Shown here: positions 1 to 64,000 of the stretch, piece by piece
How positions within the stretch are numbered: the first letter of the stretch is position 1
Layout of the letters: each line of letters begins with the position of its first letter
NCBI GenBank assembly: GCA_038087875.1
Contig: JAXLNO010005352.1
Location: 62,001 to 126,000 of the forward strand
DNA length: 64,000 bases
Reading direction: 5' to 3'
From: Malacoraja senta
Lineage: Eukaryota
Program-made: the position numbers and the translations under genes
Notes under the pieces: model-generated
Told to the model about the DNA's origin: nothing
Seen by the model: the letters and a program-made list of their open reading frames with translations, nothing else
The model's database searches: none

Positions 1-96
1 AACTTCCTCAGATTTATTATTTTAAACTGTTGTAAGTGTTAATATAGTCAGGATTTTACATATATTTTGCCTTCTACCTTTATACATATACATGAT

Positions 97-98
<2 letters not shown>

Positions 99-131
<33 letters not shown>

Positions 132-399
132 CAGTCCGTGTACAAGATGGCGGTCGGAGGGGAGAGTGGACGCTGGCGCGAATTGGTCGCCGCTGCTCTC
201 TCCTCAAATTGTGTTTCTTATTTTCTTTTGGTGCTTTTGAAATTGAATTCTGTCCTTGATTTGTGTACTGTGGTGTTTTTTTATTTAATTTATTCCGATT
301 ATGTGTTTTTTGTTTTGTTGTGATTCTATGCATTGTAAGGTGTCCTTGGGTTTTAGAAAGGCGCCAGTAAATAAAATGATTATTATTATTATTATTATT
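99..399 (+). mobile_element. Short retroposon with an L2-like 3' end, (ATT)n tail and (CCTGTG)n head
   Basis: TSD ATGATCC at 92-98 and 400-406; tail tgtaaggtgtccttgg...gaaaggcgccagtaaataaa(att)n. Confidence 0.6.
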
Positions 400-1079
400 A
401 TGATCCAATCATTATTTCCCTCTCTATAACATATTTTAAATGTACTAAAAATTGAAGCTTACACAAATGAAACAACACAGCCGTGCAAGCATGCTGCTTA
501 ATCAATTACAACGCAGAAGAAATAATCATCTGAATGAAGTCACAACTAGACTCTTAAAGCACTTTATCTTGATCGTATCAATATGCTATCCAAATACCAT
601 GATGTTTCTACATTATTTTTCACGCACAAGTTTCTCCAAATCCAGCCCTCGATATTCAGATTGTTTTATTACTAGGTCCGACAGATCTGCTGTAGATGGG
701 AAAGCAGTGATCAGTGTCACAGAGCCTAGTTGCATGAAATTATTCAAGATTAGTGGCACGTGTTATCACTGTGTAACTGATCGGGGAATGTACAGCACTG
801 AAACAGGACATTAAATCTGCAGCATTGAAATAGGCCAAATGACCCAACTGGTCCATGCCAATATTTCCAAATCTCCACCTTCAAATTCCTGTGTTATACA
901 AATCAAAAATGACTAAAATGTTCAAACATACATCAAAGCTGCAGGAATCAGTCTTCTGGCTATAAAATGTAATGATAGGTAATCAGACAACCTTACCCAT
1001 TGTTTCCAAAGCTCAAGTATTTTTCATAATCTTTGATTAATTTGCTTGTGGAATGCAATAGTTTGACTGTAATATTACA

Positions 1080-1445
1080 AGAATTTCCCTTTAATCCCCC
1101 ATCTTTCCCCTGTTCCCTTCCACCTTTATCCTCTCTCTACTTTACATTTCACTCCTCTTCCTCCCATATGTGGCACCTTTCTCTCCATTTCTCCTCTAAC
1201 ATTTGTCACTATCTCCACCTATCTGCCCATCAACCCTCCTTGCCTGTGTCCACCTGTCACTTGCCAAACTTGCCCCACAGCTCAACTCTCTCCTACCAAA
1301 TATCTCCCCTCTACTCCATTAGTCCGAAGAAGGGTACTGACCCAAAGTGTCATCTGTCATTTCCCTCTACATATGCTGCCTGCCTCGCTGCGTTCCTCCA
1401 GCCTTTTGTTTTTTGCTCAAGGTTCCAGCATCTACAGATCCTAGT
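1080..1445 (+). mobile_element. Degenerate Penelope-like terminal fragment
   Basis: Pyrimidine-rich tract, decayed ccgaagaaggg...ccc motif and ccagcatctacag terminus, as in the other copies. Confidence 0.55.
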
Positions 1446-1802
1446 TTCACCAATTTCCTTTTCCAGTCCTTGAGGCGGCTGCAAAAACAACTTAGGTGGT
1501 GGAAGGGGGTGGAAGGGGGTCTGTGGATGTTCCTACCCCAGTTCCTTTGGGAAAGTACTCCTTTTTTGTTCCGTGCCCTGTTTTTGGTTCAAATTACATC
1601 GTGTGTACACACCAGCTGTGGGACTGTATTCATGAATATGTCTATTATTTTGTGACACAGCTCTGCTTAATATTGCTCCATTCAGGTGATAGAAATCAAG
1701 ACATTTTGTGTTGTATTTTACCATTGCTATCAACAAATTGGAAGGCCTTGATGGAAGCTGCCTCCATTTTCCTTCTGCAGTCTTCATATGTCATATGTCA
1801 AA

Positions 1803-2045
1803 GATAGACAGAAAAAGCTGGATTAACTTAGTGGGTCATGCAGCATCTCTGGAGAAAAGGAATAGGTCGGATTGAGATCTTTCTCCAGACTGAGAGTCAT
1901 GGGAAAGGGAAACAAGAGAGATAGACGGTGATATTGAGAGATATAGAACAAAATATATGCAAAAATGTAACAATGATAAAGGAAACAGGCCATTATTAGT
2001 TGTGGGCTAGGTGAAAACGAGTTACAGACAATGAAAGTCACCAGG
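1803..2045 (-). mobile_element. Penelope-like terminal fragment
   Basis: Reverse complement resembles 5590-5835. Confidence 0.65.
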
Positions 2046-2129
2046 ATGACCACATCATCTCCATGCTGCAACTTGGCAGCCATTGGCCCGCCGTCACTGC
2101 AGCACCATCAGACAATTCCCTGTGAAAAC

Positions 2130-2672
2130 ACATAAGGTAATAAGTGATAGGATAGAATTAGGCCATTCGGCCCATCAAGTCTACCGTCATTCAATCATGG
2201 CTGATCTATCTCTCCCTCCTCTCCTGCCTTCATCCCATAACCCCTGACACCCGCACTAATCAAGAATCTATCCAAGATGGGCTTTATAATAAATGTTGTT
2301 TGCAAGGTAGAAACATAGTAATTAGATTTCCCACCTTAAGGACATTAGTGAAACAATTGTTTTTCCTATTATCTGGCCATTTCTGCCTTAAAAATATCCA
2401 TTAACGGCCTCCACAGCCTTATGCTGCAAAGAATTCCGCCGATACACCATCCACTGACGAAAGACATTCCTCCTCATCTTCTTCCTAAAGGAACATCCTT
2501 TAATTCTGAGGCCATGACCTCCAGTCCTAGACTCTCACACTAGTGGAAAATCCTCTCCACTTCCACTCTATCCAGGCTTTTCACTATTCGGTAAGTTTCA
2601 ATGAGGTCCCCCCTTATTCTTCTAAACTCCAGCGAGTACAGGCCCAGTGCCGTCAAATGCTCATTATATGCT
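2130..2672 (-). mobile_element. Interrupted CR1 3' fragment
   Basis: Antisense CR1 3' UTR/ORF2 end (ggccattcggcccatc..., cctttaattctgaggc...ctagtggaaaa), split by about 100 bp of other sequence. Confidence 0.7.
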
Positions 2673-3519
2673 ATCATAGCACATCTGAAAGTGGTCCTTC
2701 ATTTCATAGATGCGAACTGGTCACCATGTTTTATAACTTAAACTTTCAAAAAAAGACTTTCATTTCTATGGCACTGAACAATATCTCAACACCACAAAAT
2801 TCTTTGTGATGACCTCCTTTGGATTACTACAGAGCAAAATCTTTTGTGTGTAATGAAGCATTGAACAGTAATTAATGTTGATGCATGAATCATCTGGTTG
2901 GTTGAATGTTTAACTATTCTGCAGATGGATAAGAACTTCGTAAAACAGGGGCACCATTAGGCATTCCAGAGGATCATAGGTTCAACACTAGTTATCAGGG
3001 TTAGTAAGCTGATACAAGACTGAGTCCTAGTGAACTGATAACAGGGATATTCAAAGCATCATCATCAATGCCATTGATACACAGAAAGGAAGCATTGCTT
3101 TTAAGAGATTAGCAGCCTGATTGTCTCCTGTGATCTTTCACAGAGGTCATAATTGAGGTGAAGTGAAAGGCCACTGAAGAGGAGTTATATTTAACACAGA
3201 AAATAAACCTACAGCTGGCTTCAAAACCGCTCTAGCACAGGTCACCTCTAGTGCTGTTGCCAGGTCAGCTGCATCACTTTCATCACTGGGACTTATTGGG
3301 GAGCTCAGGCATGGAGCAATTTAAAGAGGCTGGTGGTGGGATGATAACTGATAAATGCACTGGCATCCCTGCTTATCTGGAGAGAAAACGCACAGCAAAG
3401 GCAGATGTCAGTATCCAAATAAACCTCCTTTTGTGCATTACCCGTGTGAGGTGCCATACTGCTTTGAAGTTCACAGCTTTGAGTATTTGTGTGGTTGTGA
3501 CAACAAGTTGAATTCTGTT

Positions 3520-3722
3520 TCATTCAGTTTCGTTTAGAGATACAAGGCAATTGACCGACAAATCTGCACGTCTTTAGAATGTGGGAACGAAACCAGAGCA
3601 CCATGAGAAAACCCACACGGTCACAGGGAGAACGTGCAAACTCCGCACAGACAGCACCCGTACTCAGGATTGAACACAGGTCTCTGGTGCTGTAAGCTGG
3701 CAACTCTAGCGCTGTGCCACCC
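3520..3722 (-). mobile_element. tRNA-derived V-domain SINE (HE1-like), partial
   Basis: Antisense tRNA A/B-box head and V-core (ggagtttgcacgttctccc...ttcccacattctaaagac). Confidence 0.8.
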
Positions 3723-4747
3723 TGTAAGTGACAGGACTGTGTTCTGTCACTTACACAACTCTACCGCTGTGCCACCCTGTAAGTGACAGGACTGTGGGAT
3801 ATAATGAAAATAAAGTTTGATTTTAATATGACTGTCTTTGTAACTAACAGTTCTTGATTCATGTGTAGAAAGGAACTGCTGATGCTGGTTTACACCGAAG
3901 AGAGAGGCAAAATGCCAGAGTAACTCAACGGGTCAGACAGCATCTCTTGAGAAAAGGAATAGGGTGACGTTTTGGGTCGAGACCCTAGGATTCATGCCAC
4001 TCTGCCAACCAGTTCCTTTGGAGCGGTAGGTTGCTCTGTCTACTTGTCCCCAGTTATGGCACAGGGAAGTATCTGCTCCATCAGCATCTGGGAGGGGTTT
4101 TTCCTCACTTGCTTCATGGTATTCAGATTACCATCATTTGCATAATGGTTGCTTACTCTTGCACCCTCTACATGCACAGTTACATAAATTACAATGCAGA
4201 ATCTTCACATTTAGTGTCAGAGTAAATCAGCACGTGTTCTACAAATTGCAAAGACCAAAAGCCGCCGGTGGGATTAAGGTTGGCAATGAGGCAAAAACTT
4301 AAGTTGGCCGCAGTTCCTGGTTGTCCATGACACATTGAAACTATTCTCCCACTTGGGTGGGTTGGCTGGAGTAAAGCATGTCCCATATCAAGAGGAAGTT
4401 ACTGTGGCTGCATTTTCCCCTCACCCCCTCCCCCAGTCTGCAATCAATGGGAGAAATTTCCATCCTCTATTGTGTGTCTCGTCCCACACTATCATCACAC
4501 AGCAAGCAGGCCTCAGACTGTCTGAGCGCAGAGGTCAGCCTGACCAGCAGGGTCAAAAGCCTGGTCAAAACTACAGCTGTACAATCAGATTTGCTCCAAA
4601 TTTTCAGCTGCTTACAATCAAAATCCCCCCTTGGTAAATTGTAGAAATTAACTTGTGATGTGATCTGAGGGTAAAACTTTCCAACTCTTGTTGGTAACTT
4701 TAAAAAGCTCCAAATCACCGTTCTCCTTTCACTGTCATTTGTGGACA

Positions 4748-4750
<3 letters not shown>

Positions 4751-4788
<38 letters not shown>
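4751..4788. repeat. (GT)n microsatellite
   Basis: Visible directly. Confidence 0.98.
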
Positions 4789-4791
<3 letters not shown>

Positions 4792-5399
4792 CATTGCGGT
4801 AATGTGACACCATCTCAGGGGGAAGACAGGGCTAACAAAACAGTACCCAGGTCTGCTCCACCAAATGACTGGGGCTACAGTCAGTGTAAAGCCCGCGTCT
4901 TATCTGCATATTCCTTGTTCAAAGAGTCATGAGGAAGTAAAAACAGAAAAACAACACTTATCAGAGCCCAGGACAGAAATATTCACAGCTCCTAACCTGG
5001 GTTGCTATATGTCACAGGAACTATTTAAATTATTTATTACTCAATTTGAAGTTTTTATAAGTTAGCAACAAGACTTGGAAATTTTCACAATATTACAGAC
5101 AAGACCAGATCTTTGAAAAATGTTCAACATAAATCTTGGATCAATATTTAGTTCTGGGACTCGCTAAGTAAGGCTGGAATTGTTTGCTAAAATTATTTCT
5201 GTTCTATTAATCTCCTTACATTGATTCAGGCCGTTCTCTGATGGAGGCCTGCCTTGATATGTATCCTAAAACCTATAGTACTTACAGATCTCTGAAAGCT
5301 TAGTACCATAGTTATTTTAACATTTAAAGCACTGGTTTTCTTAACATGAAGAAATTAAATTAAATTAAATGTCAATCCTTCCATTGTCATATTCTTCTT

Positions 5400-5836
5400 G
5401 TGTCTCTAACCACCCCAGAGTTATCCGGGATCTCCCCATTCCTCCAGTTCTGGTCTCCAGTGGTCATGGTGAACTTCACAGCAAATTGAAGGAACAGGAT
5501 CTCACATTTCGCTTGGGCAGCTTACAGACCAGTGGTATGAATATTGATTTATCTAACTTCAGGTAGCCTTGGCATTCCCTCTCCATCCCACCCAAGTTAC
5601 ACTAGCCTCTCATTTTCTCCCAATAAACATCTACCAATGGCCTGTTTCCTTTATCATCGTTACTTTTTTGCATATCTTTCATTCATTGTTCTTTATCTCT
5701 CTACATCATTGTTGAAATCTCGTTTCCCTTATTCCCCAAACCAGTCTGAAGAAGGGCCTCGACCCGAAACATCACCCATTCCTGTCCAGAGATGCTGCCT
5801 ATCCCGCTGAGTTACTCCAACATTTTGTGTCTATCT
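5400..5836 (+). mobile_element. Penelope-like 3' fragment with hammerhead motif (5746-5773)
   Basis: Encodes the PLE C-terminus-like KLKEQDLTFRLGSLQTSGMNIDLSNFR*, followed by CTGAAGA-AGGG..CCC-GAAA-CATC. Confidence 0.75.
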
Positions 5837-6619
5837 ATCTTCGTGTTACAAAACAACATGTGCTGCAAGAAAGGTAGCATGGAGCTGTTGAACACCTCAT
5901 GTATAGTGTAGGTTCAGTGGGATTTAGCATGCTGTGTAAGCTTACAATGATTTCACATTCTTGGTGATCTGGTGGAAATGGTAGAAAGTTGGGATTTGGT
6001 AATGGTGGAGATGTCCAGGCAGTTATCCCTTCTTTGATACGAGACATCCTTCATTCCAGCCAACCCACACCCAGTTTCTTATTGTACAGATGTGTGAAAT
6101 CTCTTACCTTTAGCTCTCAGGACCGTTTCTTCTGAGAATAGATGTGATCCAGGGTGGAAAATGAGAACCCTGAGCAATTCACATTCATCTTATTCGAGAT
6201 ACCACTATGCATTCATGTTAAAGTTATTGTCCACATAGCAGAGTGGCTCTAATAGTACTTGTCATGGAACCAAAACCCGCTGAGTACAACAACAGCAGCA
6301 GCAACATGCTGTCTTTTGTTTTGTAGGAGTCATGCGCATCATAATATTTTAAGAAACTTTACACACGTTAAGTCTGGGCTTGCCTGTAATTGCTCTCTGC
6401 CTAGACTTTAGAGGCTTTACTAAAAGAGCACAGACCCGATATGTTATGATACATGGTCAGCAGCATTTTAAAAAGTTATTCCACCCTTGTTAAATCAAAT
6501 TAAATTTCTTACCAGAAAACCTCTGCTCACTCCCACACCTTGTTTTGGTTTATTGCTATTGTCATGTGCATCAAAATACAGTGACAAAACGTTGTTTTGT
6601 GGACCACCCAGGCAAAAAA

Positions 6620-7012
6620 GGATTAGAGAAGGGCAATAGATGTAATCAATATGAACTTTGGCAAGGCCTTTCACAAGCTCTCCCATGGTAGGCCGGATAG
6701 AAGGTTAGATCACATGGAATCCATGATGAGCCAGCCAGTTGGATTCAAAATTGAAGAGGTCAAAAGAATAATTGTGGAGAGTTGTTTTTTCGATTGGAGA
6801 CCTGAGCCCAGTGGAGTTTCGAAGGGGCTGGTGCTGGGTCCACTGTCGTTTGTCATCTACATCATCAATTCAGTTGGCAGTGCAGTGAAAAATGTTAGTA
6901 AATTGACAGATTACATCAAAATTAGTGGTACAGTGGACAGTGAGGAAGGATATCAATGTTTACAACAGGAGATCAGTTGGGAAGGAAGGAATGACAAATG
7001 GAATTTAATTCT
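6620..7012 (+). mobile_element. Old CR1 RT fragment
   Basis: Degenerate MNFGKAFHKLSHG, SGVSKGLVLGPLSFVIYI. Confidence 0.8.
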
Positions 7013-7892
7013 GAATACACGGCCACCAGGGGCAGTGTGATTACATTTGGAGGCATCAAGGGAGCATGATTGGAGGAATACAGAGACCTCAGATGTCACC
7101 AGGCTGAGCCAGTTTACAGAGAGGAGAAGTTAAGATCAAGGAGGGATTTGTCCAAATCCAAATGTCTTCAAATGTCTTCACAGAAAGTGTGGATGAGAAT
7201 CTTATTATTGTCAATTTGCTTAACCAAGACCAAGCAGGGCTCCAAGTTCAGGGATAGTGGGCAGATGGGACATAATGTAAATTCTGTCTTGGGTAGTAAA
7301 ATTATGAATGACTTGAACTTTACAAAGGTTAGAATCAGAGCATTCAACCAGGAATACATTGTCTAGAGGTAACAAGATGGAGATGAGTATTTTAGCAACA
7401 GCTGAGTTAAGTCAAATAATATCTCAGATGGCACAGATAGTGGTCAAAAAATCGTATAGACATAGACCCAAGCAGCATGTAAACAGGCCCTTGGGCCCAT
7501 TGAGTACACACCAACCACCTGTCTACACGAATCCTACAATGATCTAATTTTTCAACTCCTCCAGATTCCCATCAACTCCACCCAGAAGCCACCACTCACC
7601 TACAAACTCAGGGCAATTCAGTGTCCATTTAACCTACCAACCCGCATGTCTTTGGAATATGCGAGGAAACTGAAGTACCTGGGGAAAACCTACATTTTCT
7701 TGGTTCTTGGTCCTCTAAAAGATCCCAAATGGAATTGAAACTGGAGGTGGCGGAGGGTGGACTTAAGCGACACACACTCGCTGACTCACACGCACACTCA
7801 CTGACTCTCACTCACTGACTCTCTCACCTCCTTCCCTCCCATACTCCCACACAGGCCGCGCTAGGCCGCCTGCCGGTTGTTCACCCATTAAT

Positions 7893-8190
7893 GAGGCACA
7901 GCTGGTAGAACTGTTGCCCCACAGCACCGGAGACCTGGGTTCTATCCTGACCTCAAGTGCTAACTGTGTGGAGTTTGCATGTTCTCCCTGTGATTTCCTA
8001 TGGGTGCTCTGGTTTCCTCCCACGCACCAAAGACATGCGGGTTTGTTGGTTAATTGGCCTCTGTATATTGTCCCTAGTATGTAGGGAGTGGCTGAGAAAG
8101 TCTGCATAGAATTAGTGTGAATGAGTGATCAATGGTCAGCGTGGACTCAGTGGATCGTGGGGCCTGTTTCCATGCTGTATCTAAACTAAA
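7893..8190 (+). mobile_element. tRNA/V-SINE
   Basis: A/B-box head, V-core gtgtggagtttgcatgttctccc, (ctaaa)n tail. Confidence 0.85.
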
Positions 8191-8362
8191 CATGCAAACT
8201 CTGCATGGATAGCACCCAAGATCAGGAGTGATCCTGGTTCACTTGCAAGCTGCACCACTGTCCCGCCCTTGATGCAATATGACAAAAAGGCAGCAAAGAT
8301 CTGGTTTACTTTCAGACAAGGAATTGCAAAGGCAAGTGAAATTGCAAAGGCAAGAAGACACT

Positions 8363-8499
8363 TCTTCTTCTTTCGTGTGGCGTGCACAGCCTAAAGTTGT
8401 TAGACAACTTGTTCTAGTTGATCTTCTGTTTGTGCACGTCGAGTTGATTGCATTAGTCGAAACACGGCGGACCACGTGAAGGTTGCAATCTTCCACCCC
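8363..8499 (-). mobile_element. 137-bp non-autonomous retroelement with a 5' HDV-like ribozyme and an (AAG)n tail
   Basis: Flanked by an 11-bp near-perfect TSD, aagaagacact (8352-8362) / aagatgacact (8500-8510). Interrupts the CR1 endonuclease frame NCKGKKT|LIGVIYRPP. Ends ...GCCACACGAAAGAAGAAGA. Confidence 0.85.
8446..8499 (-). ncRNA. Minimal HDV-like (CPEB3-type) ribozyme fold
   Basis: GGGGUGG(P1) AA GAUUGCA(P2) ACC(P3) UUCACGU(L3) GGU(P3') CCGCCGU(P1') GUUUCGA CUAA(J4/2) UGCAAUC(P2'). Confidence 0.8.
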
Positions 8500-11400
8500 A
8501 AGATGACACTAATTGGTGTTATCTACAGACCCCCAAATAGTAGCCCGGATGTAGAGTGTAAGTTGCAGCAGGAGTTACAACTGGCATGTAACAAAGGTAA
8601 TGCCACTGTGGTGATGGGGGATTTCAATATGCAGGTAGACTGGGAAAATCAGGTTGGTTCAGGACCCCAAGAAAGAGAGTTTGTAGAATGCCTCCGAGAT
8701 GGATTCTTAGAGCAGCTTGTAATGGAGCCGACCAGAGAAAAGGCAATTCTGGATTTAGTGTTGTCCAATGAACCAAATTTGATAAGAGAACTCGAGGTAA
8801 AGGAACCGCTTGGAGGTAGTGATCATAATATGATTAGTTTTAATCTGCAATGTGAGAAGGAGAAGGTTAAATCGGAAGTGTCAGTGATGCAGTTGAACAA
8901 AGGGGATTATGAAGGCATGAGAGAGGAGCTGGCCAAGGTAGACTGGAAAGGGATACTAGCAGGAATGACGGTGGAACAGCAATGGCAGGAATTTCTGGGC
9001 ATAATCCGGAAGACGCAGGATCATTTCATTCCAAAAAGGAAGAAAGATTCTAAGGGGAGTAGGAGGCAACCGTGGATGACAAGGGAAGTTAGGGATAAAA
9101 ATAAAACGAAAAGAAAAGATGTATAACACAGCAAAGAGTAGCCGGAAGCCAGAGGATTGGGAAACTTTCATAGGACAACAGAAGGAAACAAAACGAGCAA
9201 TACGGGCTGAAAAGATGAAGTACGAGGGGAAGCTGACCAGGAATGTAGATATGCTAGAAGGACAGTAAAAGCTTCTTTAGATATGTTAAGGGAAAAAGAA
9301 TAGCAAAGTCAAATGTGGGTCCCTTGAAGGCAGACACGGGTGAAATTATTATGGGGAACAAGGAAATGGCAGAAGAGTTGAACAGGTACTTCGGATCTGT
9401 CTTCACTAAGGAAGACACAAACAATCTCCCAGAAGTACTGGAGGACAGAGGATCTAAGGGGTTCAAGGAACTGAAAGAAATTTTCATTAGGCGAGAAATA
9501 GTATTGGGTAGGCTAATGGGACTGAAGGATGATAAATCCCCTGGGCCTGATGGACTGCATTCCAGGGTCCTCAGGGAGGTGGCTCTAGATATAGTGGACG
9601 CATTGGTGATCATTTTCCAATGTTCAATAGATTCAGGATCAGTTCCTGTGGATTGGAGGATAGCTAATGTTATCACACTTTTCAAGAAAGGAGCGAGAGA
9701 GAAAACGGGGAACTACAGACCAGTTAGCCTGACTTTGGTGGTGGGAAAGATGCTGGAGTCAATTTATTAAAGAGGTAATAATGGGTCTTTTGTATAGCAG
9801 TAAAAGGATTTGTCCAAGTCAGCATGGATTTATGAAAGGAAAATTATGCTTGACTAATCTTCTGGAATTTTTTGAGGATGTGACAAGTAAAATGGATGAA
9901 GGGGAGCCAGTGGATGTAGTGTATCTAGACTTTCAGAAAGCCTTTGATAAGGTCCCGCACGGGAGACTGGTGACTAAAATTAGAGCACATGGTATTGGGG
10001 GTAGGGTGTTGATGTGGATAGAAAATTGGTTGACAGACAGGAAGCAAAGAGTAGGAGTGAACGGGTCCTTTAATGAATGGCAGGCAGTGGCGGGTGGAGT
10101 GCCGCAAGGATCGGTGTTGGGGCCGCAACTGTTTACCATATATATTAATGATTTGGAAGAGAGGATTAGGAGCAACACTAGCGAGTTTGCAGATGACACA
10201 AAGCTGGGTGGCAGTGTGAACTGTGAGAGGATGTTAGGAGGTTGCAGGGTGACCTGGACAGGTTGAGTGAGTGGGCAGATGCGTGGCAGATGCAGTATAA
10301 CATAGCTAAATGTGAGGTTATCCACTTTGGTGGCAAAAACAAGGGGGCAGATTATTATCTCAATGGGGTTAGGTTAGGTAAGGGGGAGGTACCGTGAGAC
10401 CTGGGTGTCCTTGTACACCGGTCACTGAAAGTTGGCGTGCAGGTACAGCTGGTAGTGAAGAAAGCTAATGGAATGTTGGCTTTCATAACAAGAGGATTTC
10501 AGTTTAGGAGTAGAGAGGTTCTTCTGCAATCGTATAGGGCTCTAGTAAGACCACATCTGGAATATTGCGTACAGTTTTGGTCTCCTAATTTGAGGAAGGA
10601 CATCCTTGTGATTGAGGCAGTGCAGCATAGGTTCACAAGATTGATCCCTGGGATGACGGGACTGTCATATGAGGAAAGATTGAAAAGACTAGACTTGTAT
10701 TCACTGGAGTTTAGAAGGATGAGGGGCTATCTTATAGAACATATAAATTTATAAAAGGACTGGACATAGAAAACATAGAAAATAGGTGCAGGAGTAGGCC
10801 ATTCGGCCCTTCGAGCCTGCACCGCGAGCCTGCACCTGGACAAGCTAGATGCAGGAAAAATGTTCCCAATGTTGGGCGAGTCCAGAACCAGGAGCCACAG
10901 TCTTAGAATAAAGGGGAGGTCATTTAAGACTGAGGTGAGAAAAAACGTTTTCACCCAGAGAGTTGTGAATTTGTGGAATTCCCTGCCACAGAGGGCAGTG
11001 GAGGCCAAATCACTGGATGGATTTAAGAGAGAGTTAGATAGAGCTCTAGGGGCTAGAGAAATCAAGGGATATGGGGAGAAGGCAGGCACGGGTTATTGAT
11101 TGGGGACGATGGTGGCGCTGGCTCGAAGGGCCGAATGGCCTCCTCCTGCACCTATTTTTTATGTTCTATGTTTCTATGTAAACATCATGGAGCAAGGAGG
11201 AGACAGTGGCAAGGGAATGGGAAAAGTATCAGAGAACAAGGCTAATGGCTTCAATCTTCCCAGCGTTTAGTGACAGTAAATTACGGAGTATTTCCTGATA
11301 GTCTAGAGGTGGAGGGGGCTCAGTAGAAATGGTGAGTTAGCAGATACATAAAGAAACTGATGACGGTGTTGTTTCAGGTGGTGCTGCTGAGGGATGGGTC

Positions 11401-13284
11401 CGTTTTGCATTGTAGCTCTTCCAAGGCAGCAACTGGTTGAACCCAGGCTGACTTCCAGCTGCTGCACACGGTGAAGGCCTTATGCTTAATGAAATGAAGA
11501 AAGAGGCATGCAAGATTGCTCAATGTGTCACAATGTGGACAGTTTCGTCAGCATTCCTTCATGGTTGCAACAAGTCTCAGACATTTTACTACCGTATGAA
11601 ATCATTGTCTTTACACAAATCATTTTGTTTTTAAATGAAGCTAAATACAGTTGGTAACTCACTTAAATTGAATAAATCCCCCGTAAAAAGGAGCTGAATA
11701 AGATGCTGATGGCTACACGTGTGCATTCATTCATGTCTTTCCAAATTGGCTTCCATGGCAATGACCTATCACAGCAGGACCTCGGCTTATTGTTATGGAA
11801 ATCATTCTTAGCCAATCAGAAAATTATTATCCCAGCTCAATGAGTTACCATGTCCCCCTGTCCTCTCACACAATGCAGACTTATAAAGCAAATGTGTGAG
11901 GATGGAATTATTGTTCAGCTGGCTCCAAACAGAAACATCAGAAACACACAAATGGCAACAAGCTGGGCCAGTGCAGCAACTGAAAACATTCAGATGAAAA
12001 ACCCAATAACCTACTGGAATTATCACAGCAACACAAAGCAAACTGCGAACTGAACTGGTGATCCGACAAGAGCGGACTTATCTTCCACAGGGAGGGAATT
12101 TCCAGTGCTTGGCTGAAAGAAGTCACAGCCTTGTCCCCATTCAAACTCTCCCCACATTAAATTACTGACCCAGCGTGACAGGCACATATGTGGAGCAACG
12201 CTCCTGCTCTCATCCTTGTTTTGTTTGAAGGAATCTGCACTGCACAATGAGCAGCCGTCTCCATGCCTGACCTGTCAACACTAATTATCTGCTTAGCTTA
12301 CTTTGACTTTTATTCACCCTCATCTAACTCTGCCGACCTGTTTGTTCCTTCCTTTCCTCCCCCCCCCCCCCCCCCCCAACTTTTATTAATTTCTTCCATT
12401 TAAGTTCTAATTCAAACAACGGTGGTTTTTACTGGAACCATTTACAGCATTCTGCAGGAGCTATTGTACAGCATTTGGTAAGAAGGATTGACCTGGATGT
12501 TTCATCAAGTAACATGCTTATGACGTTAAAGAGGGACTGACTGCATTCATGATAAAGTCTGTGCTCTTCCTGCCAGCTCATCTGACCTGTTAATTACCCC
12601 CCGAACAGATCACAAGCCAAAGAGTCTGGAACTGGGGACTTGCCCTGGGGATGTTCTCCCAATTAAATTTATACCTTGTGATGGCTCTCCCTCCAGCCAC
12701 CACCCCCCCCCCTCCCCTCTCTTAGTGTTAACCGCCACATTTTCAATCTGATCAGGGCCTCCCACCACCCATCCTTCAACTGCTTGACCTGCTAACGTCT
12801 GCTAACCTTTTCTAAAATTCTATAGTATACGAGGTCAAAGTGGTGCTCTATAATTTCCATTGTGAGTCTGGGTTGGGGGTGGGAGATGAGTTAAGGAATA
12901 GGGCAGCGATTTTACATATGATAATGTTAGGGAAGGCAAAGTATAAAATGATACGTTTCTACTTAATGCTTCCAGTTAATGTGGAGAACGTAATGTTGGA
13001 GGTGGGGTACTGTTCAGCAAAAATGTTTGCGAATCTCTCCTCTATAAAATAGGCTTTGCTCATGAAAATGCAATTGCAGAGTCCTCGAGGGGAAGTTAGG
13101 TCACAGCTCGCAGGTGAAGGGTCAGGGGTTAGGGGCCCAAAATGGGTGAGTTAGGTCAGAGTGATAGATGGAGGGAGTAGGGTTCAGAACAGCAGGGTCA
13201 TGCAGCAACATTGGGAGGGGTCCTGTTCTCATTTGGGTATTGGAAAGCTTGGATGTGGAGCAGTTAATTACATGCGATTCAAGG

Positions 13285-13690
13285 TGAGCTAGCTAATTGG
13301 ATCCAAAATGGGCTTGGTAACAGGAAACAGGTAGTGATAGAAGGATTGGAAATATGTGACTTGTGATGGACTACAGTGATTAGTGTTGGGATCTTTGCTG
13401 TTTTGTGACAACATAGATAAGACGATGAAGATGACATATGGCATGCTTGCCTTCATAGATCGAGGCATAGAATATAAGAGTTGGAACATCAAGGTGCAAC
13501 TTTACAAAACACTTGTTAGACTATATGGAGTACTGCATGCAGTTCTGATCACCACTGATGTGATAGTGCTGGAGAGTGCAGTGGAGATTCATCAGGATGA
13601 CTGGATTGGAAGATTTTAGTCATGGGAGAGATTGGATGAGCTGGGCTTTTTTTCTTGGACTGAAACAGGCTGAGGGGGCTGTTAGTGATA
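13285..13690 (+). mobile_element. Old CR1 ORF2 fragment
   Basis: YGMLAFIDRGIEYKSWNIKVQLYKTLVR. Confidence 0.75.
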
Positions 13691-16600
13691 GTGGAACATA
13701 GATATATTTACGAGAGGCACTCCTCTCCGGACTATGAATCAAAAGGATGGAAATGCAAATATAGAACTGGCAGTAGTGGGTTAGCGGGAAGAGAAATAGA
13801 GCATCACATATTGGAAGGTCTCATAACTTTGCCCATGGTGTTAGCCCCAGTTATATACATGGAGGTGTTCCTGGTCTAGCTATTAAAAAAGTAAATTATT
13901 AGTAAATTTAAAAGCAAGAAGCAATCTGAAGTTGCTGGAGATCAGGCAGTATCTGCAAAGTAGGAAAACATTAATGCTGATAACCTGAAACATTAATTGT
14001 GACCTTTCAAAACTCGTGGAAGATCATCTTGTTGATGCATTAACTGTTTGCACCTCCTCAAGTGCTGCCTGACATGATTAGTATCCCCAGCATTTCCAGT
14101 TATTTGCTGACAAGTATAAGGTTTCACTCTCCACAGCCAACAAAAATAGTGTAAGCATGCCCGAGGCAGAAGATTAAAAATGAATGAAGGCAATTTGCCA
14201 AAAAGATTGGTTCAGCTTTTGTGAATGAATTAGTGTTCAAGCCATAGAAACAGGGCACACCAGAAAGATTTTGTGCATATGTGATTGCAAGAAGCAGTGA
14301 CGGCCACTAATATTTTCATTTCTTTATATCTTGCGTAAAGGTCCAGGTCCAAAACGAAACTGATTTGGCTGTTGCTCATTTCAAGTACCTGTTCAGGTCC
14401 TTTCACAGACTCAACCCTTCAATGAGTACTGAGTGTGTATACCATGCATATGGTTTCATTCAAGTGATGCCCAGGCAAAGTGCATCCAGGAACCAAAGCC
14501 AATCTAGTCCTAGAAAGACTGTGCCTTTTGTGAGATTCATTCACTTTAACCACAGTCAAAAACCTCAGGCTCCATTTCTGAGCATCTTCTGGAAAGGATT
14601 TTGCACTCTGTTACTCCAGCTTTACAGAACTTCATTTCAGAGATGTCTTCAGTTACCTCAACTGTTTCACAACTATCTGATCACTGTCTAGACTAGAACA
14701 TAATCCTTATATCGAGAGGAACAGTTTCCTCAGCTGTCTTCAGCTGTCCACTTGCACAGAGTGAAGGACCTTGATGAATAGGTAAACTAGCACCTTAGTT
14801 ACTCACGCATACATTGTCTCAAAGCAGGTTTTAAATAGCTGCATGATGCTATTATATCGGCCTGAATTTTGCAACACCATTTTCAGTGCTCGCCATTACC
14901 AACAGACAATAGACCAAACAGTCTGGCATCATGTGCACTGGGAAACTATGGATAGCCTACACAGGAATAAATACTCCGATATCGCTCCCCCTACACCACG
15001 TATCCACAGGAAACAGTGGATACCTTGCTCTTCCCAGCCTAGAGAACCCAAAGCGTGCGAAATTGGAAATTTACACAATAGAAGCTTAATAAACATGAAA
15101 GAAAACAACAGCCCACTCACATGCAAGTGAATTTTGAATGATGTTGTCTCATTTATGGTCAAATCATTCTGAAGGCCCTGAAAGGTGACTATCACAAGTG
15201 TGGTTATCTGTTATTGGAGATTATTCTGCCATAACCTATCATTCGTTCTATCATTTTGTGTTCTGTATGTGATCGAGGTCGATGTTGAGATGTTTAACCA
15301 AGGCTCTTCTACAAAATGAGTAGTTAAAGAGATGGGCTGTTGCTTGGACTGACCAGGGAGACAATAGATCCTCCTTCCAACATGATGAGGAAAAAGATTT
15401 ATAATAAATGAAAGCCTGTCAATAAGTGTAATGAACTCTAAGTACAATTCATTTGCTGCTGAATGCATGCATTCATTCATTTATAGAGTAATATCCATTA
15501 AACCAATACGGTGTGATTTTAGCTTAGAGTGGAATTATATTAGGGAATCTGGTTATCTTTAAAAAAAAAGATTAGAATGCACTCAGATGGGAGAAAGAAT
15601 TGTTGAATGATGTGGAACTCAGCAAGAAGCCCTGTGTCAGGGAAGGTCAGAAGTACAGATTCTGAGCTTCTTAGACCACCCAGTGAAATTGCTAAGTATG
15701 TTAATGGAACATAATAAACTGCAACTTAATGTGAAAGTTAAGTCCAAGCTGATAAGAACCCATAGGTTTACATTTAACTGAAATGGACAATTAAAAAAAA
15801 TCACTTAGGCAGACCTTCCAACTTATTGAAAGGGACTCCCAATCATAGGTTGATGTAATGGACAATGCAAACCCTCAGTCCATTTCTTTACATTCATTTA
15901 CAACCTCACTGAGCTTAAGGGACCCACATCACTCCTGACTACAACCTTCTTTCTAATACAAATGATGCAGGTTGTTTTTATTTTGATACGTCTTATATGA
16001 GTGCTTATACAAACCCTTATGGTACTTCCTACTTTCTGTTTTGCATCTGCGAAGTCATACTTTTCATGTTGAATTTATGCTTTCAGTTCATTTGACCATC
16101 AAAGTCCATGTGTTTATAGTAAGATTACTTATTTGGGTCACACAAACTAACCTGCCCTGCTTCTGAAACATTTCATTCACACATCTTATTTATATTTTCT
16201 GGTTTAATCATTTCTCGTCGTTCAACTTTCCCTTTACCTGCGGCACACTCTCTTTTCTCTCTCCCTGTGTTTATTTTGGAACTATTATTATTATTCCACC
16301 TTGTTGGCTTTGCGAGTTTAAAGTTCATCCATTTTGCCAGGCGGAGCCTGTCCCGAGGACAAAATTCCGGACTGTTCCAGAACTTCCAACTGGGAAAAAC
16401 AGGCAGTAGTATTTTGTTTTTAAATATATATTTTTTAAAACACTCATCTGGAGATACAGACACAAGCAGAACGAATCACATCCAAAAGGAGTTTAAATAT
16501 CTTTAAGGAATTATCATGAAGATGTTTCCCCCATTCATTAAATGTGCCACGATAATGCATTTTATGGAAAACTTTATTTAAACTGTGCAATCATTCAAAA

Positions 16601-18452
16601 TGCAGACTATTTTACAACAGTTTTAAAACATTTTGGCTTTTTAGACTAGTTATATTTTTGGCATGAGTCAGCAAAATTACAGATCAGGCACCTGAGCTCT
16701 CGGCAGCATTCACTGCAATGCTGTTATAACATAGGAACACACAGTTTCTCAGTAAAAGTAGTTAAAGACATAAATGAGGTACATTCACAAATCAAGGCAA
16801 GCGTTTATACTCCTGCAGCACTGGACAGAAAGTGAAGCTGATCCCCTGAGACAAATAAAATTTGATATAATGCAGATTCACTGTCCAGAGCCGGGATCAC
16901 AAACACTGCCTTTACAAGATCATTGGCAATTGAAGATAGAAGGCTCAGAACACCTGAGATATATTGGACTGCACCCTCCACTTCTTCCCTTTAGTTCACA
17001 TCTTATCAATATGCTCTAAATCAAAAAAAAACTAACACATTAATCATTCTCATCACAAATGAATAAAACACAGTAACCAAATAAAAGCAGTTTACAATGA
17101 CTTTTCTCCCACCCTTCCTAACTGTTATAATGAGTGGTCACGTGACATACTTCAGTACCTCCAAGGTGCAAGCAGCAAATGTCACGTAGATACCCGTTAC
17201 TCCAGCAACACAAATTTTAAACATAATTAAAATGAAAATACAATTTCAGACAGTTTAACACATAATTCCAGATTAATGTGCATCAACAAATACTTAACTT
17301 AAAAACGAGGTAGTAGTTTTAGTTATATTTCAATTAACATCTCCAATCTCAAAACCGCCATCAATTGGCCAGCATATTTTCCAGACTTTGCCTTTACTGG
17401 TCTTAAAAGGCACTCTACCATTCAAAACTGTGCTTACATTTCCAAATACATTGATGTTATCAGGCACCAATAATAATCAGGCCCTCCTAATAAATTTAAA
17501 ATGTAGTCACTTTAATTAATGTAATTACAAAATTTGATTTGCTGGAAATCAATGACGAGTTTCCTTAGCAACAGCAAGTGAGGTCCTTCATAAATATCTT
17601 GCTGTACTCTCTAATGATGTAGTGTAAACACCAGTTTCAACCTACATCATATCTGAAGCAGAATTGAAAAGCGTGGAAAAAATGCTGGTGAATCTACAAC
17701 AGTTCCCATGCTTGAAGTACTGTACATTACATGGCAGAAGGTATTTTATAAAGATATATTTTCACTGTTTTTTGTTGCAGGGTACTACGGAAGTGACGAT
17801 GATATCAAACAGATTTTAAATATCTGGATTTCCATTATTCACCTGATTCATGTCCTGGACGGGGAATGTGTCTTAGCCAGCTAGTACACAAAGCTGGACA
17901 GTTACAAGGTGAACAGGGGATGGGGTGGTGTTCAATATTTTACAGTTGCCTTTGTCAAAGGAAAATTTAAATGATTACTGATGCTCCCCGCAGCACAAGG
18001 TGGAACATGTGCTCTAAGTGGGTGCAACTCTGTAAAATTTGGCTTTATGAACACACATTTTCAAACTTTTCAATAGCTCAAATTGAACACCAGACTGCCC
18101 AGAGTAGGAAGATGAACAGTAAGAGAGTAACAGTTGCACAAGTGTCACCATAATTGAACCTCAGCAACTGCTACCTCAATACTGTGGGAATGAGGAGATA
18201 GGACAATAAACAGCGTTTTAAACACACAATAAGAAAAGTCCATAATGATTACTATTCTATGACATGGTGTACAGTATTTCAAAATGACTGCTGTCTAGCA
18301 GTAAGATGCCAATTTTGATTTGGAATGTTAACCATCATCATTTGTTGCTGCATCAAAATAAGCAAGTCATTAAAACAACATTTAAAAGACACATTCCAGG
18401 AGCGAAGAACTAAACTCCTGTTGTTGATACACAAAGGTGAACAAAAAATAAA

Positions 18453-18487
18453 TCTTTGGTTTTCACGGACGGCTGATCTAGCTGTAT
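18453..18487 (-). promoter_or_regulatory. miR-9-5p site: 8mer seed plus 12-nt perfect 3' pairing
   Basis: Plus strand reads TCTTTGGTT-ttcacggacggctg-ATCTAGCTGTAT, i.e. miR-9-5p nt 1-9 and nt 10-21. Confidence 0.75.
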
Positions 18488-19872
18488 TTGAAAACAAAAT
18501 ATTAATACTGAATTTATTGGTTTTTAAAAATCTTTAGTTGTGCTCCTCTGCTCCCTGAAATTTGTCAAGGCATGAGACTGAACACTTTTATTGCTCAATA
18601 TTGATTACATAATTTAAAGCTATTACAAGTCCCTTTTCCCCCCACATACTCCAGAGCTGTTGTGGCGTTTGATTTACTTGTTAGGAAAGTAATGCAAACC
18701 ATGTAACTGTGAGCCACAAAAATATGCAGTTTTCTTTGGAGAAGGGCTCAGGCAATCACGTGATAGCAATTCAACTGAATTCTTAAAGGGAACGCACAGG
18801 CAACTGGAGTATTTTACTTATGTTTGTGTAGAAAAATCTGATATTTCAAAAATATTAGAATTTATTTTCATCACGAAAAGATGTCATTTGCCCATTTAAA
18901 AATAGCAAATAACGAATGATGTTTTATGATTAGTTGGATGAAGAGAATCCTCTTATAATCAATAATATGAAACAATTATTGCAATTTGGAGAAGAATGTA
19001 CTTTTACAAAATTACATCTTGTTGCACAAGAGAATTCTCTACATTTCATTCATCGACTCTACTGCAGGTTTTATGAAAAGTGACACAGTTCAGACCTGGA
19101 ATTCAGATACTACATAGATACAGTGCCCCGTCAACATTAAATCTTTGGATATAGTTGCTTATCATTTACCTTTGTATACCGCCTTTACCAACAACACAAT
19201 GGGATGACACTAATCTGAAAGACAAGTGCTAAACTGACTATAAAACTGATCTACACTATAAAGAGCAGAGTGCAGCTAACCAGAAGTCGTACTCAGTAGT
19301 TAGTATTAAGGATCTTTCATTGAGCCGATATTAGAACAGCATTCACACATTAAAATCTTTGGGATTTGGATAAGACAAAGAATTGGCTTAAGTATTTTTG
19401 GACAATAAATCATTGTATATCTATTTACTATAATTCAATTTGTTTCCAGTTAGAGATTGGGTTTTAATAGCATTTGGACGTTATCACATCAATATAGCTC
19501 ATTCCCTAAATTAGGTTTCCAATTATTCTAGTGTAATATGGTATTAGAAAATCAATTCCAATTCGAGACACATACAAGTCACTACTTCTGATTGATTAGA
19601 AACTATTATAAAATTAAGAAATTCAACAGTTAAATGGCCCAAAAAATCCTAGTAAAAAGTTATGTACATTTTCTTTGGTAAGCATATTTTAAAGTAGTTT
19701 TGATATATCGGCATCGCAGAGGTGTGAACATTTACTGGCACACAATTCTAGTGATCTGTTCTAACTCTTAAAAGCTACACAGTAACTATTTTAAAAGCAA
19801 TAATTCAAACAAGATACCCTGTCAGTACACCACACACTTGTGTGCAGCAGTTCAAACGTAACAAATATTTGA

Positions 19873-19880
19873 TCCCTGAG
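19873..19880 (-). promoter_or_regulatory. miR-125 8mer site
   Basis: Plus TCCCTGAG = mRNA CUCAGGGA; about 40 nt from a let-7 7mer-m8 at 19918-19924. Confidence 0.65.
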
Positions 19881-20682
19881 GTTAGATAAAGAATAACACT
19901 AAAATAGGTTTTATAAAGAGGTAGTATCAAACAGGAGGTGCAAGGCTAGAGCACATGAGAGTAGCAGCTTCTATTCCCTCAACATTTTTGGTAACATGAA
20001 GCTCCATTTTGTAATGCAAGCAATTCTAAAAACAAATACAAATGGTGCTCTTTGGATTGGAACTCTGAAGGAGTTATTTCATTTAATACCGTTAAGCTGA
20101 AGTTGTTTTATAATCAGAAGGTTTATAAAAATTGTGGTGGAGATAGTTATTGAATATCCAAGCACAGTTATATTATTTAAAGTAACTCTACATCCCTTTC
20201 AACTCGATAAAAACATTATATTCCTATTATTTTGAACATGAATTCCTTGAATAGTTTAGTTAGACTTAAAACTCTGCAGGACCTTTTTATTCCAGGACTC
20301 AATTTAATTAAATCAATTAAGTGTGACATTACATAATTTTTCATTTTGCAGTTTGTTAAATGAAGGCATTTGATGAGTTCTGGGGGGGACTAGAGGGGTT
20401 TTATGTCAAATAGTTTAAAAAAAAAAAAACATACTGTTAATTAACTTAAAAGATGACAATGAAGAATTTATTGACATGGAACTGCCTATAATTAAATGTA
20501 TTTAGTCTACCGTGATAGGTGTGGATTTTTAGTGGAGGTTTTTTGGTTATGGCTAGCCAATACCACACACTTCAAAGCTGCAGGGAAAAAATTATAGGAG
20601 TCCGCTTACTAATTCGAACATGTCACCAAGTGGCACGGGAAATTCACTTGGAATATTTAACTTTAGATAAAGTTTAATTCAT

Positions 20683-20902
20683 AGGTAAACACAAAATCCT
20701 GGAGAAACTCAGCAGGACAGGCAGCATCTCTGGAGAGAAGGCATGTGTGACATTTTGGGTCGAGAACCCGAGTCTGAAGAAGGGTCTCCACCCGAAACGT
20801 CACCCATTCCTTCTCTCCAGAGATGCTGCCTGTCCTGCTGAGTTACTCCAGCATTTTGTGTCTACCTTTGATTTAAAACCAGCATCTGCAGTTCCTTCCT
20901 AC
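20683..20902. mobile_element. Fold-back Penelope-derived element inside the putative PRTG 3' UTR
   Basis: Inverted arms at about 20683-20769 and 20782-20867; intact hammerhead core on plus at 20774-20801. Confidence 0.8.
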
Positions 20903-21893
20903 AAAGTTAACTTCATCTTTAGTTTGAACATTCTCATCAAGTTGAACTTTCCTCGGAGTCCTGCACTTACAGATAATAAACTCACTATACACTCCACAAG
21001 GTTTCCCTTTGAAAAAAGTGAACGCAGCAAACCAGAATGCTCAAGCACCATCCCACTGGATACAATTCTTGTTTGAAATGGACCAGTCACATAGTGTCCG
21101 AAGCATCTGTTAGAATGCATGAAATCAGAACTGAACCGGCGCAGCACAAGGCTGTGATAGGGGTCAACGCAGGAGGCATGTTTTCCCTAATTTCTGCATC
21201 TGCATTGTATTTTCCAGTTTCTAGAACAGGAAGCATCTAGGTAATCATTTCAGTTAACCCTGGCCTGCTTCAATTAGTCTGCTGTGCCTCCCAACAGATA
21301 GTCAATGAAACTGGATGTACTCATAGCTTTTCAGCTTCAGATTCAATGGGAATACATTCACTCTGCCTATAGCGCAGAGTTCAGATATCTTTCAAAATTA
21401 ACATTATGGACAAGCTCAATAAGAACATCAATGAAGCACAAAACTTCAACAGGCACCTCATTCAATCCAAAGCACTGCTTCTTTTCTCTAATCAAACCAG
21501 CTCTACAATTTTCCCTCAACAGCTTCATGTAAATGCACATTATAAATGTAGAAGCTGTGTAAAGTCATTTAAAATTTCATGGATTGAAATTATGAATTCA
21601 AAACCTTCCAATAACTTGACTGGATATCTTATTTTATATTAACAATATAATCAAGACAACTTCAGCTCAAAGGCACTGTGTATATGGCCCCTTTTCAGAA
21701 TCTCACTTGCTCATGTAAACAGATCTTTAGTCAAACACTCTCATGGCAACATCCTTGCAACCCCTACATCACAGCAGAACAACACCAACAAACATTTTTT
21801 AAATCAAAACAACACATCTCTGTAAGGAAGTATCAACTATTAGGTAATGGAGTCAAATCCTGTTAAATACTGGAGTTTATCATTAGGTAAAAT

Positions 21894-21901
21894 TGAGGTA
21901 G
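21894..21901 (-). promoter_or_regulatory. let-7 8mer site in the proximal PRTG 3' UTR
   Basis: Plus TGAGGTAG = mRNA CUACCUCA, about 280 nt after the stop codon. Confidence 0.75.
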
Positions 21902-22174
21902 ATTTTTTCAGCAGAAAACCTGAAACAGTATTTCTGCTCCAATGATATACCGTTCAAATTAAAATCAAAAGAAATGTAATGGTCCTTTTCACATTTTTTT
22001 GACATAGACATTCATGGTGGGTAAAATAAAAAATATGGAACATTCATAAACCAAGTGTGTAAGAACCTGGAGTGACTAAAAAAATGACCCAGACTTTCTT
22101 TCCAGAGTGTTCTTTGGCTTACTGCACATTTGTCCATTGTACAGATAAATTATTGTGAAACTGGATCTGGTTGC

Positions 22175-22606
22175 TTAAATTGGAAATTGGTTGTTGGTGT
22201 TTTCACTTGTTGGTTTTGAAGACATGTGGCTTGGTCGAGGCAGCGCCAGTAGGTCAGAGGTAGTGGACTGAGAAACAACCAACAGACGTTGATCTTCCTC
22301 GGAGGTAGGCTGGACAGGAATGCTGGCAGTTTCCCCCTGGACAGACGATCCCAAGAAGGCAGGTGGATCACACGTGACAGAAGAAAGGTGCAGCATTTCC
22401 ATCTCCTCCCTGGAATCATGCGAATACCTGCCCGAATCTCCAGTTTCGTGGCTTCCATCACTGTTGTGAGAATATTCAGTATCTCCCATGGTGGTAAACA
22501 CAGCTGGCAATGATGTGGGGGGAATCAGTACCGAGTCTCCTGATTCCTCACGGCTCAGCCCAGTCAGCTGGTAGGGGCTCACGCCAAACTCGTTTCTTCT
22601 CACTGG
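22175..22606 (-). CDS. PRTG: Protogenin last coding exon, through the stop codon
   Basis: ttaacAG|CCAGTG; 143 codons plus TAA; contains the conserved DTEYSHNSDGSHETGDSGRYSHDS motif and ends NNQFPI*. Confidence 0.94.
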   Translation of the reverse strand, partial: PVRRNEFGVSPYQLTGLSREESGDSVLIPPTSLPAVFTTMGDTEYSHNSDGSHETGDSGRYSHDSREEMEMLHLSSVTCDPPAFLGSSVQGETASIPVQPTSEEDQRLLVVSQSTTSDLLALPRPSHMSSKPTSENTNNQFPI

Positions 22607-23271
22607 CTGTTAACAAAAGAATGGTGATTTAGAAACAGTTTCAAATCCCAGACAATGCCCTTGGTTGGAATGAACATTTAACCTTTTTTCCCCACCCATA
22701 GAGAACTCAAAATATTCAAACTATTGTACAATAAACCAAAATACCTCCATTGGAAAACTAGGACCACACTGTTAGGCTTCATCCATAATTATTTAAAAAA
22801 AAAGACATCAGGCAGGCAGCCAATTGAATACATTTTGGCAAGTATGGGTCTAAATGAGGGAAAATAAGTGATTATGAATGGGGAGTAATTAAAGGTATTG
22901 ATGCCATCAATTGATGAGCAAGTGTGACTGACTGTGTAAAACTGCAATTGCAGGATTCATTCATCATGTTGAGTTAATCAGGTCAAGCACTTAAAGTAAC
23001 CAAAAATAAAACTGATTGTAATTGACAAGTCAAATCAAGCCCAACAAATTCCAATTCTATTTCTGGCAGGAATTGCTCTCATTATATACTGTAGCAAGCA
23101 TCAGCTGATGCAAGAAATTGTCAAACAAGCCCATCGCAGTCTATGCAGCCCAACGACTAAAGTCTGAGACTACTTCCATCCTATTAAATCTCACCCCATC
23201 AACAAATCTTACATTATCCTTCAATGCAAATGTATGATCACAACTACTTTAGCACTTGTTCCCAATCGTAC

Positions 23272-23382
23272 CTGCTCCTCCTTGAATGTATTTGTTGATC
23301 TCTTTTTTCTTCCAAACAAAAAGCATTTTTTGGACTTGTCTTTTCTGTGACCAGAGTTGCTAACGATCAGATCAGATCCACC
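23272..23382 (-). CDS. PRTG: Protogenin penultimate exon (basic, NLS-like cluster; not in the supplied ORF track)
   Basis: acaacAG|GGTGG ... GCAG|GTacga; 111 nt, phase 0/0; GGSDLIVSNSGHRKDKSKKCFLFGRKKRSTNTFKEEQ. Confidence 0.92.
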
Positions 23383-23859
23383 CTGTTGTAAAGAGTACAT
23401 TCACCAAGGTTACTTTATGCTCACTTGCAGCCTGCTGCGCAGAATGTGCTCAAGTTGCACTTTGTGCTGTTGGCTTAGGTCACGACCAGAAATGTCTGTC
23501 CATTCCCTCAGCAGATGCTGCCCGACCTGCTGGATTCCTCCAGTACTTTGTGTTTTCCTCCTTTCAGCTTGCTCTTAAACCAATTACTTCATTTGTTTTC
23601 CACTGTTTAGAGGCCTGAAACTATTTTAGGCTTTAACAAGATTCCTCATCAAGAGTCAGGATGTCATACAGCATGGAAACGGGTCCTTTGCCCCAATTTG
23701 TCCACCCCGACCAATGTGCCCCATCAATACTAGACCCACCTGCCTGCATTTGTCCCATATCCCTCTACCTTCTGAACCTTCTGAATGTTGTAGTCGGCAG
23801 GGCAGTACTCTGCATATCGCCAACTTGGACAATTTTACATTTTTATCAAGTCAATTAAT

Positions 23860-24058
23860 CAAGCCAATTAACCTACAAACCTGTACGTCTTTGGAGTGTG
23901 GGAGGAAACCGAAGATCTCGGAGAAAACCCACGCAGATCACGGAGAGAACCTACAAACTCCATACAGACAGCACCCGTAGTCGGGATCGAACCCGGGCCT
24001 CTGGCGCTGCATTTTGCTGTAAGGCAGCAACTCTACCGCTGTGCCACCGTGACCACCC
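23860..24058 (-). mobile_element. tRNA/V-SINE in a PRTG intron
   Basis: Near-identical antisense copy of the 37572 element head and core. Confidence 0.9.
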
Positions 24059-24539
24059 TCTACATTTATCCTATCCCATGTTAAATGTTTCTTAAATGTT
24101 GTGGTAGTACCTACCTCATTAGGATTAATGCCTACTTTTACATCACTAATCCCCTTCTTAAATATAACAAGTTTAACAAACGTACTCCTAAAATGCTTTT
24201 TGTGCTTTCTTCTGCTCAAAATAAGTTTCTATTTTTAAGTTAGAATTTCAGATTGGTATGTAAAATACTCGTCTTCAATTTTCTCTGTTCCTGGTTTCAC
24301 TCTTCCTTTTACTTCTCAGCCCCCCGAACTATTTACACACATGTCCCCAAGTCATCTGAACTGATCTAATAACTGTAAGTGGCACTCTTCATGTCCACCC
24401 CTGGGATATAAAGGGTGAGCAGACCTTCATTAGGCAACACCAAATGAGATCGCTGCAAAGTACTTTGGAATGTCCTCAGATTGTGCAGACAAGATATAAA
24501 TGCAAATAATTTTCCATTATTAAGGCCAAAGATGCCTGA

Positions 24540-25110
24540 AGATGGGAGCACAGATGGATAACATAATAAAGGAGGCATGTGGGATGCTTGCCTTCATTAG
24601 CCAGGATATAAGGCGCAAAGAGGTCTTGATTAGGACGCAGCTGAAATGCTGGGAGCTGTTCTGTTCATCAACAATGAGGATATGGATATGGATTGCACTG
24701 GAGTGGGTCGAGGAGATGCAACAGGATATCATCTTGGGTGGAACATTTCAGTTAGGAAGAGAGATTTGAGAGGATTAGATTGGACTGGATAAAACTTAGG
24801 GGCTACTTGGTAGAGTTACACAGAAATATGAGAGGCATGGATAGAAACTTTACCTGATGATAGAGATGTCTAAGACCATAGGAAATAGGTTGAGGGGATT
24901 TAGAGGAAACCAGAAGAATGGTTTGTGACTCAGAGGGTGTCTGCAATCTGGAATGCACATCTGGATGTGGTGGTGAAGGCAGAGACTCTCACAGAAACAT
25001 CTGGATGAGCACTTAAATCTCCAAGGAATAGTAGGGTATGATTCAAGTGTTGGTTAATGCAATTAGTCTGGGTAGGTACTTGATGGCTGAAGGGCCAGCT
25101 TCTTTGCTAA
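24540..25110 (+). mobile_element. Old CR1 3' fragment
   Basis: KEACGMLAFISQDI-like ORF2 remnant and a decayed 3' end. Confidence 0.7.
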
Positions 25111-25214
25111 GACAGTGCAAACTATTTACTATCATAAAGAAGTAGTGCCTTGTTTTGGAAGGAGAAGAGGCAAGCAACATAATAACAATATGAATAAAAC
25201 CAAAATAAAATGAC

Positions 25215-25380
25215 CTTGGTGTCCAAGAAGGCATTTTCAGGCATCATTGGCATTAAGGTTTCCATATTTTCCCACTGTTCATCCTTACTCTTGTCAAGAT
25301 GGTTCCCATTGACCAGTGGCCCCGTCACATGTGCTAACTGAACGTTTCCTTGTTGCTCAGCTTTGACAGCACTGGATTTC
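25215..25380 (-). CDS. PRTG: Protogenin cytoplasmic exon
   Basis: tgtccAG|GAAAT ... CAAG|GTcatt (weak donor); 166 nt; KSSAVKAEQQGNVQLAHVTGPLVNGNHLDKSKDEQWENMETLMPMMPENAFLDTK. Confidence 0.92.
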
Positions 25381-25726
25381 CTGGACAAACAGAAACATTC
25401 ACCATTTAAAGGAAACTTCAACAAAAATACTGACATCAGATTGTGCAGGTGCTGAATGTAGTCTCAGTTTATTCACTGGTGTAAGTGGAAATGGCAGAAA
25501 GCTAGTAAATGCTACCTTTTTCAAAAGATGACATTTTAGTCAAAAATGTTTAAATACAAATAATGAGTCTAGGTTGGGCTGGTGGGTGAAGATTTGCAGC
25601 ACCCAGATTGCTGAACATCTCCCACTCACAACAATTATATTCAAAACATTTAGATTACATTTCAATATAAATCTTTACCCATTATCTTTAACTGTCCGCA
25701 TGTTGTGCCCAACACTTAAACAATAC

Positions 25727-25850
25727 CTTGCTTTGCTTCTATAAAGGAGGATCAGGATGCAGATGATAATACAAGTCAGGGCAATGCAAACTCCAACGAT
25801 AATCCCAGTCATTGACTTTTGGTCCAGGTGGTAAAACACATCAGAGTTTC
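25727..25850 (-). CDS. PRTG: Protogenin transmembrane exon (not in the supplied ORF track)
   Basis: tccacAG|GAAAC ... GCAAG|GTattg; 124 nt; (G)[40 protein letters not shown](R), a hydrophobic helix followed by basic residues. Confidence 0.96.
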
Positions 25851-26899
25851 CTGTGGAACAAGCAAAGTGGTATGTTCATTAGAACCATAGAAACTGGTTA
25901 GTATGGCTTTGTGCAGAGGAGGTCAGTCACAACTTAGGCTTTTTTGAGCAGGTGTGAATGATGAGGATAGGGAAGCAGATGTTGACTATGTTCTAAATAC
26001 ATTATATCCTTTTAGCTTTTGTTATTACTTTATCAGAAATCTCCACCATTAAATTCATTTTACTAGGGAATAAAAGTACTTAGAGTACAGGTTATTCTGC
26101 TATAACACAACAGTTGAATTTCTAAGAAACCTCACGTTATATGCAATTGTGTTATAAAAACAATTATGTTAATGGGGAAAAAAAGGAGCAAGAGTGTTTC
26201 ACACTCTGATTAACAAACTATTTTTCCTGCAGGATTTTCAAATAAAGGTCTTTTTAACAAGTTTATTTTTGTTAGTGGAAGCTAAAAATACTGAAGGCTG
26301 CATATTACTTGTTTAATAGACTGTCATTGCACAAGTGTCAGCAGAAGCAATTGCTTTCAATTTCAGGCACAACCAGTGATGTAACTGACAGACAGCGTTC
26401 TAAAGAGACAATGGTGTCTGATTACTGCAGGAAGGTAAAATGCAGGGGATTTTTAACCCCAGCCTGTTTCCTTCCCTCAAGTTTTTTTTTTCTGCTTGTC
26501 AAATTCCAAAGTAACTCTTAAGAGGTTCCCCAGATCCTGCTCAAAATTGCATTATAACCAACTCAGCATGCGTACCTCAAATAATGTTCCTTGATTAATC
26601 GTGTTATATCCAATTAGCTTTATGGAAACATGCATTGCTGTAGAATGTGGATTAAACAAGCATCTACTTCATACATTCCCAATTCACTGTTTCATCTCAC
26701 CTCATTATAGACATGAACAACATATTAGAATTAGAATAGATTAAAAAGTACCTTGAGCAACAGTGTAAATTGCCCAGTTTATCTTTCTTTGTAGCTCAGA
26801 TCAGCATTTCACTAACAAGGGTGTTCATTTAATTTACTGCAAAATACATCTGTCAGTAAAAGATGCACAAAATTATATTGGTTTGGACTATGTATTTAC

Positions 26900-27085
26900 C
26901 TTTGGCATCTGCACTGCTGAGAGTGTCCTTTGGCCCTTGACTGAAGTATCCAGTCTCTGTAGCAGGGATCACCAGTTCTACAATGTTGGAAAAGGGTCCC
27001 TCTCCTACTTCATTTGTTGCAGATATTTGAATGAGGTATACATTTCCCGGATCAAGATTTTCCAACAAAGTCATAGTAATTGATC
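26900..27085 (-). CDS. PRTG: Protogenin coding exon (last FN3, second half, plus stalk)
   Basis: tttttAG|GATCA ... AAAG|GTaaat; 186 nt; (G)[61 protein letters not shown]. Confidence 0.95.
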
Positions 27086-27792
27086 CTAAAAACAACCATA
27101 ACATTAGTGGATTGAAGGCTAAAAACAAAAAGTGAAACAAAGGCATGATCTCTTGAAGCAAGCACAATGCATTATTTCAATATAACAATTTTGAAAATTG
27201 CAATGAATACATTTGGCAGGTCAACTTGCACCTGGCACACAAAGTGGAGTAACAAATTGGATTAAAGTTTGTTCCATGTATGAACACATGTGGAAGAGCC
27301 TGCTGAATTATGCAATGCCAGATACATTTCAATACGTTTGCTGTACAGGGATAATGGACTGGTCCTGGCTATGAGACCAGGCCTAACCCAACAGAACATG
27401 GCCACAAGTTCTGTGCTACCTGTGCCTATGGCAGTGAGAGCCAGGTGCTGATAAGCAACAAGCATCATTTGCAAAAGGCAATGGACACCTTCAACACAAG
27501 AGATTCTTCACTACATGACATTCATTGCTGTAGCTGCCATTGAGTTGACCACTGACCAGGCCTTGTTCATTCATAATCATCAGGCCGCATGAGTTTTCAG
27601 CCAGGATGTTGGATCACAAACATGTCGTGGGAAGCTGGGTACATTATGGACCACTTTGGCTTTAATTTACTGCACAATTCTCAGACTCTCATTTTCACTA
27701 ATTTCATGAAAGTTTAGTTAAAGTAGTTTGCAGCTTCCAGATTTAAAACTGAACAAATGCTCAAGAGTTCACACTTGCTGAGTGAAGCTCAC

Positions 27793-27963
27793 CTTCCCGA
27801 TGGAGCACTTGCCACTCGCCACCAATCCAAGCCTTCCTAGAAGCATACAGGATGGTGTAATGAGTGACAGCAGTATTGGTATTTTCTGGGGGCTTCCAAG
27901 AAATGAGAGCAGTTCCTTCTTCTATCAAAGTGGCTTTGACTCCTGAAGGGGGATTTGTTGGAG
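27793..27963 (-). CDS. PRTG: Protogenin coding exon (last FN3, first half)
   Basis: cttgcAG|CTCCA ... GAAG|GTgagc; 171 nt; (A)[56 protein letters not shown]. Confidence 0.96.
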
Positions 27964-28297
27964 CTGCAAGAGAAATTAATAACAGAGTGTCAGATTCATA
28001 GAATTCAGAAACAAGATATTTGGCCCAACTCATCCATGCTGACCAAGATGCTCCATCCAAGCTAATCCCATTTGCTTGCGCCTGGTCCATGTCCCTCTAA
28101 ACCTTTCCTATCCACGTTCCTGTCCAAATATATTTTAAAAGTTGTAATTGTACTCGCCTCAAGTTACTTCCACTGGCAGCATGTTCCATAACCCCAGAAA
28201 CCCTGTGTGCAAAAAATGTACTCCTCTGGTTCCTATTAAATCTCTCCCCCCCCCCCCCCCCCACACTACCTTAAACCCATGCCCTCTAGTTCTTGAT

Positions 28298-28720
28298 AGG
28301 CACAAAAAGCTGGAGTAACTCAGCGGGACAGGCTGCATCTCTGGAGAGAAGGGATGGGTGACGTTTCGTGTCGAGACCCTTCTTCAGACTGGTTAGGGAT
28401 GAAGGAAATGAGAGATATAGATGGTGATGTGGGGAGATAAAGAACAATGAATGAAAGATATGCAAAAAAGAAACGATGATAAAGGAAACAGGCCATTGTT
28501 AGCTGTTTGTGGGGTGAAAATGAGAAGCTAGTGCGACTTGGGTGGGGGAGGGATAGAGAAGGAATGACGGGGCTACCTGAAGTGAGAGAAATCAATATTC
28601 ATACCACTGGGCTGCAAGTTCTTCCAATTTGCATTTAGCCTCACTCTGACAATGGGGGAGACCGAGGACAGAAAGGTCAGTGTAGGAATGGGAAGGAGAA
28701 TTAAAGTGTCCAGCCACCGA
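28298..28720 (-). mobile_element. Penelope-like 3' fragment with hammerhead motif (28360-28387), nested in a CR1 3' remnant (about 27990-28745)
   Basis: Antisense homolog of 5400-5836; accctctagttcttgat-like sequence repeats on both sides. Confidence 0.8.
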
Positions 28721-29385
28721 ACCCTCTAGTTCTTGATTCCTCGATCATGGTAAAAAAAGACTAATTGTTGGCATGGATGTGGGGCTAATGCATTGATTCT
28801 TGAAGTTGCCCTCAAGTCATAGCCTGTTACCCTGAGAAGTATATTTTTCCTTCTATGGCTGTCAATCTGTTAGCCAACATTTGATCTATGTCAGAAGGCA
28901 CACAAAAATGCTGGAGAAACTCAGCGGATGCAGCAGCATCTATGGAGCGAAGGAAATAGGCAACGTTTCGGGCCGAAACACTTCTTCTTTGATCTATGTC
29001 AATATATTATCCTCAATCTCATGTATTCATAAACACTTGCTATCGGTACAAAATTTGGGAATATTTTGTGGAGTAAGGCCAATGGCATCTGGAATTTCAC
29101 TGTCTAAACTTTTTTTTGTGCAGGATACTTCTATCCTAGTTTACTTTGGAATCGTCCATTCCTTTCAGATAGAACACAACTCAATTATGAATGGCCTATT
29201 GTTTTCAAAAAGTGTTTCAAATGTGAACATAAAATACCACGATAAACTCATGCCATATATTGAAATCTCTTCAATGACGGAATATGCCGTAACCATATTT
29301 GACACCGTGAAAATGAGAGGTTTCTAAGTAGATGTGATGGGGTTATTTGGGTTCTGAGCTGTGAATAGAGCGATTTTGTCCTTAC

Positions 29386-29513
29386 CTTCAGGCAAGGTCA
29401 GCTGATAAACCACTGGGCTCCAGGGGCTGGAGAGCTGGTCTGCATGAAGCCGCACTGCAAACTCGTATTTAGTGAAGGGTTGCAGACCATTCACGAGCAT
29501 GTGCGTCTCAGAA
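29386..29513 (-). CDS. PRTG: Protogenin coding exon (FN3; not in the supplied ORF track)
   Basis: tatccAG|TTCTG ... GAAG|GTaagg; 128 nt; [42 protein letters not shown]. Confidence 0.96.
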
Positions 29514-29702
29514 CTGGATAAATAAAAAATAAAAAAAGGATTATCAGAAGAGAAATTTATTCAGGGCTGATTTAATAGCTGAGCATTGTGCACTGTACAT
29601 TGAAAACAGGACTGAATAAAATGCATTGGTTTGTGGCGTTCTATTTGCATGTTAAGTACAACATTATAATAAAATAAATATGAAACAGTTTACTATAGTT
29701 GT

Positions 29703-29799
29703 AGGTAGACAAAAGTGCTGAAGAGACTCAGCGGGTGCGGCAGCATCTATGGAGCGAAGGAAACAGGTGATGTTTCGGGCCGAAACCCTTCTTCAGACT
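29703..29799 (-). mobile_element. About 97-bp Penelope-derived short element with hammerhead core
   Basis: Minus strand reads AGTCTGAAGAAGGGTTTCGGCCCGAAACATCACC. Same subfamily at 28896-28987 (-), 33376-33473 (+) and 46840-46936 (-). Confidence 0.75.
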
Positions 29800-31231
29800 A
29801 ATAGTTATTACTATAGTTTACTATATTTACTATAGTTGTATTGTATACTTGGACCATGCAGCTGCTTTGCCCAGGTAAAATCAAATACAGCAAGCTAAGG
29901 ATAACTAAGGAGTAAGGTAAATGATGACAACGTGTGTAGGAAGGAACTGCAGATGCCGGTTTAAACCGAAGATAGAGTAACTCAGCGGGTCAGACAGCAT
30001 CTCTGGAGAAAAGGAATAAGTGATGTTTTGGGTCGAGACCCAGAATGTTCAACTGGAAGAAATTTGCTCAAGAATGAAACCTCTTGTAAAAGCAAAAATA
30101 ACCCATTCATGATTGTATTGAGACTATTCTATTTTTGGTATATACATTTTCAAAATGATTAATTGTCGTTTATTTCCAAGTATTTGCAGTAATTCCCTCA
30201 TTATTCTGATGATAAGCAACGCAGGGTGACATTTATTGTGGCCTGTGTTTCCGACAGTTTATCAATGGTCCACTTCCATGAAAAGGAAGAATTAGGTTTT
30301 TCCCCCGTGTGAACTGCATGCTCGAAAAGCAAGTGGTTTAAAACAAGAGTTTTAAAAAAACAAATAAATTAATTGTTGATTTTGGATCAGTGCATCAAGG
30401 ATAGGGTAACAATTTTGAGAAAAATTAAATATGTAATCTAAGATCTGAACCATTAACATTTTGCATTGGGCAATCCTGCAACACTACTGACCAAGCCACT
30501 TCACTAGAACAGGGTGAAAGAAAAGGAGGCCGAGTTACAACACAGCTCATTGCTTGCAATGTGACTTGTTAACTTGTAATACAAATAGTTCAGAATTGTT
30601 AAACAAAGAATGGCTTAGTGGCACATCACAATGAAAATCATAAGTAAAAGTTTATGGTGTTTGTCTATAAAACCTCTGTTTAGTTAAAAGCTTCAGCCTG
30701 TCTGCAGCTGCCCTTCCCCCCTCTGCACCTCTAGAGTAAACAAGTATCCAATGAGTCAGAGGTTTCTTTCACATTGCCCGACAACAGATGATACCAGGAA
30801 GGTGACCAGCATTTTTGCTATCTGGCATCCTTATTTACCTTGAGATAAGATGGGAGAAGTTCTCAATAGTGGATTGGCCCTGATCACGAGGGGCAGTTGT
30901 GGACACCCACAAGGTGTAACAAACTGACACATTTGTAAAGCCTAGAGTTAATTGAAAGCGAATCAGAGCCCGACTGCACTATGATAAACGATTGTAAATA
31001 TTGAATGGCTTTGTCAAATAGCTTCACAAGTACAGGGGCACAGGTTCACTTTGAAGGTAGTTACAGTAATAGCTATGTCAGGAATTATTCAAAGTCTGGC
31101 TCTCAACTTAATTTCCACGATACTGCAAAAAAAAATGGACAATTAAAAAAATGTGACTTTTCCTGCCACTGGTAATAAACACCATCATAAACACCTAGAG
31201 CTGTAGATTTACAGAGAGGGAATCAACTTAC

Positions 31232-31418
31232 GTTTGAAGGTACATGACAAGTGAAGCATTCTGCAGCCCCACAGGGTTACAGCGGACAGTATAGTTGATC
31301 ACTGGTGCTGCAGTGAAAGCCGGCTTCCCCCATTGTAAGGAAATAGAAGATGAACTATTGGCTTTCGCGTACAAGTGATGAGGAGGGGGTGGTGGAGGCA
31401 CCATGCGATCTCGAACAG
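31232..31418 (-). CDS. PRTG: Protogenin coding exon (FN3, polyproline stretch)
   Basis: ttgacAG|CTGTT ... CAAAC|GTaagt; 187 nt; (S)[61 protein letters not shown](T). Confidence 0.97.
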
Positions 31419-32973
31419 CTGTCAAAAAAGAACATACACATTATTCATCTCTAGTAGGTTTTCAAAATGTTTAAATAATGGCAATATGTTGAGAAATTAG
31501 AAATGCACTGAATTTTTATTTGAAGGCCAATACCATAAAATCTATATGCTCTACAGTTTTTTTTATCAACCTGAAAAGTGATAAGTATTGATGGTTAACA
31601 GCTGCATGCAAATTCTGTACTCAGGGGAAAAGTTGCTATTGAAAGCCCCAGATATAGCCAAAATAAATTGAACAAGACTGATCTTCAAAGCATCCGAATA
31701 TGGAACAACATGTACATTTTTGTCAACATATTAATGATTCCTTTGGAAATGCAATGGACTGCAGATGTTGAAATCTTGAGCAAAAATAAACAAACTGCTG
31801 GAGGAATTCAGCGGTTGTCTTTTTGTTTAATTATTCCTTTATTGGTTTGCAAAACAAGGATGTTGGATTCCAAGAATATATGATTAAGCTCTACAGGGGA
31901 ATCAACGTGGTTAAATGATGTGCGAGGGGTTTAAAAAAAAACCACACACACATTTGGGAAAATTCTGATGTTTCACCAACCAGCTGAGCACTAGAAGTAT
32001 TGATTGAGAGGCACGCAAAGGGCAAAGACCAGGCTCCCCTAGAATTGCTATCCAATTCACCGAGTGACTCGGAGCATAGATCTATAGCTTGCTGAGAATT
32101 TGGAATTTTTAGACTGTAGAATTAGAATTTTCTTTATTGTCATTCAGACCTTATGGTCTGAACAAAATTTCTTGCCTGCAGTCATACATATAATAAAAAT
32201 AACAAAACACACAATAAACACAAATTAACATCAACCACAGTGAGTTCACTTCCATTTTCCTTCACACACAAACTGGTTCAGAAAATTCAGTTTGCTTGGG
32301 ATTTTTTACTGCTGGACGAGAAGATTTTCCAGGCTATTAGGTGTTACTCTTAAACATCAAAATGTACCCATGTCATTTTATGTTCACATGGTACAGTGAA
32401 ATCAGTGAAGACGTTTTTCAGTGAAATCGCTGAGTTGAAAGGGAACAGGAAATATACAAACTCTGCACGCCCCAGGTCCAGCTGCAAACCTACCCATGTT
32501 GCTGACCCCCCAACTCCCCCATACACTTGGCCCCAAACTCCTGATCCTCTTCCCGGCTGCCCTCTGAGCCCACGCCTCCATTGAGTGAGCCGGATGCCCA
32601 GCAACCAAGATTTACAAGCAATCGGATACTGGATTATTGCAGTTTTACTGCCAATAGTTTGCCTTTATCTGTTGTGCAAGGTCTTGACAGAGTGAGAAAA
32701 TAGTTTATAAAACCCCAGAGAAAATAAAATCCAATTCACTATAAATCGGAAATGATTTACGGGAACCAGTGAAACTGTTGACTGCTTTGGCTGTGACTGA
32801 CAGGATGCTTTATTTTTAAAACAGCCACACCAACAGCATCACTATTCAATGGTTCGTTATTGGTGTTGAAGATTTAGCAGTGGACAACATTCTAGGAATT
32901 TTACTTAAAATATACACAACTTTTCGATATGAAATGAACATTATGAGACATTGGCTACGTATTGAGCACTTAC

Positions 32974-33069
32974 ACACACATCCTGGGGTGCTCACTGTCT
33001 GGTCTGCCTGGTAGCCTTCACCCATAGAATTATATGCCAGTAAACGCATGTGATACTTCCTTCGAGGGT
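32974..33069 (-). CDS. PRTG: Protogenin coding exon (end of FN3 domain)
   Basis: tttttAG|ACCCT ... GTGT|GTaagt; 96 nt; (D)[31 protein letters not shown]. Joins the previous exon in frame (G+AC = Asp). Confidence 0.96.
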
Positions 33070-33375
33070 CTAAAAAGAAATAATATCCAGTATTAGTTGA
33101 TAGTTTAATAGTGATCGCATTCTTCCCCCACACTCCACTTGATAGTCCCTGTACATCCAGTCCGTGTATATCCACACGAATCATATTACAATGACTCAAA
33201 TGGATCCTAAACCAGGCCAATGTAAAACAATAAAGTGGATGCTAGGAATTGAAAAAGTGGGAATCTAAATAAAATGGAATTAATAACATTTATAAAAATT
33301 CATGCAGACATGACTGGTGGATGGATGGGCGATCAGGAAAGTTGCAAACAAAATCCCAAATTATTAAATCAATCA

Positions 33376-33473
33376 CAGTCTGAAGAAGGGTTTCGACCCG
33401 AAACATTGCCTATTTCCTTCGCTCCATAGATGCTGCCTCACCCGCTAGGTTTCTCCAGCATCTTTGTCTACCC
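33376..33473 (+). mobile_element. About 97-bp Penelope-derived short element with hammerhead core
   Basis: CTGAAGAAGGGTTTCGACCCGAAACATTG at 33380-33408. Confidence 0.75.
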
Positions 33474-36400
33474 AAAATATTAAAATTCAATAGCATCCTC
33501 CCAGAGCAAAGAACTACTGCTTTATGTTTTTCCTGTCCTAGTATTGAAAAATTCCCTTTACTGATACCAAATCCCAATTCAGTGTACAATATCCCTCATT
33601 GTTTTGGACTTACAGTTACTGTGGGCTATGGGCTTTATCTTTACCAGTATTTTTGCTGTAAATGCAGAATGCATCAACTTCACAGTTTGTCAAGAATATC
33701 ATGATTCTTGAAATATTTCAAGCTGATGCAAGTGTGTAAAAAAACAAAAAACAATTCAAACACTTCAAACAATACTAAAACCAATGGGTTCGTAATCTTT
33801 CTGAATGAAAGCCCCATTTGTTTAACATTTGATTATCTAGGCAACCTCCCCCACCCCCATAAACACTTGATGACATCATGGGTCACTCCTTTTAAGGAAT
33901 TGGGGCTGGCCAAGGGGTTCTTGATGGCTTCTCTCATTCCCACTGCCATGGGGAGATGGTGCATCAAGGAAATTTGCACATGAGCTGTTTAGGTGTTAGC
34001 TAAAAGGCCCAGCCCTACCTCGGACATTGATGGAGGAGGCAAGTTGCTCATCTTCCTCTTCCCACCCGTAACCTTCTCAATCACCCACTCTCCACATCTT
34101 CACTGTCAACATCCTCAACACATCCCATCATCAGTGGTGCACCCGCAACAAAGCAATGCCCACCATTTTCCTTCCCTCCTTCCACATCAATGCTAACTTC
34201 ACTATGCATCCTATTTGTAATCCCAGTCAAATGATTCAACTGAAAAAAAGTGGATGCAAATTCAAAGACTGCATTTGAAGGTACAAATTGGTATCAGTTA
34301 TTAGCAGCTCCATTGATGCCTGCTAGTTAACGTGACAACGTGTGATCACATCAGCACTGGTGTCTCTTCCATTATCATTGCTGATATGAGACAGACCACT
34401 TATTGCAGCAAAAATAGGCAGAATTTTTGGTCTTGATGGAATCGGTTTGTCCCAGAAATATTCTGGCAGATATTTCTGTAAAGAATCCTTTTCCAACCAT
34501 AATACACTGTTGAGGGTTTCTTGGATTCTGAAGAAAGCCAACTTATTTGAAAATAAAACAAAACCAATTACTATTCGCAGCAATCAACATCAAACTAAGA
34601 AGAAACTTTTTTTTTTAAGGTTGTGTACACTTATCTATGATTTTCAGTAAGCATTCTTCTGGAGAAAATACAAAATAAAAAACAAAATAAAAGGCCGTGG
34701 TAACTGGTTTAAGGATCCTTTTACAAAACGACTTATCTACATGGGACCCCTGCTGACCTGTTGAATGCCAGAGGAAGACCACACTAACCATTTATCATAC
34801 TGTCAAGTAGCTTAAAATGTCTGCTGGCCTGCTGAGTGGTTATCCTGAATCGGTCATCGTTCCATTAAATGGAGACAAGCAAAGGTCTAATGTCAACATA
34901 GAATTGCCCTTCCTCAGTGAGAGATATTGCTTACAGCAATGGTTTACACAATGCATCTTAACACAGGGGGCCTCTCTTTGCAAATGCAACCAATTCATCA
35001 CTCTACAGTATTATAAATGTTAAGATTTTCTTATCTAAAACTGCAACGCAACATTTTGGGGCATTTTGATAGCCTTCTTGCTCTATGCAATGAAATCTGT
35101 ACGAATTAAAGTTACCACAATGTCCAGTTCAAAATACCTTACAGAAAATTCAAAATGAATAGTCTCATTAAGTGACCACAAAAACAAAAGAGTTAACCTT
35201 ATTAACCGAATGAGGTCAGTAAAAACCAAGCCCTGATTTTCTCAAATATATTTCAAGTATTCAAATGAATCGATTTAGCAAGTATTGTATGGTTATGTTC
35301 ATGTTTTTTTAGGTACAGCTGTTGTAAAAAAAATAAGCCAGAAATGGATTATGTAAGTAATAAAAATATCTTCTGCACTCCATTCTTCAACCAAAGCATA
35401 ACTTTACTCTTTCTCTTTCAAAATGCAATAGTCTTGCAGTTCTAACACTGTTCTGGCAGCTCAGAGTAAAGAGAGATGTAGGCAGCTCAGAGTAAAGAGA
35501 GATGTAAGAATACCAGTGAATGAACACTTTCCAGCAGAGGTCACTAGATAGCAATCTAGAGCACAAAACTAGATGGGGGGTTTTCACTCTGGCCAAGAGG
35601 CACTCAAGATAATTGTAGCCTAGCCCTCCCTCCACACCACCACTCCACTATCATTCAAGATAAGTCAACAATATAGTCTGTGTGGGTCAGCTCCATACCC
35701 TGGAGTAATCTTGAACAGATTTCTATGATATATCTATTAGTAATCAGATGTAGAACAATTAGGAAAGGCAGGATCATTGTGTGTTAAATGAGTAACTTCT
35801 GAAACTATTTGTCATTATAATTTGCCCATTCCAAAGGTTTACAGTTACAATTTTACAAAATGAATAAGATAATTAATGATTAATACACATTTCCACAAGG
35901 CAAGAAGAGCAGATTCATTCCCATTGTGCAAGGAAAGAAAAATTGGGGAATGCATCATTGGGCAGCTCACTCTTTCATGGCCTTCGAGCAGACAAAACGT
36001 TGTTGTTTTTTTTACATATGGACTCCAAAGGTCTTAGAGAGGGCAAATGTTAGGAAAAGCTGAAGGCCTGTGCAAATTCCTTTTAGCGAAAAGGTTAAAT
36101 AATTACATTGACAAATTATAGATTCCATAATGCAAAGTACTTGTACTTAGCTTTTAGAGCAAATCATCGGATTATTTAAGGATTGTTATTGGCACATGAA
36201 GTGGATTGGTTATATACGTCACTGAAGAAAACAACAGTACATTTACAGAAGGAGATTCAAAACAAAATTGCCTATCAACATATCATTATGTGCAAGAATA
36301 ATATTCTGTTAAAATAGAATAGCAGAAGCTTCTTCACTATAATTTTAATTCCAGTGTTCAATGAAAATCCTCTACTTTAAGATGTTCCAAACAATTTAAA

Positions 36401-37571
36401 AACAAAGCATTAGTGAAAAGACCTACAAAAATAAAAACAAAATCTGGTAAAGCCAGTCACTTCCTCCCTGGATGGTGGAGCTCCTATTTCACAGAATTAT
36501 TTTTGCTGCTGCTGTTAATGGATCATCTAAAACAAAAGCACATCTTTTGCAGTTTTAATGGTTTCTGGTAACCAGATAACCTACAGGAGGCTCCGACGCA
36601 GAACACTTCTACTGCGTTTAAATAATCCCCATAAAAGCTGAGAGCCACCACTTATCAGGAGATCCACTGCAGACCATAATTTATTATGCACCATTATTAA
36701 CAATGGAAATATTTACCTTAAAATAACAGAGAACCACAGAATTATTGCTGCACTATTGGTGTCTCCACCAAGATTGAAATAACTTTTGTTAACTCTTGCT
36801 AGAGTTGTTCTTCTGTCCCCTTATTTCTTTTTTTTAATTTTACTACTACAGCCGACACTTTCAAAGGAATGAACGTTACTTGCAATGGGTTGAAGTGGTC
36901 CAACATAGGTTTATTTTAAGGAGAAGTACCAAGTAGCTAGTGGAATTTGTATTGTGTTTCATTCAGTATGAAGGGCTGGTTAGAGTAAAACAAGTAAAGT
37001 TGGTAAAAGTGCAGTTTGATATTCACTTTACAGAGAATAACAGATCATCTTCAGTGATGTTGTTTCAGCTCAATGAGCACAAACATTGAAAGGAAAGAAA
37101 CTTGAAGTGGTACTAAAGCTTTATTGGTGAAGTTACCTGGTTAGAGGTTTGAATTTGCTTGATCAAAGCCCTTGAATCCCAAGCGCATAAATGAAGAGTT
37201 TTTAGTGAAACAGCAATTGTCAGAACAAAGTACAATTCCCATATAAGTGGCACATATTGTCAAAGAGTGCAGCCAAAATGAGATGCAGGACTCAAAGGTT
37301 ATAAAGTAGAGTCATTTCAAACTGCACAGTGGTAAAGGACAATTGATAAATGGGCAAATGTGGATGGAATAGTGACAGAGCCTCATAGTACTGTAGTTGG
37401 ACTTTGCTGTACACTTGGCCTACGTAGAAAATTTCATGCGGAAAAATATCTTTGACCATAAATCCATTGGGCAGTGAACACAAGGACACAAGACAGGAGC
37501 AAGCCATCAGGCCCTTCAAACCTATGCCACCATTTAATATGATCATGGCTGATCTATGCAGTCCTCAATTA

Positions 37572-37881
37572 GGGCAGTCACGGTAGCGCAGTGGTTGAGT
37601 TGCTGCCTTACAGCGAATGCAGCGCCAGAGACCCGGGTTCGATCCCGACTACGGGTGCTGTCTGCACGGAGTTTGTACGTTCCCCCCGTGACCTGCGTGG
37701 GTTTTCTCCGAGATCTTCGGTTTCCTCCCACACTCCAAAGACATACAGATTTGTAGGTTAATTGGCTTGGTAAATGTAAAAATTGTACCTAGTGGGTGTA
37801 GGATAGTGTTAATGTGCAGTCGGCGCGGACCCGGTGGGTCGAAGGGCCTGTGTCCATGCTGTATCTCTGAACTAAACTAAA
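37572..37881 (+). mobile_element. Near full-length tRNA/V-SINE (HE1-like) inserted into a CR1 3' remnant
   Basis: A box tagcgcagtgg, B box ggttcgatccc, V-core, LINE-like tail ending (ctaaa)n. Confidence 0.9.
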
Positions 37882-40129
37882 TTCCTCACGTGTCAGCTCT
37901 CCACACCCCTCCATTCCTCGATCTATCAAATATTTATCCATCTCCACTTCAAATACATCTAATGATTCAGCTTCCACTACCTGCCATGGTAAAGAATTTC
38001 AGAGATTCACCATCCCGTGGTAAAACATTTCTAGACACTTCAATTTTAAATTATTTTGTAGTTATATATTGGTTTATTATGAGTGAAGTACTCTATTGGC
38101 ACGGATATTATAATTCTTTCAGACCTTAATCATCAGCAAGGTGGCAAGTTGTTTCCAGAGCCAAGTGGCCACAACCGATCTCTGCAAGGCATTGTGTTAT
38201 TGATGTATTATAACCAAGAATTAATCTGTCACAAAAGACTCTCTTGGTCTTTCTAACAGAAGTTACAGAAATTTGCTACTATCAGTGCAAACACTACATT
38301 CCCCAACTCGGCGCATGTCGCCAACATGTCGACATGTTCAGTAAGTGTGTACAGCTCAAGGATTGGCAATGGATAGCACTAAGAATTTTATTTATATAAT
38401 AAAAACAATAAACTTTTACAATTATATCCAAATGGCACCACAGGATATTTTTATATGTTCATTCAAGAGTCAAGCAGGTTTACTGTTCTATGTACCAAAA
38501 CAGGACAATGACATTTTCCCATGCAGCAGCATAATAGGGTTATAAACGCTGTACTCGACCGATAAATTAAAAAAAAAAAATTTATTAATAAGACAATCTA
38601 GTGCAAAACAATAAGCCCAAAGCCCCTTGGTTCTACTTAGTGACTTGCAAATTATTTATCATGAAAAACATAGTCCAACTTAGCTTCATTTTAGACTTGG
38701 TTAAATGGGCAACATTCATTTTTAAAATGCTTGAATTACTTTGTTTAAAAAAACAACTTGTTATGTGGATGCCGAGCGAATATATTAAATTCGGCAAAAT
38801 TATTTGGCATTGAAGTAGCAGGTTTGAGAAATGCAGAATGAACCCACATGCTTCTACACTCCTCAGAGACGTCATTGGAGCATGCTGAATCTCTCAAACT
38901 AATGAGGCATCGTCTCAAAGGATTTTTAAAGAGTCTTTAATATTTTAATGCATGTCACAGTTCGTGAGACACAATCTTATACATGATTTGAATTGCCCAG
39001 ATGCAATCTAAGGCATCAATGCAGCAGGGCCGATTTTAATTGCTTGTACAAGAAGCCTCAGGGGCCACTAGCTTTTAACGACAACTTAAATAGATTCACA
39101 CAAGTCATTGGATCACATTATCTATCCACTGTTGAACTCTTCCCAAACATCTAAAACTTTAATTAATACAAATTAGAGTGGAAATATTAATAGGATAGAA
39201 ATATAAAATGAAACGGTTTTGACCCAATCTACTGCCAACTCAACACCATATTAACCGCTCCAACTTAACTAACACCTGTGGCTTTAGTTGCATCTTTAAT
39301 TTATCCAGCTCCTGCTCAAACAAGCCAATTTAAAATCCCTTCAATAGCCATGTTGTAATATATTCAATGTTTTTTAAGTCTATCATTATTTTTAGGCTTC
39401 CGGAGCCAGGCTTACATTACGCCTACTTCTTACTGACTATGACCAGTGGAAATCATCTTTCATTAGCTTCTTTCTCAACCGCTTCCAAAGTGCATCTTTC
39501 CCCCAGCACCATCCTTCTTTTCATGCCGGGATCCTCAAACTGTACACCATCCTCCACTGGGGCTTGAAATAATATCCTTTATTCTGTGCAAGAACATCTC
39601 CCAGCTCTTTATTTACTCTATTTAAATATGAACCCAAGATCTCAGGTCCTTTCTTTGGCTACATTTACTTGTAAACCAATGTAGATATGCAAGTCAATCC
39701 TTGCATCTCTCAAGTCTTCTTCATCAACAATTTTTTTTTAAAGCACTATATTTCCATATTCCATTTTACAAAGTACAACGCTTGGTGTGAGCCAGGTAGC
39801 CAGCTGCTCATTCATGGACAGAGCTTTCTTATAAAATATTATATTACTTTCAAAATGGTGCTGCCTTGTCCTGAATAAGATGGTTCAACAACCCACCAAC
39901 ACATGAAAAACAGCCCGTGGAAAATAATGGAGGGTGACTGTTACCATGTAGAGATTATATCAGGATATGGTTTTAAAGAGAGTAAGGAAATGAAGGGGAG
40001 AGTGTGAGGATACGATTTAGGTTTGTAAACCAATGTAACAAACCTACTTTAACAAAGTGTGAAAAGTTTACTGCTGGGGTTTAAACCTGTGACATTTATG
40101 GCTTAATCCAAAGGCAAGAACAACCAATT

Positions 40130-41620
40130 GGCATATTCACTGAATTGGAAAACAAACAAAACTGCTGGTGTTGGAATCTGAAATTAAACCAAATGCTGGA
40201 AGAACTCAGCCAGTCAAGCAGCATCTGTGGAAAGAGAAACCAGTCAACATTAAAGGTCAGGAACACTTCCTTACAACTGGGGTGGGAGAGTGAAGGGGTG
40301 TTTGTTTTCAAAGCAGAGCTGGGGAAGGAGATGTCAGACAAAACATTACAAGGGACAATAGATCAGATGATAAGGAGAAATAATTCTGACTATCAGGGAG
40401 GCACTTTATAGAAACGAGGTGAGAAAGGAAAATGATAAGATTTAGGAGTAGCTGGTAAATTCATTGTTCATTGCCAGACGGCTGCTAAGTCTCCAGACAG
40501 AAGATAAGATGTTGTTCTAGTTTACTATGGTTGTGGAGGAGGCAGCAGACAGATAGGTCAGAATGGGCATAAGATTGAGATTTAAAGTGACTTGCAACAG
40601 GAAGTTTGATCACCCCTGTGGACTGAGTACAGGGGCCTTGTAAAGTGATCATGCAATCTGCGTCTGGTTTCTCCAGTGTAGAGGAGACCCCATTGTGAAC
40701 AACAAATGCTGTGACTGGATTGGAAGTAAAAGTGAATCGCTGCCTCAAATGGAAGGGAATAGGTGAATGGACATACAGTGCCCTCCATAATGTTTGGGAC
40801 AAAGACCCATCATTTATTTAGGGCACTGTATGTTGCATCGTATCCAGTTGCATGGAAGGTGCCATGGGAAGGGTCATGGTGGTTTAGGATGGTAGAATGG
40901 ACCAGGGAATCATGAAGACAGCAATTCGTGTGAAAGGGAGGCCAGACATTAGAATCTAGAACAAAGATCAAACTACTGCAGGGGTCAGGCAGCCTCTGTG
41001 GAGTTGAAGGGAGGGAAGGAAGAAACAAGGAACTGCAGATGGTGTTTTTGCTCCAGCATTATGTGTCCCATTGAGGTACTCAAGCACTTTGTGTCCGAGT
41101 TGAAGGAATTGTTGATGTTTCAGGTCAAGACCCCGAATTAGGACAGAGTGTAAGGGGGCAGTAGTCAGTAAAAAGGGATGGAAGGGAGGGGTGAGACGGG
41201 GTGTGGCAGGTGACAGGCAGAACCAGCTGAGGTGGGGACTGATGGTGCCAGGTGGGGGAGGGAAGATAGATTTGAGACAGGGCTGGTGGGAGATAGCTGG
41301 AAACAAAGGGAAAAAACTTGCCGGCTGCATCGGGATCCCAATATCATTGTCCCATCATCACCCCTTTCTGCAGGGACTACTCTCTACGTGACACTGGTCC
41401 ATTCATCCCTCCCCACCCACCACTCCCTGCCCCATGGCACATTTCCCTGCAACCATAGGATGGGCAACACTTGGTCACACACCACCTCCCTCACCACCAT
41501 CCAAGGACCTAAACAGCCTTCCAGTAGAGACGAACAATCACATGCAACTCCTCCAACCTCCTCCACCGCACTCAGTGCTCCCAGTGGTGCCGCATCTACA
41601 TGGGAGAGACCAAGTGCTGG
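40130..41620. mobile_element. Penelope-like remnants in both orientations with decayed GIY-YIG endonuclease coding
   Basis: Minus: CCSQWGLLYTGETRRRLHDHF and KLEQHLIFCL. Plus (41370-41615): HGTFPCN...TTIQGPKQ and ctacatgggagagaccaag (YMGETK). Confidence 0.75.
40776..40828. mobile_element. 53-bp Tc1/mariner-type mini-element
   Basis: TA|CAGTGCCCT...AGGGCACTG|TA. Confidence 0.7.
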
Positions 41621-41758
41621 TTCTACTGTTCCTCCAGCAGTTTGTTTTCCGTGGTGCGGTCATGGTGGAGTCGATGGAAATTGTAATTGATAGAACACAG
41701 AATGAGAAAGCTGGTAGGGTGCAGGCCCAAGAAACTCCATGTGTTGTGCTGGGAGAAA

Positions 41759-42048
41759 GGTGTAGGAAGGAACTGCAGATGCTGGTTTAAATGGAAGATG
41801 GACATAAAAAGCATGAGTAACTCATCGGGTCAGACAGCATCTCTGGAGAAAAGGGATAGGTGATTCATAGATACATAGAAAATAGGTGCAGGAGTAGGCC
41901 ATTCGGCCCTTCGAGCCTGCACCGCCATTCAATATGATCATGGCTGATGTTTTGGGTCGAGACCCTTCTTCGTCAACCCGAAATATCACCTATTCGCCTG
42001 AGAAGTTGTTGGACCCGCTTAGTTACTCCAGCTTTTTGTGTCTATCTG
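41759..42048. mobile_element. Fold-back Penelope-derived element with a nested antisense CR1 tail (about 41866-41948)
   Basis: Inverted arms gagtaactc...gggtcgagacc / cccgaaatatcacc...gttactccagc. Confidence 0.7.
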
Positions 42049-42184
42049 GCGAAAGGTGGGTCAGAACAGATGTGCAGGGAGGAAGGGGAAGGGAGCATTA
42101 TAGAGGAAGTCCTCGGTAAAGGAACAAATGTGACAGATGTAGAAACTCAGTGAAATGATTCACTGAATGTGCTGGCTAATAATT

Positions 42185-42480
42185 TATTTACTTTAGTTTA
42201 CTTTAGACATACAGTGTGGAAACAGTCCCTTCAGCCCACTGAGTCCATGCCGACTAGGGATCACCCTGCACACAAGCACTTCCCTATGCACTACGGACAA
42301 TTTTACTAAAGCTAGTTAACCTACCAGCCTGTACATCTTTAGAGTTGGGGGGGGGGGGGGGACTGGAGCATCCGGAGAAAATGTGGTCAAAGGGAGAATG
42401 TACAAACTCTGTACAGACAGCACCAAACTCAGGTCACTGGCGCTGTAAAGCAGCAGCTCCTCTGTGCCACTGTGCTGCCA
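42185..42480 (-). mobile_element. tRNA/V-SINE, degenerate
   Basis: Antisense tail and core. Confidence 0.75.
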
Positions 42481-43629
42481 TTGAAGATTTCCCTTGCAGA
42501 TATTTCCTTGAAAAAGCATATTAAATGAAACACAGTATATTATTGGCCATAAAATAGTACTGTTGTACAGGGTTATGCCTCACTACATTATATTTTCAAT
42601 TTCTCTGGGAGTGACAGAGAAACTGCAAGCATTTATAAAAAAAAGAAAAATCCAGGTTCCGATTCATCCACACACTAGTGTGAAATCTGCCATTCGAGAT
42701 ACCGCAAGCAATACAAATTCACCAGCTTTAGTTTTTATTCCCAGCAAAAGTCACGCACAAGCAGACTGCAATATTTTCTCCACTACAACCATGACCACAC
42801 ATCAAACAAATATTTCACTAGCTGTGAGAAGCTTTGAGAGGTTCTGAAAGGAATGCAAAACGCATGCCTCTAATGTTTTTTTCACAGCAAGTCCCTGATG
42901 TTAGCCAGAGCAAAAGTTTGCATTCTGAAATTGCGCAACACGCATCTTGGTTTGGCGAAGGGCAGTTTTTTTTTGGGTAGGGTGAGGAGGCAGTGGGAGC
43001 AGAAGGGAAAACCATAAACACTGGGCAGAGCTTCCATTACTGATAATCACTCATTGACTTGTGTTTGATAGTTCAGATATGTTAATGTTGGACAGAGAAC
43101 AGGTCTGACCTCTTTGACCTCACACTTCACTATCCCTGCTGCCAAATGGAGAGCAGCTAATTTGGCAGGAGGATGGAGAAAGGCTGGCACCCACTGATGT
43201 CGGTAAGAACCAGGGGTTTCAGGAGCTGGAACGGAAACCAACGGGAGGCTTTGTTGGGTGCGAGTGTGAAAATGTGTTTTCACAACTACTGGCCCACCCA
43301 ATGTCTGTCTGTGCCTGAACCATTGGTTACGATTTTTGTGACTTTGTCAGCAGCTACTGAATGCTGAATGGTTGGTTGCCATTGACCAGTAATTCTCTGA
43401 TCAATGCATAGCTAAACACTGAACCTATTTGTCTTCAGTAATGCTCCCAATATGCCCACACAATGCCAAGCAGAAATTTAACCTCTCTTGTAGAAACTAT
43501 GAACTGTAGATACTGGTTTATGGAAAAAAAGACAAAGTGTTAGAGTAATTCAGCATCTCTGGAGAACATGGGGAGATCACGTTTCGGGTCAGGCCCCTTC
43601 TTCCTGCTCAAATGCTGAAGTCAAATAAC

Positions 43630-44015
43630 CATTGGCGCAGCAGAAGAGTTACTGCCTTACAGCACCAGGGACCCGGGTTCAAAACGGACTATGGATGTCC
43701 TGACTATGTACAGGGTTTGTACGTTCTCCCCAAGGGCGGCACAGTGGTGCAGCGGTAGAGTTGCTGCCTTACAACGCGAGAGACCTGGGTTCGATATTGA
43801 CTACAGGTGCTCGTCTGTACGGAGTTCGTACATTATCCCGGTGATGAGATTTCTCCAGGATCTCCGGTTTCCTCCCACACTCCAAAGACGCACAAGGTTT
43901 GTAGGCTAATAGACTTGGCAAAAATGTAACTTGTCCCTAGTGTGTGTAGGATAGTGTAAGTGTGCGGCGATCACTGGTCGGCGTGGACTTGTTTCACGCT
44001 GTATCTCGAACTTAC
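43630..44015 (+). mobile_element. Two tandem tRNA/V-SINEs (partial head, then a near-full copy from 43734)
   Basis: Two A/B-box heads plus V-core. Confidence 0.85.
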
Positions 44016-46979
44016 ACTGTCAAAGCCCCAGAAACAGAAATCTAATGCCAAGTGAAAACATTTATTTAGATTTTTTTTTTTTAAAGTCACCCTCGTCTAT
44101 TGACAAACCTTTCACCTCAACACTCCAATACTCAACACAGTGGCATGAATAGGAGGTCCAAGTGACGATATAAATGCCGCAGTGTAGCAAACATTACACT
44201 TTTACCACTGGCTCAGGAACATCTGGGGGACAACTAAGTATAATTGGTCATTTAAAAGTTGCACCAACATGTCAGTAAAGCATTGTGGGCCTCTTGCCAA
44301 ATGCATCATTACCAGCAAATGTTTACTAACCATTTATTTTCATTGACAAGCTGCAAATAGCTTCACTTCAAAAGAAAGGCAATTCCCTTCACTGTTAAAA
44401 ATATTTGCAAATATCGAAAGTTCTTCAAAAGAAACGAGCTCGCAGGTCACCAGCGAGGGCATGGGGGGGGGAGGGGGGGGGGAAGAGAGAGAATATGAAT
44501 CAGAGGTCAAAACCATGGAGAAAATGTTTTTATTTCCTGAAGGGTCATTCCTTTCGTACTAACCTCCATTTAGTGGTGATAAAGACAAAGGCAAACCTAC
44601 TGAAAAACCAGACCTCTCAATTCTAAAAAGGTCCCCTCTGGGACCAAGCAACAGATAAGGCCTGGCTAGACAAGACAAAAACAGTGCCTACACAAAATTT
44701 ACAGCCAGTGTCTTTTAACTTTGACTACTTAATACAAGATGGGGCTTATCCTAGTTAGGCACATGAAATTCTGTGATCCAGGATAAAGTTCTGACTGAAA
44801 GCAAAAAGTTAATGCCTTCTGTGCTGTCCAGTTCCTCGTAAGCTCACCATATATTGTCCTGCAACAGTCTAGTGGCTAGCTTGCTGGGGTGAATAAGTGC
44901 CCCAAGCTCATTCTCAGAATACAATAAAGCTGCTGCAATTATGCAGGAAAGAATCCAACCATGCTAGATGGTGACATCTGGGCCATGCCCTTTGACACGC
45001 TTAGAATCTGCCTTGACTAAAGCCTGCTTTTGAAGCAATTGGGAGACTGAGATCTGGGGGGACTGTAAAGGGAGTGGTGACACAACAAAGCCAAAATCAA
45101 GCTGTATGATGTTACAGAGACCTCCTAAAAGGTAGGTTTTCTGACTCACAACAACCAGACTACAGATATTGTTGCATTTGTGAAACCATTGCATATACAT
45201 TTAGGTGCTGACTGTCAGAGTGCAAGTACAACAAAATCCTTGGTCTATTTAAAACATACTGAAACATTTCCACATCTTGCAGTAAAGTTAATATTGCATG
45301 GCTAACTTTAATAAATTGATACCCATAACTGGTTATGTGTCAAATAGATCTAGGAGGTTAAAACTAACATTCAATTCACATTAGCTGCTGCCTACACTCA
45401 GTATTCAATAATCAGTTTGAATCATATTGTTTTTGCATATATGGTGCCTGATGTGTAAACTCCCTGATGCTGCGAATCTCAGGGCTGGAAGCGGAATTCA
45501 GAGGTAGCTTCACAATACAAACCCCCTTCTAAATTCAAACCATTTATCCTGGATCAACAAACTGAAATTTGCAGTCGTAGTGTAAACCAGGTTGGAGAGA
45601 TTTAATTGCTGCTCCTATTGTAAATCCTTCTACTTCTTCATGGTCACCTGATGTTTATGATTTATTTGTGTAATCCTGCCTATCTCAAGCCTTTGTTCTG
45701 CCCCTTTGAAGGCCTTCAGGTCAAACACTCCCCCACCCCACCCCCATCACCCAAAATAAATGGTTCCCTGTCTACTGAACAGTGTTCTTTAGTGGAAGAT
45801 AAAACTGAATCAAGACAGCATTACCAAAAATCATTAAGGGCGGTCAAGAAGTGACAGAATAATTTGCAAGGATATAGGAAACGTACCTAGTGTATGGTAA
45901 TTGAGGACCAGTTAATACTTCAGTATGTAACATGAACCACTGTAAATAAAAGGGAGATTTCTGATTTGTCCAAAACATGCCTTCAGGCCTAAAAATACAT
46001 ATTCTTCCAGAATAAACATGGTCTATTAGTTTTTCATGGGTTAACTACCATTGTGACCTTGTAATAGAAAGAAAACTTACATTTATCAAACTGGTTAAAT
46101 TAAAACAACTTTGCCCAACACACAGGACAAGACTATTGAAACGAGTATTCAAACCCAACAACATAACTTCATTAATTGCAATAGATTTCTCCTCAACAGT
46201 ACCTCTGCTCCGCTGCAGCTGTGACTTATTTATTGGTTCAGCATTAATGATTTAGCACCAGTAAGAAATATTTTTTTGCTTTTCAGAATCTGTCGAGCAT
46301 GTGCCTACCCCTATCTTTTCATTCATTATATTTTATACAGGAATCATTATTAAAGTTTGAGAAACTTAAAAAACATTCATTCTCCAAAAAAATTGCTTCT
46401 GGTATATTGCATTTAATTTTAAATGGCATGATTCAAAATAACAATCAGCAACGTACAGGATGGTATTGGGTCAACTAGTGCAAGAGCAAAATAGTGTTTC
46501 TTTCATTTTGCTCTGAATTCGTAGCAGCCAAAGGATCTGTTCAAACAAGTCAGGGGTCATTGCTGTCACTCTATCATATACCTGGCCTGAAAAAAAAAGG
46601 ACACAAAGTGCTGGAGTAACTCTGTGGGTCAGGCAGCATCCCAGGAGAACATGAATAGGTGACGTTTAGGGTCGCAACCCTTCTTCAGATACAGACCTTT
46701 CATTTTTCTTGCCTAACTGGTTAAAACTGAGCTTTCATTGTCCATGTTCCAATGGGCAGAGAAGACTAACTTTCCTGGTGGCCTAGAAGTAAAGTGCCCA
46801 AGGCTTGCATTGCCTAACTTCTGTATAGATTTAACTCCTAGGTACACAAAAATGCTGGAGAAACTCAGCGGGTGCAGCAGCATCTATGGAGCGAAGGAAA
46901 CGGGTAACGTTTCGGGCCAAAACCCTTCTTCAGACTTAACTCCTACCTGGCTCATTGTTTTGCTCTGCATATTGTTTCA

Positions 46980-47252
46980 CCAGATTCAGGGACAGTTTCT
47001 TCCCACCTGTCATCAGGCAATTGAACCATCGTACCGATAACTACAGAGCAGAACCGAGCTACTATCTCATTGGGGACCCTCAGACTATCTTTGATCGGAC
47101 TTTATCATGCACAAGATGCTATTCATGTTATTCCCTTTATCATCTAACTGTACACTGTGGATGGCTCGATTGTAATCACATATTGCCTTTACGCTGACTG
47201 GTTAGCACGCAACATTAGCTCGATACACATGACAATAAACTAAACTCAAACT
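46980..47252 (+). mobile_element. LINE 3' end (Rex1/Babar-like)
   Basis: RFRDSFFPPVIRQLN C-terminal motif; tail gacaataaactaaactcaaact. Confidence 0.6.
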
Positions 47253-48410
47253 TTGCAAGCTTGGATTTAAGAGAGCAATTTGGAAGAGCAGTGGAGTGTG
47301 AAATATTTTTTATCAGCTCAATTCCAAATAAAAAGTGGATCTATTTAATTTTATATACTCCTTAACATAAAATAGAGAAGAGTACAGCATAGGAACAGGC
47401 CCTTCAGTCAACGGTCGATGTTGACCACAATGCCAATTAGAACTAAATCCAGCAAAGCCAAATGGTCTAGCACATGGTCTAGATCCCTCCATTTCAAGCC
47501 ACTGTGTGCCTATCTAAATGTCTTTTAAACATTGGTCTTGTATCAGCTTCCACCAGTTCCCCTGGCTGTGTATTGCAGGCACCTCTGACTCTACATTTTA
47601 TTTATTATTATTATTATTTTTTTTAAACTGGCCTCAAAAATCTCCTTTAAACTCCCTTCAACCCTCCCCATTTTAATATCCATGGACAGCAATGCCTTGT
47701 TCTATCCCCATAAACAATAAACATTCAGAATTATTTCTCAATTGCTTGCCAATTTGGTTTCGAAATTATTGATCATCTCCATTTCTAGCAAATTCATGGG
47801 CAGCAAGTCCAAGCCATCACCTCTCACTATGTAAAGTTTCTTCTCCACATTCTACACCCCCACCCCGTCTCTCATGTATTTTCTGACTTAAATCTGTGCC
47901 CCCTCATCCTTATATTATCAGCTAAATAGAACAGCTTCCCTTTCTCGATCTTCCTATTACATTTGAATCTCCCCTAAATCTCCATGGCTCCAAGGCAAAT
48001 AGACTAATCATAGTTAAAGTCCTTCATCCCTAAAATCATTAGAGAAAATCTCCCCTTGACCTTTAAGGATTCTCACATGACATCCTAATGTGTGACGGCC
48101 AACATTGGATACCAATATTCCAGTTATGGCACAACCAAAGCTTCGTAAAACTTGAAGATAGTTTCCCTGCCTTTGTGCTCAATACATCTATTAATGAAGC
48201 CCCTGATCCCATGAGTTTTGCTGAACACCCTTTACATACCTCAAGTTTTACAAAGTTTTGGCTGTGCCGTATCAGTCTGAAGAAGGGACTCAACCCAAAA
48301 CATTACCTATCCACCTTCTCCAGAGATGTCGCCTGGCCTGCTGACTTACTCCAGCACAGTGTCATTTTTGTAAACCAGCTACTGCAGTTCCTTGTTTCTA
48401 CCCTCTGAAC

Positions 48411-48785
48411 CAGGTGTGGGGAACCTTTTCATGTTGGAATGCCGCATTAAGTTAGCTGTAATCTAATAAGGCCGCATCCAAGAAACCTCAATTAGAAATA
48501 CTTTAAAATGTACATTATTTTGTTAAAATAGCCCTCATGACTTACTAATGTTTTAATTGTGGCCGTCAGTCAGTCAGGAAGGATTATTTTGTTGAATCTT
48601 CTTTTACTCTTTGGTATTTTAAATACGTTCATTTTAAGATTAAAATAAAAGTAATAAGACGAACAAAAACATATTAACAAAAAAAAAAAGGATTTGTTCT
48701 ACAAAATTTGGATTCATTGAAAAGCCCATACTTAATGGCCTAGAAGGCCGCATGCGGCCTTAAGGCTACAGGTTCCCCACCCCTG
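48411..48785. mobile_element. hAT (Charlie-like) MITE inserted in a CR1 remnant
   Basis: TIRs CAGGTGTGGGGAACCT / AGGTTCCCCACCCCTG; 8-bp TSD ctctgaac / ctctaaac. Confidence 0.88.
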
Positions 48786-49515
48786 CTCTAAACACTTCTT
48801 CCCCATCCCCTCCTCCGTGAATGAGCCATGCACCATGAATTCCCCAGGCCCTCCGGACCTTGAAAACTCTTTAGAATAATTATACCTCTCCCATCCTCTA
48901 CCAAAATGCAACGTTTCACACCTCTCCAAATCTGCCGTTGTTTTTACTTATTCTACCCAGTTTTAAGTTTATTCGCATTATTCTCATTGTTTACCACATC
49001 TCCATAGTTAAGCATCATTAGAACATTTTAAACTTTTTTTCATTATCTTCCAGCAAGGTGGATCGATGCACCCCACTTTCATAATTTAAAAATGAATCCT
49101 CAAATTATCAATGTTAATCTTATGACAACATTTATCTCACAAATTTTTGAACTAGGGTATCAGGTCTCAACAAGTATATGCAAGATTTCTACAGCAAACA
49201 CTAATAATTACAGAATGTGAACTTCAAACAGCAAATAAGGAATTTCATATCTCACCACAAAAAATAAACAAAGGCAATCCAAAAAAAAAAATCAGTATTC
49301 ATAGAGTAATCCAAGACAAGGAGCTACTATGAAAATGAGAACTACGGTTAACAAAATTGGTTTGGAGGCATCTGTGCCACGAGCTACATAACTCAAATGG
49401 AACACTGAAAGAATGGTAACATTTAGTACCAATTAAAAATGTTACATTCATGCCCACATTTTATTGTTACATGCTATGGTTAAAATAAATTGGCTACCAC
49501 ATTACCCACAAGTAA

Positions 49516-50099
49516 AAGGCCTGTCTCACGAGTCTGCGGTCTATGGCGGCGAAACGGGAGGAATCTGCCGCCATAGACCGCGCACTCGTGAGAAAGTACA
49601 ATTCCCGGGCCGTGCGGCGGTGCTAAAATAAAAACGACAATGTCCAAAACAAAATACTCACCACACAACCTCCACCAGTGATGCACGAGTGCGCACGGCC
49701 GCTCGCACGGGCCGCCGCCAGTGTGGGTCGAGCGCCGTGCGTCAAACCTCCTCTGCCACAGCCTCCGCCAGTGACGCACGTGCCGCCGCCAGTGAGGCAC
49801 GTGTGCTGCACGGCCGCAGTCACAGCCACCGCTACAGCGCCGCGATCAGGATGGCCGCCGCCACAGCCGCCGCGGGTGAGTCACGTGCGGCGGGCCGACG
49901 TCATCGCAGTCGGCCCGCCCTTTTTTTACTTACTGCAAGCACGTGGGACCCGCCGTGTTTGAATTAACTCGGCCCCCGCGCAACATCCGTGCGGCGCTCC
50001 GGTGGATAGGCTCGACGCTCTCGCCGTTGCCGCGCGGTCCTCGCTACCAGCGACGCCGCGCTTCACCGCCGATGACCGCAAACAGGTAAGACAGAGCCT
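49516..50099. mobile_element. GC/CpG-rich PIF/Harbinger-like MITE
   Basis: Imperfect 26-bp TIRs (AAGGCCTGTCTCACGAGTCTGCGGTC vs reverse complement AGGCTCTGTCTTACCTGTTTGCGGTC); TAA on both sides. Confidence 0.72.
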
Positions 50100-50656
50100 T
50101 AATAGAATACTTCTGTAGTGTCATCACTCATGTTATGGAGGCAATTGTTGAAGCAACTTGGTGAATTTCCAAGTCTGATAAACCACAAATATATAACTAA
50201 TTTGTTGTTTGATAAGGTAAAATATTGGCCAGGATACCAGACGATATACCAGGCAATATATCATGTTTTTCCATAGGGCAAAATATGAACTGAGGGGAGG
50301 CAAAAAAAAAAAAAAAGTTTTTCAAACTGTACAACACAAAGTTATCTTGGACAGTGAGGTACAAGAATGATCCAGGATATGCTTTTAATTGATAGTGATA
50401 AGTAGGAGTTCTGAAGATTCACAGATCATCAATACAACTGCATGAACACCCCTCTTTCAATAGTAGAGAGGCAGGATGGTGTTTAATATTTAGCAGTAGG
50501 CTGGGACAAATTTCTCCCTTTTGTGCTGATTAAGATTTTCATCTTTGAAAAGACATGCTCAATTCAACTGGAGGATGATGGTTAGGAAATGTTACATGTT
50601 CCGATTTGTCCAAAGCTGACAGTGTTTGTACAGTCACAAAGTGCCATTGATACTGT

Positions 50657-50880
50657 ACAGTCACAGTGGGACAGCGGTAGAGTTCCTGCCTTACAGCAAA
50701 ATGCAGCGCCGGAGACCCGGGTTCGATCCCGACTACGGGCGCTCTCTGTACGGACTTTGTACGTTCTCCCCGTGACCAAGCGTGGGTTTTATCAGAGATC
50801 TTCGGTTTCCTCCCACATTCCAAAGACATACAGGTTTGTAGGTTAATTGGCTTGATAAATGTAAAAAAAATTGTCCAGTA
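50657..50880 (+). mobile_element. tRNA/V-SINE, 3'-truncated
   Basis: Head and core match the 37572 copy. Confidence 0.88.
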
Positions 50881-51085
50881 TAAAATTGTCCAACTTCCAG
50901 TATAGTCCCTGGTGGATTCTTCAGAAGGTACAAGGTACAGAAACCTTCTCTACTTTTAAATAGATTGCTTCCTGACAAACAATACTTGCAATATTTTGCA
51001 GGGATCATAATTTTGCCATTTTAATGTTTTACAAATTATTACTAATTTTATCATAATGAAGTAGCTTTATTCTAGGCAAATATCT

Positions 51086-51380
51086 CAGGCTCAGTGGTAG
51101 AGTTGCCGCCTTACAACAGAGACTTAGGTTTGATTCCGACTATGAGTGCTGTGTACACGGAGTTTGTACGTTCTTCCCGTGACCGTGTGGGATTTCCCCG
51201 TGTGCTCCGGCTTCCTCCCACACTCCAAAGATACACGGGTTTGTAGGAAATTTGGCTTCAGTAAAAATGTTTAAATTGTACCTAGTGTAGGATAGTGTTA
51301 GTACACGGGGATGACTGATCAGCACGGACTCGTTGGGCCAAAGGGCCTGTTTCTGTGCTGTATCTTTAACCTAAACTGAA
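51086..51380 (+). mobile_element. tRNA/V-SINE
   Basis: Head, V-core and tail present. Confidence 0.85.
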
Positions 51381-51844
51381 ATGCATTAACATTTAAAAAC
51401 AAATTAATTGAAGAGAAGTTTTGCATTGGAAGGATGTGATTACACAAGAGAGAAATTGGAGAGAATGGGTTTGTTTATCCTGGAATGGAGGAGGCTGAGG
51501 GATGACCTGATAAAGATATACAAAAATGAGAGCGATAAACAGGGTAGAATGTATAAATCTTTTTCCACTAAAGCTGTTCCAGCTAAAGCACCCACTCAAA
51601 GTTTTGCTCCTTGAACTTAGCAGTGCCTTGACGGACATTTTGAAACAGGGAACTTCTTTCAATGATCAATAACTGGCCTTTCAATTTGATTAACTGAAGA
51701 GAAATTATAGTAGTTCAAGCTTCACATTTACACGACCTCTCAATCGTGAGCAATGATCAAAAACAATTTTAACGTTGTTCACAATATCTTTGAAGCAGTC
51801 CTATATAATATTTCTCAACATAAATTACGAAGCTTTGACAATAT

Positions 51845-52063
51845 GTGTAGGAAGGAACTGCAGATGCTGGTTTACATCGAAGATAGACACAAAATGCTGG
51901 AGTAACTCAGCGGAACAGTCAGCATCTCAGGACAGAAGAACGTTTCGGGTTGAGACTCAAAATGTCACCCATTCCTTCCATCCAGAGTTGCTGCCTCGAC
52001 CTGAAATGTCACCTATTCCGACTTGCTGCTTGTTTCTGCTGAGTTACTCCAGCATTTTGTGTC
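51845..52063. mobile_element. Fold-back Penelope-derived element
   Basis: gacacaaaatgctggagtaactcagc ... gctgagttactccagcattttgtgtc inverted arms. Confidence 0.75.
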
Positions 52064-53379
52064 TTAGCTTTGATAATAGCTTTGAATATGTATCAACAGG
52101 TTCCAGGTTAAAAAAAAACCTCTGAAATGCTAATAAAAAAGCCACTATTGCATCATGTATAAATGTATGATATAGTAGCAAATGCAAGTTGCACCTTACT
52201 TCCAAAATTCGACTACAAAGGAAAAAAATTGTGGAAGAGACGACAAAGGGCAGATGTGACCACCACTGATAGGAGTGGGTGAAATCCTACTCCAAATAGT
52301 CCAAAGCAGCAGTGTTTTGTTTCTTATGTCTTGTCTTTCAAAAATAATACAAGAACAGAACAGAGAAGAGGGATCTACGAAATGCAAATCATTGTGGACA
52401 ATTGTATCATTGCAGAAACCATTTCTTTCTTCTGATTATCTAGAATGGGTACTTTACAAACAGTTTTCACGAGAATCTTACAGGAATTTGCACACGTGTA
52501 CTTTAAAGCTGCAAAGAGGATTAGTTTCTTCACCAAAACTATCTCTATAATTTTCTGATTATGTCCACATCTATTTACTGATGTTAACTATTCACTTTCG
52601 TTCATAAAGTGACACGCAAAAATGCTGGCGATTACTGAAGGTTTAGAATAACACGAGTACTTGAAGGGCATTAACATACATTAGCCGACTGGCATTTAAG
52701 TCACTTCAAAGAAAAGTGCATTGAACTAATCATTTACAAAAGATAAATATGGCAAGCCATTAACCATGTTTACAAATCATTCTAATATTTACTTATATCA
52801 TTACTTGCTCATCTGCAGGTCTTATCTTTCATTTATTCAAACAAAATTGTGCATTTTGACTGATAATTAATCAGATAAATTTTGGCCTTTTTTGATCTCA
52901 CTGCACTGCGATAAAACCTTGAACTATATTAGTTTGGAGATGTTCCTTCATTAACTGATTGTTACCTTTGGATTTGTGACAAACACGTGGCATCACTTTT
53001 GAAGAAAATGGCTTTGATGATGCATTTATCTACAAACCGCCACAATCCACAATGATACCAGATCTTGCATTATTTTCAAAGAACAGCTACTATTGTTTGA
53101 CCATGCAAACTCCGACGATGGCTATCATAACTTTTGTATATTCGCAAGCACCTTAAAGCCAATGACGCAGAACTTTTGAGCATTATCCCTGTTGTAATTT
53201 AGGAATTATAGCAGCTAATCTGTACATAGCAAAGTCTCGTGAACAGTAATGGAAGAATTAGTTTTTCCCCTGAAAGGTAAACCAGCATTAGTAGAGATAC
53301 CACAAGGAACCAGGTCCTTCAGCCCACAAAGTCCATGCTGTCCTTTAATCATCCATCCATCTATCAATCAATCAATCAA

Positions 53380-53881
53380 TCTATATCTAATCTTATATAT
53401 ATTATATATTTATATTATATTACTAAAACTCTTGTTTCTATATTTCTGCTACGGCTGCAGTCTACAGCCAGGAATGGGATGAGTACGAGAACCAGGCCAA
53501 GTAGGCGGTGCTCTAGGACTGGGTAGCTGGGGTTGCCTCCCAGGTTATTCACCCCCCCCCACTCGGGTTATTCACCCCCCGGTTATTCACACACCCCCGC
53601 ACCCCCATCCCCCCCTGCCTCAAAAAGGCAGTCAACACCCCCCTCCCTCTCTACCGTCTCCCCTCCTCTCTATACCCCCCTCCCTGCCCTCCTCCCTCTC
53701 TGCACCCCCTCTCCTGTGATGCCACGAACCCCCCCCCCCCCACAATCTCTACCCCCCTCCCTCCCCTCACCCTCTCTACTCCCTCCCTCTCTCTAACCAC
53801 ACCTGCGCAGTTGGGGGCTATGCGTGAGTGGATACGGCGGGGGATGGGGGAAAAAGGAGCAAAAGAATAATATTAATATAT

Positions 53882-53930
<49 letters not shown>

Positions 53931-53989
53931 CGTGTGACGCCGCAGGACGCGTTGGGGTGATGGGACCCGACGGGTCCCACTTGGTCTAG
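53380..53989 (+). mobile_element. Non-autonomous Helitron-like element, followed by a second related 5' end at about 53990
   Basis: 5' tctatat...tatattactaaaactc; subterminal palindrome TGGGACCCG-A-CGGGTCCCA (53961-53979); 3' CTAG|T; no TSD; internal (TG)n at 53884-53925. Confidence 0.7.
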
Positions 53990-55826
53990 TATATTACTAA
54001 AACTCACATCTTGTTTCTATATTTCTGTATTTGTACGTAACTATATTTGTGCAAAAATGGTACACGATAGCGCTACAATTTTTGCACCACCTTACTCAGC
54101 ATTGTCCTGTGATCTCAATTAAACAAATTTTGTTCAGATTGATGGTATATTTTACATTACTGACATTTAAAACACTTTAAAAAATAAAAATTAAAAAAAT
54201 AAAAACTTGCCCTGCCCATCACCAGTGCCCATTTAAAAAAAAAAGCATAGTGATTTTCATTGTGGGGGGTGGGAGGGGGATTCATTTGGAAAAAAAATGA
54301 TTTTCATGGGGTGGGGGGTTCCAATTACATTTTTAAAAATCACAAACGAAAAACTCCAGTTTTAAAAAGAACATCGTCATTTTAATTTTGGGGTTGTGAT
54401 TTTTAAAAAATGCAGTTTTCATTGTGGGGAGTGGGATCGGGGGGAGGAGAGGAGGAGCGGGGGGGGGGATACAAGGAGAGGAGGCCACAAATACATTAAA
54501 TTTACCATTATCTGTCCATCCTTAGCCGTAACCTTTCAGCTCATGGTCCTACGATAACAGATTGTATTTAAGAGTTGTCATTCCATTATAAATTTAGTGC
54601 TCCCCGAGATAAGATTTTTCAATGGCTTTCTCTTTAGCTCGAACAGTGAGCCACTCTTGTCTACAAACAGAATACATGCATGCCTTTTCAGCAATTAAGA
54701 AAGACAAAAGCCTCTTACTTGGTAAGAAGAGCCTCTTACTTCTTCTAGCGCGGAGAAGCGCTAACAGCTGACGGTCCCCGGCCCGTTGGGGAACGGGATC
54801 CTCAGGAGTTGGAGCAGAGTTGAGCTAGAGTTAGCGGTTTTTCTCTGTGCTGGATTTAAGCCTGGGGTCGCCACTGCTCCAGGCCTGTGTCCCGTCAGTC
54901 CAGGGCTGTCGGTTAACCCGGCCGGGCAGGCAGAGTTGTGCTGGAGTTAGCGCTTTTTCTCCGTGCTGGCTGTAAGCCTGGGGCCACCCCGACTCCGATC
55001 TGGTGTCCCTGTCAGTCTAGGGTTATCCCGGACATCTCTAGCCGCCCCCCCGGACAGGGATGGGACACTCGGGAGGGGACGGGGACAGTCCAGTAGCAAT
55101 TGAACAGCACCGGAGACCCGGTTCGATCCTGACTACGGATGAAACGCAGGATGCCTCTCCGCCGGTCCAGTCTCTCCCCGTCTCCCAATCTGACCTCTCT
55201 CTCGCTGTTACACCCCGCTCTCCCACTACCTGGCACCCCCGTTCCTCAGATTAAATATATTTTTGCACATAAATTATGAATAAAGGTAAAAATGTATACA
55301 GTTTATACAGCCAGCACTTTGTTCGCTTTTTCTTTATCACGAATGACCTTTGACAAATCCCATGATTCCTTGCGTTTTTCAGAATACTGAACTCACTTAT
55401 TGGCCGCTATAAATTATCCCTCTTCTGTAGCGAGAAGAGGAATCTGGGATTAAACTGACGGGAATGTAAACATAGGAACACAGAAAATAGGTGCAGGAGG
55501 AGGCCATTTGGCCCTTCGAGTCTGCATCGCCATTCAATGTAATCATGGCTGAATGTAAGGAGAATAGGTTACTTGGAAAATTAGCGGGAGAATAAAGCTA
55601 CTCTGTAAGTGTGCACAGAGTAGCCACTTCAGGCCATCAAGTCTCCGCCATGGGGAAGTACGAGGAAAACATGAACCACATGCACAGTTATGCCAAATCA
55701 TTATCCCCCAATCACTATTAAATGTGAAATTTTCAAGATTATCCTATGTGAATTATACATTCCACAAAATACTAGTACGTTGAACAATAATCAAAAATGT
55801 TTTTAGATAGAATACAATGATATGGG

Positions 55827-56938
55827 AATTAATAAAAGTGCTGATGCATGGATTATTTCAGTTCAATAAAAGAATATTTTTATTTAAAAGCTATTTGTTG
55901 TCACTTCAATAGGATGATCACTTAAAAAAAAAAAAACATTTTTTTTTAAAGCTAGCCAAAAGAGCAACAGCATTAACTATAACTTTACATTCAAATAATT
56001 TTTAAAAATCCAGAATTCATTGTGAAAAACACATACCTCGATACTTTTTGAACTGAGCTTTCAGAAACCTGTCATAATGGTTTGTGTCTCATAGTAAAAT
56101 GGCACACTTCTGTACAGGTGTTCTTAACTTTATTACGCTTTCACACCTTGTTAACGCACAGCAACTATTTAAACACAAACAGCTAGTAAAAGACTCCATT
56201 TCCTACCAATTTGCCTCCCCTTTTCATAGTACTTAGTCCAATTTGGGTTGTCTTTCAGGCCCACCCTGGCCTGTATAATTTTATTGCACCCCGGGAGACC
56301 ATCATTAAAGCAACTTTCCCATGCATGGGCAGAAAATACTGGGGGGAAAAATTAGCTCCACTCCAACTCTTACTCAGCTGTTGTTGTTCCCTCCCACTGA
56401 AAACTGATCGCAAAACTCTGTATTGGCAAACTAAATCTGGACCAAAACTTAGTACAGTGTAACTCATAATTAGCTATTAAAAACACACCTCTAACTGCAG
56501 CATTTGCTTTCTTATGTGTTTTCTCCATTAACCCTCCTGCCTCCAAAAGCAACTGAGTATCTTTTACCAGCCTTGGCAAAGCTTAATTCTGAAAGTGACG
56601 TTCCTCGTGAGGGCTTCCTTTTCCTATTTGTTGTCATCAGTCGGGCATCAGAGCCAAAACCAATCCTTCCAATTATGTCAGCCTAATTTTCCAGCAGCAG
56701 ATCAGGCGAGTCAAACTTAAATGTGTATTCCACAGATATCTGAAGGGTAAAGTTACAACCCATTTTAGGCCACTCCATTAAATAAACAGTTTATGCTGTT
56801 GTTCTTTGGGCAAGCTTGATTTAAGTTTTTTTTATATTTCGATCATCCCATTGAAGTGGGAACAAATAGCCTTTAAATAAAAATATAATTCTTTTTATTA
56901 AACTGAGATAATTAATTGCATCAGCACTTTTATTAATT
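55827..56938. repeat. About 95-bp inverted repeat pair (55827-55920 / 56841-56938) enclosing about 920 bp
   Basis: The outer 22 bp, AATTAATAAAAGTGCTGATGCA, are a perfect inverted match; the rest aligns with scattered mismatches. Confidence 0.85.
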
Positions 56939-57520
56939 ATAATTAATTGTATGGGTCATTTTGGTAACTGGACCCAAGGAAAATACATTGTCCTCAGTGG
57001 GAGTGTAAAATGATCACAGGACAAGGATTTAAGTAAAGGGATTCAATTAAGGATTGCATAAATTAGGAATTTCTTGGTTGGCTTTTTGTAGGTTAAGAAC
57101 TCATAGGATAAAAATTTTCAGGATAACATAATAGAAAACGACAAATTAATTTTACTGGCTGGAGGATCTAAAACTAGAGGGTATAGTTTAAAAATGAGTT
57201 ATGCTTTTCTGAGTGGAGTTAGGAAATACTTGTACATGTAAACGATGTTGATAGTTTGGAACAATCTTTCGTTTAATTGATTGATTGAAAAATTATTACG
57301 TTTGGGGGTAATGATTCCTCTTCACAGCATATAACGTAATATTCGATAGTAAAGCAGTAGCATGTGAAAATAATGGTATTTTTCAATAGAAATGATTTGC
57401 ACCATGTAATACATTTCCTCTTCAGTTAGTTTTGGCAAGTGAAGTGTGTTTTGAAACAAGATATCTAGATCTATTTTTAAAATACAGCTGAAATCTGAAT
57501 AATTCACACCCTGCCCAATA

Positions 57521-57823
57521 GTTTAGTTTAGAAATACAGCACGGAAACAGACCCTTCAGCCCACCGAGTCGGCACCGGTGGGCTGAAGGGCACTATCATA
57601 CATACACTAGGGACAATTTTCATTTCTACCACGCCAATTAACCTACAAACCTGTATGTCTTTGGAGTGTGGAAGGACCAAAGATCTTGGAGAAAACCCAC
57701 ATGGTCACGGGGAAAATGTACAAACTCCATACAGACAGCACCACATTCGGGATTGAACCCGGGTCTCTGGCGCTCAAAGCGTTGTAAGGCAGCAACTCTA
57801 CCGCTGAGCCAATTTGCCACCCC
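57521..57823 (-). mobile_element. tRNA/V-SINE
   Basis: Antisense near-full copy. Confidence 0.88.
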
Positions 57824-60800
57824 TAGTCTTTTTTTTTTTTTTTAATTCAATAATTTGATTCATCAGTTACTATTTCCACATTTTTGGAAGTCCCATTGAA
57901 TAGATACAACAATCTCACACATTTGGATCTCATTGTTATCCACTTGGTCAATAACCTCAGTCCATGGAACATCTGAGATAGGCCCTTATTGCTCGACGAG
58001 GTTGCAAATAAACTCGCGACAATCAATGCTATTATTGCAAATGTCACGGCCGATCAAACATTTTTCACAAAATGGATTAGAGCTGGAAAACAGTTGCATT
58101 TATAAATGGGCATAGTCTGCAAGAACAGAGACAGAACTTATCTCCATCCACCAGCAAGAGAAACTCCTGGGGTTCCAGAGGTCAACAGGCAGTGACTCGA
58201 GCAAGTGCCTGAAGCAATCCATTCCATTTAACCCCCACCTGGAATTTTGTGAAAAGACTGAGGGAACAAACTGATTTGGCATATAATAAACCAGCTTAGA
58301 TTTTATACACGGAAGGCAAATTCCCAATAAAACAGTTTATCCAAGGTAAAATCAACAATTTATAGTAGGGGGAAAACCCCACCCAAATAAGGTCAAAAGC
58401 AATTTAAACAATTATCAATAAATATAGCAAATTCTGCAGCATGCTCTTCAATTCTGGTGACCATTCTGAATTCTGGCCATTCTGGTGACAAAAGCAGAAA
58501 CTAACTGAATATTAACTTTGACCCGTTATTATCAGACAGGGAAGTGAGGAAGCTAAAGGACAGGAATGCTTTATTTATTTATTTATTAGCCATTTAATTT
58601 TTGTGTTTTCATAATTATCTTTTCTTGTTTTTAATAATTTTCTAACATGATAATCGCACCACTTTGCTGCTGATCCATTTAAATTACAACTCCAACATCT
58701 GTATTTTATAGTTTTACACATTCGAATGTTACCATGTGAAGGAAAAACATTTTAAAAATGTGGACAGCCATTTATTGACAGGTATTCTGTTTATTTTAAT
58801 TCTTTTGATTTGAAACTATCTTAACATTAACAGTGTGAAGAAATGAACCAGGTGAAAAGGAGTCAGGTGATGGAGGTGTGATATGAAATGAAGGTCTAGG
58901 TACAAATGCATTAATTTTAGCTTGTTATATTAAATTAAACTTGTAGCTGTTTTGTTTCTGCTACAAGACAGGCATCAAGAGGAAATAAAGCAACAAAAAA
59001 AGATGCTGGAACAGAAACAGAACCCAATCAATGATTAGGTTTAGTTCCACACTCGCGTTCATTATCCTGGACAGTATTTTGCCTGGTTAAATGGTCAGCT
59101 GCCAGCCACCTGCTATGGCTGGAATGGCCACAGATGGTCAGTTGTCCAGTTAGCAGTTAAGAATGTGCTGTTGTTCCCACCTCACATGGGGATTGGGGCC
59201 ATTGACAGGGATACGTGCATCTCAGCTCATCACCAAGCAACAGTCAGGGGCCACAGCCAAACAGTGACCGAGGTCAGTCTTAATAATTCTGCAGTGACTT
59301 ATGCCAACAGATCACTCAGACTGAGGCTTTCAAATGTAATAACATTTGGGCATTCTTGTTCCTTTTTGTTACTAAAGGAAACAATTCTAAGTCTTGACTA
59401 CAGAGGATAAAGTCATAATAAATGCAGTTCTAAAATATATTCAAAATATATTGAAATAGACTGGGGAATTTAAATTTACTGTTACCAATAAAACTGGAGT
59501 TCCTGAAATTCACAAACATTTTGATCCCAGAGTAATCCTGGCCTCCATAACTAAGTATACTCAGAGTGAAGACGTGGTCTGGTGGATATTTCTGATAAGC
59601 CAACTCTGAGGCATGAATTTTGTATTTTTTCGGCTTTAATCTTCCAAATTTTTGAAAAAATATATTTTGGAAATTGGATAATTTATAATGATGCGAAAAG
59701 TTTTGTCACACACATAGGCTGGCATGCATGCTGAAAGCTGTGTCTAACTAGTGCAGAATCAAATTTTAGTTTGCACAATTGGTATGGCACAATCGGACAG
59801 AAGCCAGAAATAGGTATATACATGGCTCTGCACAAAGTAGGTTTCAGATCATTTCAGGAGGTCTGGAGGCAAAAATGCAGAACAACTGTGTTAAGGGATC
59901 GTGTTGACAGAGAAGGTTGTGTCAATAATTCACAACAGAAAGAAAAAATCTCTTCAGGAAGGTCCAACGTAAACAATGCATGGCAACACAAGAGGTCCCC
60001 TTTCTATGCAATATTTTTGTGATGCTAGATTTAAAGAGAAACAAACTTATTTTCACTTGTAATTTCTATGCTTAAAATAAGTTTTTAAAAAGGGCGCATT
60101 CACAATTTTAAACAGCGGTATTTACAAAAGGAAAGAGACTCTTTGACTCCATGCCTGTTACTGAGGTGGCAAATTCTTGTACCACACAGAAGAATGAATA
60201 GATAATGTTCTGACTCAAATCCTGTTACTATTAATAGAATCAAAGGAAAGGATTTAGAAGTTCTGGGCAAATTCACTAGTAAATTCCAAACTACCCATTC
60301 TGAACAGTACATATAAAGAAAATGTTGAATTTTTAGCCCTTACAATTGTACATTATACAACATTATGCACATGATTTATTCAAACTGTGCTTGTGCTTTC
60401 AGAACAGACATGACGTTTATTTTGTTCCAACTCATTTGAAGAAAGCTGGCCATTTCAACCATTTTTTAAAATGTTCTTAAGATTGGCAAAATAATTTAAG
60501 TTTCTCATCTCTGAATGTTGGCTAGGTTTCCCAGAACAAAACTATCAAGACTTTCTACCTCAGACCTTTTGAGTACCCTGTGTCAAGCAACTTGTTTGGT
60601 GTTAATAAACTTCACTCTGCAGCTGATCCACGGGGAAAATTAAATTACACCCTTCCCCCACCCTTGGGGACTCCCAGCACAAATGAAGGAAAAGATACTA
60701 TAAACAGAGTAACAGGCTGTGGAGATGAGAACAAGATTTCGAACCTCCAGCAGAGTGTAGAAAACAAAACTCAACATGCTTATTTCTGGAAAATAATTGA

Positions 60801-60938
60801 GTTAAGCTATTCCTTACCATAAGTAGCATATGAGAACTTTGAATTTGTGGAGACATAGGCACTAACATATAAAGTGTCTACACAGTGAGATGGCAAATAA
60901 ATCCTCAAGCCCATGAGCAATATCTGAACATTACGTAC

Positions 60939-61127
60939 CGAGCCCACTGATGGTGTAGTGGGAATTCTGCATGCCAAGTGTGATCGGCCCAGTTTCCTGC
61001 TGGCTCTCCTCCCTGTAGAAGAGTCTGTACCCCTGGATCTGCACGTCGTTTTCCTCCGCTTGCTTCCACTTTACCTTAATTGTCGTGCAGTTGAATGGCT
61101 CCAAACGCAGCTCTGGCGCCAAGGGAA
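60939..61127 (-). CDS. PRTG: Protogenin coding exon (FN3 domain; first exon in window, gene continues beyond the right edge)
   Basis: Acceptor ctccacAG|TTCCC, donor CTCG|GTacgt; 189 nt, phase 1/1. Encodes (V)PLAPELRLEPFNCTTIKVKWKQAEENDVQIQGYRLFYREESQQETGPITLGMQNSHYTISGL, matching vertebrate PRTG as recalled. Confidence 0.95.
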
Positions 61128-64000
61128 CTGTGGAGATGGAATAACATGAGTATTATTTAAGCCCGTACATTTTTGTTTCCTATTAGAATGTATTATTTCT
61201 AAAATACAACATTAAATATGATCCTTTATTTTTCTTCATGCATTAATCTATACTTTGTTAATTCTCATGCCTTCCTCCTCCAACCCCTCCTCTTTACTGC
61301 AACACCCTATGTAACTCTAATACAACAAATTAGTTTATTCTGTTAAGATTTCAATATCTTGAGTTTCACAATGTATCACAATTTCCTTTCATTACAGAAT
61401 GTTATAGGTAAATGCAAGTATCATTGTTAACATGTTATTTTGTTCATACCACGTTTACTGTCAGATTAAAATAATAAGTTTAAACAAGCTTACTGCATAC
61501 TTATTTTGGACTTTTCTGGACTGAAAAAAGGCAACCCATACTTATTACTATTACCACCAGAGTATCTATAGTCCCTGTGCTAATATTTAGGTTCAGCTGC
61601 AATAGGTTGATCTTAAAATAAATGTATTTCTTCAAAGAATTTAAGTGTCACATTTTACATTCCAAGAGCCAAGCTTATGTTCTCAATCTGCAATTTAGGG
61701 ATTTTTAAAAGTTGCCTAGTGTTTTAAAATCTCTACTTTGTGCCTTAGTTTCTGAACAAGTAAGTCATGGATTTTGTGCTGAGAAGAGCTCAAAATGGAG
61801 TTTTTAAAAAAAGAGTGCTGGAGTAAATGGCAGGGATGACAGATAGGAGGCTACACAAAAGCAAGACAAAAAACACGAGTGTAAGCAGAACTCAGGATGC
61901 ACTTTTTCCAAGTCTCGCTTTTCTTCTTTTAAGGGAAGGAATGCCGTCCACCCTGCTGTTGACTGCCCTAATCTGATGAAAACAACAGGCCTGGAGCCCC
62001 ACAGGGATGTGTCCTGCTCCTTGCCTGACAGCTCCAAGATTGATGGTTTAAGATAGCAGGCACCAGAATGAAATACTGGTGCTTTGACTGTTTATTTGGC
62101 TGTATCAGCAAACATAAACACACCCCATCTCTTCGTTTGTGACCAAACTGAATTATTCTTAGATGGATACCATTTACTAAAATCAAAAGTAAACAGTAAG
62201 ATATTCTTCCCCCCATCTTCCCATTAAACACAGCCTCATCTTTACTATCAGTGATAGCAGACTAATGCAAACCCTCATGATCCATTGATTTGGGGCCCAT
62301 CCTAATGTTACTGGCACAAGGGCAAAGGTCGCTAGGGGAACAGCAGCAACATCTTAACAAGATTATTCTGACAATCTCTTATGAACAACAGGCAGATCAC
62401 CAGATGCTCTACTTTGGGTTGCAAAATCATAATGCAACAATATTTAGCATTTTGATTAAAATAGGCATCGTACTAACCTAACCCAAACAGTCTGCCTAAA
62501 TACTACCTATAGATCAAGTTACTTCCATCTTCCTGCACCTCATAATACAACTCAAAACCTGTTCTCCGCTGAAATCCTGAAGTCCATAGTTTCATCATTG
62601 GTACCATTTTAAAATAAACATTGCTATTGAATCCAAGTTGTATCCTTTAGAAGATGATGCAATCATCAACAAGGAACATTAACAAGCCTCACCTTATGAC
62701 TTACAATATTATCCTGTAACACTTTGGGCACTTGTTACGAAAGGTAAAAAAGAAATTTAAAAAAATTTAGGGCTCTCACTATTTAATTGCAATTCTCAAT
62801 CTGAGTCGTTTACAGGAAAAATCATTTAAAAGTTCTATAAAGTACCTTCATTAACAGATATGCCCGTAGATTTTGTTTTCTTGATCAAGCTATTTCACTT
62901 TTAATGCTCCGACAATTGACTTAGACATGCATTTACTGAGGTGCTCTGGCCATTTTAACTGCCTGGTATTGATTCCATAATGAACGCCGCCTAACCCAGG
63001 GAGAATGATTTGGTGGCCAGCAGGCTTTTGCTAGGCACAGGCACATCAGGAGCTCATGGCAAACACGTCCAGCAACAAGCTTCAGTTGCAATTTAGATCC
63101 AGAGACAAAAAGGAAATGTGCCTCAGCAGAACACCTTTTAGGGTTTGATTCACGTTTAACATATTGAAATTCAAAGTATTTTTGGATGCACCTGCTCACA
63201 ACTTTACATTCTCTCCAAAAATATTAAAGTCACCAAAATAAATCAAAAGTGAACAAGTTTCTGATTGGGGAATGGAACCACCAGCAAGCTCTCCTTCTCT
63301 ACCCCACCCCACCCTAGCCCCTCAACCCAGCCCCCAGTTTGAAGGACCCAGTACAAGTTGCAAATTACCCTGTTATTGAATCTGTTTCATCTAGTTCAAA
63401 GTGCCCTTATTTCTCACTAGAATCTAGCAAGGATTACATTGCAGTTCCACAGCACACATTTGCATAGAGATAAGTTAAGTCAACAGAACTGAAATTCCTT
63501 TGTCCCGTGATCACAAAATGGCACTGATGGATGGTGAAGAGAAGTGTGGTCCTAGCAGTGTCCCCGGTCTGATAAAGGGGAGGGGAATGCAATGAGAGTT
63601 TCCATAACAGTGGTGGTGAATGAGGCACAATGAAACACTGCAATGTAAACATCAGACGGTGATTTCTTTATTTTGTCTAAAAATTGGAAGTTTAACAAAG
63701 AAAGATATATCACCTATGCTTTTCCTTGTGGGGACGGGCAGAGTTTTGGTTTGGGAGAATATATAAAAATAATTCATCCTTCTCAAGTCTACAGGCTAAT
63801 CTCAAATTAATTAAGAAGAATTGAATTAAGAATCTGCATTAAACAAAACTTAAATTCACTGAAAGCATCAAGACAGTTCTGTAATAGTTCGGTGGATCAC
63901 AAGAAATTTACAAGTATTTCCAATCAAATAAAATTAATTGAAATGGCAACACTGTGAAAGGAGCTCCCTCAGGAGCATTCAATCCAAACTTAGGTGTTTG

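What the first reader, a model, noticed from the sequence alone, without database searches (positions are those of the whole stretch)
18453..18487. Split near-perfect miR-9 site in the putative PRTG 3' UTR: candidate TDMD trigger or very high-affinity site
Seen: the plus strand spells miR-9-5p (UCUUUGGUUAUCUAGCUGUAUGA) nt 1-9 at 18453-18461 and nt 10-21 at 18476-18487, separated by 14 nt. The minus-strand mRNA could therefore match 21 of 23 miRNA positions around a target-side loop. A 12-mer match this close to an 8mer is roughly a 1-in-a-million coincidence per site (back-of-envelope). Known: seed plus central loop plus extensive 3' pairing is the architecture of ZSWIM8-dependent target-directed miRNA degradation triggers, and Prtg is a reported miR-9 target. 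Inference: a double-negative switch in which early Prtg mRNA destroys or sequesters miR-9. The 14-nt loop is longer than in typical triggers.
Basis: partly seen in the sequence, partly recalled or inferred. Interest (0 to 1): 0.82.

Follow-up and report, generated by a model that had tools for sequence, protein, structure and literature searches.

The report
Split miR-9 site in skate PRTG
The 3' UTR of the protogenin gene of a skate-like fish carries an ancient miR-9 binding site that, in cartilaginous fishes only, has a second 11-12-base match to the rest of miR-9 across a 14-base gap; this should bind miR-9 very tightly and might destroy it, which is untested.

Summary
Plus strand 18453-18461 spells miR-9-5p nt 1-9 and 18476-18487 spells nt 10-21, with 14 nt between them. 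The minus strand is the protogenin (PRTG) gene of a batoid close to skates. Its stop codon is at 22175-22177. A poly(A) signal at 16578-16573 is conserved in four species, so the site lies inside a ~5.6 kb 3' UTR. A 3' match this long beside a seed has a chance of about 6e-6 per site.

The 8mer seed is orthologous in skate, chimaera, sturgeon, gar and bird. The 3' arm is present only in the two cartilaginous fishes. There, 20 of 21 arm bases are identical, 5 of 14 spacer bases differ, and spacer length is kept. Of 33 miR-9 sites in the five UTRs, only this orthologous pair has more than 6 nt of 3' match.

The architecture fits a very high-affinity seed plus extended 3' site. It meets the seed and 3'-pairing criteria for a TDMD trigger, with a 3' arm of -16.7 kcal/mol. 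However, the 14-15 nt bridge exceeds the 3-11 nt of validated triggers, and altering loop length weakens ZSWIM8 recruitment in vitro.

TDMD is therefore possible (about 0.3) but unproven.

The parts
18453..18461 (-). Seed arm. The mRNA reads AACCAAAGA, a miR-9-5p 8mer (t1 A plus match to nt 2-8) with an added pair to nt 9. The flanks are A/U-rich.
   Evidence: The orthologous 8mer is conserved in Callorhinchus, Acipenser, Lepisosteus and Chauna (A2).
18462..18475 (-). 14-nt bridge (mRNA CAGCCGTCCGTGAA) between the two arms. It has no complementarity to miR-9.
   Evidence: In Callorhinchus the length is kept but 5 of 14 bases differ. Fisher test of arm versus spacer divergence: p = 0.028.
18476..18487 (-). 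3' arm. The mRNA reads ATACAGCTAGAT, 12 contiguous Watson-Crick pairs to miR-9-5p nt 10-21.
   Evidence: 3' arm duplex -16.7 to -17.2 kcal/mol. In Callorhinchus 11 of 12 bases are identical; only the base facing nt 10 differs (T to A). The arm is absent in sturgeon, gar and bird.
18488..18527 (-). Conserved 5' flank of the site (36/40 identical to Callorhinchus). It includes a miR-200bc/429 8mer, CAGTATTA, at 18503-18510.
   Evidence: The miR-200 seed identity is from my own knowledge of the miR-200b sequence.
16555..22174 (-). Inferred PRTG 3' UTR, about 5.6 kb. It holds 7 miR-9 sites (two 8mers, five 7mer-A1), 3 let-7 7mer-m8 sites and 2 miR-125 7mer-m8 sites.
   Evidence: (7 CCAAAGA observed against 0.5 expected, Poisson 1e-6). 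Colinear conserved islands with L001-L004.
16573..16578 (-). Conserved distal poly(A) signal AATAAA within the block GATTGCACAGTTTAAATAAA. Cross-species similarity stops just after it.
   Evidence: A3. The block is shared by skate, Callorhinchus, gar and bird.
22175..22603 (-). Last coding exon of PRTG (cytoplasmic tail), with the TAA stop at 22175-22177. The ORF start upstream of the splice acceptor is not real coding sequence.
   Evidence: (tblastn: 94% identity to the PRTG of two skates, Amblyraja and Leucoraja).
19672..19679 (-). Second miR-9 8mer in the UTR. It has no extended 3' pairing and serves as an ordinary comparison site.
   Evidence: longest 3' match 4 nt, duplex -11.8 kcal/mol.

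Best explanation
This is a bipartite miR-9-5p site in the 3' UTR of protogenin mRNA. Its seed half is an ancient 8mer shared by jawed vertebrates. In cartilaginous fishes a second half has been added or retained: 11-12 contiguous pairs to miR-9 nt 10/11-21, joined to the seed match by a flexible 14-15 nt target-only bridge.

The proposed mechanism is as follows. AGO-miR-9 docks by the seed. The 3' arm then zippers onto the miRNA 3' half while the bridge loops out of the central cleft. The nt 9-11 region is probably left unpaired inside AGO, which fits the non-conserved base opposite nt 10.

The result would be unusually tight, long-lived binding, making PRTG mRNA hypersensitive to the first miR-9 that appears in neural progenitors. 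Together with six other miR-9 sites and the let-7 and miR-125 sites, this would shut the early-progenitor gene off sharply.

Shown here: the sequence, gene identity, position within the UTR, conservation pattern and pairing energies. Inferred: the binding mode, the gain in affinity and the effect on PRTG. Whether the same pairing also exposes miR-9 to ZSWIM8 is treated as the main rival.
For: - Sequence and chance.
- Gene and UTR.
- Conservation: the seed is conserved in 5 of 5 species. The arm is conserved between skate and Callorhinchus while the spacer diverges at constant length.
- Uniqueness: it is the only one of 33 miR-9 sites in five UTRs with more than 6 nt of 3' match. Its duplex energy is -26.3 / -24.3 kcal/mol against -8.7 to -19.3 for the others.
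- Bridge length is compatible with binding: AGO2 seed and supplementary helices can be bridged by unstructured target loops of 1-15 nt, with more than 10-fold affinity gain for strong pairing and detectable extra repression (bioRxiv 10.1101/476960).
- Long 3' pairing can add up to hundreds-fold affinity (PMC8940178).
- PRTG is a validated miR-9, let-7 and miR-125 target and an early-progenitor marker (PMC3848287, PMC9918188, 10.64898/2026.10.02.755877).
Against: - Affinity falls as the offset grows beyond +4 (PMC8940178), so a +14 offset is far from optimal.
- Ordinary supplementary pairing needs only 3-5 bp at nt 13-16. Repression alone does not obviously explain why 11 bp reaching nt 21 are kept.
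- The whole ~100-nt island is conserved, including flanks that do not pair to miR-9. Arm conservation is therefore not specific proof of selection for miR-9 pairing: 3.2% of 35-nt UTR windows show the same 9+11 conservation.
- Only two cartilaginous species could be compared.
- There are no expression or binding data.
Confidence: 0.5

Rival explanations
1. ZSWIM8-dependent TDMD trigger. Seed plus extended 3' pairing pulls the miR-9 3' end out of the PAZ pocket. ZSWIM8-CUL3 then ubiquitylates AGO and miR-9 is degraded. Abundant early PRTG mRNA would thus hold miR-9 down until PRTG transcription falls, giving a reciprocal-negative timer.
For: - The site has an 8mer seed with A/U flanks and 11-12 contiguous 3' pairs reaching nt 21.
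- The 3' arm energy of -16.7 to -16.9 kcal/mol lies at the strong end of the -9.6 to -17.1 range of validated triggers. Twelve of 13 validated triggers have at least 6 contiguous 3' pairs (PMC10899785).
- Both arms and the 5' flank are conserved across the two main living branches of cartilaginous fishes. RNA flanking the trigger contributes to ZSWIM8 binding (PMC13083262).
- mRNA 3' UTRs are established triggers (PMC13041716, PMC12863257). A Drosophila miR-9 family member, miR-9b, is a TDMD substrate of Kah.
- Search pipelines penalise offsets greater than 3, so such sites are under-sampled.
Against: - The bridge of 14-15 nt exceeds the 3-11 nt seen in validated triggers.
- The loop is formally target-only, with no unpaired miRNA bases in skate.
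- nt 22-23 are unpaired.
- miR-9-5p is not named among ZSWIM8-sensitive miRNAs in the main text of two mouse surveys. This is weak evidence, because bony vertebrates lack the arm.
- No paper links PRTG with ZSWIM8 or TDMD.
Confidence: 0.3
2. Only the seed is functional for miR-9. The 3' arm is conserved because it overlaps some other element in a chondrichthyan-specific conserved island (another miRNA or protein site, or RNA structure). Its complementarity to miR-9 is a historical accident or a relic.
For: - The island is conserved well beyond the miR-9-pairing bases: TTTTCAA and a miR-200bc 8mer lie upstream.
- About 20% of the UTR lies in perfectly conserved runs of at least 11 nt.
- Bony vertebrates manage with the seed alone.
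Against: - The chance of an 11-12-nt miR-9 3' match beside a miR-9 8mer is 3e-5 to 6e-6.
- The spacer diverges while the arms do not (p = 0.028).
- I know of no other conserved miRNA seed that matches the arm (from memory only).
Confidence: 0.12
3. A plus-strand feature: a decayed miR-9 precursor or retro-copy split by a 14-nt insertion, or an antisense transcript.
For: The plus strand spells the mature miRNA in sense. An 8-nt match to miR-9-3p nt 2-9 lies 128 nt downstream at 18615-18622.
Against: - No Rfam mir-9 hit on either strand, even at E <= 10.
- The plus-strand fold is no better than shuffles (z = -0.01).
- There is no 3p arm at hairpin distance.
- The region is colinear with PRTG 3' UTRs of four other species.
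- The miR-9-3p match is not conserved at that position in Callorhinchus.
Confidence: 0.02
4. An AGO2 slicing site for miR-9.
For: 21 of 23 positions are complementary, including nt 9-11 in skate.
Against: A 14-nt target bulge sits between t9 and t10, directly next to the scissile position. The pair to nt 10 is lost in Callorhinchus. Single-nucleotide bulges were already expected to disrupt slicing in RBNS (PMC8940178).
Confidence: 0.02

Closest known systems
CYRANO (OIP5-AS1) miR-7 TDMD site
   Same: An 8mer seed plus a long contiguous 3' arm (14 bp there, 11-12 bp here), a positive offset, deep conservation of the site and its flanks, and a neural context.
   Different: CYRANO is a lncRNA with a 4-nt trigger loop (PMC13083262). 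Here the host is an mRNA 3' UTR and the bridge is 14-15 nt. TDMD is proven for CYRANO and untested here.
mRNA 3' UTR TDMD triggers (NREP/miR-29b, BCL2L11/miR-221/222, Serpine1/miR-30, Plagl1 and Lrrc58/miR-322/503)
   Same: A trigger-like site embedded in the 3' UTR of a protein-coding gene that is itself a target of the miRNA.
   Different: Validated loops are 3-11 nt (PMC10899785). All of these were shown to be ZSWIM8-dependent in mammals. The present site is restricted to cartilaginous fishes and has no functional data.
Drosophila Kah trigger for miR-9b
   Same: A miR-9 family member is subject to target-directed degradation by an endogenous transcript (bioRxiv 10.1101/2024.12.11.627053).
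   Different: Different species, gene and family member. There is no homology to the PRTG site.
Seed plus 3'-supplementary or 'positive-offset' sites (for example lin-41 let-7 sites; AGO2 structure 6N4O)
   Same: Seed and 3' helices joined by an unpaired target bridge. Loops up to 15 nt still raise affinity and repression in vitro and in reporters (bioRxiv 10.1101/476960).
   Different: Typical supplementary pairing is 3-5 bp at nt 13-16 with an offset of 0 to +4. Here there are 11-12 bp to nt 21 with an offset of +14.
Published miR-9 regulation of Prtg in chick and mouse
   Same: Same gene, same miRNA and the same orthologous 8mer (conserved in the bird locus L004). The let-7 and miR-125 co-targeting is also conserved.
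   Different: Bony-vertebrate sites examined here are seed-only. The extended arm is new and lineage-specific.

Membership tests
ZSWIM8-dependent TDMD trigger site | Canonical seed match, usually an 8mer with A/U flanks | tested here: met
   ACCAAAGA with A/U-rich flanks. Conserved in five species.
ZSWIM8-dependent TDMD trigger site | Extended 3' pairing: at least 6 contiguous bp and a 3' energy of about -9.6 to -17.1 kcal/mol | tested here: met
   12 bp (skate) and 11 bp (Callorhinchus) to nt 10/11-21; -16.7 / -16.9 kcal/mol by ViennaRNA duplexfold. The range is taken from PMC10899785.
ZSWIM8-dependent TDMD trigger site | Internal loop of the size seen in validated triggers (3-11 nt) that leaves miRNA nt 9-10 unpaired | tested here: not met
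   The bridge is 14 nt and target-only in skate. In Callorhinchus it is 15 nt opposite one miRNA base. Loop-length changes reduce ZSWIM8 recruitment (PMC13083262).
ZSWIM8-dependent TDMD trigger site | The trigger lowers the miRNA in a ZSWIM8-dependent way, with tailing and trimming | not testable with these tools
   No small-RNA or knockout data are available. No literature was found linking PRTG with TDMD.
ZSWIM8-dependent TDMD trigger site | Both pairing regions are evolutionarily conserved | tested here: inconclusive
   Conserved between skate and chimaera (20/21 arm bases). The arm is absent from sturgeon, gar and bird. Only two cartilaginous species were obtainable.
Canonical miRNA site with 3'-supplementary pairing | A seed match located in the 3' UTR of an expressed mRNA | tested here: met
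   The site lies 3.7 kb after the stop codon and 1.9 kb before the conserved poly(A) signal, with conserved UTR islands on both sides. Expression itself was not tested.
Canonical miRNA site with 3'-supplementary pairing | Pairing that includes nt 13-16, bridged by a target loop of 1-15 nt | tested here: met
   nt 10/11-21 are paired and the bridge is 14-15 nt. The loop limit comes from bioRxiv 10.1101/476960.
mir-9 precursor (Rfam) on the plus strand | A hairpin with 5p and 3p arms that matches the covariance model | tested here: not met
   No mir-9 hit at E <= 10. The plus-strand fold has z = -0.01.
AGO2 slicing target | Uninterrupted pairing across nt 9-12 | tested here: not met
   A 14-nt bulge lies between t9 and t10. 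There is a t10 mismatch in Callorhinchus.

The most novel reading that the evidence does not exclude
PRTG mRNA of cartilaginous fishes may carry a TDMD trigger for miR-9-5p that predates the split between the skate and chimaera lineages. That would make it the first vertebrate trigger for this master neural miRNA and the first natural trigger with a bridge of at least 14 nt. Early-progenitor PRTG transcripts would destroy miR-9 until their own transcription wanes, forming a reciprocal-negative developmental timer. It would also show that ZSWIM8 recognition tolerates much longer loops than current search pipelines allow.
Probability: 0.27. Interest if true: 0.75.

Novelty: new member of a known kind. 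Interest (0 to 1): 0.5.

Why it matters
miR-9 and PRTG sit on opposite sides of the early-to-late neural progenitor switch. A site that binds miR-9 far more tightly than a normal target would sharpen that switch. It could do so either by making PRTG hypersensitive to miR-9 or, if it triggers degradation, by letting PRTG mRNA control miR-9.

The site is also a natural test case for how long the bridge between seed and 3' pairing can be. Current TDMD searches penalise offsets above 3 (PMC13041716), so a functional +14 site would widen the search space.

miR-9, AGO2 and ZSWIM8 are conserved. The skate element can therefore be tested in standard mammalian cells.

Tried and rejected
- Other sharks and rays: loci could not be fetched. 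Hemiscyllium and Hypanus files were too large. The Cetorhinus, Pristis and Leucoraja gene ranges exceed 100 kb. The Leucoraja X2, Narcine X2 and Stegostoma X4 isoforms are not on record.
- Spurious ORFs over the site: I tried to reach sequencing-run contigs covering the site by searching the two ORFs that overlap it (18279-18497 minus, 18325-18537 plus). Neither gave a hit.
- Metagenome scan: an exact-pattern scan of metagenome contigs for the bipartite site gave 0 hits.
- Terminal-exon search: the representative search with the terminal exon returned mostly fragments. It was useful only for naming the gene.
- Rfam scan around the site: only sub-threshold chance hits (let-7 at 18.5 bits against a 53.5 cut-off), so the plus-strand miRNA-gene reading was rejected.
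- Local mRNA folding: it predicts a weak stem, GUUUUCA/UGAAAAC, closing the arm and bridge in skate. This stem is not maintained in Callorhinchus, so I give it no weight.
- Mouse ZSWIM8 surveys: text hits for 'miR-9' were all miR-92, miR-93 or miR-99, so they say nothing direct about miR-9.
- Origin of the arm: whether it was gained in cartilaginous fishes or lost in bony vertebrates could not be decided, because no cyclostome sequence was available.

Full report
**Observation.** The plus strand at 18453-18461 reads TCTTTGGTT and at 18476-18487 reads ATCTAGCTGTAT. These are miR-9-5p nt 1-9 and nt 10-21, separated by the 14 nt TTCACGGACGGCTG. In minus-strand (mRNA) sense the element is ATACAGCTAGAT | CAGCCGTCCGTGAA | AACCAAAGA. 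It is an 8mer seed site extended to t9, a 14-nt target-only bridge, and 12 contiguous pairs to nt 10-21. nt 22-23 are unpaired. That cartilaginous fishes have the same mature miR-9-5p is an inference from this invariance.

**Chance.** I used a first-order Markov model of this UTR. A 3' match of at least 12 nt within 0-30 nt of a given seed site has P = 5.8e-6, and a match of at least 11 nt has P = 3e-5.

**Gene and transcript context.** The ORF at 22175-22603 (minus) matches shark 'protogenin A / protogenin-like' and sturgeon protogenin. A full-length shark PRTG retrieves PRTG orthologues throughout vertebrates. tblastn of chondrichthyan PRTG proteins against the window finds 9-10 minus-strand exons between 22.2 and 61.1 kb. 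Identity is 94.4% to Amblyraja and 93.9% to Leucoraja PRTG, against 74-82% to sharks, other rays and chimaera. The window is therefore from a batoid close to skates. An FN3 exon is confirmed by Pfam.

**Position in the 3' UTR.** The stop codon is TAA at 22175-22177. Downstream of it, colinear conserved islands align with the PRTG downstream regions of four species:
- Acipenser (L001)
- Callorhinchus (L002)
- Lepisosteus and the bird Chauna (L003, L004)

These islands run to window ~16560. There, the block GATTGCACAGTTTAAATAAA with its AATAAA (16578-16573) is shared by skate, chimaera, gar and bird, and similarity then ends (A3). The inferred 3' UTR is therefore about 5.6 kb. The site lies 3.7 kb after the stop and 1.9 kb before the conserved poly(A) signal.

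One caveat applies. A non-conserved AATAAA at 18518-18513 lies 26 nt upstream of the 3' arm (Callorhinchus has AATGAA). It could give a skate-specific short isoform that ends at the site.

**A heavily miRNA-targeted UTR.** The UTR has seven CCAAAGA sites (two 8mers, five 7mer-A1) where 0.5 are expected (Poisson 1e-6). It also has three let-7 and two miR-125 7mer-m8 sites. The other four species likewise carry 4-10 miR-9 sites. A let-7/miR-125 pair about 44-48 nt apart is colinear in skate, chimaera, sturgeon and gar. This matches the literature. PRTG is a validated miR-9 target in chick (PMC3848287). It is a let-7/miR-125/miR-9 target in mouse retina (PMC9918188). It is an early-progenitor marker predicted to be co-targeted by miR-9 and let-7 across vertebrates (bioRxiv 10.64898/2026.10.02.755877).

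**Conservation of the split site.** Window 18525-18425 aligns to Callorhinchus L002:87211-87316 at 83% identity (E = 3e-23).
- The seed arm is identical.
- The 3' arm is identical at 11 of 12 positions. Only the base facing miR-9 nt 10 differs (T to A).
- The spacer keeps its length, but 5 of 14 bases differ.
- Arm versus spacer divergence gives Fisher p = 0.028.

In sturgeon, gar and bird the orthologous 8mer is present. Its orthology is fixed by flanking islands and, in the two fishes, by the shared ACCTTTG..TAT block just downstream. There is no trace of the 3' arm in these three species (A2). Among all 33 miR-9 sites in the five UTRs, only the skate and chimaera orthologues have more than 6 nt of contiguous 3' match. 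Their duplex energies are -26.3 and -24.3 kcal/mol, against -8.7 to -19.3 for the rest.

The seed is therefore pan-gnathostome, and the arm is specific to cartilaginous fishes, present in both of their main living branches. Whether it was gained there or lost in bony vertebrates cannot be decided without a cyclostome sequence.

**Limits of the conservation argument.** The skate-chimaera UTR is a mosaic: 64% identity overall, but about 20% of bases lie in perfect runs of at least 11 nt. In 3.2% of 35-nt windows the same 9+11 arm positions are fully conserved. The island also extends beyond the miR-9-pairing bases: 36/40 bases upstream are identical, including a miR-200bc/429 8mer, CAGTATTA, at 18503-18510. 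Conservation alone therefore does not prove selection for miR-9 pairing. The case rests on conservation combined with the very improbable complementarity.

I could not add more elasmobranchs. Every attempt failed for technical reasons. Searches with ORFs overlapping the site and a metagenome pattern scan found nothing.

**Rejected readings.** Two alternatives can be set aside.
- *Plus-strand miR-9 gene relic.* There is no Rfam mir-9 hit at E <= 10 on either strand. The plus-strand fold is no better than shuffles.
- *Slicing site.* The 14-nt bulge abuts the scissile position, and the t10 pair is not conserved.

**Mechanism.** The architecture satisfies two of the three sequence criteria for TDMD triggers summarised in PMC10899785.
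- It has a strong seed site with A/U flanks.
- It has extended 3' pairing. The 3' arm scores -16.7 to -16.9 kcal/mol, at the strong end of the -9.6 to -17.1 range of validated triggers.
- It fails the third criterion. Validated loops are 3-11 nt, whereas this bridge is 14-15 nt.

[quoted passage not shown] The text implies that longer-loop variants still exceeded seed-only RNA with wild-type AGO2.

On the other side, AGO2 biochemistry shows that seed and 3' helices can be bridged by unstructured loops of 1-15 nt. With strong pairing this gives more than 10-fold affinity gain and measurable extra repression (bioRxiv 10.1101/476960). Long 3' pairing can add hundreds-fold affinity, although the benefit declines beyond offset +4 (PMC8940178). 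A long arm may be exactly what is needed to make a long-offset site effective.

My weighting is as follows.
- **Best-supported reading (0.5):** a very high-affinity bipartite miR-9 site that makes PRTG hypersensitive to miR-9.
- **Genuine ZSWIM8-dependent trigger (about 0.3):** helped by the arm reaching nt 21, the conserved 5' flank, the precedent of mRNA-UTR triggers and of miR-9b TDMD in flies, and the fact that search pipelines penalise offsets above 3 and so would miss such sites (PMC13041716).
- **Residual readings:** seed-only function with the arm held by another constraint (0.12), a plus-strand relic (0.02) and slicing (0.02).

No paper connects PRTG with ZSWIM8 or TDMD. miR-9 is not named as ZSWIM8-sensitive in the main text of two mouse surveys. 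This has little bearing, because bony vertebrates lack the arm.

**Verdict.**
- The sequence observation is confirmed.
- The gene and UTR assignment is confirmed by comparative evidence.
- Conservation of both halves holds within cartilaginous fishes but not across gnathostomes.
- The TDMD interpretation is plausible but unproven, and the bridge length counts against it.
- I file the site as a new, lineage-specific member of the class of seed plus extended-3' miRNA sites, not as an established TDMD trigger.
- Interest is moderate (0.5). It would rise considerably if a heterologous ZSWIM8 test were positive.

Noticed in passing
window 19874-19924 (-); L002 85646-85696; L001 37590-37639; L003 67049-67103: A let-7 7mer-m8 and a miR-125 7mer-m8 site lie 44-48 nt apart. 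The pair is colinear in skate, chimaera, sturgeon and gar PRTG 3' UTRs, so it looks like an ancient paired module for two timing-related miRNAs.
   Followed up: partly
window 18503-18510 (-); L002 ~87226: A miR-200bc/429 8mer (CAGTATTA) lies 15 nt 5' of the miR-9 3' arm. It is conserved between skate and Callorhinchus but absent at that position in sturgeon, gar and bird. The seed identity is from memory.
   Followed up: partly
window 18426-18438 (-): The block ACCTTTGTGTATC, 14 nt 3' of the seed, is shared by skate, chimaera, sturgeon and gar. The UGUAUAU core resembles a Pumilio element (from memory, untested).
   Followed up: no
window 18513-18518 (-): A non-conserved AATAAA lies 26 nt upstream of the 3' arm (AATGAA in Callorhinchus). 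It may be a skate-only proximal poly(A) site that would end an isoform right at the miR-9 site.
   Followed up: partly
window 16555-16600 (-); L002 ~88740-88765; L003 ~69910-69935; L004 ~101520-101545: The distal poly(A) block GATTGCACAGTTTAAATAAA is almost identical in skate, chimaera, gar and bird, an unusually deep conservation for a 3'-end region.
   Followed up: yes
window 8476-11099 (+): Frameshifted non-LTR retrotransposon fragments (Exo_endo_phos_2 endonuclease and RVT_1 reverse transcriptase ORFs). They coincide with the GC-skew bump at 8-12 kb. A related RT-tail ORF lies at 13383-13619.
   Followed up: partly
window 1823-2083 (-), 5544-5810 (+), 28320-28595 (-): Three copies of an interspersed repeat give near-identical spurious ORFs (…MACFLYH.FFAYLSFIVLYL…). 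One copy lies inside a PRTG intron.
   Followed up: no
window 18380-18560 (-): The skate mRNA is predicted to form an outer stem (CAGGGAGCAGAGGAGC with GUUCUUCGCUCCUGG) enclosing the whole miR-200/miR-9 island (z = -2.8). The 5' strand is not alignable in Callorhinchus.
   Followed up: partly
L001 38445-38472: A different sturgeon miR-9 8mer has GCTAG (miR-9 nt 12-16) directly abutting the seed match, which is a negative-offset supplementary arrangement. Its duplex energy is -18.6 kcal/mol.
   Followed up: no
window 18614-18623 (-): A miR-9-3p 8mer-type match (AGCTTTAA) lies 130 nt upstream of the miR-9-5p split site. It is not conserved at this position in Callorhinchus. Other species carry miR-9-3p sites elsewhere in the UTR.
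   Followed up: partly
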